NCBI GenBank assembly: GCA_035221665.1
Contig: CM069132.1
Coordinates: 144,274,001-144,338,000, forward strand
Length of the DNA stretch: 64,000 bases
DNA from: Okamejei kenojei
Lineage: Eukaryota
Direction: 5' to 3'
In this document: piece after piece, positions 1 through 64,000 of the stretch
How the letters are laid out: the number at the start of each line of letters is the position of its first letter
Position numbering within the stretch: position 1 is the first letter of the stretch
Translations under genes and position numbers: made by a program
The notes under the pieces: model-generated
Databases searched by the model: none
The model's input: only the letters and a program-made list of their open reading frames with translations
What the model was told of the DNA's origin: nothing

Positions 1-109
1 TAAAAAAGAGAGAAAAGATGGACAGCTGCAGGCTGGGCAGCCATACCCGTACTGAACGGCGCCCCCCAAAGTCAAATATAATTTGATTTTGTCGGCGCCC
101 ATTGCATGG

Positions 110-190
110 CGACTTTGCATACCCTAGGTATGCAAGCAAAGAACTTCACTGTGATTTGTCACGTGACAATAAAGTATTCATTTATTAATT
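110..190 (+). mobile_element. 3' tail of an L2/Rex-type LINE or derived SINE
   Basis: ...ttcactgtgatttgtcacgtgacaataaagtattcatt resembles the tails at 2025-2062, 24475-24520, 41670-41720 and 46850-46900. Confidence 0.5.
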
Positions 191-555
191 CAATTCCCTG
201 AGTCTAATACTGGCCTCAGCTGTTAAGTAATGGCAGTGGGTTTCCTCACCAAGACGGGTAAAATGGCTCAATAGGAGAGAAAAATACTCTAGAGGAACGG
301 ATCTCTGCATTAAAGAAAACCGCAACATGGATAGTTTTCAAGGAAAGCAACTCTTCCATAACACGGGGGTCATCCGAAGAAGGGTCCCAAACTGAAATGT
401 GATCAGTCCAGTTCCCCTCAATGGATATGTTGCGTCATTAGTTCGTTTTTTACTCAGGATTGTGCTATTTGCGGTCTTTTGGGGAATGGGATTGCTCTGT
501 GATCCAATATATGCTTGATAGGATGAGTGATGATCTATGTCATCAGAAAATATAA

Positions 556-933
556 AAAAACATATAAAATTCTGAACGGATTGGACAGGCTTGATGCAGG
601 AAAAATGTTCCCCGTGTTGGGGGAGTTCAGAACCAGGGGTCACAGTTTAAGAATAAGGGGTAGGCCATTTAGGACTGAGATGAGGAAAAACCATTTCATT
701 CAGAGAGTTATGAATCTGTGGAATTCTCTGCCACAGAAGTCAGTGGAGGCCAATTCACTGGATGTTTTCAATAGAGAGTTAGATTTAGCTCTTGGAGATA
801 ATGGAATCTAGGGATATGGGGAGAAAGCAGGAACGGGGTACTGATTCTGGATGATCAGTCATGATCATATTGAATGGCGGTGCTAGCTCAAAGGACCGAA
901 TGGCCTATTCCTGCACCTATATTCTATGTTCTA
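556..933 (+). mobile_element. CR1-clade LINE, 5'-truncated 3' end
   Basis: ORF 527..811 encodes the CR1 ORF2 C-terminus (TYKIL.GLDR...TRGHSL...[10 protein letters not shown]), followed by the 3' UTR and a ttctatg tail. Confidence 0.9.
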
Positions 934-1524
934 AAATTAATATTTCGGGTTCTTGACCTTGCATTAGTGCTGGGAAATGTGGTAATCCACTTTAAGAGGC
1001 AGACAACGTGGTGGTTAAATTCAGATGCATTTGATGGTAATGGTATAGGTTTCTGGTGTCAGAATTTGCTATGAGTTTTTATGGAGACATAAGGAGCTTC
1101 AGGGGCTCATTACAGGAAAAGACATAAAGGTCATAGATAGGCCAGGTTTAGAGTCTATCCATGTCCTGTAGAGATGCCGCGTGACTCGCTGACTTACTCT
1201 GCTACTTTGTGTGGGATTTTCTTTATGAGCGTTTATACTCTGTCTTGATTGCTTTATCAATTGCTTTGGGACATCAGGATCTTTTCTAAACCGGAGAAAA
1301 AATAACAATGTTCTTGCATCTTGCTCAGTAAATGATTGAAATGCTTGATATTTATGAAATCACTTTTTGTATTAATGATTTGTTCCTTCAATCAGCTGAT
1401 TAGCATGTTTCTGGGAAGAATGTTGCTCATTGCATAGCCAGGATGTTGCCTAGAACGGAAGGCTTTAGTTATAAGGAGAGACTTTAGGAGCTGAGGAGTG
1501 AACTTACAGAAAGAGGCAGATTTA

Positions 1525-2062
1525 TGAGGAGCAGCTCCATCCAAGACCACAGGATATTGCAGAAAATTGTGGACGGAACCCAGACCATCGCAAACTAACC
1601 TCCCTTCCATTAACTCCATTTGCACCTCGTGCTGCCTGGGAGGCCAGCAGCATAATCAAGGACTTGTTACACCCTGGTCACTCCCGCTTCTCCCCTCCCA
1701 TCAGGCAAAAGGTATAGAAGTGTGAAGAAGCATACCCCAGATTGAGGGACAGTTTCTTCCCAGCTGTTATCAAGCAACGGAACCATCCTACCAACAACTC
1801 GAGAGCAGTCCTGAACTACTATCTACCTCACTGGAGACAATCGGACTTTGTTGGATTTGCCTTGCACTAAATGTTATTCCCTTATCCTGTATGGCCCAAT
1901 TGTAATCATGTATTGTCTTTCTGCTGACTGGTTAGCACGCTACAAAAGCCATGATCATATTGAATGGCGGTGCAGGCTCGAAGGGCCGAATGGCCTGGTC
2001 CTGCACCTAGTTTCTATGTAAAAGACTTTTCACTGTACCCCGGTACACGCGACAATAAACTA
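1525..2062 (+). mobile_element. Rex1/Babar- or L2-type LINE 3' fragment with a nested CR1 3' tail (about 1948-2020)
   Basis: Decayed IIKD..HP...LPSGKRYRS...SFFP coding remnant and a cactgtacc..ggtacac.gacaataaac tail, interrupted by agccatgatcatattgaatggcgg...tttctatg. Confidence 0.75.
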
Positions 2063-2717
2063 GACAGTAAGAATCTATTTCCTAGGGCGGGGGGGGGGGG
2101 GTCTAGAACTAGGGAGCGTTGGAGAAAGGGGAGAAATTTAAAGAAATTTTGAGGATATGTTTTTCCGCACATGGTGGTGAGTATTTGGAATGAGCTGTCA
2201 GAGTGGCAGGCACTATTACAACATAAAATGCATTTGAACAAGTTCTTGAATTGGAATGAAGTAGAGGAGCCTAGACAAGCAAATGTGATTAGCCCAGAGG
2301 GAGATGATTCAAAGAGTTTGTGGCAGGGTGAGAGGGGTCAGAGATGATCTTACCCGTTTGCTTCCTGGCCCTTGCAATGTACAGTTCGTCAATGGAGGGA
2401 AGGGCTGAGGTGGGCCAGAGACCCATGTTTCCATGATTCTAGTTTGGCTAATCAAGAGTTTTAATAATGTTCCTCAGCCAACCGATTGGGCTGCTGTGAT
2501 GCTACAATTCTTAATTCACTGAAGTTCAGTACTAAAGTTCCTGCATGATTCCTTTACAATGAGCTGTCTGGTCTGAATGGATAGCTTGTTAAAAACCCTG
2601 TACCTTGCTCTATGTGACAGTAATAAATCTAAACCTTAGCCGTCCTTTTCATAGTGATTTTATTTTACAGCCTGCAGTTTTACTAATGCCACAGATGTTA
2701 GTGTCACAATAATGCCA

Positions 2718-3180
2718 CTGTCTTATGAAGAAAGACTGGATAGACTCGGTTTATACTCTCTGGAATTTAGGAGATTAAGAGGGGATCTTATAGAAACTTA
2801 CAAAATTCTTAAGGGGTTGGACAGGCTAGATGCAGGAAGATTGTTCCCGATGTTGGGGAAGTCCAGGACAAGGGGTCACAGCTTAAGGATAAGGGGGAAA
2901 TCCTTTAAGACCGAGATGAGAAAGACTTTCTTCACACAGAGAGTGGTGAGTCTCTGGAACTCTCTGCCACAGAGGGTAGTTGAGGCCAGTTCATTGGCTA
3001 TATTTAAGAGTGAGTTGGATGTGGCCCTTGTGGCTAAGGGGATCAGAGGGTATGGAGAGAAGGCAGGTACGGGATACTGAGTTGGATGATCAGCCATGAT
3101 CATATTGAATGGCGGTGCAGGCTCGAAGGGCTGAATGGCCTACTCCTGCACCTAATTTCTATGTTTCTATGTTTCTATGT
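2718..3180 (+). mobile_element. Young CR1 LINE 3' end with (TTTCTATG)n tail
   Basis: Uninterrupted ORF2 C-terminus (ORF 2712..3080); near-identical to the copies at 5.8, 11.0 and 34.6 kb. Confidence 0.95.
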
Positions 3181-3539
3181 TAGCTGTGGTCAAAAAGTAT
3201 ATAAAAGTTGCACAACAGGCACTTCACATCATACTTATTTGTTTTGCCAGGAAGTTCTTTGCTGTCATTGTCTCGATTGATCGGAAAATTGTATTGACAA
3301 GGTGTTCTCTTGCACTGTTTTCTAAGATTTTCTGCTCTTAATAAAAGGCTTGGTGTTCCTCAGTACTTCAACTAATTGTCTAGCAGAAAGCAAGTGCAAC
3401 TCGCATGGGAATAAGGTGAGTTTGATTGGCAGCCAAGGCTCTGATTTTGATTTGGTTCTCTGAGTCTATTGTAACATGAAGGACTCTGATATTCACTTTT
3501 AAGCACGTCCTGCTCCACAAAAGGCAATGTGAACCACAG

Positions 3540-4100
3540 GATGGTGTTAGTAAAGTTTAAATACATAAGTTATATTGGAGCTATTATAGCTTTATAGAAC
3601 TTTGATGAGTCTGCATTTGGAGTGTTGTGCAATTCTGATGGCCCTATTAAAGGATCAATGTTGAGGCTTTGGAGAGGGTGCAGAAGATGTTTAATGGAAC
3701 GGTGCCCTGGTTAGAAGGTATTAGCTAAAAGGAGAGCTTGGACAAATGTGGATTGTTTTCTCAAGAGCATTGGAGGCTGGGGGGAGACCTGAAACAGCCA
3801 AAATAATGTGAGGCATAAGGTAGACAGTCCTTTTCCCCGCAGAGTGGAAATGTCAAAGACTAGAGGGCATGGTTTTAAGGTGAGAGGTGTGGAGAGTGGT
3901 GGGTGCCCGGAATGTGCTGCCAGGGGTGGTGATGGAGGGAGATACAATCGTGGAGTTTGAGCAGCTTTTGGATGGGCATATGGGTATGCAGGGATGGGAA
4001 GAATCTTGATCACATGTAGAGGACATTAGTTTAATTTGCCATCGTGTTTAGCATGGACACTGGGCTGAAGGGACTGCTCCTATAGCTGTACCTTTCTATG
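3540..4100 (+). mobile_element. Old, degenerate CR1 LINE fragment
   Basis: Decayed HLE..VQF...LERVQ..F and TRGH.FKV coding remnants. Confidence 0.7.
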
Positions 4101-4239
4101 TAGGTCCCCTTGCAGGAAGTGACATTGAATCATCTCCCATAATGCGTTGTACACATGCCTCGAAAGGGACTAGACTGGTGCCTTCAATAACTACTGGCCA
4201 ATGGCATTAATGTCCGTGGTGACGTCGTTCTTTAAGAAG

Positions 4240-5585
4240 TCCTGGACATGCTTAATGCTTTCTACGCAAACTTAGAAAGGGAGGGTATTAGTATACCTTC
4301 TTGGACCCCCACATCCTCTAGCGATACTGTAATCTCCTTCACCAAGGTTGATGTCAGAAGGTCATTCATGAGGGCGAACCCTGAAAAAGCGTCTGCCCTG
4401 ATGCTGTACCTGGCTGCGTTCTTAAGACCTGCATGTAGTTTTTGCGAGCATCTTCAACCTCCCTTTACTACGTTCCGACATCAATAATGCCCATCATTGT
4501 ATATCTTTATTATCATTTTTCTGAGTACTTACATACCCAGAGGAAAACGAAAAAAGCGTTTCTCGACCAGTGTCCATTCAGTGTGTGGTAAAAAATAAAT
4601 AAAAATAAAGAATAAAAGTACATATCACGAGTTCCGATTGGCTCTGCTCCAGTGTGTCCAGGTTGGTGTTTGGTGCACGATACTTTGGCAGGGGGCAAAG
4701 TCCGTTTATCAGTCTAATTGCCTGCGGGAAGAAGCTGAGGAGCATCCTGCTGGTTTTGCAGCTGATGCTCCTGTACCTCTTCCCAGATGGCAGGATGGAG
4801 AATATGTGATGCGATGGGTGGTAGGGGTCTTTGATGATGGAGATGGCTCTGCTAATACATCTCTTCCTGTATATGTCCAGCAATAAAGGGAGTGGAGCAC
4901 CAATAATCCTGCTGGCGGTCTTCACAATCCTGTCCAGTTGGTGCCGTTCGTACGCCTTGCAGCTCCCGAACCAGAGGTGATGCCATAGGTTAATGTGCTC
5001 TCGATTGTCCCCCTATAAAAAGTTCGTAGGTGTGCAGTGGGGAGACCTGCTTTCCGTAGTCTTCAGAGAGGGTGTAGTCGCTGCTGGGCTCTCTTGACCA
5101 GTGCTGTGGTGTTGGTCGTGGACGTCAGGTCATCTGACAGGTGGAGTCCTAGGAACTTCACACTGCTGACCCTTTCCGCATCAGCTCCATCGATGTGCAG
5201 AGGTGTATGGCGTTGTTTTCCCGCCCTCCTGAAGTCAACCACCATCTCCTTCGTTTTTCCCACGTTGAGAATGAGGTTGTGGGATTTGCACCATCCTGTG
5301 AACAGCTCCACCTCCATCCTGTATGCCGACTCATCATTGTCACTGATGAGACCCACCACTGTTGTGTCATCAGCGAACTTGTTGATGAAGTTGTTGTTGA
5401 GTCTAGCAGTACAGTCGTGTGTAAAGCAGTACAGTCGTGTGTAAGCAGTACAGTCGTGATCAAAGGACATTAATAATGTCGGTACTCAAGAAGAGTAAGG
5501 TGATATGCTTACTGACTACTTAATGACTGTTTGGCATTAGCGTCCGTGATGATGAAGTGCTTTGAGACGTTAGTTATGACGCAGT
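4240..5585. mobile_element. Older + strand Rex1/Babar-type LINE fragment (4240-4490 and 5472-5585) interrupted by a younger - strand Rex1/Babar copy (about 4500-5460)
   Basis: Minus-strand ORFs 5063..5470 (KFADDTTVVGLISDNDESAYR..WC..NL.LN..KTKEMVVDFRR) and 4578..4925 (IIKDPYHP..LPSGKRYRS). The + flanks encode LNAFYA... and KKSKV...SVMMKCFE.LV of the same clade. Confidence 0.85.
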
Positions 5586-5705
5586 TTGAAGAAGGATCCC
5601 ATCCCAAAATGTCACCTGAAGAAGGGTCTTGACCAGAGACGTTGCCTATCCATTCCCTCCACAGATGCTGCCTGACCTGCTGAGTTACTCCAACGCCTAG
5701 TTTTG
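5584..5705 (+). mobile_element. Penelope-derived short element with two degenerate tandem hammerhead cores
   Basis: ttgaagaaggatcccatcccaaaatgtcac then ctgaagaagggtcttgaccagagacgttgcc, followed by the family arm agatgctgcctgacctgctgagttactcca. Confidence 0.7.
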
Positions 5706-5752
5706 CCCAAGGAGGTGATTGTTTACTTCAATAATTAATCAACCCACTATCC

Positions 5753-6287
5753 CATAGAGGGAGTGCCATAGAGGCCATAGAGGGAGTGCAGAGAAGGTTC
5801 ACCAGACTGATTCCTGGGATGTCAGGACTGTCTTATGAAGAAAGACTGGATAGACTCGGTTTATACTCTCTGGAATTTAGGAGATTAAGAGGGGATCTTA
5901 TAGAAAACTTACAAAATTCTTAAGGGGTTGGACAGGCTAGATGCAGGAAGATTGTTCCCGATGTTGGGGAAGTCCAGGACAAGGGGTCACAGCTTAAGGA
6001 TAAGGGGGAAATCCTTTAAGACCGAGATGAGAAAGACTTTCTTCACACAGAGAGTGGTGAGTCTCTGGAACTCTCTGCCACAGAGGGTAGTTGAGGCCAG
6101 TTCATTGGCTATATTTAAGAGTGAGTTGGATGTGGCCCTTGTGGCTAAGGGGATCAGGGTATGGAGAGAAGGCAGGTATGGGATACTGAGTTGGATGATC
6201 AGCCATGATCATATTGAATGGCGGTGCAGGCTCGAAGGGCTGAATGGCCTACTCCTGCACCTAATTTCTATGTTTCTATGTTTCTAT
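5753..6287 (+). mobile_element. Young CR1 LINE 3' end
   Basis: Near-identical to 2718-3180; stuttered 5' junction; ctatccc occurs at both ends (possible TSD). Confidence 0.95.
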
Positions 6288-6579
6288 CCCCAATTAAAAG
6301 TTGTTTTAAGCTATAGAGCTAATTATGCAAATCCGAAATAACACTGCAAAGGCGATCGATAAATTCAGAATGTTTCATAAGTGAAAACAGCAATTTGATG
6401 GTATAGTGTGTCTTGTGGCAGTTGCAGCAAAAATCCATCGATCCTGGTAAATGGAGAGAATAGGTTTGTGCACTTTTATTCATGGACTCAAACTTTATGG
6501 ATTAGCAATGCGTGTGTGTACCGGTTATGTAATGGAATGGAAATTCACCTGTTACAAATTGTTACCCAAAAAGATGACA

Positions 6580-6980
6580 TCTATATTACTAAAAGTCTGT
6601 TCTTGACCACTTTCTGGTGTTCTGTATATTGATTTTAGAAAAAACGCTGCCACTTACAGCTGTGATTTTTGGCCATCTTACTCGGAGTCCCCCTCAGCTG
6701 CGCAGGCCAAGAGGATTTTTCCCATCGATGAAAAATAAAAGTTATTAGTGTTTAAAAAATGTTGAGATTCTCTCTGCTGAAGGCCACACCCCTTCTGGAG
6801 GGACCATAAAACCCGGATGTTTTCAGTGCCTCATTCAGTCTCTGCAAGATGGGGGAGTGAGAGGGTCACGTCTCTCAGTCTGAGCTGTAGATAATATTGA
6901 ACACACAGAGGTGGAATATTGCGCTGGGGGACCAGCCCTCCCATGTGATGCTGGGACCCAACGGGTCCCACTTAGTCTAG
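6580..6980 (+). mobile_element. Non-autonomous Helitron (401 bp)
   Basis: Starts A|TCTATATTACTAAAA. Ends with an 8-bp GC-rich hairpin TGGGACCC-aac-GGGTCCCA (6952-6970) then CTTAGTCTAG|T. Inserted between A and T with no TSD. Confidence 0.8.
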
Positions 6981-7859
6981 TATGGAATAACATTCAATCT
7001 CATAGAATTTGTTAAGGAGAGGGGGGCTGAAATTTATTTTTTAACTGTCATTTCTTGATGCCTGCAAAATGATGCGGCTTGGCGTTACTGAAATCGCAAT
7101 AGAGTGTTTTCCAGGAACACAACCTGCCCTTCCCTGTACCACTTAATGGAAAATGACATCTTGAGATGTGGGTAACAGCGGTCAAGTTGAATTTATGTTC
7201 TCTGTCAGCACTTCGGCTTGGAAAGAGAATCATAATGAGCATAAATTAAGTAGATTCACAAATTAGGGATGTGATTAATTATTTTCTTTGAAGCGTTTGC
7301 AGGTGCAGAATAGGTTGTTCTGGGAGCCATAGACATTATCAAATCTGGAAAATCATGTTGTACAGGATTAATTTCAGAAGATAAATCTGATTCTTGCAGG
7401 GCCACTACACTGCAATTTTTTATTAAATGTTATACCTCAGGGTTTTGATGAGGGAACCAATTGCAAGATGGAAAAATATGCTTGAAAGAAAAAATATGTG
7501 AAGACTTGGAGAAAATGTTTGTGAAATCTGAGTAAACCCAGCTCTTGGTTGTGACTCGTGTTAATGAATGTCTCCAAAATAACTGTTCAAATTGTTTGTT
7601 TTTTTTCCTGTAGGTTAAACCTGGTGTAAATTACATCTAGGACACATCATTCCCAGCTGCCATGACAGCTTTTCTTTTAATAATAGTCCATTTTACGGAG
7701 ATTTGTTAGTTATGTCACGGTCCTGCGCCTACCGTTTAATCATTTTGGAAATCCCATGAAAATGTTCTGTCACACTTTAAACCCATGAGGTAACAATCCA
7801 ATTATCCTTCCCATATTTATGAGAAGAGACATTGTGAAGCATTGTGTCACTTTTGGAAA

Positions 7860-8636
7860 TGGTGCCTATTCCCCACTCCCTACCCCTCCCACTCCCCCCT
7901 CCTCTCCCTCTATTCCACCTCCACCCCCACTCTCCTCTCCTCCCCCACTTTCCCACTCTCCCCCCCCTACCCCTTCCTCTCTCTCAATCCCCCCACTCTC
8001 CCTCCTCACCTCCCCAGGATTCTTCCCCTCTCCTCTCCCAATCCCTCCCTCCCTCTCCTTTCCCCTACTCTCAGTCCCTCCCTCCCTCCATCCATAAAAA
8101 GCAGCATCTGCAGTTCCTTCCTCCACAGGTCATTCATTGTTAGCTGTGGTGTAGATCCCGTTGACTTGACGATTGGACCAGTTTGCATCGTGTGTGTGTG
8201 TGAGTTACTCAAACTCTGCGCAAACTGCTCGGCCACCCTGCAAGCCGACTCCCTCCCTCCCTCCCTCCCTCTGCCCACTCTGGCCCAGCCGCCGTTTGGC
8301 CTGTCTCTATCCGACCGCCCGCTGCTGCTGCTCGGCCCGTCCCCGCCCTGCCCACTCGCCTGCCTGCTCGCTGCCGCCGCCGGGCCACGGGGGGAGGTGA
8401 GGGGGGGGGGGGGGGGGATATGGAGTCGGTGTTCGTCACTGTGGGCCGTGAGGGTGAGTTACCACAGCGGTGGTGGAGGAGACGGACCTGGGGGGACGGG
8501 TAGATGGGGAGAGGAGTGACTGAAGAGGGAGAAAGAGATTGGACCAGGGCCTCCACTGGGTCCCCACTGAACACCCCCTCCCCCGGCAAACAGGAACATA
8601 CCAACTGCCAGCAACTAGCATCTGGCTCCGCTGGCT

Positions 8637-8667
<31 letters not shown>

Positions 8668-8945
8668 CAGTAACTGACCTTGTGTAGTACCACAATACCA
8701 TGTAGAGCACCATGCACATATGTGTGTTGAAGGTTATAAATGGCATGAATTAATAAGGATTAATCTACAGCGCGTTTTTAAAGATTTTTAAACCTCGATA
8801 ACAATATACCACTGATTGGACTAAAACTTGTTGCACTCGCAGCACAAAAGAATGATGAGTAACCTGGCGAAAAACCGTAGCGCTATCGCTTACCGTTTTT
8901 GCGCAAATAGAAAAACCGTGCAAACTGGAAGAGCACAAGATCACT
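7860..8945 (-). repeat. Probable related Helitron-like element (partial) with C/T-rich, GC-rich and (GT)n/(GA)n low-complexity interior
   Basis: The reverse complement of 8770-8943 shares ordered motifs with 6595-6760 (ttcttg..aaaaacg..ttttt.gcca..ttactc..gctgcg..gttat..gtttaaaaat). Termini not found. Confidence 0.45.
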
Positions 8946-9358
8946 GTGCATCCTTCTGCGCTCCAAGAAATAGAATCCCAGCCTACTCAACCACTCCCTA
9001 TAGCACAGACCGTCTAGTCCTGGCTACATCCTTGTAAATCTTTTCTGTACCCTTTCCAGCTTGACATTATCTTGCCAATAACATGGTGCCCAGAACTGAA
9101 CATTATACTCTAAATGTAGCCTCACCATCGTCTTGTACAACTACAACATGACCTCCCAATTTCTATACTCAATACTCTGATTGATGAAGGCCAATGTGCC
9201 AAAAGTCTTTTTGACCACCCTATCTACCTGTGACTCCATCTTCAAGAAACCACGCACCTGCACTCCTAGATCCCTCTGGTCTACAACACTCCCCAGAGCC
9301 CTACCATTCACTGTGTAGGTCCTGCCCATGTTAGACTTCCCAAAATGCAGCATCTCAC
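8945..9358 (-). mobile_element. CR1 LINE internal fragment
   Basis: ORF 9141..9353 (LHFGKSN...QRDLGV.V...VVKK.FG.LAFI..IEYR..EVML). Confidence 0.88.
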
Positions 9359-9607
9359 TGCAACATCAGTGATGCAACATTAGTTTAACTTGGGGGCATT
9401 GTGTTTGTAACAGATAATGTGGTCTGAAAGGCCTGCTGCTGTGCATTACTACATTCTATGTTCACGCAGCAAAATGAGCACTGTTATGGGCTCTCAATCT
9501 GCCATTGGAGACGAGTCCTCCAAAGAATTCCCTATTCAACGGCGCCACCCCAATCATTCATGGAGTTTAATTTTAAACTACTTTGTTGTCTGTACCCACC
9601 TGGTAAA

Positions 9608-9856
9608 TGTGTAGGAAAGAACTGCAGATGCTGGTTTAAATCGAAGGTAGGCACAAAATGCTGGAGTAACTTAGCGGGGCAGGCAGCAGCTCTGGGGAGA
9701 AGGAATAGATGACGTTTCAGCTCGAGACCCTTCCTCCTTAATTTACTGATGGGGTGGAAGGTGAGGACAAGGGGAAGAAGGGTCTCAACCCAAAACGTCA
9801 CCCATTCCTTCTCTCCAGTGATGCTGCCTGTCCCGCTGATTTTGTGTCTACCCTCT
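9608..9856. mobile_element. Penelope-derived palindromic short element
   Basis: Inverted arms (cacaaaatgctggagtaac..gcagca / gatgctgcctgtcccgctga..ttgtgtcta), degenerate cores in both directions, and tggtaaa repeated at 9601-9607 and 9857-9863. Confidence 0.75.
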
Positions 9857-10594
9857 TGGTAAAGAATCATAGCCAATATGCTGATGATAAAGGTACGGCA
9901 TTCTCTTTCTAGATTTTTTTTAAAAACAGATTGCTCTTTGGAAGGAGTAATTTAATCTGTCTGGTGACATCAAAAGCATGCTCTCTTTTGAAAGGCAAAG
10001 GTCATCTTGACATTGGACCTTGATTTAGTTTTAACTGCCATGCAAATATTTAAAAAGGCAAATAGTGGCAGTAATACAATGTAGAATTGTAATTTAATTT
10101 TTTTTTACGATTGTTTAGTAAAGCTGCGGGCTCTAAAATTCATTACTTAAATCTAAGATTTTTTTCAATTATGATTCATGAATTCTTTCCTAACAATGGC
10201 AGGGTTTGGTGCTTTTGTTAATTTTCTTCAACAGATGATTCATATACTCAAAGTTCAGGATTTGAACAGATTCCGTTCCTTTTTGCAGCCTCATCTCATA
10301 TCTTTCTCATTGCACTACTAAACTCTGTGTCTCTGGGCGCTAGGCAACTTGGCAAAATCTCTCCCACAACAATTTCAAGTAACCTACACCCCTGGTATTC
10401 TCCCGCACACAGTCACCTGTCCACCTAGCTTTTCCTCCCTTTGTACAATTCTCCCACCCACCTCCCTCCACCCAACTCCATCTGCCCAGCATCTCCAAGT
10501 CAGTTTCCATCTATCACCTATCAGCTGCCGTCTATCCACACCTACACACCCCATACAGCTATAAACTGGCAATCTTTCTTCTTCCCTCTCAGAA

Positions 10595-10810
10595 CTCTGT
10601 CCGTACGGAATTTGTACGTTCTCCCCATGGCCGCATGGGATTTTTCCAGGTGCTCCGGTTTCCAAAGATGTACAGGTTTGTAGGTTAATTGATTTCAGTA
10701 AAGATTGTAAATTTTTCCTAGTGTGTAGGATAGTGCTAGTATACGGGGATTAATGGTCGGCGTGGACCGAAGGGCCTGATTCCATGCTGTATCTCTAAAA
10801 TAAACTAAAA
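10595..10810 (+). mobile_element. tRNA-derived SINE (HE1/V-SINE-like), 5'-truncated
   Basis: tgtacgttctcccc..ggtgctccggtttcc..taggttaatt..ggaccgaagggcctg..gctgtatctctaaaataaact. Confidence 0.85.
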
Positions 10811-10950
10811 AACGAAACTCACACAGTGTCTTGACCCAAAACATCGACCGTCCATTTGCCTCCACAGATACCGCTAGAGTTTTGCTTATATTCTGGCTTT
10901 TAATTCATCCCACCATTGCGGAGTTGTTTAATTCCTTTCCCTAAATCATC

Positions 10951-11482
10951 TAGAAACATAGAAATTAGGTGCAGGAGTAGGCCATTCAGCCCCTCGAGCC
11001 TGCACTGCCATTCAATATGATCATGGCTGATCATCCAACTCAGTATCCCGTACCTGCCTTCTCTCCATACCCTCTGATCCCTTTAGCCACAAGGGCCACA
11101 TCTAATTCCCTCTTAAATATAGCCAATGAACTGGCCTCAACTACCCTCTGTGGCAGAGAGTTCCAGAGACTCACCACTCTCTGTGTGAAAAAAGTCTTTC
11201 TCATCTCGGTCTTAAAGGATTTCCCCCTTATCCTTAAGCTGTGACCCCTTGTTCTGGACTTCCCCAACATCGGGAGCAATCTTCCTGCATCTAGCCTGTC
11301 CAACCCCTTAAGAATTTTGTAAGTTTCTATAAGATTCCCTCTCAATCTCCTAAATTCTAGAGAGTATAAACCGAGTCTATCCAGTCTTTCTTTATAAGAC
11401 AGTCCTGACATCCCAGGAATCAGTCTGGTGAACCTTATCTGCACTCCCTCTATGGCAATAATGTCCTTCCTCAGATTTGGAG
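10951..11482 (-). mobile_element. Young CR1 LINE 3' end
   Basis: ORF 11040..11444; near-identical reverse complement of 5753-6287. Confidence 0.95.
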
Positions 11483-11849
11483 GAATCTAGGGCTTGTGTT
11501 ATGGCTGAGAATGCTGTTGTAATTTGTGTATGCTATGCATGACTATGTCTGCCATCGTAAAACCACACACTTTCTTTGCTAATAATTTTGCATTCAATGT
11601 GACCATCCCTGCAGAAAATAAATAAGATTGCAAATGCCCAAATTTGTGACGGCGGAGGTGGCCAAAGGCAGATAAATGGAATTGGATTGAGAATTATTAA
11701 TGAGTCCCTTCCACCACCATAAAATTGTCCTTATTTTGAATGGTGCCTCCTTTATTTCCAGTGACTACCTCCAGTTTCTCACATGAACAATCTCTAAAAC
11801 CTTTCTTAAATTCTCTATTGACAAAAATGGAGGCAACAACCCAGAGCCA

Positions 11850-12330
11850 TTCAGAGTTCACGGGCTCAATTTTTACCTCGATTGCTCTTCTTCACACTCA
11901 ATCTTTCATTAAAGACTACATTCCATTCTCCCAGTTTCTCTGGTTCTGTCATCTCTATAGTAGTTAGGCCACTTTTTACACCGGTATTTCCAAAATTTCT
12001 TTTATCCCAACCACAATTTCTCCATCACTGTAGTTGACATAGCCCACGGTATCTGTTCCATCTCCAGCAATTCTGCTGCATCCTTCCTTCACATAACGAT
12101 GGGATGGGACTTCCTTGGTCTCACCTTCCACATCACCAGCTTCTGCATACAATGAATCATCCTCTGCAATTTCTGGTATCTTTCATATGATGCTACACCT
12201 GACTCGTCTTTCCCTCCTCTTCCATTTCAGAGGGACAATTTCCTCAGCTCTGGGAAATTCTTTCATTTCTTATAATTCCCATTCCATTTCTTGGGGCAGT
12301 TTCCCATTTAATCGCAGGATTGGGTATTAG
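11850..12330 (+). mobile_element. Old Penelope-like element remnant (RT C-terminal/thumb region)
   Basis: KDYIPFSQFLWFCHLYS resembles the Penelope K.SIP.SQFLRLRRICS motif; heavily decayed. Confidence 0.55.
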
Positions 12331-13299
12331 CCGAAATGAAAGAATGAACATAACAGAGAGAGTGACAACACCTGCCCCTTTTCCCCCTCCTTCCTGCTGT
12401 TAAAATGCTGGAACATACTTCTCCATTCAGTTAGAGACAGCCAAGCTTCTGCTTTGGTTCTCTTATTATATTCTCACTCCAACCTCTGCTTGTGTTCAAA
12501 AAAGCTCAATCCCAGCATTGAGTCTTCCACATTTGCAATTATTTTTGTTCTCATGCTGGAAATGTTATAGTTAATACATCTACAACTACAGCCTCCTTGC
12601 CCACACCAAGGCAACGTTTGTTATTTACCTTACTTTATTACCTTCTTTCAGCCAACTCCAACAATCATTCAAACGCTCCTGTTTTCCCTTTCATTAATCT
12701 TTCCTTTAGATGTCTCCAATCCTCTGTTTGAAAGTTTTGGCTAGGTCTGACTAAAGTTTGTTGACTGAAACTTTTACTTTATTTCTCTCTCCTTAGATGC
12801 TATCTGATCGGAGTACATCCAACACTTCATTCCAAAAGTACTCCATTCTATGTTTCCTTTAAATGGCATAACTTTTGTGAATGTTCTTGCTGCGATGTTT
12901 CCATTCGACCCCACCTGTGACGGTACCTCCTCACTCTTCCTAGATCAAATTTCACCCAATTTCTATCTACTCCATCAAGTTTCTTAACACCCACGTAAAA
13001 ATCCATGTATAATAACCGTTAAGGATGTTGAATAAGCGCTCTTCTGTGATTTTTAAAAATCATGCTACATTCTTCCACTGTCTTCAGTAATAGTCTGACA
13101 TTTAACTTTTCTCTTGAAGATCCTTGTATGATCATTGCTGCTTGAATGCATTATCATTTACAAATTATGTGCTATTTTATCCCCTCGTGACCATAATTCA
13201 CTTTTGGCCACCCAGCTTCTACCCAGCTTTTACAAATAGCAGCTTCACTCACAATAGATACTGATTTGCATGAAGTACTGGGCCGATTCTACACTCTCT

Positions 13300-13970
13300 G
13301 TAAATTGTGGTCATGGTCTGAACACTTGCCAAACCAAGCTGTGGTGCGTCTTGAATGGATGGTTTCTATGATGCATCTGTAGAAATTGGTGAATCATTGG
13401 AAACGTGTCAAATTTTCTTTGCCTTCTGAGAAAATGAAGGCATTGATGTGCTTTCTTGGCTGTGGCTTCACTGTGGTTGGACCAGGACAAATTGGTGGCG
13501 ATATTTTTGCCACAGAACTTGAAGCTCCTAACCATGTTGCCTTCAGCACCATTGAAGCACACTGGGGTGCATACACCAACTGAGGCTTTTGTTTGCCGAC
13601 ACTGAGGGAGAGATCATTGTCTTGACATTTCTATCTCCTTCCCGCACTCCATCTCATCATTCTTTGGGATTCGACCCACTGAGTGTATCAACTGCGAACT
13701 TGTAAATGGAGTTTAAGCTGAATTTGGCCGCACAGTTGCGAGTGAAAAAGCAGTACAGTAAGGGGCTGAGAACACAGGTTTGTGGGGAAATTATCGTTGA
13801 CAATTATCATGGAGGACGTTTTATTACTTCCTACTGATCGCCATCCATGGGCTAGGAAGTCGGGGATCCAGTTTCAAAGGGGATGCCGAGTCCCAGGTCC
13901 AAGTGTTTGGAGAGGAGTTTGGTTGGAATTATGTTGAAAGTGGAGTTTAAGTGAATGAATAGGAGTCTAA
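13300..13970 (-). mobile_element. Rex1/Babar-type LINE fragment
   Basis: ORF 13311..13562 (SFKF.G..I..NLSWSNH....KKAHQ.LHFLRR.RKF). Confidence 0.75.
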
Positions 13971-14035
13971 AAATAATGTAAATGGAGGAAGAAGCTTCGC
14001 ATGTGAATTCTATAGCTGTTAGATTTTTGCAGCAG

Positions 14036-14140
14036 CCTGAAGAAGGGGCCCAACCTGAAAAGTGTCCTGTGTTCTCCTGAGATGCTGCTTAACCCGCACT
14101 TACATCAGCTCTGTGTCTTTTTTCTGCAGATCCCTGTTTC
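14036..14140 (+). mobile_element. Degenerate Penelope-derived short element
   Basis: ctgaagaaggggcccaacctgaaaagtgtc..gagatgctgc..ctgcagatccct. Confidence 0.6.
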
Positions 14141-15000
14141 GAGATTTTTACATTCTTCAGTTTGACCAAATGGGCGAATTAGTTAAGGAATCTAGCTTGT
14201 GTTGACCGAATGAATGCATTAATTCGATCCATAAGTTGCTCCAAAACCTCTCTAAGTTTCATCTTCAGCAATTTACCTTGTCCCTAATTCAGGGTTATGT
14301 TAAGTTCTGTTCATTTATGCTTAGGATGCTAACTCTCATTTTCAAATCCTTTCACTGTTACCTCTGTGTCTCTTTAATGTTCTCCCTTATGTAACCTTCC
14401 AAATCCATTTCTATTCATCTATATTTCATTATTGCAAATGGTTGTGCTACTTTTCATGCATAAGAATTTGTGTGAGTTATTTAAATTGAATACAGCAATG
14501 CGTTGATTATGACCACAGTTTAGCAACTTTTACTACATCACGTACTCTTTGGGGGATACATCTTCAATTTGCAACGCTATTTTTCATTATTACAAAGGGT
14601 TTGCGCCATTTTCCATGCATAGGAATAAACTACATCAAAATACCCAAGAGCTCATACGTTTTGTAAATCAAAGGTGGCTGTAAATTATACTGCAAACGTC
14701 CAACAGTAGCTAAACCATTTTGGAAGAACATTTGAAATTGTTCAATAATTTAAAGTTCAAAGTTTCTCCAACAATGACTTGAGACAGCATTTACAAGAGG
14801 TCATCTATGTCAATAATTTTTTTTTTTTTAAGGCTTTACTGTGAGAATAAAAATAAAATATTTCAGTGGGCTGAGACAACTGGACTATCCCAAAATTTAG
14901 TACAAGATCTCAAGAGTGGCAAATTTAAGCCCTGGGCTTTGACAAAAGATGGAACTTTAAGAATCTCTTCTGCACAAGACATCTTTAAGACTTTCATGAT

Positions 15001-15540
15001 CATAGAAACATAGAAATTAGGTGCAGTCAAGTAGGCCATTCAGCAGAACCTTCGTGCACCGCACTCCAAAGCATTCAATATGAGAGTTTTTTGGAGAGGA
15101 GACTTGTGAAGGGGCAGCAGGGGGAAGCTGGCCCAAGCAAGAGGAGGATCATCTCTAACCCCTGGAGGAGGAGACCACAAACCTCTTTGAAGGCAGCAAA
15201 TCACCCTTCCCTCTGACACAGATCAGGCAGATGCCCGGTGGTGACTGCCAACCTTCAGCTGCCACAGCCAGACATAAAACAGCTTTTTTCCACGATCCAC
15301 TGCAGGCTAGCTTGTACTCCCGATAACCAAAAGTCACAGCTTAAGTAAGGGGGAAATCCTCCTTTTGCTATGGTATTTTATTTCATTCTTGCCACAGAGG
15401 GTGTTTAAACTATAATGAGTTTTATTCTGAAAGTTCTGAGAGTTGGATGATCAGCCATGATCATATTGAATGGCGGTGCAGGCTCGAAGGGCTGAATGGC
15501 CTACTCCTGCACCTAATTTCTATGTTTCTATGTTTCTATG
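15001..15540. other. Scrambled mosaic of - strand CR1, + strand CR1 and a Rex/L2-type tail, ending in a clean CR1 3' tail (15440-15540)
   Basis: Short words from three recognisable repeats alternate; see findings. Confidence 0.65.
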
Positions 15541-15744
15541 TGTGCTTAAAGTTCCATCTTTTGTCAAAGCCCAGTGCCACTCTCTGCCAGTCATCTGTTG
15601 TACTGGGATAGTCCATCACATTATCTCCATTCACCCATTGAGACCTCTTCTTGTGTTTCCTCTTCACCCTGGCTCTTCCCCTTCTGCCTTTCTTAAAAGG
15701 CTGCTGAAGCAAAAGGGCTACCGCAAACAGCCATAAAACGTACA

Positions 15745-15960
15745 TGGTCGAAGCCAGTCTTCAACATAGTCGAAGGGGGTCTTCTTCAGTCGTGGGAGGT
15801 CTTCAACATAATCGTGGGAGGTCTTCTACAAAGCTGTGGGAGGTCTTCAACAATGTCGTAGGAAGTCGTAGACATAGTCGTAGGAGGTTGTAGGTTACCG
15901 CGACCTTGATTTTTTTTAGGTTGTCAGAGGTCGCAAATTAGGTCGTGAAAGTGGGACAGG
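15745..15960. repeat. Degenerate tandem array (about 22-bp unit tcgtgggaggtcttcaacatag), probably one end of a MITE
   Basis: About 6 imperfect units followed by ...aaagtgggacagg (TIR-like); partner TIR not found. Confidence 0.55.
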
Positions 15961-16212
15961 AGCATAACTAAGAGTGGTGTCCAGAACTGGATACAATAAT
16001 CAATTGTGGCAGAACCAGTGTTTTATAAATATTTGCCATAAGTTCCTAGTTGTGCCTCTATGCCTCAATTTATAAATCCTAGGTCATGTATCTTTTTTTT
16101 AAAAACAGTTCCTCTGTGCTGAATTCCAATGAACTATGTACACGTGCACACAGATCTCTGTTCGTGTACCCATTATAGAATTAGCTTGCAATGCCTCTCA
16201 GTCTCAAAATTT

Positions 16213-16387
16213 GCTATATTTAAGAGTGAGTTGGATGTGACCCTTGTGGCTAAGGGGATCAGAGGGTATGGAGAGAAGGCAGGTACGGGATACTGAGTTG
16301 GATGATCAGCCATGATCATATTGAATGGCTCGAAGGGCTGAATGGCCTACTCCTGCACCTAATTTCTATGTTTCTATGTTTCTATGT
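16213..16387 (+). mobile_element. Young CR1 3' tail
   Basis: Matches 2998-3180 apart from a small deletion; (TTTCTATG)n tail. Confidence 0.92.
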
Positions 16388-17489
16388 CTTCCAGCCGAAA
16401 TATAACTCTCCACATTTTTGTGCATTAAATTTCAACTGCCAATTCTGCCAGCCTCTCCACATCTGTTGTAGCTTATTAACATCTTCTTTTCAGCTTACTG
16501 TGTATGCTTCCAGGTTTTGTGGGGACTGCATTATATTTTAGGTAAAACAACGGTTCTGGTTCCAGTTTCTGGTGAACATCACAAAATGACCTTCAGCAGC
16601 TACCTTCCTCCAGCTATGATATAACTAGGGTTTTGCAATGATGCACCGTATTTTCTAAGCCTAATGTTAGTTCTTGTCTGTGCATTTATACTGCATGATT
16701 TAACCCTGTCTGCTCTTCTGTTTTAATGCTTGTTCATTCCCTATTCCTTTTGATTTTATCATTTTATAACTTATAGTCCCCCTCCAGTAGAATTTCTGAT
16801 AAATATTTTGTCATTCTCTTTTGTTTTATAGCTCCTACTTACATTTCCTGTTCCATGCTTGCCCCCCAACCCCAATTTAACAGCTCTTTTGACAGAATTA
16901 AATAGTTCATATTTACACTTTCATGTAATTACTTTTTATTGCAACTTGTTCTTCCCTTCCCAACAACTGTCATTTCATTCACCCATTTGATATCATCCTG
17001 CACTATGCCACAAGATTCTTCAGGCACTCTTGAAGAATTCAATTGATTTCCTGTGTACACATAGCTCCGTGAAGACTTGCCATATGTGTCTCAACCATTT
17101 CAATTTCTTATGAAAATTCCAACATTTGCCTTGAGAGTAATACATTGGTGATTTTCATAAACTTTTGCAATTACTGCTTTCAACAGCAAGATGGATAGGT
17201 GGAATGAGATAAGCACTGTTCATTAAAATTGACCCGTTACTGGATCCATGTGACCGATAAATTATCTAAAGATCTGCTAAAGCAATTGACTCTGATTTAC
17301 TGTCGCAAAGCAGCACAATCGTGCCTCGAGGCACCGATGCAACATGTTAAATTGTCCACATCTGGACATGTAGCAGAAGCAACTAATTTAACGATGGTTA
17401 AATTATATAATGACCCTTATTTCTTTTTATGACTGATTGATCACGCCTATCAATCCCATTACCCCACATATCTCCCTGTGGACTATCAC

Positions 17490-17810
17490 AGCTAGTGAGT
17501 GAGGCTGCTGCTTTATGGTGCCAGAAACTGCTTCGAATCTGACCTCGTGCTGTTTGTGTGGAGTTTGCATATTCTCCTTGCTACCACATGTTTGACCCCG
17601 TTTCTTTCCATTTCCCAGTTTCATGGTGGTAAATTAATTTCCTTCCATAAATTCCCTTGTATAGTGTGTAGGTAGTGGGATCTGGGAGGAGTAGCGGGAA
17701 TGTGGGAGGAAAAAGGGATCACTATAGGATTAGTGTAAATGGATGGTTGCTGGTCAGTGTTGGCTCAAGGGGTCAAAAGGCCTGTTTCTGTGCTGTATCA
17801 CTCCATGACT
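17490..17810 (+). mobile_element. Older tRNA-derived SINE
   Basis: B-box-like gcttcgaatc, core gtgtggagtttgcatattctcc, tail ggcctgtttctgtgctgtatc. Confidence 0.7.
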
Positions 17811-17974
17811 GAAATCCTGCGTAACGATGCATCTCTCTGAAAGTGGCAACAAAAGAAAGAGTAGTAAAGGTGGCATATTATGCTTGTCTTCATAGGTCGA
17901 GCCACTGAGTATGAGAGACAGGCAGTCATGATGCAGCTTTATAGGCCATCGACAAAATGTATTACTTCGAGGAG

Positions 17975-18540
17975 CGGTGCTGGGTTCATTGCTGTTTGTG
18001 GTTTTTATCGATGTTTTGGATGAGAACGTAGAAGGCATGATTAGCAAGTTTGCAGATAACACTAAAGTGGGCGGTATGGTAGATAGCGAAGGCGGTTATC
18101 AAAAATTACAGCAGGATCTTGATCGGTTGGGCAAGTGGACAGTTATACACAAAATTGGCGATACCACATTAGGAATATTATCTTCAGTTTTAGTCACCCT
18201 ATTACAGGAAGAATGTTGTTAAGCTGGAAAAAGTGCAGGATGTTGCCAGGATTTGTGCTACTGGAGAGGCTGAGCAGGCTAAGACTTTATTCTTTGGAGC
18301 TCAGGGGGCAGAGGGGGGGGGGGGATCTTATAGAGGTACAGTGAAAACCTTTACAGAGGTGTACAATGTAATAAGGGGAATAGGTAGGGTGAATGAAGAG
18401 AGTATTTTACCCAGAGTAGGGGAATCAAGATCCAGAGGTCATAGATTTGAGGTGAGGGGAAAGATTTAATAGGAATCTGAGAGGCAACGTTTTCATACAG
18501 AAGTTGGTGGGTATATGGAACAAGCTGCCCGAGGAGGTAA
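17975..18540 (+). mobile_element. Deleted CR1 LINE fragment
   Basis: ORF 17977..18222 (LG..LF..FI..LD......ISKFAD.TKVGG) and downstream SRGHRF.V remnant. Confidence 0.85.
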
Positions 18541-18834
18541 AAAAATGTTCATTGCCTGCTTTGTTTATACCCACTTTGATTTCATTTTGAATCTATTATA
18601 TGAATCAAAATAATGATACATCTTGCCTCCTGAGAATGGCATCACAAAGTGGGTTGGATGATTGGAAGTTGTCAGGCCGTTTGGAGGTGATGGTAGCAGC
18701 AGGAGTCTTTTTAAATATATAATTCTATCATAGGATGTGAGCATTGCTGACAAAGCCAATATTAACCATCCTTAATTGCCCTTTAGGGAGTTGCACCTTA
18801 TCAAACCTGCTGTAGTGTGTATTGAGAATACTTT

Positions 18835-19095
18835 TGATCTTTAGTCAGAGGGTGGTAAATCTGGAATTCTTTGCCACAGAAGAATGAGGAGGTTAAGTCA
18901 ATGGATATTTTTAAGGCAGAGATAGATTCTTGATTAGCTCGGGCATCAGGGATTATGGGTAGAATTATGGGCAGGAAAATGGGTAGATTATGGGCAGGAA
19001 AATGGGGTTAGGAGGGAGAGATAGATCAACATTGATTGAATGGCAAAATAGGTGATTCGCTAAATGGCCTAATTCTGCTCCTATCACTTATGACC
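18835..19095 (+). mobile_element. CR1 3' end with an internal duplication of about 22 bp
   Basis: cagagggtggtaaatctggaattc..; attatgggcaggaaaatggg repeated; tail aattctgctcctatcacttatg. Confidence 0.8.
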
Positions 19096-19229
19096 TAATG
19101 AAAATATTCACATTTAGTCCCATTAATTATGAAAGTGCAACAGTGTATATCCAAATTGAGCTCTCCCAAATTGGGAGGATATAGAAGAATATTTTGTGAT
19201 TTTTTTTTTTTGTATACAACTACGAGTGA

Positions 19230-19385
19230 TGTCCTTTCACCTCGTTCCTTCACATGTTCTAAGGATCCAAGCATTACTTCCAGGTAAAGCAACGATTGTC
19301 GTACTTTCTCCAATCTCGTCGACTATTCAGTGCTCACAATATGGTCTCTACGTTGGAGAACCAAACACGGAATGGGTGACAACTT
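19230..19385 (+). mobile_element. Penelope-like GIY-YIG endonuclease remnant
   Basis: Decayed FQVKQR...SNLV..IQCSQ.GLYVGE, the I.C..C...YVGE signature of Penelope endonucleases. Confidence 0.6.
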
Positions 19386-19515
19386 AGAAACATAGTAAAT
19401 AGGTGCAGGAGTAAGCCATTCAGCCCTTCGAGCCAGCACCGTTATTCAATATGACCATGGCTGATCATCCAAAATCAGTACCCCGTACCTGTTTTTTACC
19501 CATCTCCCTTGATTA
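19386..19515 (-). mobile_element. CR1 3' tail
   Basis: tagaaacatagtaaataggtgcaggagt..ccattcagcccttcgagcc. Confidence 0.85.
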
Positions 19516-20872
19516 TGAGATAAAGTAGTTTTGAGGCAGACAGTAGAGGTTCTAGATTTAAAAACAGCAAATGATGGAAATGTTCACACCTATGGAATTT
19601 CATGTTGAACATCCTTTGTTGGATGTTCCAGCTTTTGTAGGTTTTTGGTATTCGGAATCTTGATTAGAGTTTTTGCCTCCAGTGGAATTGTATAGAAAAC
19701 CAGTAGTGGAGATCTGGAGGAGTCTGGAAAAATCACACAGTGCATGATGATGGAGGGGTTGGTTATTAAGCAATGAAGAGTAAGGATGGTGACCAAGCAA
19801 GATATACGGATAATGGAGGTTTGAATAGATTGAAATTTGTGTTAATACAGGAAAAACATGACAGTGTGGGAGTAAAAGCACCAATAAACCTCAAACAAAA
19901 ACCTGCATAAGAGAGTTTGAAGCATGCTCCAGTGATTTTATTTTTAGAAATGTATATTACATAATCTGCCTCATCTATAGTAAGTACAGTTGGGAACCAA
20001 TGTAAATTCTATGGAATAACACGCAGAGAATATCTTAGGCTCTACAAATCGTGTTTGGTCATTAAGCAATATATGTTGCTTGATTTAATTAAGTATAATT
20101 TATATTAATTAAAGTTTTGCCTCCGTAACATTTGAATTGGTTGCAATCATTGGATCTTATTTTGTAATTTGTGAATTCTAAGGAGAAATAACAAATGTTC
20201 ATTGAAGAAATAATGGAAGATGTGGGATGACTGGAGGGAAATAAGAAACTGCATATTATCACTTTGAAATCTGCAAATGCTCTTCTCCTCATTTGGCTGC
20301 ATAGACAAATAATGCAAATATTGCATCCTTGACAAAGTCTGGGCCTTTTGCTTGAAGTTGTTACTTGAAGGTGCACCAATCTGTAGCCATACAGATTAAT
20401 AAACAGCATCTGTACCTAGGATGTTCGAAAATAAATTAAAGTCTTTCATTCCCCCGATTTGTTAAGCAAAACTTTGAACATGCAATGATTCAAATCTCCC
20501 TGGGCTCTTATTGCATCCATTATGGTTTACTGAATTAGGTCATTGTGATCTTGAGTATATGTTATTTGTGATAAAACAAGCTAAAGATAAAATATTTGAT
20601 CTCTTTCTCGGGTCTTGTCTTTGGGCCTTAATATTGCAAATATTTTTTTCTTTCTAGCCCAATACAACTTGGCGCTGAGCATTTTCACTTTTTTTGTACA
20701 TTATCAAGAATGGTGCAGATTGTGTGTGTGGGAGATGTGAAAGAAAAGGAATTGGTTGAATTATTTTAATGCTGTTATTACCTTACATAAGTTCAGCTCT
20801 CCAGCAGTGACATAGTACTTGATGCAATCAAGAATTTAGTGGAAAAATGGTATTTTCTTGCATTACTTTAGA

Positions 20873-21422
20873 CGATAGACAATAGGTGCAGAGGTAGGCC
20901 ATTCGGCCCTTCGAGCCAGCACTGCCATTCAATATGATCATTGCTGATCATCCCCAATCAATATCCCGTTCCTGCTACTTCCCCATATCCCCTGACTCCG
21001 CTATTTTTAAGAGCCCTATCTAGCTCTCTCTTGAAAGCGTCCAGAGAACCTGCCTCCGCCGCCCTCTGAGGCAGAGAATTCAACACTCACCATTCTCTGT
21101 GAGAAAAAGTGTTTCTTCACCTCCGTTCTAAATGACTTACTCCTTATTCTTACACTGCCTTCCTGTTTTTGCTAATCCAAAGTGGATAACCTCACATTTA
21201 TCCGCATTAAACTTAATCTGCCATGCATCTGCCCACTCCCTCAACCTGTCCAAGTCACCCTGCATTCTCATAGCATCCTCCTCACAGTTCACACTGCCAC
21301 CCAGCTTTGTGTCATCTGCAAATTTGCTAATGTTACTTTGAATCCCTTCATCCAAATCATTGATGTATATTGTAAATAGCTGTGGTCCCAGCAACGAGCC
21401 TTGCGGTACCCCACTAGTCACT
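20873..21422 (-). mobile_element. CR1 LINE with a large internal deletion (junction about 21155)
   Basis: 3' tail joined directly to the RT core in ORF 21137..21463 ([18 protein letters not shown]...SKFADDTKL). Confidence 0.9.
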
Positions 21423-21667
21423 TTGTCGAATAACTTTCCAACTTTATAGCTTTTGAAGAACACATGGTAAATGCTGTAGGTCTCTTAATGGGATAGAAAT
21501 ATGTGCATTATGGTCCCATGGGTGAAAGTTTTATGCATTTGCCTGCTATTTAAATGATTGCAAAATTTGCAGTTGTGCCTATAGCCATTGGATTTCAAGA
21601 TGGGTCACCGCAGATAAGATTGATCTTATTGTTGTATAATTGTAAACGTTATTTTTATGTTTTGCAG

Positions 21668-21776
21668 GTTTAATTACCGATCTACACATTATCTTGCATC
21701 CCATGGATTCTATGATTTTCTAAATTGGTTTGATGAAAGAGCATGGTATCCTCTAGGAAGAATAGTTGGAGGAACG
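21668..21776 (+). CDS. STT3B: STT3B internal coding exon (probable exon 2, 109 bp): (W)[36 protein letters not shown]
   Basis: tttgcag acceptor and GTAAGA donor. My translation matches the conserved STT3 N-terminal segment, and the frame continues into the next exon. Not in the ORF track. Confidence 0.96.
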
Positions 21777-22839
21777 GTAAGAATGGAATATTTTAAAAAT
21801 ATTGGTGTTTAAATATTTATGCAGTCAACATGAAGTGAAATATTAAAACTTTTCATGACTGGTATAACATTGTTGGGTGGAACAAATTGTACCGTAAAAT
21901 ACAGGATCTGATATTTTGTTTAGTGACATTTTTATCAACAAGATACGATAACTCCTTAAATTAGGAGAGTCTTTATCACTAACATGAATAAATCCATTGT
22001 CATGTTTCGGTGTATTCCATAAAGCTGAATAAGCATTTATGAATATTGTGTATCACAGTATGGTGGGAAGAGTGGTTATTTTGAAGAGTGGAAGAGTCGT
22101 AGCAGCAAGTAGTAATTACGCTGAGCAATAAGTTGCATTCAGTAATAAGTACATTGAAATAATTAGCATCAACTTGCATACTCTACGAGCTTTCACATTG
22201 TGTACGGTATTATCATCAGTGAGATGAATTTCCTCGTAATGTATTTTTACAGGCACTTGACTGTCCCGCAAAGAAGGGTGTCTCAACAGGACTATTGTAG
22301 GCTTGGCGCAGCAAGATGAGGCACAGAGGTTGAGTTGGTTTCTTAGAAATGGGCAGTTCATAGTTAGAGGAAAGCAAAGAATGGCACAGGTCCAGGGTAT
22401 GAAGATCCTGGAAGGCAACATTTGAAGCCTTTGTCTTGTTGGGATCTTTCTTCATTCAATGCTTTTTTGTATTTTTTTGAATAGGAATTTGTGGACCATC
22501 TCTTTTTTCACTGGGATGTCTTTTCACATTTCAGAGTTTATTTTTATTACACACTAAGCAGATAATTAAAGATAGTTCTTTGCCGGAATATTCACATTTT
22601 CTGTTCTGTTGTTTACTATTCCTCTCTCTAGACTTCATTAACACAATTGTTACAGATAGAGTAACAGCATTCTCAAGTATTATATTGCTTAGCTGTTGCT
22701 TTCACCGAAAGAGTGGTCAAATAGGAAATGTTAAAGATATTACACTTCACATGTCAAATGTCTATCATAGACTTCAGATCAACCAGTCCCTAGGAAGGAC
22801 TTTAAAAGTCAGTATCTTTAACAGTCTTTAGACTAAAAG

Positions 22840-23132
22840 ACTTTTAACAGTCAGAATCTTCTTCCCAGGAGGGTACAGGAATCCAGAATTGGAGAACACA
22901 AGTTTAGCGTGAGAGGGGAGACATTTAAAAAAGGGACCTGAGGAGCAATTTCTTCACCCAGAGGAAGCAATACATTGCAATGTTTAAAAGACATTTAAAT
23001 AGATACATGGAAATGAAAAGTTTAAAGAGGTATGGGCCAAAAGCAGGAAAATAGGTCATGCTCAGCAATAAAACCTTGTCTGCATGGACAAATTGGGCAA
23101 AAGGACTTGTTTGTGTGCTGTATGACTCTGAC
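22840..23132 (+). mobile_element. Old CR1 3' end
   Basis: cacaagttt.gcgtgagaggggag..ttcttcacccagag..tttgtgtgctgtatgactct. Confidence 0.7.
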
Positions 23133-23299
23133 TCGCAAGAGACAAAATTAATCCGTGGGCTCTCCCTCCTCTTTGCTATTTGGAAAGTCGAGACACGTTG
23201 ACTGCTTTCCTTCATTGGCTGAAGAGCTGTTCCCTGAGCCACAATGAGAATTCTGTTCACCTGGAGGCCTAATACATGTGATCTCCTTGCTTGAACAGC

Positions 23300-23600
23300 A
23301 CAGTGATGCAGCTAGTAAAGCCACGGCCTCCCAGCAACGGAGACCCAGATTCAATCCTGAACTTGGGTCCGGTCTGTGTGCAGTTTATGACCGTTGTGGT
23401 TTCTTTCAGGTTTCAAGTTTCCTCCCAGATGTGCAGGTTGGTTAGGTTAATTGGCTGCTGCAAACTGAGCCTAGTGTATAGGTGAGTAATAGAATCTGGA
23501 GGAAGTTGATGAAGATGTGAGGAGAATTTTTTTTAAAAATGGGAGTAATGTTGGATTAATGTAAATGGATGGTTGATGTTTGGCAGGGCTTAATGCAGGG
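23300..23600 (+). mobile_element. Older tRNA-derived SINE
   Basis: gagacccagattcaatcctga..ggttaggttaattggctgctg. Confidence 0.65.
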
Positions 23601-24059
23601 CAAAGCACGATTTACTCTATGGGTCTTTTGTTTTGACCTTGACTGAAACAGTGAAGAGACACTGAAGGTGGAAATGCTTCTCAATTTTAGATGTCTAAAT
23701 AAATTTGATCCTGTCTTGCGTCTGCTTTATGGCTTATAGTCTGTGATCATACCCCGTGGTACAGCAGCAGTTCCAACCTCAGTGAAGACTGGTGTCAAGT
23801 AAAGCTAGGTCATTGTCTCAGCATTTAATCTTTCATGTTGCAATACAACATTTGGCCTCCCACAGGTTTCCTGCTGGAATGGGGCTAATCTGTAGGGCAA
23901 AAATAAACTGTTGAATCAACATTCCCTCCATTCCTCAACCAAGGTCACACCAATTTTTATCAGGTGGCTACGGTTTGCATTTTTGTCTTGTGCAAGTGGA
24001 TGTCCAGAGCTCCCAGTCATTGGCAACAATCACTGAATGAGTTGTACTTTCACCCACAT

Positions 24060-24522
24060 GTCTCAGGAACAGCCTCTTCCTCTGTTATCAGGCTTCTAAA
24101 TGGTCCTTCAATAAGATAGGATTCACCTTTACCGCAAGGGACTGCATGGAATGTAGGTTCAACTGCAGTTGCAGGATTACAAGAGAAGACCACAATCAGT
24201 CTGAAGAAGGGCGCCAACCTGAAACGTCACCTAGGCATGTTCTCCAGAGATGTTGCCTGACCCGCTGAGTTACTCGAGCACTTTCTCATCATTTTTTTAA
24301 AACCAGCATCTCCAGTTCCTTCTTTCTACTTCTGTCTCTGGAACTGTTGTGCTACAATGCTGAGAGTTATATTCTGCACAATCTACCACTTCCTTTGCTC
24401 TACCCATTACTTGAGTTCGGCTTGATGTATCTATATATAGTTTTATCTGATTTGATTGGATAGCATACAAAACAAAGCTTTTCACCTTACCTCGGTACAT
24501 TTGACAGTAATAAACCTAAATT
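24060..24522 (+). mobile_element. Rex/L2-type 3' end containing a nested Penelope-derived hammerhead element (about 24195-24330)
   Basis: LINE tail caccttacctcggtacatttgacagtaataaacc; nested cagtCTGAAGAagggcgccaacctGAAACGTCacc..gatgttgcctgacccgctgagttactc. Confidence 0.7.
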
Positions 24523-24859
24523 TAAATAAGTGCCATTGCATAGTGACCGACTGCTACCTAATCTAAATTGCCATTGTTATTTACCTAGCATTGCTTTTAA
24601 GCCCTTAACATTTCCTTTAATTTTAAAATACTGGTATTCAATTCATATTATGATCAATGGTAGCTGGAAGTGATGGTCATGAACTATTCTTGTCTCTTTG
24701 CCCAATACACCTTAGATACAATAGTGGTGTTTAAGAAGCTTTCAGACAGGCATGTGGAAGTAGATCATGTACAGGCTGATGCGATCAGATTAACTTGGTG
24801 TCATGTTCAGCACAAACGTTGTCGACATTATGGCCTGTTCCTGTGCTGTACTGTTCTAG

Positions 24860-25422
24860 TCATAAAGTCTTACAGCATGGAAACAGGCCCTTCGATTCAA
24901 CTTGAACACACTGGCCAATGTGTCCCACCTTCACTAGTCCCAACTGTCTGCATTTTTCCCATATCCCTCTAACCCTGTCCTATCCATGTACCTGTCTAAA
25001 TGTTTCTTAAACGCTGTGACAGTAGCAGCCTCAACTACCTCCTCCGGCAACTCGTTCCATACACCTACCACCCTTTGCGTGAAAAAGCTAACCATCGGGA
25101 TACTAGTAAATCCTTCCCCCTCACCTTAAACTTATGTCCTCTGGTTCGCGATTCTCCTAGTCTGGGCAAGAGACTCTGTGCATCTACCCGATCTATTCCT
25201 CTCATGGTTTTGTACACCTCTGTACAATCACTGCTCATCCTCCTGCGCTTCAATTAATCGAGTCCTGGCCTCCTCACCTCTCTCTATAGCTCAGGCCCTC
25301 GAGTCCTGGCAACATCCACATAAATCTTCTCTTCTCCCTTTCCAGCTTGACAATATCCTATAACATGCGTCCAAAACCGAAAACAATACTCCAAATGTGG
25401 CCTCGCCAACGTCTTATACAGC
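24860..25422 (-). mobile_element. CR1 LINE 3' part
   Basis: ORF 25065..25253 (EVYK.MRGIDRVD..SRTRGHKFKV). Confidence 0.88.
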
Positions 25423-25424
25423 TG

Positions 25425-25900
25425 CTATGCGAAGGATGTTGTTAAACTGGAATGAGTACAGCGAAGTTTGAAGAGGATGTTGCCAAGACACTAACTAGGG
25501 CCTGAAATGTAGGGAGAGGTTGGACAGGCTTACACTATATTCCTTGGAGCGCGGGAGGATAAGGGGTGATCTTATAGAGGTTTATAAGACCATGAGGGGA
25601 ATAAATGGAGTAAATGCAGTCTTTTACCCAAAGTAGGGGAATCAAGAACCAGGTTGATACCCGGTTTAAGCTGAGAGGGAAAAGATTTAAGAGGAACCTG
25701 AGGGATAACTTTTTTGCACGGGTATATAGAATGAGGTGCCAGAGGAGTTAGTTGAGGCGGGTACTATAACAACATTTAAAAGACATTTGGACAGGTACAA
25801 GAATAAAAAAGGTATGGAGAGATATGGGCGTAACAGGGGCATGTGAGACCAGTGCAGATTGGGCATCTTGGTCAGCATGGGCTCATTGCATCAAGGGGCA
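25425..25900 (+). mobile_element. CR1 LINE 3' part, back-to-back with the previous copy
   Basis: gatgttgttaaactgga..gatcttatagaggtttataag..gtagttgaggcgggtac-like remnants. Confidence 0.8.
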
Positions 25901-25967
25901 TGCAATAGTGTTGAATGGCTCAATGACACTAAGACAGAAATAAGAGTTTTGGATGAACTCGAGCCAG

Positions 25968-26470
25968 GTTTAGGTTTATTAATGTCACATGTACAGAGAT
26001 ACAATGAAAAACATTGTTTTACTTGCTGTCCAGTCAAATCAGATAATACTGTACGTAAATACAATCAAGCTGAATTGAAGTACAATGGGTAGGGCAAATC
26101 GAAAGATACAGACTGCAGAAGATAGTTCTCAATATTGTAGCGCACCAGTGCCAGAGACAAAGCCTGATGTTCGCAATAGGGTAGAGCTGAATCAAGCAGT
26201 ACCTTAGCTTATGGAAGGACCGTTCAGAAGCCTGAGAACAGGATAAGAAGCTGTTCCTGAGTCTGGTGGTGCGTACTTTACTGTTTCTGTATCTTCTGCC
26301 TGACAGTAACGGGGAGAAGAAGGGTGGGACAAGTCTTTGATTACATTGACTGCTTTCCCGAGGCAGTGTGAAGTGTAGATGGAGTTAACGTGGGGAGTCT
26401 GTGCCACACCCACAACCCTGGAATTTCTTGAGGTCTTGGACAGAGCTGTTCCCATACCAAGCTGACGGTA
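25968..26470 (-). mobile_element. Rex/L2-type LINE 3' end
   Basis: Reverse complement of the family at 1525-2062 and 24060-24522 (ggtttattaatgtcacatgtac; VIKDLSHP). Confidence 0.75.
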
Positions 26471-27411
26471 TACTTTGGAGTAGTCTGCAAAACAGCAGCA
26501 ACCATGGACAGAATTCCTGACAATGCAAAGCTATCATGTATTACCAGGTCTGGCAGCGCTGTGCTAGTTCCAACAATCTTCATACATGCTGCTATAATCA
26601 TAGCAGAAAATTAAACTGCGTTGTTATTCAATCTATGAATTTTGTTACCTATTCACCAGTTTAGTTTCTCATTAAAAGATGAATGCATGTCAAGAGGCCT
26701 TGGCAACATTGACACGTTAGATTTGGGAATGCAAATTTTGGCATGAATGCATCCCTGTTGGCCTGCTCCACCGTATCTGTATATTCACATAAATTAATGA
26801 ACAGGCTTGTAAATCAGCTTGATAAAAACGTTTAGATGTGTTTTGGATCCAGTAAATGAATTCAAGTAATTGTTTTTGTTTAAAAGATATTGCTTTTTCT
26901 ATTCACTAAGTTCCTAAAAAATAAAGCAACCTACTTGTGAATCTCTGCTCCTACTCCAAAGCTAGAGATCAGGGCGGTTTTGTCTTTTTTTTTTTTTTTA
27001 ATACATCACCAATTCCTTCTCTCCAGAGATGCTGCCTGTTTCTCTGAGTTAGTCGAGCATTTTGTGTCGATCCAGAGGAGTTTAATTTATTCTAACTTGT
27101 GACATGTCACCAGCTTCACTTCAGCAGTTCCTTGCAAAGATTATCAAAATCTGTAAGTCTGTTTAGAGAGTGGGGCTCAACTTCATCCTGCATCACGACG
27201 GGCCTGTCTCAGAGGATACTCTGAATCTGCTACAGAATACAGACTGGAAACCGAGCCACGTGCAGGAAAGCTGGCTGCTCATTTTGTAATTTGCATTCCG
27301 GTGTTTAGTCATGCCCCTTTGTTCGCTGAGCTCAGTCACAGTCTAATTTTAAATTGTCAATTCCTGTTGCCTACTGAATTAAGATTTAACAGTATGTAAA
27401 TGGGAGGCATG

Positions 27412-27708
27412 ATAGAGTTGCTACCTTACAGCGCCAGAGACCTGGGTTCGATCCTGACCACGGGTGCTGTCTGTACGGCGTTTGTACGTTCTCCCTGTGA
27501 CCTTTTGTACGTTCTCCCTGTGACTGTTTTCTCCGAGATCTTCATTTTCCTCCCACACTCCAAAGACGTGTAGGTTAATTGGCATGGTATAAATGTAAAT
27601 TGACCCTAGTGTGTGCAGGATAGTGTTAATGTGTGGGGATCGCTGGTTGGTGCAGACTTGGTGGGCCGAAGGGCCTGTTTCCATGCTATATCTCTAAACT
27701 AAACTAAA
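27412..27708 (+). mobile_element. tRNA-derived SINE (HE1/V-SINE-like)
   Basis: B box gggttcgatcc, internal 22-bp duplication tttgtacgttctccctgtgac, tail gggccgaagggcctgtttcc..(taaac)n. Confidence 0.9.
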
Positions 27709-28997
27709 GGGCATTGATTGAAAAGAGAGCTGAATCTTTTTATACACATTTTTAAAAATTGTTGAAGATCTTCCTTAATGATGTTTAATCATTTGGTTTA
27801 AAGTTTTTCATATCGTTTAGAGCTAAATCTCTTCCTTACTAAGATACAAAAGTCCAGTGAATTAAAAAATAAAAGTTGAAGTACAGGGTTAAAAGAACAC
27901 AAATGCATGTATCTCTCTAAAAAGATGAGGTGCTAGCTTTATCTGTAAAAAAACACAATGGATTTGGTGAAGATGGTGCCTGCAAAAGGCTGACAGTAAT
28001 TCCCTGATCTCCACATTTCAACAGTGCATGTCCTGCCAATCACAACACAATAGAATGCCCATAGGAATTCATCAGGTCTATGCAATCAAAATTTAACACT
28101 GAACCCTGAGCTTCTACCAAAGGCTTAGCCAGAGAAGTATATTTAAAATGAGAGGTTAAATGCTGGAAACTAACGGGCCAGATAGAAAGGTTCAGATTAA
28201 GTATTCCAGAGAGGGAAGGTTGAATGTCCAATACTAAAGGTGAAGAAAGTTAAAGGAATAACTTAATTTCTGGGAGGCGTGAATAAGAGAAAGTATAAAT
28301 TATCCAGCTGAGTGCCCCAACACAATGAAGAGACAATGCAAAGTGATCATTATTGCCACTTTATTGTATAATCTAATTATAAACTAGTTTACATAATTCT
28401 CCATGCAGAATAGGAATCACATATACATATGGCTTAAACTTGTTACATGCATCAATCAGTAGCTTTAAAACCATCGGGTAGGTGAGAAACCCTCACAATT
28501 AAAAGGTACGACTGTAACACACAAAACGCATTTGTGACTTGCAACCATCCATTTATCCCACTTAAAAGATATATAGATGTAATCTTTCTGCAGCCACACA
28601 CCCTCTTAACTTTTGAGGAACCTCTACTGTGCCACTCACTCAGTTGTGTAAAAGTTCATTACAGTTTTTAAGTCACCGGGCATAATGAGTTTACATTAAT
28701 TTCAAAAGTCTACTGATTCCACATGCAGGAAACCCGACACCATGGCTTCTGCTTGCACAGTTGATGGCACAAAATGATAGCCATGAAAATATTGACCAGA
28801 CTTGCTCTTAAATTTTAATACTTTATGCATGTCTCCGGATGTCAATTGTGTTTATTACTGTTCAAATCAGTTATGGCTTTGACAAAGTAAAGCTTCAAAC
28901 CCAGCTGGATGGAAATGATCTGGTTGAGTATATATTATCAACACCAAATCTATGCAAACGTTAGGAACTGTAAAATGTAAACCTACATTTCAACCTA

Positions 28998-29325
28998 CAT
29001 CAATGCACAGAATCTCTTGCTCAGAGTGGGGGAATGGGGGACCAGAGGACATAGGTTCAAGTTGAAGGGGAAAAGATTTAATAGGAGTCTGAGTGGTAAC
29101 TTTTTCACACGAAGGGTGGTGGATGTATGGAACAAGCTGCCAGAGGAGGTAGTTGAGGCTGGGACTATCCCAAAGTTTAAGAAACAGTTAGACAGGTACA
29201 TGGATAGGACTAGTTTGGAAGGATATGGACCAAATGCAGGCAGGTGGGACTAGTGTAGCTGGAACATGTTGGCCAGTGTGGGCAAGTTGGGCCTGTTTCC
29301 ACACTGTATCACTCTGTGACTCTTT
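28998..29325 (+). mobile_element. CR1 3' end, about 110 bp upstream of the exon at 29437
   Basis: ORF 29017..29253 (TRGHRFKL...FFT.RVV..WNKLPEEVVEA). Confidence 0.9.
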
Positions 29326-29436
29326 TTGGGTTTTTTCTTAGATCTTTACGTACAGTTTTTAAAAATTAAGTGCATGCATACATTTTAATTTAAAACTAAC
29401 TTAATGTGGTTCTTGTGTTGCTATTTTCCCCTGCAG

Positions 29437-29724
29437 GTGTATCCTGGTTTGATGGTCACAGCAGGCTGCATTCATTGGATTTTGAACACGCTTCATATAA
29501 CAGTCCACATACGGGATGTCTGCGTCTTTCTAGCACCTGTGTTCAGCGGTCTTACGTCAATATCAACTTTTCTCCTCACAAAAGAGTTGTGGAACCAGGG
29601 GGCTGGACTACTTGCTGCCTGTTTCATCGCCATAGTGCCAGGCTATATATCTCGATCGGTAGCAGGCTCGTTTGACAATGAAGGAATAGCAATTTTTGCA
29701 TTGCAGTTTACATATTACCTGTGG
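29437..29724 (+). CDS. STT3B: STT3B exon (probable exon 3, 288 bp): [10 protein letters not shown]...[11 protein letters not shown]...[25 protein letters not shown], containing the DxE metal-binding motif
   Basis: ccctgcag acceptor and GTAAGT donor; lies inside ORF 29404..29790. [12 protein letters not shown] and [12 protein letters not shown] are STT3B-type rather than STT3A-type (from recall of the paralogs). Confidence 0.97.
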
Positions 29725-31249
29725 GTAAGTCATCTTACAGATCCAGCTCTGAAATCTGGAGAATGTTTTTTCCCCTCTGTGCAAAATTGATGAGGAAGTT
29801 CCTTTTTTTTTGTGAAGGTAGGTGATGGATAATATTGGATGGATTAACCATTAAAATTGATCTACTCATTTAAATGTTGGAACTTGGATTTAAATTGATT
29901 TTCCTAGTTAGCAACAAAATTACATGGTATGGTATTTGTGTTTTCAAAACTGCTCTTGAAAATCTTTCTATGGGCTCAGATTAAATTGATATGATTAACT
30001 TCAATTACTTTTTAACCTGTATTCAAGGGCACAGTGGTAATTCTGTTTGATCTAAAAATTGAATAAGTTAACTTTAAACTTTACAACTGCTTTGTAATCA
30101 TTGGGATTATAGAAGATTAATAACACTCTCTGATTTTGGAAGTTTGCATTTGATGATGTCTGTTAAAATGTAGGGAATCCGCACAGGGATGAATGTAACT
30201 TCAGAATCCTATCCGTCAGTGCACTGGTTTTTAATTGTTTTGCTTTATATGCATTGTCCCTGAGCCATTTTTGTTTTGCGGGTCCTGGTGATCTGGAGCC
30301 ATAGATTTTTAACGCTTATAGCAAAGCTAATGAGAGGTGGAAAGTTTCTATCTTTAAATCTTTACCAAGTTCTTGGGGGGGTGGTGGGGACAATTTTTTT
30401 TATCAGGCAAGAAGGTAGGAAAATGGAATTTGTCTGCAAGAAACAAAGCAGAGCTGCACCAACACTTTTTGTTTAAAAGCAGCTCCAGCACCCTGATTTG
30501 TTTTTTAAATGGCTAGTAATTAAAGGGTTGTTCTATGCACGTCAGAGATACCTGCCTGAATGGATGGTAATTATAGATCCTTAAATCGATAAATGATGAT
30601 ACATTTTAGGGAATGTACCATGGCAACACTTTTTATCAACCTATCTTATTGTTTTACATTCCCACAGCAAATGTTTACACAGCCATCCAATTTTGCAATC
30701 ATAATCTTGATTATATTTTAAAATGTGATATTGGCAAGCCAAAATAGTGCTTCTTGCTGATTTGCCCAATCTGGGGATTTGAGGTAGAAATTGTATGTAG
30801 TATAGATATGAGTGCCACTTATTGAACTATTTCAAACTCTATGCACATTTTGTCTGATACTGGCTGGCAATAAAATTAATTGACTACAGCCTTGTTCCCA
30901 TTATGCATTGAAAAGCTGCATTCCAGAGAAATGATGAGTGTCTGTCTTTTTATCAGTACGACTATTGACAAAGATTTACCAAGAGGCCCTGTTAAAACTG
31001 AAGTAAATGGGCATTGGGAGAAAACACTCCAATGTTAACATTTACACCATAATGCCAGACATCAATCCTTTCCAGTAACCACCCATCCTTGTATCATTCT
31101 GTATCATTAACGCCATTGAGTATCCCTAAAACAGGCAAACTAGCTGGATCAGGAGCAGAAATGCAATGACACAGAGCAGAGCAGAGAGGTGTCTCACCTT
31201 CTAACAAGTCAAAGCGTTTTGATCATTTGCCAAGCATAATTAAGAATGT

Positions 31250-31460
31250 ACACACAAAAAGCCGGAGTAACTCAGCAGGACAGGCAGCATTCCTTCTCTG
31301 GTGAGAAGGAATGGGTAACATTGCGGGTTGAGACCGATTCTCGACCTGAAACGTCACCCATTCGTTCTCCCCAGAGATGCTGCCTGACCCAGTGAGTTAC
31401 ACCAACTTTTTGTGTCTATCTTTGGCTTAAACCAGCATCTGCAGTTCCTTCTTACATGGA
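31250..31460 (+). mobile_element. Penelope-derived palindromic short element with 9-bp TSD
   Basis: taagaatgt at 31241-31249 and 31461-31469; inverted arms; partial core tctcgacctgaaacgtcacc. Confidence 0.82.
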
Positions 31461-32839
31461 TAAGAATGTGATTGATTACACTCGATTTGCATGGATGAAT
31501 TCAGCTCCCAAGAGTTTTTTTAAAGCTTGACAAAATCCAGAACATAGCACCAACTTGATTGACACCACATCTACCATTCTGAACATTCATTCTCGGCACC
31601 ACTGGGGCAGAGTAACTGTAGTGTTTGCAGGTTATGAAATGTGCCACATTTGCTACTCCAACAGTGCTTTCCTTGCTCATCTTCTGCTGCCAAGAATGTC
31701 TGGGCAGCATGTATGCAGACATAAGAAAGTGCAGATGCTGGAATCTTGAGCAAAGCATAAAGTGCTGGAGTGGATCAGGCATAATTTGTGGAGGGAATGG
31801 ATGGGTGACGTTTTGGGACCGGACCCTTTTTCAAACTTCAGATAACATATATGGGAAAGCCACCACTCGCATGTCCCCTGCCAAGTCGTACTTGAAAATA
31901 TATTCTCATTTTGTCATGGTCAATGAATCTTAAATCTTGGAAGATTCATAATGCTGTTGGATTGGGAATACCTTTGCCAGAGGTACTGCAACAGTTAAAA
32001 GCAAATGGTTCGCCATCATCTTTCAGAGGGCAATAATACTGGCCTTTTCATCAATGTCTGCATTCTAAAGCACTCAACTAACAGCAAATATTCACTTGTT
32101 CCAGATCACCAAATTAAATTCTTTATCATGACCACAATTAGGGTGAAGTGCAGCCACAATGAAAAATCTTGCTTGCAGTAGCATCACTGGCACTGGCAAA
32201 GGGATTAATAAAGTATTTATTATTATTATTATTTTTATATAGACTCAAACAAATGAATACATAAATTATACATATGTTACACATAAAAGAAAAGGCTGCA
32301 ACAGTCCATTGTAGTGCTAGGAATGGGCTGTGGTGTTCCATTGAGGTAGGTTTGTTATATGGTTTAGTTTGTGCAGCTTTGTTCAGGAATCTGATAGTTT
32401 TCAGGAGAAAGATTTTTTTGGTGATATAGTACATGTGGACTGTGGTAGCATGGTTTGATAAAGTAGGTGCTTTATCTGCCTATTTAATCATTAATTTACA
32501 CAAAAATATACAATTTAGCAGCTCGGACTTTCATTGTCAGATGCAGACTCTGATGGATTTCAGCAGCTAAAATGAAATCTCATGAGGTATGAATGCTTTT
32601 GTCACTGTCCCCTTTTCAACTGCTGGACAAGATTGTGTTCACCAACCTATCAGTAACGTAGAATGTGAAGTAAGATGATCCAGTTCTAACACTGGAATAA
32701 GCAGCCCATTCTGAAGTAAAAATGTACAAGAAATCTGAAATAAAACAAAATGCTGGAAACACTCAACAGGTCAAGCAGCATGTAGAGGAAGAGTTTAGTT
32801 TAGAGTTGAGAAAGAGTCAATGTTTCGGGTCAAAGACCT

Positions 32840-33183
32840 CCTAGGAATAGACGAGGTAAATGCACAGAGTCTTTTACCCAGAGTAGGGGATCGAGAACTA
32901 GCGGACATAGGCTTTGGGGGAGGGAAGAGATTTAATAGGAACCCGAGGGGCAAATATTTTACAAAAGGATGGTGGGTATATGGAATGAGCTGTCAGAGGA
33001 GGTAGTTGAGCCAGGTACTATCACAACATTTAAAAGACATTTGGATAGGTACATGGATAGGATAGCTTTAGAAGGATATGGGCCAAATGCAGGCAGGTGA
33101 AACTAGTATAGATGGGACATGTTGGTCGGCGTTGGAAAATTGGACCGAAGGGCTGTTTCCATGCTGTACGACTATGACTCTGC
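32840..33183 (+). mobile_element. CR1 3' end inserted in a - strand hammerhead-bearing element (about 32730-33196)
   Basis: gacct duplicated at 32835-32839 and 33184-33188 around a CR1 tail. Confidence 0.78.
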
Positions 33184-33386
33184 GACCTTCATCAGGAGTT
33201 TTTGTCCTTCCTGGGCGCTATGAAATGCAATGTTAATGCATGATGATTTGAATGAATCTGTCACACTTTGCGGAAAAGCAAATATTTTTCATTTGTTTCC
33301 CATAATTTAAAGAATTGAACAGGACCAAATTGCTGGGTTTACTTTATTTTTATCACTGTCACCAAATATTACATTGAAAAATTATT

Positions 33387-33451
33387 GGTAGACAAAAATG
33401 GTGGAGAAACTCAGCGGGTGAAGCAGCATCTATGGAACGAAGGAAATAGGC
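33387..33451. mobile_element. Solo arm of the Penelope-derived element
   Basis: ggtagacaaaaatggtggagaaactcagcgggtgaagcagcatctatgg flanked by aaaaatt(a/c)tt. Confidence 0.7.
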
Positions 33452-33554
33452 AAAAATTCTTTATCATTTGAAATTTCTCAAATGAATTCAGTGATTCAGT
33501 GGAGCCACGTAGCAAACTTTAACTGAAACACAAGCAAGTTTGAACCTAGTATAT

Positions 33555-33830
33555 GATATTTAAGGGACAGAAGTTTAGGGGTAACGTGAGGGGGAACTTC
33601 TTTACTCAGAGGGTGGTGGCTGTGTGGAATGAGCTTCCAGCAGAAGTGGTGGAGGCAGGATCGATTTTAACATTTAAGAGTAAAGTGGATAGGTATATGG
33701 ACGTGAAGGGAATGGAGGGGTATTGTCTGAGTGCAGGTAGATGGGACTAGGGGAAAACAAATGGTCGGCACGGACTGGAAGGGCCGAGAGGGCCTGTTTC
33801 CGTGCTGTAATTGTTATATGGTTATTTATG
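33555..33830 (+). mobile_element. CR1 3' end
   Basis: ORF 33553..33750 (GNFFTQRVV.VWNELP.EVVEAG). Confidence 0.88.
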
Positions 33831-34561
33831 TCATTCTCCCATATAGAAGACAAGAGAAACATTGTCACATCTGATTGTAGGGATGTGGAATTGTTGAGAT
33901 AAAACAAGATTGCGTGGAGTCCTGCGGGTTCAGAGTTGATGGTAAAATGGCAGGATGTAGGTGTTTTATTTCTAACCGGGAGAAATTTACCTTTGTGGAT
34001 GAAGTTTAAAAAAAAGTGAAAAGGAGGAAGGAGAAAATAAAACCTAGCTCTTCCTTTTTTCCATTGCTTACTGCTTTTGAACCCTGGGATGCATTTTGAA
34101 CAACTAATAAGGGAAGAATATAGGCAATGAATGGGAAAGCCCTTGTAATTTGGGGGAACAAGATTCCCTAGTAGCAGCATAGTGAGCTGGTGAAGAAGGC
34201 ATGTGGGATAATTGACTTCATGTTAAAACTTTAAGTTATCGTAAAACTTTATAAAACACTGCCAAAAGCCATCGTAGAGTAATTCAAAATTCCCAAAAAA
34301 GAAATGATTCAGTCTGAAGAAAGGTCATGACGCAAAACACGTCAGCCATTTCCCTTTACAGATGCAGCCTGACCTGCCGAGTTCCTACTTCCTACAGCAT
34401 TTTAATTTTACACGTGTCTGAATGTTTATTATAGGTTTTACAGAGTATTATGCTTGCATATCTGCTGCAATTAAGAATTTCATTGTTCCGTTAAGGGACA
34501 TATGACAATAAAACACTCTTGACTCATATTGATGTGGCAAAGGATGGGTAGGAGTGCTCGT

Positions 34562-35379
34562 AAACATAGAAACATAGAAACATAGAAATTAGGTGCAGGA
34601 GTAGGCCATTCAGCCCTTCGAGCCTGCACCGCCATTCAATATGATCATGGCTGATCATCCAACTCAGTATCCCGTACCTGCCTTCTCTCCATACCCTCTG
34701 ATCCCCTTAGCCACAAGGGCCACATCCAACTCACTCTTAAATATAGCCAATGAACTGGCCTCAACTACCCTCTGTGGCAGAGAGTTCCAGAGACTCACCA
34801 CTCTCTGTGTGAAGAAAGTCTTTCTCATCTCGTCTTAAAGGATTTCCCCCTTATCCTTAAGCTGTGACCCCTTGTCCTGGACTTCCCCAACATCGGGAAC
34901 AATCTTCCTGCATCTAGCCTGTCCAACCCCTTAAGAATTTTGTAAGTTTCTATAAGATCCCCTCTTAATCTCCTAAATTCCAGAGAGTATAAACCGAGTC
35001 TATCCAGTCTTTCTTCATAAGACAGTCCTGACATCCCAGGAATCAGTCTGGTGAACCTTCTCTGCACTCCCTCTATGGCAATAATGTCCTTCCTCAGATT
35101 TGGAGACCAAAACTGCACGCAATACTCCAGGTGTGGTCTCACCAAGACCCTGTACAACTGAAGTAGAACCTCCCTGCTCCTGTACTCAAATCCTTTTGCT
35201 ATGAAAGCTAACATACCATTCGCTTTTTTCACTGCCTGCTGCACCTGCATGCCTACTTTCAATGACTGGTGTACCATGACACCCAGGTCCCGCTGCATCT
35301 CCCCTTTTCCTAATCGGCCACCATTTAAATAATAGTCTGCTTTCCTGTTTTTGCCACCAAAGTGGATAACCTCACATTT
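34562..35379 (-). mobile_element. Young CR1 LINE, longest copy of the young subfamily (about 820 bp)
   Basis: ORF 34825..35439 is open from KCEVIHFG through LVRPHLEYCVQFW to TRGHSL; (CATAGAAA)n tail. Confidence 0.96.
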
Positions 35380-36157
35380 GTGAGGTAAAGTGGAACGATC
35401 AGCCAGGATGGGGCCCAATACAGAAAGCACGAATACCAAGGCTACACGTTGAATGCAAAGTCCAACACAATACCTGTGGTCAAAGGGAATTATTTATCAC
35501 TGTGAACCAGATTTCAGACGGGTTCTGTATGTCAATAGATTTATCTAAGTTGAGGTTGTGAATCTGGTTTACTTTACTTACAATAGAGCAAACACCCATG
35601 GTTGGTGAATACTGAACAATGCTGAATAAGAATTTAATTCACTGTAGTCTATAGAGAAAAAAATCTATACACTGAGGGATAGCCTTTAAATTCTGTTCAA
35701 AGACAAACTGCAATCCATTACTAAATTGCACTCATTTTTCTTACCTTATTGCTTTCATGGCATGCATCTTGAATGTTTATCTTAAAGTCAAATCACTTTT
35801 TCAAAGCGATTGAACACAATATTTCACTAGACTTGTTGGCAGTAAAGTGATTTAAAACTAACTTCAGTCCCTCAGGATTAAGGAAGCAGAATGTACATAA
35901 CACTTTTGTCATATCTCTTCCTAGTTTGGAAATATGTCAAGAAATCATGGAAAAGAAACCTCATCTATCTGTTCAGAGCTCTTCTCTGTTCAGAGAATTT
36001 TGCATGCTGCAAAATACAAAGCTAGAAGCAATAGTGGGCAGTTGATAGAAATGGTGCCAGCCACAGTTTTGGTGACGAGAGAGATATTTATTCTCACCAT
36101 AGACGTCACACCTGACATATTTCCAACTTCTTTTTAAAAAAACACTGACAAAGTATT

Positions 36158-36430
36158 TTACCCAGGGTAGGGGAATGCGAGAGGGGCAAAATTTAATATG
36201 AATCTGAGGGCTAACCTTTTCCACTCAAAGGGTGGTGGGTATATGGAACGATCTGCCATAGGCGGTCGTTGAGCCAGATACTATAACAGCATTTAAAAGA
36301 CTCTTCAATTGCTACATTGATATGAAAGGCTTAGAGGGGCAAGTGCCAAACGGGACGAGCTTAGATGGGGGGGGGACCTTGATTGGCATGGACGAGCTGG
36401 GTCAAAGGGGCTGTTTCTGGGCTCCATCAC
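36158..36430 (+). mobile_element. Old CR1 3' end
   Basis: ttttacccagggtagggga..gggtggtgggtatatggaac..gggctgtttctgggctc. Confidence 0.75.
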
Positions 36431-38394
36431 TCAAATTATTCTAAAAAATGAACTGTGGATTAAAATAAAAGTGAATACCTACGTCCATCGCAGTAATACC
36501 TCCCAATACAGAGCAAAATGTAATTGTGTGGTGTGCCTGACTACAGACCAAAAAATGAAAATTAGAACTTGTTTATGGGTGGTGGCGATAAGATGGTAAT
36601 TATGTTATCACAAGGCTCAAAGGAGTTCAAATAGGTTAAGTCATTTGAAGACCTCTGAGAACAGGCCTCTTAGAATTATCAATAGAATTTCAGAAGAAGT
36701 ATAATGCCAGAATGCAAAGTGCTTGCAGTAGCCATGGAAATAGTCTAAAAACAATATTTTCTCAATAATTTAACAATAATTGTCTAAAAACAATATTTTC
36801 TCCTCCGCAATATTATTACAAGCAGTCGAATACTGGGTTAAGTTCCTGAGGATATGTCACTGATGTTAATGATGAAAGTAATTAGGGGAGTAAATTGAAA
36901 GTATCAGTGGAGAAAACTAAAGCAATAAAATCAGTGCAATTTCTTCCCTTTCTTGCCATTGTGGTTACAATATTTCCCATTCATTGATATTAATTTGAGG
37001 CTTATGTCACTTATTCGATTTCCCATTTCTAACAGCGATGTAAAAAAATAGCATTACCTATGTTATTCATGCAGAAAAATTAACAATGTACTGAAATATA
37101 AAGCATGATTACTGAAAATGCAATTATCTATAAACATTTAAGGTGTTTTGCAGATTATGGTAGTGGAAAGATATTGATTGCACTGGAGAAGGTGCAGAGA
37201 TGACTTGCAAAGATACAGCCTGACTGGGAAATGTAGCTCGGAGGAAAGATTATTTTCTTTGTAACAGGAAGTTAAAGAGATACTTAATTGAAGAACCTTT
37301 TTTTTGACTCGGGGGTTAAAGATAGCATGAATCGAATTAAAGTAATTGGATTAGAGGGAAATTTAGGAATAGAAATTTCACTCAGTGTGATGAAGACCTG
37401 AAATACACTCCCTGAAAGCATGATAGAGTTAGAAACCCCATCACATTTAAACACTACTTGAAGAGCCATGACTGGCAGGATTAGAGACCTAGGGGTAGAA
37501 GATGCAACTAACTAGGTTAGGCAAGTCTTTTTCAACCAGCAGAGACGTGATGAGACAAATGGCTTTCTTTAAAAAATCTTCTTCAATTCTATTCATTGAT
37601 ATTCCTCCAAAATTAAAATGGAAAACGATGAAGATGATCTGGCAACATATGTAGGAAAAGAAACAGTTTGCATCTCGGGCTGATGACCTTTCACCAAGCA
37701 CCAGAAATGCTGCAGAAAGGGGTGGGATAGAGTAGCAGAGTGTTGTGCCATTAATGTACTTTGCAGCGGTGACGCCTTAATGCAGCACTCATTGAAATTG
37801 AGTAACTCGGATGCAATTTCCGTAATAAGCACATTAGCTTTTAAATGGTCAAAAGGGTTCGCTTGAAAATTAAAGCACAAAACAAACCTTCATAGGTCAA
37901 CTTGCCTACTCCTGGAATTAATCATGTGCCTCTAATGCAAGTATATCCTTGTTTAAATCAGAAATCTAAGGAGCATGAAGTATGTTAGGTGTTGTCTTGT
38001 TTGTGCATGTACAGTCATAGCAACATTTCCACATATTTGTACAGCATCCTTTTTAATAAATGTCTACATTTCACAGACTTCTCAAATAGATGTTCTACCT
38101 GCATGTTAACTGTGCTCACTGAGGTATTTAGCAGTCCAGGCTATGGAAGGAAATAATTGGTAGAGATTTTGTTATTGATTTCCACAACATGTAAATTTTC
38201 TCCATGTAAACAATATTATTTTCTAATCTTCCAGCCCAAGGGGATAACCTCACATTTCCTCATATTATGCCCCATCCAACAAATTTATATTTAGTTGGTT
38301 AACCCATCTACATCCCTATGCAGACTTTATCATCCTTTCCAGGTACAATTTGCATTTCTTTGGAAAGCCCACCAAAGCCACGGCACCAATCGAT

Positions 38395-38640
38395 AACCCA
38401 TTCACATTGGTTCTATGTTATCCCGCTTTTGCATCTTATACATTCAATTTTATGGCAACCAATTAACGTATGATCCCGCAGGTCTTTGAGATGTGGGAGA
38501 AAACTCGTGCACCCGGAGGAAACCCACGCAGTCACGGGGAGAGTGTGCAAACTCCACACGGACAGTGCTGCGTTCACAATTGAACCCGGGTGTCTGGTGC
38601 TGAGAGGCAGCAGGCCAACAAGCTGCACCACTGTGCTGCC
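38395..38640 (-). mobile_element. tRNA-derived SINE
   Basis: gcacccggaggaaacccacgcagtcacggggagagtgtgcaaactccacac..ttgaacccggg..gcaccactgtgctgcc. Confidence 0.85.
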
Positions 38641-38845
38641 CTCATAGCTTCCTGTGTGATCAGGAAATTGGGTTGCAATACACTTGGTCATGGAGTCATA
38701 GAATTGCACAAGACAGGAACATGTATAATGCATATCATATCCTTCCTTGCCGACTATCAAGTGTCTACCTCTACTAATCACATATTCCAGCACGATGTCC
38801 ATATCTTTCTCGGTGTTGCTGATTCAAGTGCACATCTAGATACTT

Positions 38846-39090
38846 AAGTCAGAGGGTAGTTAATCTGTGGAACTCATTGCCACAGAGGGCTGTAGAGACC
38901 GAGGCCAAGGCCAAGTCAGTGAATATTTTTAAGGCAGAGATAGACAAGTTCTTGGTTAGAACTGGTGTCAAGGGTTATGGGGAGAAGGCAGGAAAATTGG
39001 ATTAGGTGGCAGAGATCAGCCATGATTGAATGGCGGACTAGACTCGATGGGCCGAATGGCCCGATTCTACTCCTATAACTTGTGAACTTA
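38846..39090 (+). mobile_element. CR1 3' end
   Basis: cagagggtagttaatctgtggaactcattgcc..gattctactcctataacttgtgaactta. Confidence 0.85.
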
Positions 39091-41024
39091 CATGCTGTGA
39101 GAGTACCTGTTCTCCACTCAGCCATGCGTACTAGATCATAACCACGCTGGGTGAAGGCATTCTTCCCCATGTTTCCTCTCGCCTCCTACCACAAGTCTAT
39201 GCCGTCTGATTTTAGGCTCCTCCGCTATGCGGAAAGGATTCTTACTATCCACTTTTCGGATGCCTCTTGTAATTTTCCAATTGTTCCCCTTCGACTGCCT
39301 CTGCGCCAAAGAAAACAAACCCAGCTTATCCAGTCACTCTAAATAACAATTGTTATTCAGAACTGCACAGAGAACTTCAGCCTAATTAGTGTTTTATCGA
39401 TTTGTACCATAACTTCTCTGCATTTATATTTTTATGCCTTTGCACTAATATGAGGAATCTATTGTCTGCCGTTGACCCAATAGATTCATTTCACCAACTG
39501 ATCAACATTACCTGTAACCTACGACTCATATTTGCCATCAATTTTTATATCATCTGAAAATTTACTAATCAGCCCTCCTGCATTCATATCCAAATGGTTA
39601 ATGTATATAACCAGCAGTAAGAATTCCAACTGTAATTTATGTGATACATCAAATATCGCAGATTTCCTATCACAAAAACAACCCTCCAGCATTATACTCA
39701 GCCTTCCAATATCAAGTCAATTCTGAATCCAATTTATCAACTTGCCCTGACTTAAATGGGCTCTAAACTTTTGGACCAGTCTCCCATGTGGTACATTGTC
39801 AAAGGCCTAACCTATCCTGAGGTCCATGTAGATTACATCTCCCTCACCAATATATTTTGTTGTTTCTTCAAAAAAAAAATCTAGATAATGCATAACTTCA
39901 TTGGAACAGTACAAATTACTGTTATGTTAAGGCTCATCATTGGAGCTAGAATGAGAAATATATGTACATTTTTAAGTAGAAGATGTTCAAGTAAACTCTG
40001 TTTCAGTGTCCAATACCATGATATATGCTTTGATTGATGCAGCAATAATGCTGATCCTAGCGGCATAAAGCATTTGCCATCATCTAGATGCTTTCACCTG
40101 CCTCGTTTCTTCACCAAAACGTGTATCACTTTGTTATCCTTCAACTGGAAAAATGCAAAGCACCGTGACTCTTCATTTAATACCTTGCTTCTGCACATTA
40201 ATAATGGTTGTATCAGTGTAATCTGTATGTTCCTCAAGAGAGTAGATGGTTTTCATTTCGCTGAGCTGGGCTTGCCATCCACGCATTGCAAAAATATGCC
40301 ATTCTTCTGAATTTGCTGAAGCTTAACCCTGAAAAACACATTTTTGGCACATTCCAGACCCGTTTGTTAAGATCCAAAGTGGGACTTTAAAAGTCCCAAT
40401 GAAATTAATGAAAAAGTCATTAATACATCAAACAAATTAAATGAACTAATTTGAAAATATTTACAACACTTTTAAATATTTGGAAACATAGTTAAAAAAA
40501 TGTGAAGCCTAACCTTACTTTCCTTTACTCCACACAACTGTATATACTCCATTTGCATGAACGAGTTGGTAGATTACATTGCCAAATCTAACATGATACG
40601 TAATTTGAGAGCAGATGCCATGTTTGTAGCTGCTGAGCAACTCCAACGAGCTCCTACTCCACCATATTTTTATTTTATGCTCCAAATCACTGTACATACT
40701 AGATATTCCTCTTCATTTAGTTTTTACTTTTAAGTTGCCAAAATAGGGTAGTAGTCTAAGGAAGATTGATCACTTCAAGTCGTAACAGTTGTTGGTGCAG
40801 TTTCTTTCTTTGATAGCTGGTTAATTGGATGGAAAATAATGTAATCTTGCGTGAAAATAGGTATTGCTTTGCTATATCAGATGACTGACATATTGAATAC
40901 TACATGTTTTGAGCAGAGCTCTGAATTTTATCAGATACAAACAATGGAGAAAAGTTTGATCTGAACTTGGGATGCTTTTTAGGTTTAAAACTCAAAAGTC
41001 TTAAACCTGATAACCTGAAAGCGG

Positions 41025-41722
41025 TACCGGGTGGCGCCGAGATGGCAGCCTCGCCAGCAGCCTGTGTGTTATTTTAACTTTTTTGTTATTTTTAGTGTGT
41101 TTAAAATGTATGTTTTAATGTTTCTCGGTATGTCTTATGTGGAGGGTGGGGAATAGGGGTGGGGAATAGGGGGAAACTGTTTTCAGTCACTTATTTCGAC
41201 AGCGATGTGATCTTTATCTGTCTCCCCCCCCCGCCTAACAACTGGATTGATGCGGCCTTTCCTGGAGACCAGCCCGGTGCTTCAAGCCGCAAGCTAGGCA
41301 CGGACTTACCATCACGGAGCAGGCAATCCTTTGCCGAGAATCGCCAGTGAAGGAGCTCCGACCAGGGGGTCTGTGGACTTTATCACTGTGAAGCCCGCAG
41401 TCTCCGGTAAGAAAAGACCGACTCGGGAGCTCCATGCCGCGGAGTGTTCCAATCTGTCCCGATGCCGGAGTTTCCATCATCCCGACTAGAGGGCTTGAAC
41501 AGCGGACCGTCGTCGAAGGCCTCGACCACGGGTGAACAAAGGAGGAAGATGACTGAACTTTGTTGCTTTCCATCACAGTGAGGAATGTTGATTCCACTGT
41601 GGCAGATGTTTACGTTAAATTTATTGTGTATAGCGTTCTTTTTACTTGTATGGCTGTATGGTAACTCAAATATCACTGTACCTTAATTGGTGCATGTGCC
41701 AATAAATGTGAACTTGAACTAC
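41025..41722 (+). mobile_element. GC/CpG-rich non-coding element with an L2/Rex-type 3' tail (SINE-like or non-autonomous LINE derivative)
   Basis: Abrupt GC/CpG rise in an AT-rich intron; ends tcactgtaccttaattggtgcatgtgccaataaatgtgaacttgaact. Confidence 0.6.
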
Positions 41723-42132
41723 TTGGAATGTGACTTTATTTTTAGTAAGAAGACGAGATTTTCAGTGGAGTTCCCAAGGCTTCCACATTTTAAACTTTGC
41801 AGTTAACCTTTTTGTCATTAGCCCTCATCCCTTACGCCATATAGAATTGCTATATTTCACACAATTGCCGGAATAAATTGTACTATCCTACAGCAGGTTA
41901 TCTGTATTTTTGCATGTTTCATGTTCTTTTTGCAGAAAGTTCAAAATTTCCCATCATTTATGTTAATCACGTTAATTTGTTTTTGGCGACTGACCTGAAT
42001 TTCTCAGGTTGTATCAGCGTTTTTGAATCAAAAGAGTGAAAAAATAAGTTTCTATTGCCTTTTATTGATGAAAGATATGCAGTAATTCTTTAGTTGTAAT
42101 GTTTAGCTTAATCTTTGCATTATTCATTTTAG

Positions 42133-42198
42133 GTCAAATCTGTGAAAACGGGATCTGTTTTCTGGACTATATGTTGCTGCTTGTCCTACTTTTACATG
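42133..42198 (+). CDS. STT3B: STT3B exon (probable exon 4, 66 bp): VKSVKTGSVFWTICCCLSYFYM
   Basis: catttttag-type acceptor (cattttag) and GTAAGA donor; phase 0-0, continues YYLW|VKSVKTGS. Confidence 0.96.
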
Positions 42199-42757
42199 GT
42201 AAGAGATCTAATCCTGTTTTCTTATTCCATGGAGTTCTATTAATGCTAAAAATAATTTGATGGAGTGTGCTTCTCTTGTTACCTGTATGAATAAAGCTTG
42301 TGCATGCTATTTTGTTCTCTTCCCAGAGCACCATTTCCTATTTTTTGTTGTAAAAATGATGATGTTTCTAGTGATTCAGGGATAGCTTAATGATTATATG
42401 GATATATCTCGTATATGTCACTGCCTGATGTGTGTGTGTGCGATCCACAATGATCTTGATGATTAATTATAAAGGACGCTAATCTTCAATCATTTCACTT
42501 TACACCATGTAGTATAATAACTAGTGGACATCATGAAGGCTTGGACCTTGAAATATTTTCTGTCTGCATTTCTAGTCATGGTTCAGAGCTTGCTGTGCCC
42601 CTTGTCAAGTTGCTCCAGCGCACATGATCCGCAGGTATCTCTCCGAAAGTGTTTAAAGATACACAGACATGTCAGGTCCACTGAAATCCGGTGAAATCTA
42701 ATTGGCAATGAAAATGCTATGAAATAACACCTACTCATCAATAATATACTCACTGAT

Positions 42758-42925
42758 TTCAAGAGAGCTAGATTTGGCTCTTAAAAATAGTGGAGTCAGG
42801 GGATATGGGGAGAAGGCAGGAACGGGGTACGGATTGGGGATGATCAGCCATGATCACATTGAATGGCGGTGCTGGCTCGAAGGGCCAAATGGCCTACTTC
42901 TGCACCTATTATCTATTGTCTATTG
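42758..42925 (+). mobile_element. CR1 3' tail, (TATTGTC)n subfamily
   Basis: ttcaagagagctag..gatcagccatgatcacattgaatggcgg..ctattgtctattg. Confidence 0.88.
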
Positions 42926-43604
42926 ATGCTCAATTTAGATTTGGCCAGAAATGCAGCTCCAGGTATCAATACAAACTTATGTGTGAATGAGTTGAATTTC
43001 ACAGGTGGGCTTCGAGAGGCACTCTTCACCAAATTTAATATCAATAAAAACCTTGGCCAACTAAAACTTCCAAGCACACACCACAAAAAAAGTTACTTGC
43101 AGGAATCTAAAAGCAAATAAACTACAGAAATGAACTAATAAATACGTAACAAACGAATAAACTACAGAAATAAACTAAACTAATAAGCAAATAAACTGCT
43201 GGAAATCTGAAATAAAAACAGAATACTAGACATAAGGATTTGGCCAGGCAGCATCTGTGGGGGGAAGAACAGAATTATTGTTTGAGATTGAAGACCTTTC
43301 ATCAGCTTGCTCCAATCATCAGCAGAGTGATGAAAATTGTTAATGCTGCCAGGTTGCAGAGTATTTTCGGCAGTTTTTATTTTTATTACATACCTGCAGG
43401 AATTCTTGCAACAATGTCAAAGATGTTTTCAGGACCTTCCCTCCATCATGAGGTAAACAATGGGGTTGTTTGCAAATAATTGTACATCATTAAATTCTGT
43501 TTATAAATCCTTACAATGAAGAAGTTCATGCCTGTGCAGAAAGACCCAAATAATATTAAGGGGCTAGTATAATTAATACTGCATGTGTAGCAGGGTTCCC
43601 CTTA

Positions 43605-43875
43605 TTTAAGAAAAAGGGGTAAGCCATTTAAAATGGAGATGAGGAAACACTTTTTCACACAGAGTTGTGAGTCTGTGGAATTCTCTGCCTCGGAGGGCAG
43701 TGGCGGCCGGTTCTCTGGATACATTTAAGAGAGAGCTAGATAGAGGAGTCAGGGAATATGGAAAGAAGGCAGAAACGGGATGCTGATTGGGGATGATCAG
43801 CCATGATCGCATTGAATGGCGGTACTGACTCGAAAGGCCAAATGGCCTACTCCTGCACCTATTTTCTATTGTCTT
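43605..43875 (+). mobile_element. CR1 3' end
   Basis: gagatgaggaaacactttttcacacagag..ctcctgcacctattttctattgtc. Confidence 0.88.
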
Positions 43876-44224
43876 TAACATCAATTTCTTGATTAGAAAG
43901 TTAACCAGACTGTCCACATAACTATTCATGTAACAAGCAGATCAGAGCCTGGATGCCGATGAGGATCAGCATGAGACATATTTCCCAGATTGTTAACCAC
44001 GATTAGTAGATTTCTTGTGACGTAACATATGTAATGCCAAAACACACTCGTGCAGTTGATCTTGGTTTCCTGGATGGATTTAACTAGTTTAGGAGGTGTA
44101 ATCATCTGGAAGGACAGTGACAAAGTGTACGGCAATAACTGCACTTTGAAGATTCCCCCCATAAACCTTGTACCATCTGAACTTTTAAATAAAGACCTAC
44201 CCCCTCGCTATCACTCATCATCAC

Positions 44225-44358
44225 TTCTTCAGAAGAAGGGTTTTGAATAAAAAAACGTTGCCTATCCATGTCCTCTAAGAGATGCTGCCTGACCCATTGA
44301 GTTACTCCAGCACTTTGTCTTTTTTTGTAAACTTGCATCTGCAGTTCCTTGTTTTTAC
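44225..44358 (+). mobile_element. Degenerate Penelope-derived short element
   Basis: cagaagaagggtttt..aaacgttgcctatcc..gatgctgcctgaccc..gagttactccagc..catctgcagttcctt. Confidence 0.7.
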
Positions 44359-44688
44359 ATGGTTTAAGTATTTGGTTGTAAATATTTTGTTTACCTAGTG
44401 AGTGAAATTAGTTTGTGGCTTAGATTTTCCATTCTTTATCTAAATTCAACAACGTTACGAAATTTTGTCAACTATCACGTCAATTGTGAAAGATAAAACA
44501 CATTCCCAACCCAAAGTATTTTAGTTCAAGCGACCAAAAGCCAAAACTGAACTCGGAGGCATAGAACATATCAAGTGAAGTCTTCATGGTTCAGTACTGG
44601 TCTTGAGAACCATCATTTTTTTGTCTGTCATGCTTTGAAGATTTACGTGTATTTTATATTAATTTTTATTTTTGCACCTTGATTTCAG

Positions 44689-44788
44689 GTATCAGCATGG
44701 GGTGGCTATGTGTTCATCATCAACCTTATCCCACTACATGTATTTGTATTGCTACTGATGCAGAGATTCAGCAGAAGGGTTTATATAG
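44689..44788 (+). CDS. STT3B: STT3B exon (probable exon 5, 100 bp): [33 protein letters not shown](A)
   Basis: gatttcag acceptor and GTCAGT donor; conserved WGGY motif; phase 0-1. Confidence 0.96.
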
Positions 44789-45629
44789 GTCAGTAAAGAA
44801 ATCTACAGACTTAAGTTATTCGTTCTACTACTAATTACCTTAGTGTGGTTATTTTAGAATGTATCCTAATATATTGGCCAACTTTGATCTACTGTGGCGT
44901 AACAGATGGCAGTCTGGGGTCTGAAGCCCTCTTGTGATATCTTTTGTGACTTTCAACTTTAATTTGGCTAATTTATTCGATGCAGTTCTGCACACTTGCT
45001 ACTACTATCCAGGTTATCACAAGAGGACCCGAAGGGTCAATACTGGATTAACTGCTACCTGTTATGAGGCTACACACTGCTCAGTACAGGGCCCGCTGTA
45101 CGAAGGCAATATGTGTATGTATGGAGTCAATTGAATGGTAGTTGTCAGAAAACAGACCCAGAATATGGAGTCAGTAGCAAATAAATCGCACCTCGCTCTG
45201 GTGAGGAAACAAGTTCCCACAAAGATGTAGTAAATTTTTTTGGTGTGGACTTGGCATTTTTCTGCCATCTCTTTCAATTGAAAGTACAATGGAATACCTT
45301 CTGTGGTTGGCATGCCAGTGGGCAGACTGAATAGACAATCAGTGCACAATTCTCAGACAGCACTTCAAGGCGCATATCCTTGACATATTTGACTTCTCTA
45401 TAATGTTTACTAAGGAATGAAGTACATATTAAAGTTGCAGCAGAAAAATGAAATAACTTGAAATGAAGGGTTTTGTTTTTGTAGGTTCTAACTTTTACCG
45501 GAATACATTTGTTATGTGCAAAAATAATCTGCTGCCGGAACTCAACAAATCAAGCAGCATCTGTGGGGATGGCGGGAGGGGAGGAACCTTCGATCCCTCG
45601 GGTTGAAATCATACACCACTGCAATGTCA

Positions 45630-45912
45630 TGCAGTGGTAGAGCTGCTGCCTCACAGTACCAGAGATCCAGGTTCGATCCTGACTATGGGTGCGATCTGTA
45701 CTGAGTTTGCACATGCTCCCTGTGACCGCGTGGGTTTTCTCTGGGTGCTCCGGTTTCCTCCCACATTCCAAAGGCATGCAATGGTGTAGGTTAATTGGCT
45801 TCTGAAAATTGCCCCTAGTGTGTGCGATGTGAAAATGGGATAACATAGAACTAGTGTAAGGGTGATCGATGAGCCGAAGGGCCTTTTTCGTGCTGTATCT
45901 CTAAACTCTAAA
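45630..45912 (+). mobile_element. tRNA-derived SINE
   Basis: gcagtggtagagctgctgcc..aggttcgatcctgacta..gccgaagggcc..gctgtatctctaaact. Confidence 0.88.
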
Positions 45913-46167
45913 AACCTGATTCCAACGTCTGCAGTCTCCTGTGTCTGCATATTTTTGTTAGGATCAAAAAACATGAGTTTGTTGAATACTAAGTCATTTA
46001 ACTAACTTAGACATCCCATTAACTAAATTTAGGGGATATTGGTTAAAAACCACCCCAAATTTCATATCCTAGAGATTTCAGTTTGCTTGCACCAGAGAAT
46101 ACTAAAAACAAGAAGCTTGTGTAGGTGCACCAGCAAGTTTGAGGAAAACTATGTTTAACTACATATA

Positions 46168-46319
46168 GTTTAAGAAGGAACTGCAGATACTGGAAAATCG
46201 AAGGTAGACAAAAGTGCTGGAGAAACTCAGCGGGTGCGGCAGCATCTATGGGGTATCTATTTCCTTCGCTTTATAGATGTTGCCGCACCCGCTGAGTTTC
46301 TCCGGTACTTTTGTCTACC
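46168..46319 (-). mobile_element. Penelope-derived palindromic short element with 14-bp TSD
   Basis: tttaactacatata at 46154-46167 and 46320-46333; inverted arms of about 48 bp; hammerhead centre deleted. Confidence 0.88.
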
Positions 46320-46704
46320 TTTAACTACATATAAGTGGAGACCCTGTTGTAGTATGGAATGACGTTTGCAAACACCAGTAGCTTTGATATCCTTCCAAAT
46401 CTGACCATTATTCTTGGATTTGGAAATCCAAATTCCCCTTGGCAGTGTGTATTGGCATGCTCTGTAATTCTCAGCTATTTGAAATTTGCACTCGTATCAG
46501 TTTCAGTGAATTGTGTTCGCAATAAGCTGAATTCTGGGAATTGTTATCCACGAAAGTAAAGTGCAGAGAGTGGCTCCAGGATTCCAGAAGCGATACACAA
46601 TATAGAGCTCAGCCATTAAAGGCAATAATGGAAGCTCCAGGAGGGTGAAGAACTCAGGCCTCCAGCCCTGAAGAGCAAGTCAGCACAGTATAGCTGACTT
46701 GCTG

Positions 46705-46902
46705 TAGGTCTGTAGCCTCCTTTTGCACCGGTATTTTATGTCATTCACATGTTCAAACTATAATGTTTTATTTTAATAAAATTATTAAGAACCATTTTAT
46801 TCTTAATGGTTTACTGTATGTCGTGTTGTTACTTGCGAGCGGAGCACCAAGGCAAATTCCTTGTATGTGTACATGCGTGGCCAATAAACGTATTCATTCA
46901 TT
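46705..46902 (+). mobile_element. Rex/L2-type 3' UTR tail
   Basis: caaattccttgtatgtgtacatgcgtggccaataaacgtattcattcatt. Confidence 0.7.
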
Positions 46903-47349
46903 CTATATCCCATGGGTGAAATAAATTATTATGCTTAAATGCTGTTTTTCACCACATCATGTGTGTTGATAAAGATGGCAACGGCAAACATTTTCACAAA
47001 ATGTTCCAAGTTCTTAGTTGCTTTATATGCTGTTTCCTTGTGGTTTAATTACTGAATGGTGCCTTTCCTGCTGGGTTTGTGTCATTCAATTAATTGGCTT
47101 TTGTTTTTTTGCGAAAGCATTAGTCCAACTGTGAAGATACGTTAAGTGATATTTTGAAATGTGATGGATCTTATGTAGCAGAGATATGCATGCTAAGCTA
47201 AACTTCCAATTATATTGGAAGATGATTTTGCAGGCAGTGTCGTGAAGCTACTTTCATAGCACAAAGAGAGAAAGAGAGTCAGCAAATATTTTGTTCATAA
47301 TTTTTGAACGGGTAGTTGCAATTTACTGGATTTTCTCTTTATTCTAAAT

Positions 47350-47597
47350 ATAGAAAATAGATGCAGGAGTAGGCCTTTAGGCCCTTCGAGCCTGCACTGC
47401 CATTCAATATGATCATGGCTGATCATCCAACTCAGTATCTTGTACCTGCCTTCTCTCCATACCCCCTGATCCCTTTAGCCACAAGGACCACATCTAACTC
47501 ACTCTTAAATATAGCTAATGAACTGGCCTCAACTACCTCCTGTGGCAGAGAATTCCACAGATTCACCACTCTCTGTGTGAAAAATGATTTTCTCACC
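47350..47597 (-). mobile_element. CR1 3' end close to the young subfamily
   Basis: The antisense ORF 47409..47600 is nearly the same as 11017..11244. Confidence 0.92.
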
Positions 47598-47684
47598 TAA
47601 AGCCTGAACCTTTGCCATGACACCTGAAAAATCGTGACTGTATTTTGCAATTATGTGGTCATATCTTTCGTGAATTTCAATTGG

Positions 47685-48300
47685 GTTGATAATAAGGAAA
47701 CCAAATGCAATGTTACCATTTATTTTGAGAGGACTACGATATAAAAACAGGAATGTAATGCTGAGGCTTTATGAGGCACTGGTCAGACCTCATTTGATGT
47801 TTTGTGAGCAGTTTTGGGCCCCATATCTGAGGATGGCTGTGCTGGCATTGGAGAGGGTCCAGGATGAGTGTTTTATGGCACTGGGCCCGTACACACAGGA
47901 GTTTAGAAGGATGAGGGGAGACCTCATTGAAACTTACCGAACAGTGAAAGAAAGGCCTAGATAGAGTGGATGTGGAGAGGATGTTTTTTCTAGTGGGAGA
48001 GTCTAGGACCAGAGGGCAGAGCCTCAGACGAAAAGTACATAGCTTTTGAAAGGAGATGAGGAGGAATTAGTTTAGCCAGAGGCTGGTGAATCTGTGGAAT
48101 TCATTGCCACAGACTGCTGTTGAGGCCAAGTCAATGGCTATTTTTAAAGGGGAGATTGACAGATTCTTGACTAGTAAGTGTGTCAAAGGTTACGAGGAGA
48201 ATGAGGTTGGGAGGGAAAGATAGGTCAGCCATGATTGAATGGTGGAGTGGACTAGATGAACGGAATGGCCTGATTCTGCTCCTATGAATTATGAACATGA
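47685..48300 (+). mobile_element. CR1 LINE fragment
   Basis: ORF 47686..47964 (LY.ALVRPHL..C.QFWAPYLR..LERVQ). Confidence 0.88.
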
Positions 48301-49393
48301 TTTTGACGTCAAGTTGCAGTTGAATGATGTGGAGAAAGGAAAGAAACAAATTCCACGATTTAAAAAAAAATCTCAGTCTAGTTAAGTCATAAAGTCTCAG
48401 ACTTGCTTGAAAGCAGGCCCTTTGGCCCACCATGTCCATACTGACCAAATGGCATTCTGCCATTTGCTTGAATTTTCCCACACCCCACCAACCTTTTCTA
48501 TCCATACTTAGTATTTTCTCCCCATACCAGCCTATTTGCGAATTAATATTTGTAATATACAGGAGCGGGGGTGTGTGTGTGTGTATGTGAGAGAGAGCGA
48601 GAGACAAGTATTCAAATATTAATATTATAGTTGGATTTTGACCTTGAGTTGTGGCGAGGTGATCTGGGCAAAAGGAAGGAACTAATTCTTACTGGGAAAA
48701 AATCTCAGACTCGTGTGTGTGTGTGTGTGTGTGAGGGAGGCATATTTAACAGTATCATTGTATACAAGTATTCAAACTTTAATATTTTGGCCAGAATCCA
48801 TTGTTGCAGTTACTTCAAAGTCTGGCTAAAAATAAATATCCTGCAAAATTAATGAATTCAATAAATAATATTTCAGAACCTATTTACTTGAGATGGGCTT
48901 GTTATGAATATTTTAAGGTAAAATTAAGTAATTGCTGTCATTGGGGGAAGAAAAATATATTGGTGGCAAATGTAGTTGCAAATAATAATACTAATGAAAG
49001 GATGACTTAACTGTTGTGCAGCTTGAACAACAATGTATGTGCGATTGGGAATTGTGTGATATACATCAAAATGACAAACTAATTACCTAATTAAGGTTTT
49101 CATATGCTGTTGAAATCTGTTGTGCTGGATAGCTCATTGAAAAACTTGGCCAAAAGGTTTTTGGAGAATATTTGCAGTAATTTGATTTTTGGTGTAATAG
49201 GATAATTTCATAATATTATAGAGTAAAATAAGGCAGTAAATCAAACTTGATGAAAGCTGAATGGAACGCTCTTTTACAGCATTTCCCAAATACTTCTAAG
49301 ATACAATTTCTGGATGCATTGGTTGATAAAGCCGTAATTGTATACACGGTGTGATAATTCTTACACTGCTTTGAGCCAAATCCTGATAAAATG

Positions 49394-50770
49394 GTGGTGC
49401 GGAAGATGCTGGAGTCAATTATAAAAGATGAGATAGTCTCACATTTGGATAGCAGTAACGGGATCGGTCCGAGTCAGCGTGGATTTACAAAGGGGAAATC
49501 ATGCTTGACTAATCTTCTGGAATTTTTTGAAGATGTAACTAGGAAAATGGACAAGGGAGCCAGTGGATGTAGTGTACCTGGACTTTCAGAAAGCATTTGA
49601 TAAGGTCCCACATAGGAGATTAGTGGGCAAAATTAGGGCAGATGGTATTGGGGGTAGAGTGCTGACATGGATAGAGAAGAGGTTGGCAGACAGGAAACAA
49701 AGAGTAGGGATTAACGGGTCCCTTTCAGAATGGCAGGCAGTGACTAGTGGGGTACCGCAAGGCTCGGTGCTGGGACCGCAGCTATTTACAATATACATCA
49801 ATGATTTGGATGAAGGGATTCAAAGTAACATTAGCAAATTTGCAGATGACACAAAGCTGGGTGGCAGTGTGAACTGCGAGGAGGATGCTATGAGAATGCA
49901 GGGTGACTTGGACAGGTTGGGGAGTGGGCAGATGCATGGCAGATGAAGTTTAATGCGGATAAATGTGAGGTTATCCACTTTGGTAGCAAAAACAGGAAGG
50001 CAGATTACTATCTAAATGGCGTCAAGTTGGGGAAAAAGGGAAGTACAACGGGATCTGGGGGTCCTTGTACATCAGTCTATGAAATTAAACATGCAGGTAC
50101 AGGAGGCAGTGAAGAAAGCGAATGGCATGTTAGCCTTCATAACAAGAGGAATTGAATATAGGAGCAAAGCGGTCCTTCTGCAGTTGTACAGAGCCCTAGT
50201 GAGACCACACCTGGAGTATTGCGTGCAGTTTTGGTTCCCTAATTTGAGGAAGGATATTTTTGCTATTGAGGGAGTGCTGCGTAGGTTTACAAGTTTAATT
50301 CCTGGGATGGAGGGACTGTCATATTCTGAGAGAATGGAGCAGCTGGGCTTGTACACTCTGGAGTTTAGAAGGATGAGAGGGAATCTCATTGAAACATATA
50401 AGATTGTTAAGTGCTTGGACACGCTAGAGGCAGGAAACATGTTCCCGATGTTGTGGGAGTTCAGAACCAGGGGCCACAATTTGAGAATAAGGAGTAAGCC
50501 ATTTAGAACGGAGACGAGGAAACACTTTTTCTCACAGAGAGTGGTGAGTCTGTGGAATTCTCTGCCTCAGAGGGCGCTGGAGGCAGGTTCTCTGGATGAT
50601 TTTAAGAGAGCTAGATAGTGCTCTTAAAAATAGCGGAGTCGGGGATATGGGGTGAAGGCAGGAATGGAGTACTGATTGGGGATGATCAGCCATGATCACA
50701 TTGAATGGCGGTGCTGGCTCGAAGAGCCAAATGGCCTACTCCTGCACCTATTGTCTATTGTCCATAGTCT
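49394..50770 (+). mobile_element. CR1 LINE, about 1.4 kb, covering the RT domain through the 3' tail (frameshifted)
   Basis: ORFs 49391..49600, 49563..49946 ([31 protein letters not shown]) and 50016..50618; (TATTGTC)n tail. Confidence 0.96.
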
Positions 50771-51064
50771 AAAATCAAATTCAACCCACATGGTATAAAA
50801 TAGTTTTCATTAAATGATTGAACATTGCTATCAACATTAAAAAAAAAAAGCAGCATGAAGAACAAAATGCTTGCTGTTTCACTCCCATCACTGGTGTAGA
50901 TGGGCAGAGTAGAGGATGAAACATGCTGGGATTCATCTTAGCAGTAAATTGTCCAGGCTTTGTTCTTTATCAACCAATGCATTCAGAAATGTTACTTACA
51001 AAATATTTGGGAAATGCATTAAACACAGAGTTCCACTCAGCATTTATCAAGTTCAACTTAATGC

Positions 51065-52250
51065 CTTAGAGTCTATAGAGTGATACAGTGTGTAAGCAGG
51101 CCCTTCAGCCCACACCGGCCAACATTGTCCCAGCTACCCAAGTCCCAGTTGCCTGCGCTTGGTCCATACCCTCAAAACCTGTCCTATACCTGTCCAACTG
51201 TTTCTTAAACAATGGGAAAGTCCCAGCCTCAACTACCTCCTCTGGCAGCTTCTGTGAAAAGGTTACCCCTCGGATTCCTATTCAATCTTTTCCCCTTCAC
51301 CTTGAACCTATGTCCTCTATTCCTCGATTCCCTTACTCTGGGCAAGAGACTCTGTGCATCTACCCGATCTATTCCTCTCATGATTTTGTATACCTCTATA
51401 GGTTCTCCCCTCATCCTCCTACGATCCATGAAATAGAGACCCAGCCTACTTAACCTCTTCCTATATCTCACACCCTCTAGTCCTGACAACATCCTCGTAA
51501 ATCTTTTCTGAACCCTTTCAAGCTTGACAATATCTTTCCTATAATGTGGTGCCCAGAACTGGACACAATATTCTAAATGCGGTCTCACCAACATCTTATA
51601 CAACTGCAAAATGACCTCCCGACTTCTATACACAATACTCTGACTGACTTGGACACGCTAGAGGCATGAAACATGTTCCCGATGTTGGGGGAGTCCAGAA
51701 CCAGGGGCCACTTAAGAATAAGGGGTAAGCCCATTTAATTACCCCATTTAAGAATACGGTGTAAGCCTTTTAGAACGGAGATGAGGAAACACTTTTTCTC
51801 ACAGAGAGTTGTGAGTCTGTGGAACTCTCTGCCTCAGTGGGCGGTGGAGGCCGGTTTTCTGGATACTTTCAAGAGAGAGCTGGATAGGGCTCTTAAAGAT
51901 AGCGGAGTCAGGGGATATGGGAAGAAGGCAGGAACGAGGTACTGATTGGGGATGATCAGCCATGATCACATTGAATGGTGGTGCTGGCTCGAAGGGCCGA
52001 ATGGCCTACTCCTGCACCTATTGTCTATTGATGAAGGCCAAAGTGCCAAAATCCTTTTTGACCGGTGAAGGCCAATTTACCGGATGTTTATAAGAGAGAG
52101 TTAGATTTAGCTCTTAGGGCTAATGGAATCAATGGATGTGGGGAAAAAGCAGGAATGGGATACTGTTTTTGTATGATCAGCCATGATCATATTGAATGGC
52201 AGTGCTGGCTCATGGCCTACTCCTGCAACTTTTTTCTATGTTTCTCCATT
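51065..52250. mobile_element. Nested CR1 cluster: - strand copy (51065-51648, resuming 52031-52063), inserted + copy (51649-52030), second + tail (52064-52250)
   Basis: ORF 51229..51633 on the - strand; its ...tactctgactga / atgaaggccaaagtgcc... continuity is broken by a + strand 3' end. Confidence 0.85.
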
Positions 52251-52944
52251 TGCACAATAATGGCAATAACGTTTAGTGCAAGATATAGTTCAGTAAAGTC
52301 CAGTTAAATATAGATATTAAAGATAAGGGTGCTTGTGTTGAAGCTCCCGATTAGGAAAATTAATCCATGATCCCTCCACAGATGTCGCCTGATCCGTTGA
52401 GTTCCTCCAGCATTTGTTTTTTGCCAATAAAATACCTAGTTGTTTCTCTAACTATTGTTTGTGGGTCCTTGTTTTATGTAAATTGTTTGTCCTATTTACT
52501 TACAATAATAAATATATTTTGGAAGTACTACTTCTATAACAACATTCCCAATTAATGTTAGGAGATCTTTTGTCCTCCAAATGTTTTTATATACTGCGTG
52601 GAAAATCCGGCTTATTGGCTATTTCAAACCCCAATGATTAAATTGCTAACAGCCATGCACCTACTTATTTGGAATGAAGTTTGCATTTTAAACTCTCTGA
52701 TACCTTGATACAATCACTTTCTTCCTCAAAGTTTCTCAGTAAAATAAAATATGTTTTACAATCTTAATCAAAAATAATCTTAATTTGTTTGCAGACTTTT
52801 TCCAGTACTTAGAAATAGTTTTTTACAAGTTTCTGTTTGTTTGAATAAGTCATTTACAGAATGTATCCTGCTGCACAAGATATTTGGATGGAATTTGATG
52901 ATTTAGGCCAAAGGAATAACAAACATTTGAAGACCATTTGAAGG

Positions 52945-53352
52945 CACTGGGCCTGTACTCTGGAGTTAAGACGGATGAGGGGACGTCTCATTGAAACTTA
53001 ACGAATAGTGAAAGGCCTGGATAGAGTGATTGTGGAGAGGATGTTTCCACTAGTGGGAGAGTCTAGGACCAGAGACCCTAACCATGGGGAAAATAGGACA
53101 TACCTTTAGAAAGTTAAGGAATAATTTCTTTAGGCAGAGGGTGGTGAATGCAGAGGCTGTGGAATTCATTGCCATAGATGACGATGGAGGCCTTGTCAAT
53201 GGATGGCGAAGATTGGCACATTCTAGATTAGCAAGGGTTATGGGGAGAAGGCAGGAGAATGGGGATGAGAGAGAAAGATAGATCAGCTATGATTGAATGG
53301 CAGAGTAGACTTGATGGGCCTAATGGCCTAATTCTGCTCCTAGAACTTATGA
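52945..53352 (+). mobile_element. CR1 3' end finishing about 36 bp upstream of the exon at 53389
   Basis: ggcactgggcctgtactctggag..aattctgctcctagaacttatga. Confidence 0.85.
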
Positions 53353-53388
53353 ATAAAATTTGCTTCCTTAAAATGTAAATTCTTACAG

Positions 53389-53487
53389 CTTACAGCACCT
53401 TCTACATTGTCGGCTTGATCTTATCAATGCAAGTACCATTTGTGGGGTTTCAACCAATCCGAACGAGTGAACACATGGCGGCAGCAG
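53389..53487 (+). CDS. STT3B: STT3B exon (probable exon 6, 99 bp): (A)[32 protein letters not shown](G)
   Basis: ttcttacag acceptor and GTAAGT donor; phase 1-1; PFVGFQP..TSEHM is conserved in STT3. Confidence 0.96.
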
Positions 53488-54983
53488 GTAAGTGACCTCA
53501 TTTTAAAGTGCAGAACAACTTGGCTCTGAATTCTGCCATCCTAGGCTGCAAGCCATTCAACCCTACAGTATGAATGCCATAAATCTCAGTTAGTCATGCT
53601 GTCACTTGCTCTTTCCTCCTTTGGCTATATTAATTAATTCTTCAGAAAAGCATTCGGCATAATAAATCCGGAAAGTAGCAGCTGAAAATTCAAAATGTTT
53701 ATCTTTTGAATTTTCAGCAAATCCAGGATGTTTGTCGTATGCTGTGCTTTCAATGTGGATTTGTTACAAGATGTCAGAGGTCAGGTCTTAGCAACCACAG
53801 TTCTGACATAATTATTTCTAAGCAGCTAAGTGATTTTTGAATTGGTTTTCTATGTTAAGTGGACATTGTTAAATTGTCCAAATGGTAGTATTTACTCTAA
53901 ACACCCTGTTAATGCCCTCTTTATATATAACTTAAACCTTGAGTAAGATGTTGAGTTTCCAAAATGAAAATTATGTCATTTTGCCTGCACTTGTTAATAA
54001 ATGTTTTTACATAGGATTAAGTGTGGCAACTAAATACTATTGAATGTAACCATTTTAACGGTTACTTTGCCATTAAAGTAGTAACTCCTACTCCCACCCC
54101 CAAGGCCCAAGTTCCAGAAAAGAGCTAGGAAGTTCCCATTAAAACCCAACATCACCACGTGGAAATGCTAAACTCGTAACATTACATAGGTTTGGGACCA
54201 TCGCACAACAGTGTGGAAATGCAGAGTTGCACATTGCCACTAGCATCCCACTGCACTTTAACGCTCTACTTGTGTGAATTTTTGGAACTTCTCAATAGGA
54301 GTGCTAGAAGATCTGCCTTCTGGACCGACACTAGACCTGAGTCACACTTGAAAACTCTGTCTGTTTCATTGGAGTGACATGGTACATCGAGATTGCTTTG
54401 GTCAACCAAGCACAACTTTGCCATAATTACAAAGATAGACCCAAAAAGTTGGAGTAACTCAACGGGACAGGCAGCATCACTGGAGAGAAGGAATGAGTGA
54501 CGTTTTGGGAATCACCCCTAGATTAATATTGTTAGGTGCCACTCATGTTATAGTGATATTAATACTGTAGGCAGTTAACATTCAGCTTTTATCAGTTTGT
54601 TACGAAATACACAAGTTTACAAATTGATTCAATTTTAATGATTAAAATAATATTAATACAGGCTATCCCATGCTTCCCACACTACATCTCCATTATTCTA
54701 CCTTCTCATGCTCTTCTAAGATACACTCAAGTCGCCCTCTGACCAGAATGAGTGCAATCGAACCTTAACAATAAGGCGACCATGATCTCATGAAGCATAC
54801 AAGGCAGCCTATGTGCAGTACACCAGTTTCACAGTACTGGGATCCTTTCCTAATTGGGTTTGTCTTTAATAGTCATTTTCCTAATCGATCAACATTGGGG
54901 GGTGGGGGGTGGGGGGGGGGGTGTGTTAACCAGCTTAGCAAGGAATATAATATTATTGAAATAAAGCTTGGTCAAAATAAATG

Positions 54984-55121
54984 TGTAGGAAGGAACTGCA
55001 GATGCTGGTTTCAACCGAAGACTTAGTCTGAAGAAGGGTCTCGACCTGAAACGTAATCCATTCCTTCTCTCATGAAATGCTGCCTGTCCTGCTGAGTTAC
55101 TCCATCATTTTGTGTCTATCT
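54984..55121. mobile_element. Penelope-derived short element with 16-bp TSD and one intact + strand hammerhead core (55028-55055)
   Basis: ttggtcaaaataaatg at 54968-54983 and 55122-55137; CTGAAGA-a-gggt-ctcg-acct-GAAA-CGTA. Confidence 0.85.
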
Positions 55122-55262
55122 TTGGTCAAAATAAATGCTGAATGTCTCGGGCCATGGGTTGAGAAACTAATTGAACAATGTTACGGGCTTTATTTTTTAA
55201 CGTGCTTGTACCTCTTCTTTGGGAGTGCAGATCATTTCACCCTCTTGTTCTCTTGCAATCAG

Positions 55263-55409
55263 GTGTATTTGCCCTGCTCCAGGCCTATGCCTTCTTGCAG
55301 TATTTGAGAGACAAGCTGACAAAGCAGGAGTTCCAGACATTATTTTTCTTGGGCGTGTCTCTTGCAGCTGGAGTGGTGCTTCTAAGTGTTATTTACTTAA
55401 CTTATACAG
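55263..55409 (+). CDS. STT3B: STT3B exon (probable exon 7, 147 bp): (G)VFALLQAYAFLQYLRDKLTKQEFQTLFFLGVSLAAGVVLLSVIYLTYT(G)
   Basis: caatcag acceptor and GTGAGT donor; lies inside ORF 55178..55576; phase 1-1. Confidence 0.96.
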
Positions 55410-55515
55410 GTGAGTCCATGTTCGTGGCGTTATTGTACCACCTATGTGTTCCTACCCCCACCTCTCGCTCTAGTTGCCTGATCACATACAAAAGTAAGAC
55501 AACTTATTTTTCAAC

Positions 55516-55791
55516 GGTGCGGCATGCTTGCGCAGCAGTACAGTTGCTGCTTTACAGCACCAGAGTCCCGGGTTAGATCCTGACTACGGGTGCTGTCTGT
55601 ACTGAGTTTGTACGTTCTCTCCGTGACCTGCATGCGTTTTCCTCCCACGTTCCAAGATTTACAGGTTGGTAGGTTAATTGGCTTGGTAAAGTTGTAAATC
55701 GTCTCTCATGTGTGTAGAACAGTGTTAATGTGCAGGGATTGCTGGACTCAGTGGGCCGAAGGGCCTGATTCCGCATTGTATCTCTAAACTA
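55516..55791 (+). mobile_element. tRNA-derived SINE
   Basis: gggttagatcctgactacgggtgctgtctgtac..gggccgaagggcctgattccgcattgtatctctaaact. Confidence 0.9.
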
Positions 55792-57424
55792 ATTTTTTTT
55801 TTTAATTTGAGAGGTGCCTAATTCTTTAGTGCAGCAAAACATTTTGCTATCTTGGTGGTGATGCCTTATCATGACTTTCAAAATAAGGTTCTTGAATGTA
55901 TATGTTCATGATGAATACGATATTTTATCAATTACCATCAGTACACAAATCCTTCACTTGTTTTCCTGTCCTTGTCCTTTTGTTGCTGAAATAATTTTCA
56001 AAAAATAATCGTGAGAGTCAACTTTAAAAACATAGAAGTGAAATATAATTGAAAGAATTAATAATATGGTTTTTTTTATAGCTTGGATGAAAATATCCTG
56101 GCTTTAGGAACAGCTGGTTAAAGAAGATTACTTTTATATCCATTGATTATTGCATTAATGATTTATCATTTTGTAAAAAGCATGATAACAGATTAAATCA
56201 GTCGAGGCAGCCGGGAAAATTCTGTAGTAAGCAGATTGAACTCGCATTGTAATGAGGATGTAGCTTCAGTACTTCAGACAGTAACAGTGACTCTGAGAGA
56301 CAATAAATGGAATTCTATTCATCATTACTAGCCATCACTGATTACAGGCAGCTAAGATAGTCACTGACCTTTCAAAGAAGAAAATAATAATTTAGATAGT
56401 TTGAAATCATTGTTCAATAGACAATAGGTGCACTGCCATTCAATGTGATCATGGCTGATCATCCACAATCAGTACCCCGTTCCTGCCTTCTCCCCATATC
56501 CCTTGACTCCGCTATCTTTAAGAGCTCTGCCTGGCTCCCTTTTGAAAGCATCCAGAAACAGCCTCCACTGCACTCTGAGGCAGAGAATTCCAGACTCACA
56601 ACTCTCTGTGTGAAAAAGTTTTTCCTCATCTTCGTTCTAAATGGCTTACCCCTTATTCTTAAACTGTGGCCTCTGGTTCTGGACTCCCCCAACATCAGGA
56701 ACATGTTTCCTACCTCTAGCACATCCAAACCATTAATAATCTTATGTTTCAATAAGACTGCCTCTCATCCTTCTAAATTCCAGAGTATACAAGCCCAGCC
56801 GCTCCATTCTATCAACATATGACAGTCCTGCTATCCCTGGAATTAACCTGGTGAACCTACGCTGCACTCCCTCAATAGCAAGAATGTCCTTCCTCAAATT
56901 GGGAGACCAAAACTGCACACAATACTCCAGGTGTCGTCTCACTAGGGCCCTGTACAACTCCAGAAGGACCTCTTTGCTCCTATGCTCAACTCCTCTTGTT
57001 ATGAAGGCCAAGATGCCATTTGCTTTCTTCACTGCATGCTGTACCTGCACGCTTACTTTCAGTGACTGATGAACAAGGATCCCCAGATCCCGTTGTCCTT
57101 CCCCCTTTCCCAACTTGACTCCATTTAGATAATAATCTGCCTTCCTGTTTTTGCCACCAAAGTGGATACCTCACATTTATCCACATTAAACTGCATCTGC
57201 CCACTCACCCAACTTGTCCAAGTCTCCCTGCATCCTCATAGCATCCTCTTCACAGTTCACACTGCCACCCAGCTTTGCGTCACATAAATTTACTAATGTT
57301 ACTTTTAATCCCTTAATCTAAATCATGAATGTATATTGTAAATAGCTGCGGTCCCAGCACTGAGCCTTATGGTACCCCACTAGTCACTGCCTGCCATTCT
57401 GAAATGGACCTGTTAATCCCTACT

Positions 57425-57685
57425 GGGGGGTTACACAAAAAGCTGGAGAAACTCAGCGGGTGCAGCAGCATCTAAGGAGCGAAGGAGATAGGCGACGTTT
57501 CGGGTCGAGACCCTTCGTCTGAAGAAGGGTCTCGACCCGAAACGTCGCCTATCAGTCTGAAGAAGGGTCTCGACCTGAAACGTCACCTATCTCCTTCGCA
57601 CCTTAGATGCTGCTGCACCCGCTGAGTTTCTCCAGCTTTTTGTGTAACCCTCGATTCTCCAGTATCTGCAGTTCCTTCTTTAACA
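57425..57685 (+). mobile_element. Penelope-derived foldback element (261 bp) with 15-bp TSD and 89-bp inverted arms
   Basis: ctgttaatccctact at 57410-57424 and 57686-57700; arms 57428-57516 and 57562-57650. Confidence 0.92.
57519..57584 (+). ncRNA. Tandem pair of minimal (Penelope-type) hammerhead ribozyme motifs
   Basis: Two copies of CUGAAGA-A-GGGU(CUCG)ACCY-GAAA-CGUC at 57519-57546 and 57557-57584, with a palindromic ACGU in place of stem III. Activity is not shown. Confidence 0.7.
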
Positions 57686-57812
57686 CTGTTAATCCCTACT
57701 CTTTGTTTCCTGTCTGCCAACCAATTTTCTATCCATGTCAACTCCCTATCCCCAATACCATGTGCTCTCATTTTGCCCACTAATCTCCTATTTTGGACCT
57801 TATCAAATGCTT

Positions 57813-58100
57813 ACAATACTCCAAGTGTGACTAAACTAAAGTTTGATACAGCTGTAACATAATTTCCTAATTTTTATACTCAATGGCCCAACCGATGAAG
57901 GCAAGCATGCCATGTGCCTTCTTTGCCATCCTAATCACTTGTGCGGGGAGCTGTGGACTTGCACCTCAGGATGACTCTATAAATCATTGCTTCTGAAAGT
58001 GCCTGCCATTTACTGTAAACTTTCCTCATGCATTTGACATCCGAAAAAGCAACACCTCATATTTGTGTCAATTAACCTCCATCTGCCATTTCTCCACCCA
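57813..58100 (-). mobile_element. Older CR1 fragment
   Basis: caatactccaagtgtg..gatgaaggcaagcatgcc..aaaagcaacacctcatatttg. Confidence 0.65.
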
Positions 58101-58594
58101 AACTTTGTCAACTGTTTGATATCCTACCTTGTTACCTGCAACTTCACCAATTTATTATTATTTGAAAGGTATGAAGTGTTGAAAGGTATAAAGCAATGTG
58201 TTAGATGACAGAGGAGGGCTCAAGCTGAAGTAAATTTCAATAAGCCGTTTCCCTGTAGGATTTGTGGATAAGTGGAATGTAAATCTTGTAAAGAGCTAAG
58301 CAAATATCTGGGAATCAGATTTATGAATAAACATAAATCTGGGAGAAGGTTTCTTTCATTCTGAGGCAAGAGTGTTTGTGTGGGTAAGATTGACTAAATA
58401 TTGAGCAGTTTCAGAGATTTACTGAGGTCAAGAGGAGGCCTTGGAGAAACTTTATCTGGAAAGGATTTGTACCAATTAAGTTCATCATTAGAAGGAACAG
58501 ATATTTCTTATTTTATATTTGTTACTGCTCTTGAACGCCCAGTGACTAATGCCACAACTCTTTCTCTAATGGTAAATGTTTGGAGTTATAGGTA

Positions 58595-59604
58595 CCGTAT
58601 TTCCTGGCAATGAAGACGCTATTTTTTTTACGCAAAAATAAGGCACAGAAATGTACCTGCATCTTGGAGGCCAAAGGTTAGGTTGTTAGCCAAGAAAGAA
58701 TCAAAAATTATGTTGCTGTACTGAGGACTAGCCAAGTCTATCCCTGATTGCTGGCAGCTGATGGGGCACAGCTGTAAAAGGACAGTGCCGCTGGGGGGGG
58801 AGAGAGTTCCTTTCACAGTGTGTGGGGAGTCTGGCCCGGGTCAGCATGGCAGGAGCGTTGAGAAGGAGGGGGCTGGGGATCATGCCAGCAACGCACTCAC
58901 TCACCGCTGCTGCGGCGCTCCGGGCGCGGAGCCACCTCATTGTGGCCGGGGAGGGAAGTAGCTCGGGTGGCTGCGAGCGGCTGCCGGGACCGGACAGTGG
59001 AACCGACCGCCACATCGGTGCCTTCTTCCGGCCCGCTCACCTCTGGTAGTGCTCCCCGCCTGAACACCTGTCTCCTGCCGCTCGCTGGCCTTGCTCATGT
59101 CAGCCGCTTTCCGCAAATCCTTAAATTCCGACTGCCGCCGGGAGCAGGACATGGCCTCACTTGCTGCGTTGGGGGACACTGCGAGGCATTCACTGCCCTG
59201 TCCGTGTCTTTCAATGTAGACCGGACAATGGGGGAACCAGCTCAAGAGCAATGATCATAGAGTGGAGAGGGTCAGCGGGCGATGGATAACTGGACAGCAG
59301 GCGGTGGAGCTTCCTCCTGTGTCAGCGCGAGTAACCTCGATTGGTATTGTCATTCAATAAGATCACAACTGATTCAACTCGTTACGTTTTTCCCACCATC
59401 TCTCCATCTGCCGTCACCCTCCACCCCCCACCCATTCAGTCATTCAGAATGGAGGAGATCTGGAAGCCTTGGGCAAATTGAATTGTTACTTTTTTTTGAG
59501 CATGAGAAATTCTATGTCCCCCCCCAGCCTTTTTACAAAACTTAGCAACTCAAAATGGAGGTGCGTCTTCGACGCAGGTGCGTCTTCATTGCCGGGAATT
59601 ACGC
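58595..59604. mobile_element. Non-autonomous Tc1/mariner-superfamily (Tc2/pogo-like) DNA transposon, 1010 bp
   Basis: 25-bp TIRs CCGTATTTCCTGGCAATGAAGACGC (58595-58619) and GCGTCTTCATTGCCGGGAATTACGC (59580-59604), 22/25 match; TA on both flanks; GC-rich interior with no transposase. Confidence 0.82.
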
Positions 59605-59662
59605 TATAAACACTGTAAGTGGAGAAACATTTTTCCAAGTGTTGCTGCTGTTTTTGTTTCAG

Positions 59663-59711
59663 GATATATTGCGCCATGGAGTGGAAGATTCTATTCACTT
59701 TGGGATACAGG
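59663..59711 (+). CDS. STT3B: STT3B exon (probable exon 8, 49 bp): (G)YIAPWSGRFYSLWDT(G)
   Basis: tttgtttcag acceptor and GTAAGA donor; phase 1-2; PWxGRFYSL motif. Confidence 0.95.
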
Positions 59712-60090
59712 GTAAGAATGTTTAAGACCTCACTTATTTTTTTTTATTTGGGTTTGGCTTGGATCAAATGAGCAATGTTTATAATCATGATAATTTCAGT
59801 TACATTTCAGGCAGAGAACTGATTTAACTGTATAGTCCCGTTTTAAGTTTAGTTTAAATTGCTTTGACATATTTAACGAAGGATGAATTAGCTCTACATA
59901 CTTCTCCGCCAGTAGTAGTGGCATGTTTTCAGAACAAAGCACCTTTATGAAAGTCTATAGCTTTTATTAAATTTGAGTGTATACCTCTCATAGTTCTCCT
60001 CAGAATATTCATCTAGATGGTTGTTTCCGTAGTGGTGGAGATATTTGGGATTGGCTGATCCTACAAAGCCACTTGTAGTGACTTGAGGAT

Positions 60091-60718
60091 TTCATAACAA
60101 GAGGATTTCAGTATAGGAGTAAAGAGGTTCTTCTGCAGTTGTATAGGGCTCTGGTGAGACCACATCTGGAGTATTGTGTACAGTTTTAGTCTCCTAATTT
60201 GAGGAAGGGCATCCTTGTGAGTGAGGCAGTGCAGCGTAGGTTCACGAGATTGATCCCTGGGATGGTGGGACTGTCACATGAGGAAAGATTGAAAAGACTA
60301 GGCTTGTATTCACTGGAGTTTAGAAGGATGAGGGGGAATCTTATAGAAACATATAAAATTATAAAAGGACTGGTCAAGCTAGATGCAGGAAAAATGTTCC
60401 CAATGTTGGGCGAGTCCAGAACCAGGGGCCACAGTCTTAGAATAAAGGGGAGGCTATTTAAGATTGAGGTGAGAAAAAACTTTTTCATGCAGAGAGTTAT
60501 GAATTTGTGGAATTCCCTGCCGCAGTGGAGGCCAAATCACTGGATGGATTTAAGAGAGAGTTAGATGGAGCTCTGGGGGCTAGTGGAGTCAAGGGATATG
60601 GGGAGAAGGCAGGCATGGGTTATTGATAGCGGATGATCAGCCATGATCACAATGAATGGCGGTGCTGGCTCGAAGGACCGAATGGCCTCCTCCTGCACCT
60701 ATTTTCTATGTTTCTATT
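60091..60718 (+). mobile_element. CR1 LINE 3' part
   Basis: ORF 60199..60564 plus a ttttctatgtttcta tail. Confidence 0.93.
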
Positions 60719-61141
60719 TAACTAGTAATTGAAACAGTTTATCTGTGGATACTCATGTTAATGCTCACTGTTCATTTTGGTCCAATGACTGTCAGTATTG
60801 TCACCTGTTTTTGATCCAGATGCATCTATTTTCATTCAGACATGGGTATGGGCATTAGTTGCCTAGCCAATAGGTGCTCTCTTTTCTTTATCTGAGAAAG
60901 TGGTGTGCTGCCTCTGCAGTCTTTCTACTTAAGGGATTCCCATTGAGTTGTTAGTTTGAGGGATCTTGAGTTTCGATCAAGTGAGTATCAAAATAATTAT
61001 TTATATATTTCCACATCAGGAAGAGAACTTGATATAGGAGATCCCCATTAATTCCTGTTAATACCGCAGCAATGAATCGTGAACTGTGCGACTTGACACA
61101 ACCAGGCCTTGAATTCTTTTCCTGTAATTTCCCTTGCAACC

Positions 61142-61440
61142 GCAGCACGGTGGCATAGAGGTAGAGCTACTGCCTTACAGCGCCGGAGACCTGAGTTCGA
61201 TTTTGTCTACGGGTGCTTGTCTGTACGGAGTTTGTAACTGCATGGGTTTTCTCCGAGATCTTTGGTTTCCTCCCACATTCCAAAGACATACACATTTATA
61301 GGTTAATTGGCTTGATGTAAATGTTAACTGTCCCTAGTGTGTGTAGGATGGTGTTAGTGGGCAGGGATCGCTAGTCGGTGTGGACTCGGTTGGTTGAAGA
61401 GCCTGTTTCAATGCTGTATCTCTCAATTAAACTAAACTAA
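61142..61440 (+). mobile_element. tRNA-derived SINE
   Basis: A box tggcatagaggtag, B box gagttcgatt, (taaac)n tail. Confidence 0.88.
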
Positions 61441-61808
61441 AAAATTACTGATACAGGATTGGATACTAGTTTTGGTTCATCCTGTTTCCTATTCACCTTG
61501 TGGGAACAATTTATGCCAGATAATGTAACAGTTCTCTGATGGGGGGGAAAAAGAGATGGGATTTTCAAATAAATACATAAAGTGCAATGGTTGGATAAAG
61601 GTAGTTCTAAGAATAAGAAATCTTGAAAATGGTATCAAATTGCCCATCATATGGGCTGAAAGAATTGGTGAGATTTGCATTGGGTTGAAAATATGTTACG
61701 GAATCTAATGTAACAAAATGCAGATTTGATAAGATGCTATATATAGCTGGCATGATTCTGTTCTGTAAGTGAAATAGTGCAAGCTAATCTTTCTGATTTA
61801 TTTTATAG

Positions 61809-61963
61809 CTATGCAAAAATCCACATTCCCATCATTGCCTCGGTATCTGAGCATCAACCTACAACATGGGTTTCCTTCTTTTTTGATCTTCACATACTGG
61901 TCTGCACATTCCCAGCTGGCCTGTGGTTCTGCATCAAAAACATTAATGATGAAAGAGTGTTTG
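61809..61963 (+). CDS. STT3B: STT3B exon (probable exon 9, 155 bp): [51 protein letters not shown](V), containing the EL5 SVSE motif
   Basis: ttttatag acceptor and GTAAGG donor; lies inside ORF 61777..61992; phase 2-1. Confidence 0.97.
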
Positions 61964-62241
61964 GTAAGGATATGAGTCAGATATCAGGTTGACTTCCAAT
62001 TTGGAAAAAAAAAAAGCAGAATAGATTTGCATCAAAAGCCCAAGTATGTAGTTAATTACTTGTAACATCAAGAGTTTCCATCTAATTTATGTTCAAGAAT
62101 TATGCTGTAAATAACATCTGTCAGTTAAAAATATTCTTTTTGTGAGAGCGCAGAAATCAAAAAATGGGGAGGGAAGACTTATTATGTAGGAAGGCTATTT
62201 TATAAGGTTGATTTTCAATAACCCTTTTTTTGTTCCCCAAT

Positions 62242-62915
62242 GATCGTTTCGCTGAACACCTTCGCTCCATCTGCCTGGACCTACCTGATCTCTAGGTTGC
62301 CAAACATTTTAATTCCCCTTCCCATTCCCACACTGACCTTTCTGTCTGAGGCCTCTTCCATTGTCAGAGTGAGACCAAATGCAAATTGGAGGAACAGCAT
62401 CTCCTATTTTGCTTGGGCAGCTTACAGCCCAGGGGTATGATTATTGAAGGTAGATACAAAATGCTGGAGTAACTATGGTATGATTATTGATTTCTCTAAC
62501 TTCAAATACCCTTGCACTCCCTCTCTCTCCATCCCTCCCCAACCCAAGTCATATCAGCTTCAAAGTTGTCTTGGGTACACAAAAAGCTGGAGAAACTCAG
62601 CGGGTGCAGCAGCATCTAAGGAGCGAAGGAGATAGGCGACGTTTCGAGTCGAGACCCTTTGTTGAGTCTCATTGTCTGTACTCGTTCTCACCTAGGCCAC
62701 AGCTAACAATGGCCTGTTTCCTTTATCATCATTACCTTTTTTGCATATCTCTGTCATTTGTTCTATATCTCTCTACAAAGCCATCAATATCTATTGTCCC
62801 CCTCTCCCCTGACTCTGTCTGAAGGAGGGTCTAGACCCAAAAAGTCACCTACTCCTTCTCTCCAGAGATGCTGTCTGACCCGCTGAGTTGCTCCAGCTTT
62901 TTGTGTCTATCTTGG
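62242..62915 (+). mobile_element. Penelope-like retroelement 3' end: GIY-YIG C-terminus pseudo-ORF, 3' UTR, degenerate hammerhead, and two inverted self-inserts
   Basis: 62242-62447 translates DRFAEHLRSICLDLPDL*VAKHFNSPSHSHTDLSV*GLFHCQSETKCKLEEQHLLFCLGSLQPRGMII. Core remnant ctgaaggagggtctagacccaaaaagtcacc at 62819-62849, then the family arm. Confidence 0.85.
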
Positions 62916-64000
62916 ATTTTCCATCGACACGGTTTTCAGAGAAAGATTACAGGTTTGTGTCTGTGTTGATTCCTGAATTCAACTGTAGTCTGGTGAGGAA
63001 ACGTAGAGGGAGATACTTGCCTACTGGTAGTCTAGCAAGGATCATGCCAATATTCTCTTTGGGTGCTGATGCATATAAGCAACAAACAAGTAATATGAGG
63101 GTTATGGGCATCCAGCGTCTGATTTAGTTTCTTCCTAGCCAAGATGGTTGACAATGTATTGGTTGGTGTGCGAAAATTTCACTCTTTGTAAGTAATAGAT
63201 TTCATGGCATTCTTGTGATGATTGTTATTTGGAATGGAAGGCCTATTCGTGAGAGATGTTTTTAAGATCAGAGCTTCTGCTGTGAGTGTCGTGAATCCTG
63301 ATATGTCAGCTTCAACTGTACCAGCATCCGCAATATTTGTGAATTAACCTCCTTTAATGATTAGAGTGCACCAATATTTTCAGAAATGTAATACTTTTTA
63401 ATATATCTAAAAATAATTATCAGCATAAGTGAACCATGATAATATGGATGTAAATGCTTGTGCCAAAACAATTCCTTGAGCTCTGCAGATTGAACGCTCA
63501 GATGGCTGCATTACCAGTTTGAGCTCATTTTGTTTGATAAACAGTGTTGTGCCTCCCCCAACAAGCGACATGTGTTTAAAGGCTTCGTTTTCTGCAGTCA
63601 TTTAAATTTGATTAAAATGTGCCGTTAGTTGGAGGAAAAGGTCAACACAGATCTGGAAATGTTAATGTGCTTTTAAAATGATTGCAGATATCTGAAAATA
63701 TAATATTTTCCTGAACTGATTTGATTATGTTCAGTCAAATGGTTGTGTATTAAATTTACAATTTTGCAGTTGGAGAAATTTTGTTTGTCTGAAAACCAGG
63801 GCAAAAACATGAAGAAGTGAAGAGCACAGATTAATTTATTTTCCTACGGTTCATTGAAATCCCTAATTCTTATTTTGAAGGTTTAAAAACAATTCTTGTA
63901 CCTGAGCCAAGGTGTTCACCCTTTAGGGCAGATAATTTCCAAAGTGAATGGGTTACGGAAACTACGCAATGTATTCAGTTCTTTAGTTCTGCTTTGCTAT

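Follow-up and report, generated by a model that had tools for sequence, protein, structure and literature searches.

Here, we report a reading in which we have high confidence: two head-to-tail hammerhead motifs in the skate Okamejei kenojei, at 57519-57546 and 57557-57584 of the 64,000-nt stretch that was analysed (the window), are part of a 5′-truncated Penelope-like element (PLE) insertion that is bounded by a target-site duplication (TSD) and lies in an intron of STT3B, and both hammerheads are predicted to be hidden in a long hairpin and likely do not cut the STT3B pre-mRNA. The motif is real and of a known kind, and the locus is an ordinary one. The claim that the pair cuts STT3B, raised in an earlier note on this DNA, matters little: the genome holds over 43,000 exact copies of the motif and some 500 close tandems like this one, and among these the locus is a poor candidate for cutting because of its antisense arm.

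The hammerhead pair and its host intron

The two copies have the form CTGAAGA-A-GGGT-CTCG-ACC(C/T)-GAAA-CGTC and are separated by a 10-nt spacer (57547-57556). Each, on the forward strand, combines the CUGAAGA box and an additional A with a stem II of 4 bp, a GAAA, an ACGU palindrome and the triplet GUC, with predicted cuts after 57546 in copy 1 and after 57584 in copy 2. Stem III is the bare ACGU palindrome without a loop, as in hammerheads of the dimer type, and stem I is 2 bp in the pair list; no longer stem I using the native flanks was found by eye. The earlier note had described two motif copies 10 nt apart, each with the core, the extra A, the 4-bp stem II, the GUC triplet, the ACGU stem III and a stem I of about 2 bp, and the sequence, the pair list and our descriptor scan agree with it on all these points. 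Its word "intact" holds for the core nucleotides, every one of which is present in both copies, but copy 2 has a CpG-type C>T change at 57576 that turns the conserved G10.1-C11.1 pair, kept by copy 1, into G-U.

In the window, a relaxed descriptor, CTGANGA-N13-GAAA, is matched six times where chance would give 0.37, and none of 100 shuffles reached six. The descriptor scan finds the motif, but Rfam hammerhead models do not: among nine matches with E up to 10 in an Rfam scan of 55000-60000 there was no hammerhead family. The Rfam matches are to miRNA-hairpin models only, all below the gathering score, and are accounted for by the inverted repeat described below, and an antisense hammerhead in the inverted arm is ruled out, the arm being without a CUGA box. 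The pair is composed of minimal, dimer-type type I hammerheads of a PLE, in sense orientation in an STT3B intron.

The host gene is on the forward strand, with the best PDB match to STT3B (E 1.5e-57, against 4e-38 for STT3A). Its exons were located by sequence motifs taken to be those of STT3B. The intron spans 55410-59662 (4,253 nt), and its GT..AG joint was read in contigs from three of four runs (X15, X16 and X17), runs whose RNA status is a guess, two of them being flagged as probably DNA, and which may or may not carry the insertion. The upstream exon (55263..55409, forward strand) is placed by translation and by contig pieces together with the joint in these three runs, and the downstream exon (59663..59711, forward strand) by translation and the contig joint. 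The PDB match and the spliced joint confirm the sense orientation within STT3B that the earlier note had proposed; its numbering of the flanking exons as probable exons 7 and 8 agrees with six upstream exon-like stretches (at 21672, 29437, 42145, 44701, 53433 and 55263), but exon 1 was searched for and not located. The remaining exons extend about 10 kb beyond the window on the downstream side (L071-L076), where two near-identical antisense copies of the hammerhead, both intact, lie about 18 kb apart (L073 and L075), which suggests a local duplication.

Other copies of the PLE terminus are scattered over the STT3B locus. The preceding intron holds an older sense hammerhead at 55026-55115, its core still intact and with a GUA triplet, 235 nt before the exon, and further copies are at 62573-62662, 62814-62906, 46168-46303, 33389-33451, 31252-31453, 24195-24325, 9615-9843 and 5584-5692. 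Several of these are inverted pairs, and that at 5584-5692 is an older degenerate tandem.

Architecture and origin of the insertion

The insertion (57425-57685, 261 bp) is flanked by an exact 15-bp TSD, with the hammerhead pair in its middle. The left TSD copy (57410..57424) is given by the exact direct repeat D10 and by the empty site that further members of the host repeat show, where the joint runs from 57411 to 57688, skipping 276 letters with 13 shared; the right copy (57686..57700) is given by the direct repeat, both on the forward strand. In what follows, positions in the terminal repeat are counted from the A of CAGT (+1), which puts the cut site after +31. From left to right, the insertion comprises an inverted arm, a 37-nt partial copy, a full short terminal copy and a 35-nt tail. 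The arm (57425..57516, reverse strand) is a 5′-truncated terminal repeat that begins at about +9 and lacks a tail as well as the CUGA box, as seen from the inverted repeats I1 (95 nt, 95%) and I2 (33 nt, 97%) and from the alignment of young copies. The partial tandem copy (57517..57553, forward strand) covers +2 to +38, from the direct repeat D1 and the comparison with L004, and its final C at 57553 is common to the next copy. That copy (57553..57650, forward strand) is a full short PLE terminal repeat that starts at the initiator-like CAGT and differs from the common young sequence by three private substitutions (57576, 57585 and 57600). The optional tail of about 35 nt occupies 57651..57685 on the forward strand. 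Among 103 young copies, a tail was scored in 38 and an inverted arm in 36. The right-hand copy and tail together carry four substitutions relative to the common young sequence, two of them at CpG, indicating that the insertion is young and already drifting.

The insertion site lies beside or within an older high-copy LINE-like repeat, probably of the CR1 type by resemblance, that has a reading frame at 56742..57170 (reverse strand; no meaningful Pfam match). Summed contig depth over 57000-57800 in four DNA runs is 10^5-10^6, with both flanks in high-copy repeat.

A partial tandem, an inverted 5′-truncated copy and an optional tail of 30-40 bp form the described pattern of PLE insertions (PMC8557442, PMC3846280; for the tail also PMC11167929), and the tail length is attributed to the distance between two reverse transcriptase (RT) start sites of an enzyme that cuts and extends both target strands (PMC11167929). 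The assignment of the minimal hammerhead to a PLE, already suggested in the earlier note, stands on this layout together with a GIY-YIG frame upstream of the same terminus in longer copies (see below).

On this pattern, the insertion may have arisen as follows. The PLE enzyme would prime at the tail end and copy about 130 nt to the RNA 5′ end (57553-57554); re-priming 38 nt back on 1 nt of microhomology, the shared C, would then copy the hammerhead again to the end of the RNA, and the inverted arm would stem from another cDNA, which began at the start site without the tail and was primed on the opposite target strand. In the nucleus, the arm would be transcribed first and pair with copy 1 and then copy 2 to form a duplex of about 95 bp that would be spliced out with the intron and is likely a putative ADAR substrate. 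Judged from its sequence, the 95-bp near-perfect inverted repeat at 57428-57650 of the pre-mRNA is a likely target of A-to-I editing. With 36 of the 103 young copies scored as having such an arm, duplexes of this kind must be very common in the genome.

Predicted folding and cleavage

A nested secondary structure in which the two hammerheads form a dimer in cis can be drawn, in which a 6-nt loop caps the stem I of one of them; to this extent the earlier proposal that the head-to-tail pair supplies both dimer partners stands, but the fold is predicted to be costly. For the bare pair, the cis dimer is at -2.3 and the ensemble at -18.0 kcal/mol (15.7 above), a gap of about 16 kcal/mol that is uncalibrated, as nearest-neighbour energies omit Mg2+, tertiary contacts and proteins and no known-active minimal dimer served as control. 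In the whole element, the cis dimer lies 55 kcal/mol above the ensemble; the long hairpin is at -195 kcal/mol (z -22). Natural tandems elsewhere score 13-28 kcal/mol when free of an arm and 74-85 kcal/mol with one.

Folding of nascent chains gives the same picture. Stem II of copy 1 has a probability of 0.0 from its synthesis onward, and that of copy 2 falls from 0.31 at 57590 to 0.002 by 57620 (0.002-0.004 once the partner of the arm has been made). Since the antisense arm is transcribed first, copy 1 is predicted to be trapped at once and copy 2 after it, in line with the earlier caveat that the upstream arm can sequester one copy. The hammerheads are thus predicted to be folded away, and cutting of the STT3B pre-mRNA is likely absent.

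Could the pair, as the earlier note supposed, nevertheless nick the intron by forming the cis dimer through ACGU, often enough to matter? Its complete cores, the drawable nested structure and the sense orientation speak for this, and dimer cleavage of PLE hammerheads has been published (PMC4209133; review PMC6765202). Within that literature, the minimal hammerhead of schistosomes shows no cleavage as a monomer and low cleavage as a dimer (PMC4209133), and one of nine published Xenopus PLE hammerhead dimers cut. At the locus, the predicted penalty in context, the predicted co-transcriptional trapping of copy 1, the 2-bp stem I and the G10.1-U11.1 pair of copy 2 all argue against nicking, as does the spliced joint 55410-59662, which in X15, X16 and X17 is compatible with cutting at a low level. 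Moreover, about 230 intact pairs are expected genome-wide (14 of 30 extrapolated to 491), most of them without an inverted arm, so that nothing singles out the STT3B locus. Raw reads of run X21, which is from another organism and of whose aligned reads 98% continue into sequence unlike this DNA, have no pile-up at 57546 or 57584, a result that favours neither side. We consider it highly improbable that the pair nicks this intron often enough to matter, or cuts the STT3B pre-mRNA to any meaningful degree, and the claim of intron nicking is not supported.

Occasional cutting of copy 2 during transcription, assisted by a protein or in trans and with little effect on the mRNA, is also very doubtful. 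An RNA ending at 57590 would, according to the nascent-chain folds, leave a short interval for copy 2 to pair in trans while its stem II is partly free (0.31), before the downstream partner is made; a possible partner is the intact hammerhead at 55028, in sense orientation one intron earlier, and the hammerhead of an anole PLE cuts only with the PLE protein (PMC11167929). Against this, the interval is over after some 30 nt of elongation, and neither the genomic 5′ ends nor the tandem junctions are in excess at the cut site. The anole protein needs the first 172 nt of the ORF (PMC11167929); if this requirement, transferred here by analogy, applies to the skate family, the locus, which stops at the tail, probably lacks the region needed. 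The preferred reading therefore remains a hammerhead pair hidden in a hairpin within a PLE insertion, and the estimated 180 or so intact tandems without an arm (11 of 30 scaled to 491) offer better natural material for asking whether a cis dimer in an intron ever cuts a host transcript.

Parent element and related systems

The insertion itself carries no coding sequence; a frame is found in relatives. Longer copies that share the terminus have one upstream frame with RT motifs, CX4CxxC and GIY-YIG; a GIY-YIG frame precedes the terminus in L013, L017, L057 and L168, and the CX4CxxC linker was read in L013, L057 and L168. On the parent frames, Pfam gives RVT_1 at E 0.003 and GIY-YIG at E 0.0004-0.006, neither of which reaches the gathering score; L251 has a 555-aa frame with RVT_1 (E 0.003) and GIY-YIG (E 0.006), likewise below the gathering score, in which RT motifs are visible. 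A PDB search with the RT frame gave no match, and a full-length parent with a 5′ pLTR and ORF start was not found in three extensions. As judged from sequence, the CX4CxxC linker points to the Neptune/Nematis type, for which a CX2-5CxxC linker is the definition (PMC8557442), and excludes only Penelope/Poseidon. A search of literature titles and abstracts, with Repbase and most subscription journals outside its scope, yielded nothing on this PLE family or on an overlap of promoter and hammerhead; the cartilaginous-fish retrozyme tables of Li et al. (2026, bioRxiv 10.64898/2026.07.22.740005) and the 2014 alignments may list the family.

The closest relatives of the motif are the minimal hammerheads in the pLTRs of metazoan PLEs (Cervera and de la Pena 2014, PMC4209133). 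Like ours, these are type I, with an extra nucleotide between A9 and stem II, a G10.1-C11.1 pair (copy 1 at our locus), palindromic 15.2-16.2 without a loop 3, a place in a terminal repeat and thousands of solo copies, and a Drosophila virilis variant has the same 2-bp helix I. In contrast, schistosome hammerheads have a stem II of 7-8 bp and a stem I of 4-5 bp where the locus has 4 and 2 bp, coelacanth and Xenopus have 4,000-9,000 copies where the skate genome has 43,165 exact ones, and hammerhead copies in these PLEs are about 3 kb apart, whereas those of the locus are 38 nt apart (PMC4209133).

Among complete elements, the EN+ PLEs of the Neptune/Nematis type (Craig et al. 2021, PMC8557442) have RT, CX2-5CxxC and, at the C terminus, GIY-YIG, like the longer skate copies, and share with the locus the partial tandem, the inverted truncated copy, the tail and the TSD (PMC8557442; Arkhipova et al. 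2013, PMC3846280); the skate insertion differs in having no coding sequence, and its putative clade is suggested by the linker of longer copies. PAc (Poseidon) of Anolis carolinensis (Frangieh et al. 2024, PMC11167929) has two RT start sites giving an optional tail; both strands of its target are extended, and its main template is uncut RNA, which agrees with the skate 5′-end map given below; it is of a different clade, and its ORF starts inside the hammerhead.

Non-LTR retrozymes likewise consist of tandem type I hammerheads from PLE terminal repeats (bioRxiv 10.64898/2026.07.22.740005), and the two consecutive hammerheads could be read as a tiny member of this class, made of hammerhead monomers that form RNA circles and spread independently; in animals, retrozymes have their source in PLE terminal repeats, and a cartilaginous fish is among the hosts (same preprint). 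We give this reading virtually no weight: reported retrozymes have monomers of 51-972 bp in families or arrays, whereas the locus has a one-off 38-nt duplication contained in a single TSD-bounded PLE insertion. There is also no family of identical 38-nt monomers (three of 100 among the junctions listed match that of 57425-57685), and spacers vary by locus, which fits independent template jumps and not a propagating monomer.

Abundance and decay of the copies

Across the genome, exact matches number 43,165 for a 30-mer that covers the hammerhead (0 for the reversed control) and 45,718 for a downstream 32-mer; a BLAST search with the terminal 735 nt gave 92 matches in 340 kb of fixed-step samples. 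Close tandems number 491 with spacers of 4-14 and 40 with spacers of 0-3. In the first 30 tandem loci fetched, both cores are intact in 14 (3 with an inverted arm and 11 without), and L022 and L031 reproduce the whole layout of 57425-57685.

Core, stem II and ACGU are all kept in 10 of 103 downstream-anchored copies from 40 sampled 10-kb stretches and the window. Stem II could be read without gaps in 45 of these 103, and among the resulting 180 cells 23 are broken, 13 have a one-sided and one a two-sided change; a younger-biased set of 47 copies has no two-sided change (0/188), with only a U-A/U-G subfamily variant besides. The stem II covariation that the earlier note had looked to as a sign of function is therefore largely absent in a comparison that, being of closely related copies within one genome, has low power, and stem II decays rather than covaries among the sampled genomic copies. 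A point against our reading is that the core is retained across subfamilies with differing flanks, so that selection probably acts on it in the parent element. What PLE hammerheads do has been called unclear (PMC8557442), and this family is a useful test bed for that question.

Where the copies begin

The 5′ ends of 103 young copies, whose sole selection was a downstream anchor (contig C1 supplied the first 100 matches and fetched stretches three more), cluster at the initiator-like CAGT by the 5′ edge of the hammerhead and avoid the GUC cut site: 57 are at -4..+11, 9 at +12..+29, only 1 at +30..+34 and 4 at +35..+46; upstream, 6 are at -50..-5 and 26 lie beyond that. In the main cluster of 57, an inverted arm adjoins 21 copies, a junction repeat of at least 10 nt, scored as a TSD, marks 13 (at least one of which, L142, is an internal deletion instead), and 23 show neither; one of the 57, L148, may be a chimera with another subfamily. 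Clustering at CAGT, with one end in 103 near the cut, indicates that the retrotransposed RNA was likely uncut and may start at CAGT, in agreement with the in vitro finding that uncut RNA is the template.

Tandem junctions point the same way. The cut site accounts for 15 of 40 short-spacer junctions, and two others that involve microhomology come to about 15 apiece, which means no excess, in a rough comparison in which the other junctions were scaled from three of 100 among those listed and the anchors differ. RT jumps onto cleaved 5′ fragments were rejected, since the excess of junctions expected at the cut site is not seen.

The minimal hammerhead might double as an internal RNA polymerase II promoter of the family, a tentative reading that we regard as a genuine possibility and not as the probable one. 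It would place the start site at the A in CCAGTCT (YYANWYY), where stem I has its 5′ edge, with stem II carrying an MTE-like motif and the ACGU "stem III" serving as the DPE core. CCAGTCT fits the initiator consensus, MTE matches 9/12 at +18..+29 and DPE 4/5 at +28..+32, the DPE standing at its usual position relative to the start site. CAGT or YAGT is retained across subfamilies. For the consensus sequences we used PMC1475891, which cautions that the rate of false positives is high, and the Penelope element of D. virilis has a TATA-less internal promoter whose DPE contains ACGT.

An extra G at the junction, as from a cap, is weakly enriched, which is suggestive: exactly one extra G is found in 5 of 14 TSD-bounded copies preceded by G and in 1 of 11 preceded by A or T, a difference that is not significant, in a set where 8 of the 30 A/T copies are one insertion inside another repeat and two more share one TSD. 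Genome-wide, AGTCTG is preceded by G 1,271 times and by A or T 2,309 times, a ratio of 0.55 against about 0.36 expected from the GC content of the window. If the promoter reading is true, the tens of thousands of copies of 95-130 bp would be run-off cDNAs from the RT start sites to a capped 5′ end, the genome would hold a fossil record of retrotransposition in vivo from uncleaved RNA, and hammerhead conservation would partly reflect promoter constraint.

By analogy with D. virilis Penelope, where the 3′ splice site is likewise at YAG (PMC4209133), the YAG that follows a pyrimidine tract could alternatively mark the 3′ splice site of a PLE intron. In a check for spliced templates, copies starting at +1..+3 have no common upstream exon. 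A pyrimidine-rich tract ending in YAG lies directly 5′ of the hammerhead in L001, L005, L025 and L082, across different subfamilies.

The repeated insertion among the A/T-preceded copies was found at eight of the 30 sampled loci (L218, L219, L221, L224, L225, L226, L237 and L240), with identical flanks on both sides. It is one short PLE insertion made of an inverted tail and a terminal copy, and its flanking sequence indicates that it is carried and amplified inside another repeat.
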